5,243 nucleotides of DNA from Promethearchaeia archaeon (lineage in GTDB: Archaea > Asgardarchaeota > Lokiarchaeia > Sigyniarchaeales > SOKP01), in contig JAWOFX010000067.1 in the NCBI GenBank assembly GCA_046497275.1, forward strand, positions 1-5,243, given 5' to 3'. Positions 1 through 5,243 of this stretch are shown piece by piece. Both the position numbers and the translations under genes were made by a program. Below the pieces are notes generated by a model. That model worked only from the letters and a program-made list of their open reading frames with translations. It had not been told where the DNA came from and searched no databases. Each line of letters opens with the position of its first letter. Within the stretch, counting starts at the first letter, position 1.

Positions 1-794
1 TCATATACAACAGTAGATAATTCTAGAGGAGAAATAGTTGGCTTATTCATCATTTCCATGATCTTTTTATAAATTTGATACAAGTTTGAATCTAAAGTAC
101 CTATTTCAAACTTCATGAACTGAAACGGTTTAGATTCAAATCTTCCGAAAGTAGATGCAATAAGAAGCCCATCTGGGCGATTAAATAAAAGATATTCCGA
201 GAGTGTATTAATTTTAAATTGATCTAATAAATGTCTGACCTTTCCTAAACGTTGTAGACTTAAGGTTGATTTTTGGATTTCATAATCTAAAATTTCTATA
301 AGTCTATGTTGCGCACTTCCCCACTTTACCGAGACAGGAGTAAATTTAATCTTTCTTTCAGTTTCCTCATCAAGATTATTTGAGAGTAGCTCATAGACAT
401 TATCTTCTTGTGATTCGTCTAAATCAATTTTATTCAATAATACATAAATTTCTTCGATATGAGGGCTAAATTCAAATATATTCATTAAAAATTTATCAAA
501 AATTTCCTTTATTTTCGGATCCGTAACTGTAGCGTCCACCATAAACACTGTGGTCGTTACCTCTGAAAATATAAATTCTCTCTGTTTGTCTGAAAAATAT
601 CTCTCCATATATACTTCTTGGCCGCCTGCGTCCCATACATTCAATTCCATAATACCTCGAAATATAAAATTCTCTCTCGAGATGCCTTTCGTAGGTTTTA
701 AATTGACCACTTTCATAAAGTTATAGCCAAGACAGACAGTCCTGAGGAGACTTGTCTTCCCTGCCCCAGCTGGCCCAAATACGAGCACTTTCAC
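1..794 (-). CDS. Rag/Gtr1-family small GTPase with C-terminal roadblock-like domain (3'-truncated by window edge; 264 codons visible)
   Basis: Hand translation from GTG at 794: (M)KVLVFGPAGAGKTSLLRTVCLGYNFMKVVNLKPTKGISRENFIFRGIMELNVWDAGGQEVYMERYFSDKQREFIFSEVTTTVFMVD...LLNKID...PVSVKW...EYLLFNRPDGLLIAS... No stop occurs before base 1. Motifs: G1 GPAGAGKTS (776-750), G2 T35, G3 WDAGGQ (635-618), G4 NKID (434-423), G5-like SVK (332-324). An in-frame TAA lies at 836-834 with no ATG between it and the P-loop, and GGAGAG sits 7 nt upstream of the GTG. The F-x-G...LN-x-WD-x-GGQ...ME-x-YF...QR..IF pattern matches RagA/Gtr1 as I recall it. Confidence 0.9.
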   Translation of the reverse strand, partial: MKVLVFGPAGAGKTSLLRTVCLGYNFMKVVNLKPTKGISRENFIFRGIMELNVWDAGGQEVYMERYFSDKQREFIFSEVTTTVFMVDATVTDPKIKEIFDKFLMNIFEFSPHIEEIYVLLNKIDLDESQEDNVYELLSNNLDEETERKIKFTPVSVKWGSAQHRLIEILDYEIQKSTLSLQRLGKVRHLLDQFKINTLSEYLLFNRPDGLLIASTFGRFESKPFQFMKFEIGTLDSNLYQIYKKIMEMMNKPTISPLELSTVVY

Positions 795-800
795 GAGATA

Positions 801-848
801 TCTCTCCGAATTTCTTCTATTAATAGTATGATGTTATTTATTTATAAA
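801..848 (-). promoter_or_regulatory. Putative TATA box (TTTATAAA, 841-848) and Shine-Dalgarno-like GGAGAG (807-802) for the Rag-like GTPase
   Basis: TTTATAAA matches the archaeal TATA consensus about 50 nt upstream of the GTG, implying a roughly 25-nt leader that contains GGAGAG. No clear purine-rich BRE, and the AT-rich background makes chance matches likely. Confidence 0.45.
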
Positions 849-950
849 TGTAATAAGTTCATCCGTATTTAATATTTTAGATTTAACAAACGATATTCTT
901 CCATTTTACAAAATTTGTTACTAATAATTAAATAATTCCTAAAATTATCT

Positions 951-1010
951 AAAATAGAATTTATTAAAGTAGAAATAACTAAATCAGAAATAACGAAAGT
1001 TGAAGTAAAT
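951..1010 (+). repeat. Degenerate tandem repeat, 4 x 15 bp (consensus AAAGTAGAAATAACT)
   Basis: Units: 951-965 AAAATAGAATTTATT, 966-980 AAAGTAGAAATAACT, 981-995 AAATCAGAAATAACG, 996-1010 AAAGTTGAAGTAAAT. Identity of the other three units to unit 2 is 11/15, 12/15 and 12/15, in exact register with no spacers. Confidence 0.6.
953..967 (+). promoter_or_regulatory. Putative BRE/TATA for apt (AATAGAA-TTTATTAA)
   Basis: A purine-rich stretch is followed by TTTATTAA at 960-967, about 45 nt upstream of the ATG at 1009. Motif match only. Confidence 0.4.
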
Positions 1011-1539
1011 GGTTAAACTTTTAGATTATATTAGAAATGTACCCGATTGGCCTGTAAAAGGAGTTCAATTCAAAGACATCACTACACTATGTCTGGAACC
1101 AATTCCATTTAAGGAATCAATAGATAGAATTGTTGATCATTACAAGGGAAAGGGAATTGATAAAGTGGCAGCCATTGAAGCACGAGGGTATGTGTTTGGA
1201 GGAGCAATTGCATACATTCTTGATGCGGGATTTGTTTTAATACGAAAAGAGGGAAAGCTACCTTGGAAACTTCATAAAGAGACTTATGAACTTGAATATG
1301 GAACAGATACAATAGAGATGCATCTAGATGCTATAAAAGAAGGAGAAAATGTATTGTTATTTGACGATCTCTTAGCAACTGGTGGAACTGCGAAAGCAGC
1401 AGCAAAATTAGTAGAAAAAGCAGGAGGTAAGGTAGCGGGCATTGCATTTATTATTGAGCTCACAGGAAGCCTTCATGGTAGAGATTTAATAAAAGATTAT
1501 GATCTTTTATCTTTGGTCGAGATTCCTGTTGAAGAATAA
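1009..1539 (+). CDS. apt: Adenine phosphoribosyltransferase (short, bacterial/eukaryote-type APRT)
   Basis: 176 aa. N-terminal IRNVPDWPVKGVQFKDIT (APRT hood motif PDFP..G..F.DI), IEARGYVFG, IRKEGKLP, YELEYGTD flexible loop, and PRPP-binding motif LFDDLLATGGT. Confidence 0.95.
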   Translation: MVKLLDYIRNVPDWPVKGVQFKDITTLCLEPIPFKESIDRIVDHYKGKGIDKVAAIEARGYVFGGAIAYILDAGFVLIRKEGKLPWKLHKETYELEYGTDTIEMHLDAIKEGENVLLFDDLLATGGTAKAAAKLVEKAGGKVAGIAFIIELTGSLHGRDLIKDYDLLSLVEIPVEE

Positions 1540-1580
1540 ATTCAGACGAAAATTAAACACTTAGGATTTAGAAGAAAATT

Positions 1581-1613
1581 AAAAAAAATTATTTTTATTA
1601 AATCTTATTTTTT
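1581..1613. terminator. Probable oligo-T terminators shared by convergent apt and mtnP
   Basis: The 72-bp convergent gap (1540-1611) contains A8 at 1581-1588, read as T8 on the minus strand about 24 nt after the mtnP stop. It also has T5 (1592-1596) and T6 (1608-1613) on the plus strand after apt. Archaeal termination typically uses U-rich tracts. Confidence 0.45.
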
Positions 1614-2484
1614 ATAGAATTGCTCCCCTTAAAGAATGGTGGCATGCGCAATCTCTTTCTATATCTATTTTTGGAATTGTTAATTCTAACATTTTCTTTA
1701 AATATTCTGCATTATGTTCCATTGTTTCTAAGATCTCTTCTACATCTACGGCTAATCGTCTCACTGGTCCACCGCAGTTTTCACAAGCAGGACCGAATTC
1801 TACGATTCCGCAATTTTCACATTCCCCAGCCCACACATCCAAATCAGTAACAGTTGCAATACAGCAATAACACAGTTCTTTTTCAGCAGCCAGTACAACT
1901 TCGGGATAAGTCGTCATTCCAATGATATCTCCTCCCCATTGACGAAACATTATAGATTCTGCTCTGGTTGAAAATCGAGGTCCTTCTATACATACATAAG
2001 TTCCACCCTTTTGAATATTTAGACCTTCTATATTATTTGCTGTATCATAAAAAAGATCATTTAGATACGAGCAATATGGATCTGGTTGGCCAATATGACA
2101 AACTTTTCCTCCCTCATAGAATGTGTCAAGTCTTTTTTTAGTTCTATCAATATATTGATCCACTAGAATAAATTTTCCTTTTTCATGCTCTTTTCTTAAG
2201 GATCCTACTGCAGATGGAGAAATTATTATTTTTACCCCTAATTCTTTAAATGCCCAAATATTTGCTCTGAAATTTAACTTATGAGGAGGAATAGTATGAC
2301 CATTCCCATGTCGTGAAAGAAACGCCACTTTTTTACCCCTAAAATTACCAATCTTAATCAAATCCGAAGGCCTTCCATAGGGTGTATACACTTTTATATC
2401 TTCAGCATTTTCCAATTCAATATCCGAACCAGTACCTCCAATAATTCCGATACTGGCTTTATCTTCATCACTCTTTAGTCTCAT
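1612..2484 (-). CDS. mtnP: S-methyl-5'-thioadenosine phosphorylase (MTAP, PNP family 2) with Cys4 insertion
   Basis: 290 aa. Motifs IGIIGGTG, TPYG, FLSRHG..H..PPH..NFRANIWA, SAVGSL, DQYIDRT, GTYVCIEGPRFSTRAES, IGMT..PE and TVTDLD. The D-x-D pair is typical of 6-aminopurine-specific MTAPs. A C-terminal CAC motif is present, and an SD-like AAGGA lies 7 nt upstream of the ATG. Confidence 0.93.
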   Translation of the reverse strand: MRLKSDEDKASIGIIGGTGSDIELENAEDIKVYTPYGRPSDLIKIGNFRGKKVAFLSRHGNGHTIPPHKLNFRANIWAFKELGVKIIISPSAVGSLRKEHEKGKFILVDQYIDRTKKRLDTFYEGGKVCHIGQPDPYCSYLNDLFYDTANNIEGLNIQKGGTYVCIEGPRFSTRAESIMFRQWGGDIIGMTTYPEVVLAAEKELCYCCIATVTDLDVWAGECENCGIVEFGPACENCGGPVRRLAVDVEEILETMEHNAEYLKKMLELTIPKIDIERDCACHHSLRGAIL

Positions 2485-2683
2485 TTTTGAATCCTTCTTA
2501 AGCTATGATTTATAATTCTTGATTATATCAAAAGAATTAAAAATTTTTTCATATTTGATATTAGATCCGTAGGTAGTTTACAATTCTAATTCTCAAATTA
2601 ATTTTTCTATAAATCTTTTTAAGATTTTTCCAAAATCAATAAAAAATAACCTAAAAGATTTTTTTGATTGTCATATTTATTGT

Positions 2684-2698
2684 TGTAGAATTAAATAA
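2684..2698 (+). promoter_or_regulatory. Putative BRE/TATA (TGTAGAA-TTAAATAA) for a leaderless beta-CASP transcript
   Basis: TTAAATAA at 2691-2698 is centred about 27 nt upstream of the ATG at 2722, and no SD-like sequence precedes the ATG (ACAGATCACCG). This geometry is typical of leaderless archaeal mRNAs. Confidence 0.4.
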
Positions 2699-2721
2699 TT
2701 ATTAATAGATACAGATCACCG

Positions 2722-4029
2722 ATGGCTAAAATAACATTTCTCGGTAGCTGCAGAGAAGTTGGAAGATCTGCAATACTTGTTGAATCGAAAGCAGGAAATC
2801 AATTCTTATTAGATTATGGTATCCGGTTTGGAGAAGAGGAACGATTACCACATAAATCAGACCTCACAAAATTAAAGGGTGTCGCATTAACTCATTGTCA
2901 TGTAGATCATTCAGGCGCTTTACCCTTTTTATATTTGCATAATAAAAGCCCCCCTCTTTTTACGAATGGTTTAACTTTAGATGTCTCAGATAAACTGATA
3001 AAAGACTCTTTAAAAATTTCAAAATATCCTTATCCTTTTGGATTTAAAGAAATCGATAATATGAAACGAAATGCGTATTTTTTACCAAAAGGAACCAGAA
3101 GAAAAGTGTCAAATGACTTTTATATAACCTTTTATGACGCTGGGCATGTTCCTGGAAGTGTATCAATTGTATTAGAGGTTGATGGTAAAAAAATTCTATA
3201 TTCTGGAGATATTAATACGAAAAAAACAAATCTTGTTGATTCAGCAAATCCTTCAGAAATACCTGAGATTGATGTTGCAATTGTTGAATCCACCTATGCA
3301 TTGCGAGAACATCCTCCCCGAGAAAAATTAGAAAAACAATTCGTTAATGATGTAATAGAAGTGACTCAAAATGGAGGTACGGTATTAGTACCTGCCTTCG
3401 CAGTAGCCCGCTCTCAAGAGGCTATCATGATATTAAATAAATATAGATATAATGATAAATTATTCCTCGATGGGATGGGTAAATTAATCTCAAAAATTTA
3501 TTTCGATTATCCCGAGGCATTGAAAAATAGACATCTCTACAGAAAAGCGCTAAGAAATGTCGATTTTGTCAATCGAAAAAGAAAACGCTCGGTAGTGAGA
3601 AAGTCTAGTGGTGTAATTGTCTCAACTTCAGGGATGCTTAAAGGAGGAGCTGCTTTAGAATATATTGAGACTATTCTAAACGATCCTTATTCTGCTGTCT
3701 TTTTGGTAGGGTATCAAGTAGAAGGAACACCCGGAAGAAATCTTTTAGATACAAATATCTTTAAATTTAGAGAAAATAACAAAGAAAGACATAATAATTA
3801 TGAAATAAATATTAAAGCTAAATGTGAAGTAGATTATTATGATTTTTCATCTCATGCTGATAGTAATGGATTGCATTATTATGTGGATAATTTGAAATTT
3901 ATTAATAGTTCAAGAGAAATATTCACAGTCCATGGAGATAATGAATCTACAACCAATTTTGCCAGTGAATTAGTAGAAAAAGGATATAATTCAGTTTCTC
4001 CTGAAACGGGAGAGACTTATATAATCTAG
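2722..4029 (+). CDS. MBL-fold beta-CASP ribonuclease lacking N-terminal KH domains (aCPSF2/YSH1-like)
   Basis: 435 aa. Starts ITFLGSCREVGRSAILV. Motif I LLDYG, motif II HCHVDH (aa 58-63), motif III AGHVPGS, motif IV YSGD, motif A VESTY, beta-CASP core PAFAVARSQE and GYQVEGTPGR, motif B FSSHAD (H378), motif C VHGD (H404). There is no roughly 180-aa KH extension, so this is not aCPSF1/FttA. Confidence 0.9.
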   Translation: MAKITFLGSCREVGRSAILVESKAGNQFLLDYGIRFGEEERLPHKSDLTKLKGVALTHCHVDHSGALPFLYLHNKSPPLFTNGLTLDVSDKLIKDSLKISKYPYPFGFKEIDNMKRNAYFLPKGTRRKVSNDFYITFYDAGHVPGSVSIVLEVDGKKILYSGDINTKKTNLVDSANPSEIPEIDVAIVESTYALREHPPREKLEKQFVNDVIEVTQNGGTVLVPAFAVARSQEAIMILNKYRYNDKLFLDGMGKLISKIYFDYPEALKNRHLYRKALRNVDFVNRKRKRSVVRKSSGVIVSTSGMLKGGAALEYIETILNDPYSAVFLVGYQVEGTPGRNLLDTNIFKFRENNKERHNNYEINIKAKCEVDYYDFSSHADSNGLHYYVDNLKFINSSREIFTVHGDNESTTNFASELVEKGYNSVSPETGETYII

Positions 4030-5243
4030 TTATTATTCAATTGCTCTTCTATTACTTTATCACAATTTTCTAAAAAAACATCTATTTTATCAGTAGGTAT
4101 TTTGGTACCCGCCGCGGGTGGATGTCCACCTCCTAATGCGATTAAATTTGTTAATTCTAATGCCTTACGAATCGCATCAGACAAATTTACTCCTTTTTCC
4201 ACAATAGATTTATGCGCTCTTGCAGAAATTTTGTACACATCCTCGTCTTTTCTTTTCGCATACCCAAAAATAGGTTTATCTCTATCAATTATTTCACTTT
4301 CGTCAAAAATTAACATTGAAGATACAGTGCCTATTATACTTTCAGGAATCATATCATTCCCATAAAAATACTGAATGTTATCCATTTCATTAATAACTTT
4401 ATTTTCTCTTATCCACATTAAAGCATTCACCAGAGATTTTTTATAATCCTGTAAATTTTGTTTTGCTTGCTTGTATGCTTCATTTCTATCCCCCATTGCC
4501 ATCGCAATTCCAATAGATGCATTATTTGTTCTTCCACATGCATTTAATAAATTAGAAAATTCATTGATATCTTGTAAATCTGAACCCTCTTGTTCTGATG
4601 TGAGTAAATATCTATTCACTATTAATTTATTGATTATTTGATAAGGCTCTATATCAAGTTTTATAGAGATATACTCTATTATTGCAGATGTTATTTTTTG
4701 TTTCTCTTCTTGATTTAAATCCATTAAACTTTTTATAGTTCCATCAGAATGTTTCATTAGGATTCCTAATTGTTTCAAAAATTTCAAAGTTTTGTTAGCA
4801 TCACCACTCAAACCAGGCAAGTTAATTTCTGATGAATAAGCTATAGCTTTATTTAATGGTTTTATTGGAGAAAAATTGATATCATCTACCACTGCAATTA
4901 AATCTTTACTTTTTGCTTCTTCAGCGATTTTTGCATTAATGCCAACGAATGATTTATTTTTTCCTTGATTTTGGACATCACCACTTGCTCCAATAAGGGC
5001 AATAACCGAGAGATCTGAATTTTTTTCATCTAATTTTTTTGTAAATAAATAACTCATACCAGAACCAGAGATCTCTTCACTCCCATCAATTCCATAAAAA
5101 TAGGGATTAATATGCCATTCCTTGGTACTCTTATAAATTTCTTTTAAAAGATCAATCTTTTCTTTGTCAGAGACTCCATAAGGTAGATGATGATCTAATA
5201 TAATAAATGGATTAGTTATATTCTCTTCTATAAATTTATATTG
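4026..5243 (-). CDS. recJ: Archaeal RecJ/GAN (Cdc45-related) DHH-DHHA1 nuclease, 5'-truncated by window edge
   Basis: The frame stays open upstream of the track's Met at 5057 to base 5243: QYKFIEENITNPFIILDHHLPY...WHINPYFYGIDGSEEISGSGMSY... The DHH motif is at 5195-5187. NP..GIDG..EISGSG, IGASGDVQ, NACGR, KISARA and DHHA1 GGGHPPAAG are characteristic of archaeal RecJ/GAN. 406 codons are visible. Confidence 0.88.
   Translation of the reverse strand, partial: QYKFIEENITNPFIILDHHLPYGVSDKEKIDLLKEIYKSTKEWHINPYFYGIDGSEEISGSGMSYLFTKKLDEKNSDLSVIALIGASGDVQNQGKNKSFVGINAKIAEEAKSKDLIAVVDDINFSPIKPLNKAIAYSSEINLPGLSGDANKTLKFLKQLGILMKHSDGTIKSLMDLNQEEKQKITSAIIEYISIKLDIEPYQIINKLIVNRYLLTSEQEGSDLQDINEFSNLLNACGRTNNASIGIAMAMGDRNEAYKQAKQNLQDYKKSLVNALMWIRENKVINEMDNIQYFYGNDMIPESIIGTVSSMLIFDESEIIDRDKPIFGYAKRKDEDVYKISARAHKSIVEKGVNLSDAIRKALELTNLIALGGGHPPAAGTKIPTDKIDVFLENCDKVIEEQLNNN

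Follow-up and report, generated by a model that had tools for sequence, protein, structure and literature searches.

S-Methyl-5′-thioadenosine phosphorylase (MTAP) has been much studied in the context of cancer, parasite drug design, and methionine and purine salvage, and the gate loop of the enzyme is thought to affect substrate choice. In the MTAP of S. mansoni (SmMTAP), this loop moves between open and closed states above the base site depending on ligand and can be locked by a disulfide, while residues D230 and D232 of the same protein are catalytic and base-binding (PMC5147791). Among archaeal enzymes, the CXC motif of S. solfataricus MTAPII is known as a stabilising disulfide (PMC3787623). 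This protein (2A8Y/3T94) and S. tokodaii MTAP (1V4N) are the top sequence and fold matches (E 2e-77, TM 0.93) of the MTAP described here, which is encoded in a 5,243-nucleotide stretch of DNA (the window) from a Promethearchaeia archaeon of the class Lokiarchaeia (assembly GCA_046497275.1, contig JAWOFX010000067.1).

A Lokiarchaeial MTAP with an insert in the gate loop

The gene, mtnP, occupies positions 1612 to 2484 of the minus strand, including the stop codon. By its family matches and AF2 model, the 290-aa product is an MTAP, and it is predicted to cleave MTA with phosphate, yielding adenine and methylthioribose-1-phosphate. The Pfam family PNP_UDP_1 (PF01048) matched residues 12-221 (E 2.1e-37, 129 bits versus a cut-off of 25.1), ending at the insert discussed below, and NCBIfam TIGR01694 scored 284.1 bits, above its equivalog cut-off of 274.85. 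The top NCBIfam match was the archaeal-type model NF006334 at 326.5 bits, yet this score falls below the cut-off of 382 because the insert breaks the match into two; splitting of HMM matches, with the best equivalog dropping below threshold, is thus a practical side of the insert. The phosphate-, ribose-, and base-binding motifs (R58-H59, S172, M190-T191, and D214/D216) are invariant or nearly so in a 104-sequence alignment (A1) and align with those of solved MTAPs. The base-binding/catalytic Asp pair lies in T213-D214-L215-D216 (positions 1837 to 1848, minus strand), immediately upstream of the insert; D214 never varies among the 104 MTAPs, D216 is nearly invariant, and both align to the TDYD of solved MTAPs and are equivalent to D230 and D232 of SmMTAP. 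The C-terminal CXC motif, C279-A-C281 (positions 1642 to 1650, minus strand), aligns to C259-S-C261 of S. solfataricus MTAPII, and both of its cysteines are nearly invariant in A1. The whole-protein AF2 model has a pLDDT of 93.5, and Foldseek matched it to 3T94 and 1V4N with TM 0.93 and E 3e-34. A search of the source genome for MTAP homologues found mtnP alone (n = 1). As context only, the gene apt for adenine phosphoribosyltransferase (Pfam Pribosyltran) lies tail-to-tail with mtnP at positions 1009 to 1539 of the plus strand, and an APRT homologue is found inside the fetched flank of insert-bearing MTAPs in about half of the related loci.

Residues 219-244 (positions 1753 to 1830, minus strand) constitute a Cys4 mini-ribbon insert in the gate loop, delineated by the AF2 model and the conservation profile and without counterpart in solved MTAPs. 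Translation and the conservation profile place two knuckles within it, C222-E-N-C225-G226 (positions 1807 to 1821, minus strand) and C234-E-N-C237-G238 (positions 1771 to 1785, minus strand). An earlier, sequence-only reading of this DNA had proposed an insertion of about 20 aa right after the base-binding TDxDxW strand, carrying C222, C225, C234, and C237; translation of nucleotides 1830 to 1753 gives exactly the sequence that it quoted, and the insertion is real, amounting to about 23 aa. This net length follows from phmmer alignment to the S. tokodaii and S. solfataricus MTAPs in the PDB, in which residues 6-219 and then 245-289 are matched, and 25 residues of the Lokiarchaeial protein face 2 chain residues; solved MTAPs have just 2-6 residues at this position. 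The proposed location in a mobile loop near the active site also holds, as the position of the insert matches the stretch called the gate loop in SmMTAP (PMC5147791). In contrast, the suggestion that the knuckles arose by internal duplication was rejected. Their DNA is indeed identical at 13/15 positions, 36 nt apart, but both encode CENCG, which fixes 10 of the 15 positions, so that the identity is not evidence for duplication, and the x-x residues differ among homologues, with a consensus of CPNCG for knuckle 1 and CEKCG for knuckle 2.

Conservation and phyletic distribution

All four cysteines are retained in 118/118 close homologue proteins carrying the insert, in each of the 41 insert-bearing loci from the genome search, and in each of the 74 loci that a pattern scan retrieved from 185,579 species genomes, the insert-bearing homologues compared being 57-98% identical. 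Conservation of the cysteines among insert-bearing orthologues, on which the sequence-only reading had staked its proposal beforehand, was thereby confirmed. At the DNA level, the four Cys positions are encoded by TGT/TGC in ratios of 21/20, 35/6, 32/9, and 31/10 among the 41 loci; this synonymous codon turnover, together with the conservation, rules out chance or artefact as the origin of the Cys pattern. The spacer between the knuckles measures 8 aa in 38 of these loci; two loci have 9 aa and one has 10 aa. In the conservation profile, C222, C225, C234, and C237 are invariant and G226, V228, E229, and L244 nearly so, with the hairpin tip (residues 230-233) and the x-x positions of the knuckles being variable (entropy >2.3 bits). 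Retention of the ligands, knuckle glycines, and buried hydrophobic residues, combined with variable x-x and tip positions, is a pattern typical of a structural zinc ribbon. Judged from these sequences, strict purifying selection has acted on the insert throughout the entire history of Lokiarchaeia. A separate observation concerns E229, whose near-invariance is unexplained by a purely structural role.

The insert-bearing sequences all group in one clade (SH-aLRT 98), whose sister group consists of insert-less MTAPs. The insert is limited to the class Lokiarchaeia, where it occurs in five families; it was found neither in two other Lokiarchaeia families nor in any other Asgard family scanned. 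It was likewise absent from the 149 next-best 50%-identity clusters in a search of 1.84 billion proteins, and from all PDB structures matched by phmmer or Foldseek. A few hits labelled Nanopelagicaceae bacterium, Bathyarchaeota, Odin-, Thor-, Hod-, and Hermodarchaeota could be taken for a wider range; since their MTAPs are 64-77% identical and mostly have the same gene neighbours, they were treated as mislabelled or mis-binned Lokiarchaeial contigs. The insert is a clean clade-specific marker (molecular synapomorphy) for most Lokiarchaeia. Among the genomes that carry it are two from the same order that are closed in a single contig, G135 (4.36 Mb) and G138 (6.04 Mb); these may be cultured strains, and if so, biochemistry on an insert-bearing MTAP would be directly feasible. 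Within Lokiarchaeia the insert is common, with hundreds of sequences, none of them characterised. Literature searches for zinc ribbons in MTAPs or nucleoside phosphorylases, and for MTAP in Lokiarchaeota or other Asgard archaea, returned nothing relevant. The initial impression that no MTAP of this architecture had been described agrees with these searches and with the solved structures; the Lokiarchaeial Cys4 insert in MTAP is previously undescribed, while MTAP and Cys4 zinc modules themselves are known.

Predicted structure of the insert

In the whole-protein AF2 model, the insert has a pLDDT of about 95 and forms strands at residues 219-222, 226-229, and 241-243; a 37-aa piece folded alone gave the same three strands (pLDDT 88). 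The two CxxC knuckles (C222-x2-C225-G and C234-x2-C237-G), invariant across the clade, supply four putative metal ligands. The zinc-ribbon-like character that had been proposed from the sequence is thus supported by the CxxCG knuckles and the confident beta-ribbon model, and Nop10 and Rpb12, zinc ribbons of this kind, are among the weak fold matches. Foldseek with the isolated 37-aa insert gave matches at E ≥0.8, none of them significant, the top rows being mostly Cys4 zinc modules, and VIA-align gave 13 chains at Z ≥2 (weak, 2.0-2.9), nearly all of them also Cys4 zinc modules. These weak matches comprise the aIF2-gamma knuckle, Nob1, Rpb12, Nop10, PolD, MCM, ribosomal zinc ribbons, and the adenylate-kinase lid; the closest structural look-alike, aIF2-gamma (TMq 0.61, rmsd 1.5 Å, 28 columns), is not a significant match. 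A Pfam scan of the isolated insert did not assign it to a curated zinc-ribbon family, returning only sub-threshold matches to several zinc-ribbon or zinc-knuckle families and domains of unknown function, including Zn_ribbon_Nudix (15.5 versus 25.6 bits), Zn_ribbon_LapB (14.3 versus 25.7 bits), and Zn_ribbon_8 (12.2 versus 34.4 bits).

The protein was also predicted to form a homotrimer, with an ipSAE of 0.92 (best control, 0.00; partner pLDDT, 90) and at least 97% of contacts shared by three runs; 20 of 30 proteins solved as pairs attain this ipSAE mark, against 1 of 23 solved as single chains, and the trimer score may have been helped by memory of solved MTAP trimers. In the predicted trimer, contacts of the insert with the neighbouring subunit are confined to its base (residues 217 and 243).

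Role of the insert

From the established insertion, conservation, phyletic limits, predicted fold, and position of the insert, we infer metal binding, the identity of the metal, and a role as lid or brace: on balance, the insert is probably a structural metal staple that makes the gate loop rigid. According to this model, the ancestor of most Lokiarchaeia would have gained a module of about 23 residues at the tight turn leading from the Asp strand (D214/D216) to the C-terminal helix. The two CxxCG knuckles would most likely hold one Zn2+ via four thiolates, with the conserved hydrophobic residues I227, V228, V241, and L244 of the three-stranded ribbon packing on the enzyme and the variable tip pointing towards solvent. 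Its position in the sequence suggests that the ribbon lies beside the substrate pocket, and the staple would stiffen the gate loop, which lies at the entrance of the purine/5′-alkylthio pocket, so that it acts as a rigid lid or brace holding the catalytic Asp strand and the loop base, with its contacts to the neighbouring subunit, in place. The ribbon could then tune stability, gating, and possibly the substrate preference of the ribbon-bearing paralogue. Against a staple of this kind, the nearest insert-less archaeal MTAPs have about 2 residues at the insert position, and the ancestral turn may have been no mobile gate at all. Moreover, a short insert-less MTAP paralogue occurs in many genomes of this family, either alone or beside the ribbon form, so that the ribbon is not needed for MTAP chemistry as such. 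A docking surface for the ribbon, composed of the clade-specific residues K102, Q133, Y193, V196, V197, A200, and L215 located outside the insert, was considered and dropped, as several of these residues also occur in human MTAP and no clear mark emerged.

The ribbon could instead be an interaction surface, either for a trimer-trimer contact within a hexamer or for docking of APRT, a Rag/Gtr-like GTPase, or another protein, although this is rather unlikely. The predicted trimer leaves all of the ribbon but its base open to solvent, and both trimers and hexamers occur among the nearest solved relatives, S. solfataricus MTAPII being a hexamer and 1V4N and 1WTA being listed as trimers (PMC5738077). 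In many Lokiarchaeial loci, mtnP has apt as well as genes for a Rag-like GTPase and a beta-CASP protein in its vicinity, but synteny by itself is weak evidence, and the exposed ribbon residues (223, 224, 230-233, 235, 236, 240, and 242) vary more than any others in the region, which would be unusual for a conserved docking face. A redox- or metal-responsive switch, in which the ribbon would lose its fold upon cluster oxidation or release of the metal, leaving the gate open or disordered and MTAP reversibly off in these strict anaerobes, is unlikely. Its appeal stems from the placement of the insert within the gate loop, where a Cys233-Cys242 disulfide locked the SmMTAP loop open (PMC5147791), and from retention of the CXC motif at the C-terminus, a motif described as redox-active in MTAPII of S. 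solfataricus (PMC3787623). The conservation pattern of the insert, however, fits an inert structural site equally well. Zn(Cys)4 redox switches are established elsewhere (e.g., Hsp33 and RsrA), whereas most Cys4 ribbons in archaeal enzymes have, to our knowledge, no sensing role. More specifically, we consider it quite unlikely that the ribbon is a regulatory device as opposed to a brace, namely, a Zn-thiolate redox/metal switch or docking handle gating MTA/adenine salvage, perhaps tied to the neighbouring apt and Rag/Gtr-like GTPase; if so, turnover of a SAM by-product would be linked to Rag-type signalling in archaeal relatives of eukaryotes.

The weak fold matches also bring to mind two other types of Cys4 module. 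A rubredoxin-like Fe(Cys)4 centre with a role in electron transfer would be in keeping with the CxxCG knuckles, which are common to rubredoxins, with the presence of rubrerythrin, desulfoferrodoxin, and rubredoxin among the weak Foldseek matches, and with hosts that are iron-rich anaerobes. However, rubredoxins have an aromatic core and a spacer of roughly 25-30 residues between their CxxCG and CPxCG knuckles, as opposed to 8 residues here and 8-10 across the clade; furthermore, MTAP phosphorolysis requires no electrons and the neighbourhood contains no redox partner, making such a centre very improbable. A nucleic-acid-binding zinc ribbon in a moonlighting MTAP is scarcely credible, even though Nop10, Rpb12, Nob1, and the ribosomal proteins among the weak matches belong to RNA or DNA machines. 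The insert is an internal loop of just 23 aa that lacks conserved basic or aromatic surface residues, and its net charge is about -2, as is that of the clade consensus, such that its description as acidic in the sequence-only reading is correct in a mild sense and nothing stronger.

Should it turn out to be a structural brace and nothing else, the ribbon would rank as a modest curiosity, since Cys4 inserts occur commonly in archaeal proteins. A natural lineage with a metal-stapled mini-domain for a gate loop would offer a ready-made experiment on gate function.

Comparison with known systems

Small CxxC...CxxC hairpins in enzyme loops are likewise found in the aIF2-gamma G-domain knuckle (1KK3 and 1S0U), the adenylate-kinase LID (4QBI), and the zinc inserts of LeuRS and ValRS, in all of which the zinc sites are usually structural. 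These modules differ from the MTAP insert in that they reside in other host folds, none of them a nucleoside phosphorylase, and have no detectable sequence homology to it.

Closer to the locus itself, the short paralogue from the same Lokiarchaeial family (e.g., L056 1483-2244) is also a PNP_UDP_1 MTAP (E 2.5e-50), but it has 253 aa and shares 46% identity, with an ordinary TDYDCW-KDDE-VPVT loop and without the CXC tail. It is located head-to-head beside the ribbon-bearing gene in one genome (G207) and shares a locus with it in another (G273), and was not found in the search of the source genome for MTAP homologues.

The MTAPs of S. solfataricus and S. tokodaii, whose hosts are hyperthermophilic Crenarchaeota and not Lokiarchaeia, have in common with the Lokiarchaeial protein the TDxD strand, the equivalents of Cys138 and Cys205, and the C-terminal CXC motif. 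In contrast, their 2-residue turn corresponds to the 25-residue Cys4 stretch of the Lokiarchaeial MTAP, and the C200/C262 pair of S. solfataricus MTAPII is replaced by A200/H282. The gate loop of eukaryotic MTAPs (residues 231-242 in S. mansoni; also in human MTAP) occupies the same site, directly after the two purine-binding Asp residues; however, the eukaryotic loops are short and metal-free, whereas the Lokiarchaeial loop is predicted to be a folded and presumably metal-bound ribbon.

Gene assignment and genomic context

The 290-aa protein P0001, identified by ORF reading and translation on the minus strand (positions 1612-2484), is assigned by its profile matches as an S-methyl-5′-thioadenosine phosphorylase (MTAP), encoded by mtnP. 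It matches the Pfam family PNP_UDP_1 over residues 12-221 (E 2e-37) and exceeds the cut-off of the NCBIfam model TIGR01694 (284.1 bits against 274.85); the top NCBIfam model, NF006334, yields a match that is split by the insert and, at 326.5 bits, does not reach its cut-off of 382. Since the insert splits profile matches, with PNP_UDP_1 ending at residue 221, automatic naming hangs on the more general TIGR01694. P0001 is the only MTAP homologue in its genome (3.85 Mb, 98.9% complete), and its homologues carry the source names Lokiarchaeota or Promethearchaeota.

According to Pfam, mtnP is flanked by genes for a Gtr1/RagA-like GTPase, an adenine phosphoribosyltransferase (apt), a beta-CASP metallo-beta-lactamase nuclease and a DHH/DHHA1 protein. 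The order Rag/Gtr-like GTPase (3-794, minus), apt (1009-1539, plus), mtnP and beta-CASP nuclease (2722-4029, plus) is common across Lokiarchaeia (the window and loci L002-L030 and L057-L130). Among the fetched flanks, the beta-CASP gene adjoins most insert-bearing MTAPs, and the apt and Rag-like genes adjoin about half.

A conserved four-cysteine insertion

The insert quoted in the sequence-only reading corresponds exactly to P0001 residues 219-244 (translated from nt 1830-1753, minus strand), with cysteines at 222, 225, 234 and 237 and a glycine right after each cysteine pair. In a phmmer search of the PDB, residues 6-219 and then 245-289 align to the Sulfolobus tokodaii MTAP (1V4N, E 2e-77) and to S. 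solfataricus MTAPII (2A8Y), leaving 25 P0001 residues opposite two chain residues, and the same break point recurs in alignments to the A. pernix, human, metagenomic and S. mansoni MTAPs. By these alignments, the region is a true insertion.

All four cysteines are kept in 118 of 118 motif-bearing close homologues (68-98% identity) from a search of 5.8 billion proteins, which share the pattern W-A-[GA]-x-C-x-x-C-G-[IV]-V-E-x4-C-x-x-C-G. An alignment of 82 insert-bearing sequences shows no change at the four cysteines, near-invariance at G226, V228, E229 and L244, and conservation at I227, G238, V241 and K243. By contrast, the x-x residues of the two knuckles, the hairpin tip (230-233), and residues 240 and 242 rank with the protein's most variable positions (2.3-2.8 bits). 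In 41 genomic loci, both TGT and TGC are used at each cysteine codon; synonymous change is therefore frequent, while cysteine replacement was never seen. The inter-knuckle spacer measures 8 residues in 38 of these loci; two loci have 9 residues and one has 10, so the insert bears small changes in length but not the loss of a ligand.

The two knuckles had also been proposed to derive from an internal duplication. Their 15-nt segments are indeed identical at 13 positions, but 10 of the 15 are dictated by the common CENCG peptide; because the genome is also AT-rich and the x-x residues differ between the knuckles in relatives, a recent duplication is unsupported, and the data speak neither for nor against an ancient one.

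Predicted fold

The AF2 model of P0001 (mean pLDDT 93.5) superimposes on solved MTAPs in Foldseek with a TM of 0.93 by target and only 0.86 by query, a gap attributable to the insert. Within this model the insert (pLDDT ~95) forms strands at 219-222, 226-229 and 241-243, and a 37-aa piece modeled alone from its own 80-sequence alignment gives the identical three strands (pLDDT 88). Foldseek returned no significant match for this piece (best E 0.8); the top rows, none of them significant, are mostly Cys4 zinc modules, including the Nob1 zinc ribbon, aRF1, RNA-polymerase and ribosomal zinc ribbons, the rubrerythrin rubredoxin domain, an MCM zinc site, LeuRS and ValRS zinc inserts and the adenylate-kinase lid, as well as the aIF2-gamma knuckle (TMq 0.61, rmsd 1.5 Å over 28 columns). 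VIA-align, which is independent of Foldseek, reported 13 chains at Z ≥ 2 with a maximum of only 2.9; nearly all are zinc modules, with Rpb12 ranked first and Nop10 third. Pfam gave only sub-threshold matches for the isolated insert, several of them to zinc-ribbon families. Thus, the insert is zinc-ribbon-like by motif and predicted fold, a putative metal site outside any curated family.

Distribution and origin

Among 400 Asgard genomes scanned, 86 contain a match running to the C-terminal end of the query or to a contig end (60-100% identity, E ≤ 1.7e-114). These 86 all come from the four families of the window's order (f1, to which the window belongs, and f2-f4) or from a single additional family of its class (f6). 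In families f5 and f7 of the same class and in every family outside it, the alignment stops near residue 220. In 20 fetched genes, the insert was read directly in f1-f4 and f6 and was missing from every gene with a readable loop motif in f5, f7, f19 and genome G308, the closest insert-less relative (61% identity). Within the window's order, the insert is also present in G135 (4.36 Mb, locus L031) and G138 (6.04 Mb, locus L032), both closed genomes on a single contig.

Among 1.84 billion representatives at 50% identity, the insert occurs in one cluster (P0040), and none of the next 149 best MTAPs (≤56% identity) has CxxC...CxxC at the insert site. A degenerate nucleotide pattern encoding D-V-W-A-[GA]-x-C-x-x-C-G-[IVM]-V, which requires the DVWA context and would miss a similar insert set in another one, identified 74 loci in 185,579 species genomes, all insert-bearing MTAPs 57-86% identical to P0001. 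Nine loci (L059, L070, L075, L076, L091, L092, L096, L103 and L127) bear odd submitter labels: one Nanopelagicaceae bacterium, one Bathyarchaeota and some Odin-, Hod-, Thor- or Hermodarchaeota. Since these contigs carry the same Lokiarchaeia-type ribbon MTAP (64-77% identical) with mostly unchanged neighbours, the labels probably reflect mis-binning, mislabelling or outdated naming.

A quick maximum-likelihood tree (97 MTAPs, midpoint root) places all insert-bearing sequences in a single clade (SH-aLRT 98), whose sisters are the insert-less G308 protein and representatives P0122-P0127; this topology is in keeping with a single gain of the insert near the base of Lokiarchaeia. Compared with archaeal and bacterial outgroup sequences, the clade has fixed K102 (versus P), Q133 (versus M/F/L), A200 (versus R) and L215 (versus Y in TDYD); positions 193, 196 and 197 belong to the same set.

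Many f1 genomes encode a second, shorter MTAP (~253 aa, 46% identical) whose loop is ordinary and which lacks the CXC tail (for instance, 1483-2244, plus, beside 521-1390, minus, in L056; also L006 and L052-L055). The short and ribbon forms lie head-to-head in genome G207 and at the same locus in G273. Most of genus g12 has the short form only; the window's genome has the ribbon form only. In the tree, the short form groups with representative P0139 (SH-aLRT 99), whose loop reads eukaryotic-MTAP-like. Given this coexistence in one family, what sets the ribbon and plain forms apart may be specificity or regulation and not the basic chemistry.

Position and possible role of the insert

In S. mansoni MTAP, the stretch right after the catalytic, base-binding Asp pair is a gate loop that is open or disordered without ligand and closes over adenine, and that in some structures is locked open by a Cys233-Cys242 disulfide (PMC5147791). 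Because D214 and D216 of P0001 are the equivalents of this Asp pair, the ribbon is read as an expansion of the gate loop. Directly after it, V248, I251 and L252 align with human V233, V236 and L237, which reportedly line the 5′-alkylthio pocket in the human MTAP structure. The nearest insert-less archaeal MTAPs have only a two-residue turn at this site, so a mobile loop may not be the ancestral condition.

A structural metal site that would make the gate region rigid, as the zinc lid does in certain adenylate kinases and the knuckle in aIF2-gamma, best accounts for how the insert is conserved, where it lies and why its exposed tip varies; this reading is put forward with moderate confidence and with the caution that E229 is nearly invariant without obvious reason. 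A three-copy ESMFold prediction with Zn reached an ipSAE of 0.92, whereas the best of three controls stayed at 0.00. Of 30 proteins whose solved structures are pairs, 20 attained this level; of 23 solved as single chains, one did. Contacts agreed at ≥97% across three runs (partner pLDDT 90), and this result may reflect memory of solved MTAP trimers. The predicted interface is canonical (residues 110-136, 162, 183-185, 197 and 290 against the neighbour's 59-69, 116-117, 168-182, 217 and 243); the insert reaches the neighbour through its base alone (V217, R243), and the ribbon body is absent from the interface.

An oligomer or partner contact seems unlikely, and a redox or metal switch is more doubtful still. 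P0001 retains equivalents of C138, C205 and the C-terminal CXC of S. solfataricus MTAPII (CXC as C279/C281, 1642-1650, minus), and in the alignment C200 and C262 are replaced by A200 and H282. In the hyperthermophilic enzyme, the C138, C205 and CXC cysteines form stabilising disulfides, and the one in the CXC may also be redox-active (PMC3787623); this motif is separate from the insert, yet relevant to any redox reading. An Fe-rubredoxin or nucleic-acid role, despite the kinds of modules among the Foldseek rows, has little to recommend it.

Searches of solved structures and the searchable literature identified no MTAP or other nucleoside phosphorylase with such a module. The insert-bearing MTAP is a variant of a known enzyme family and not a new kind of system.
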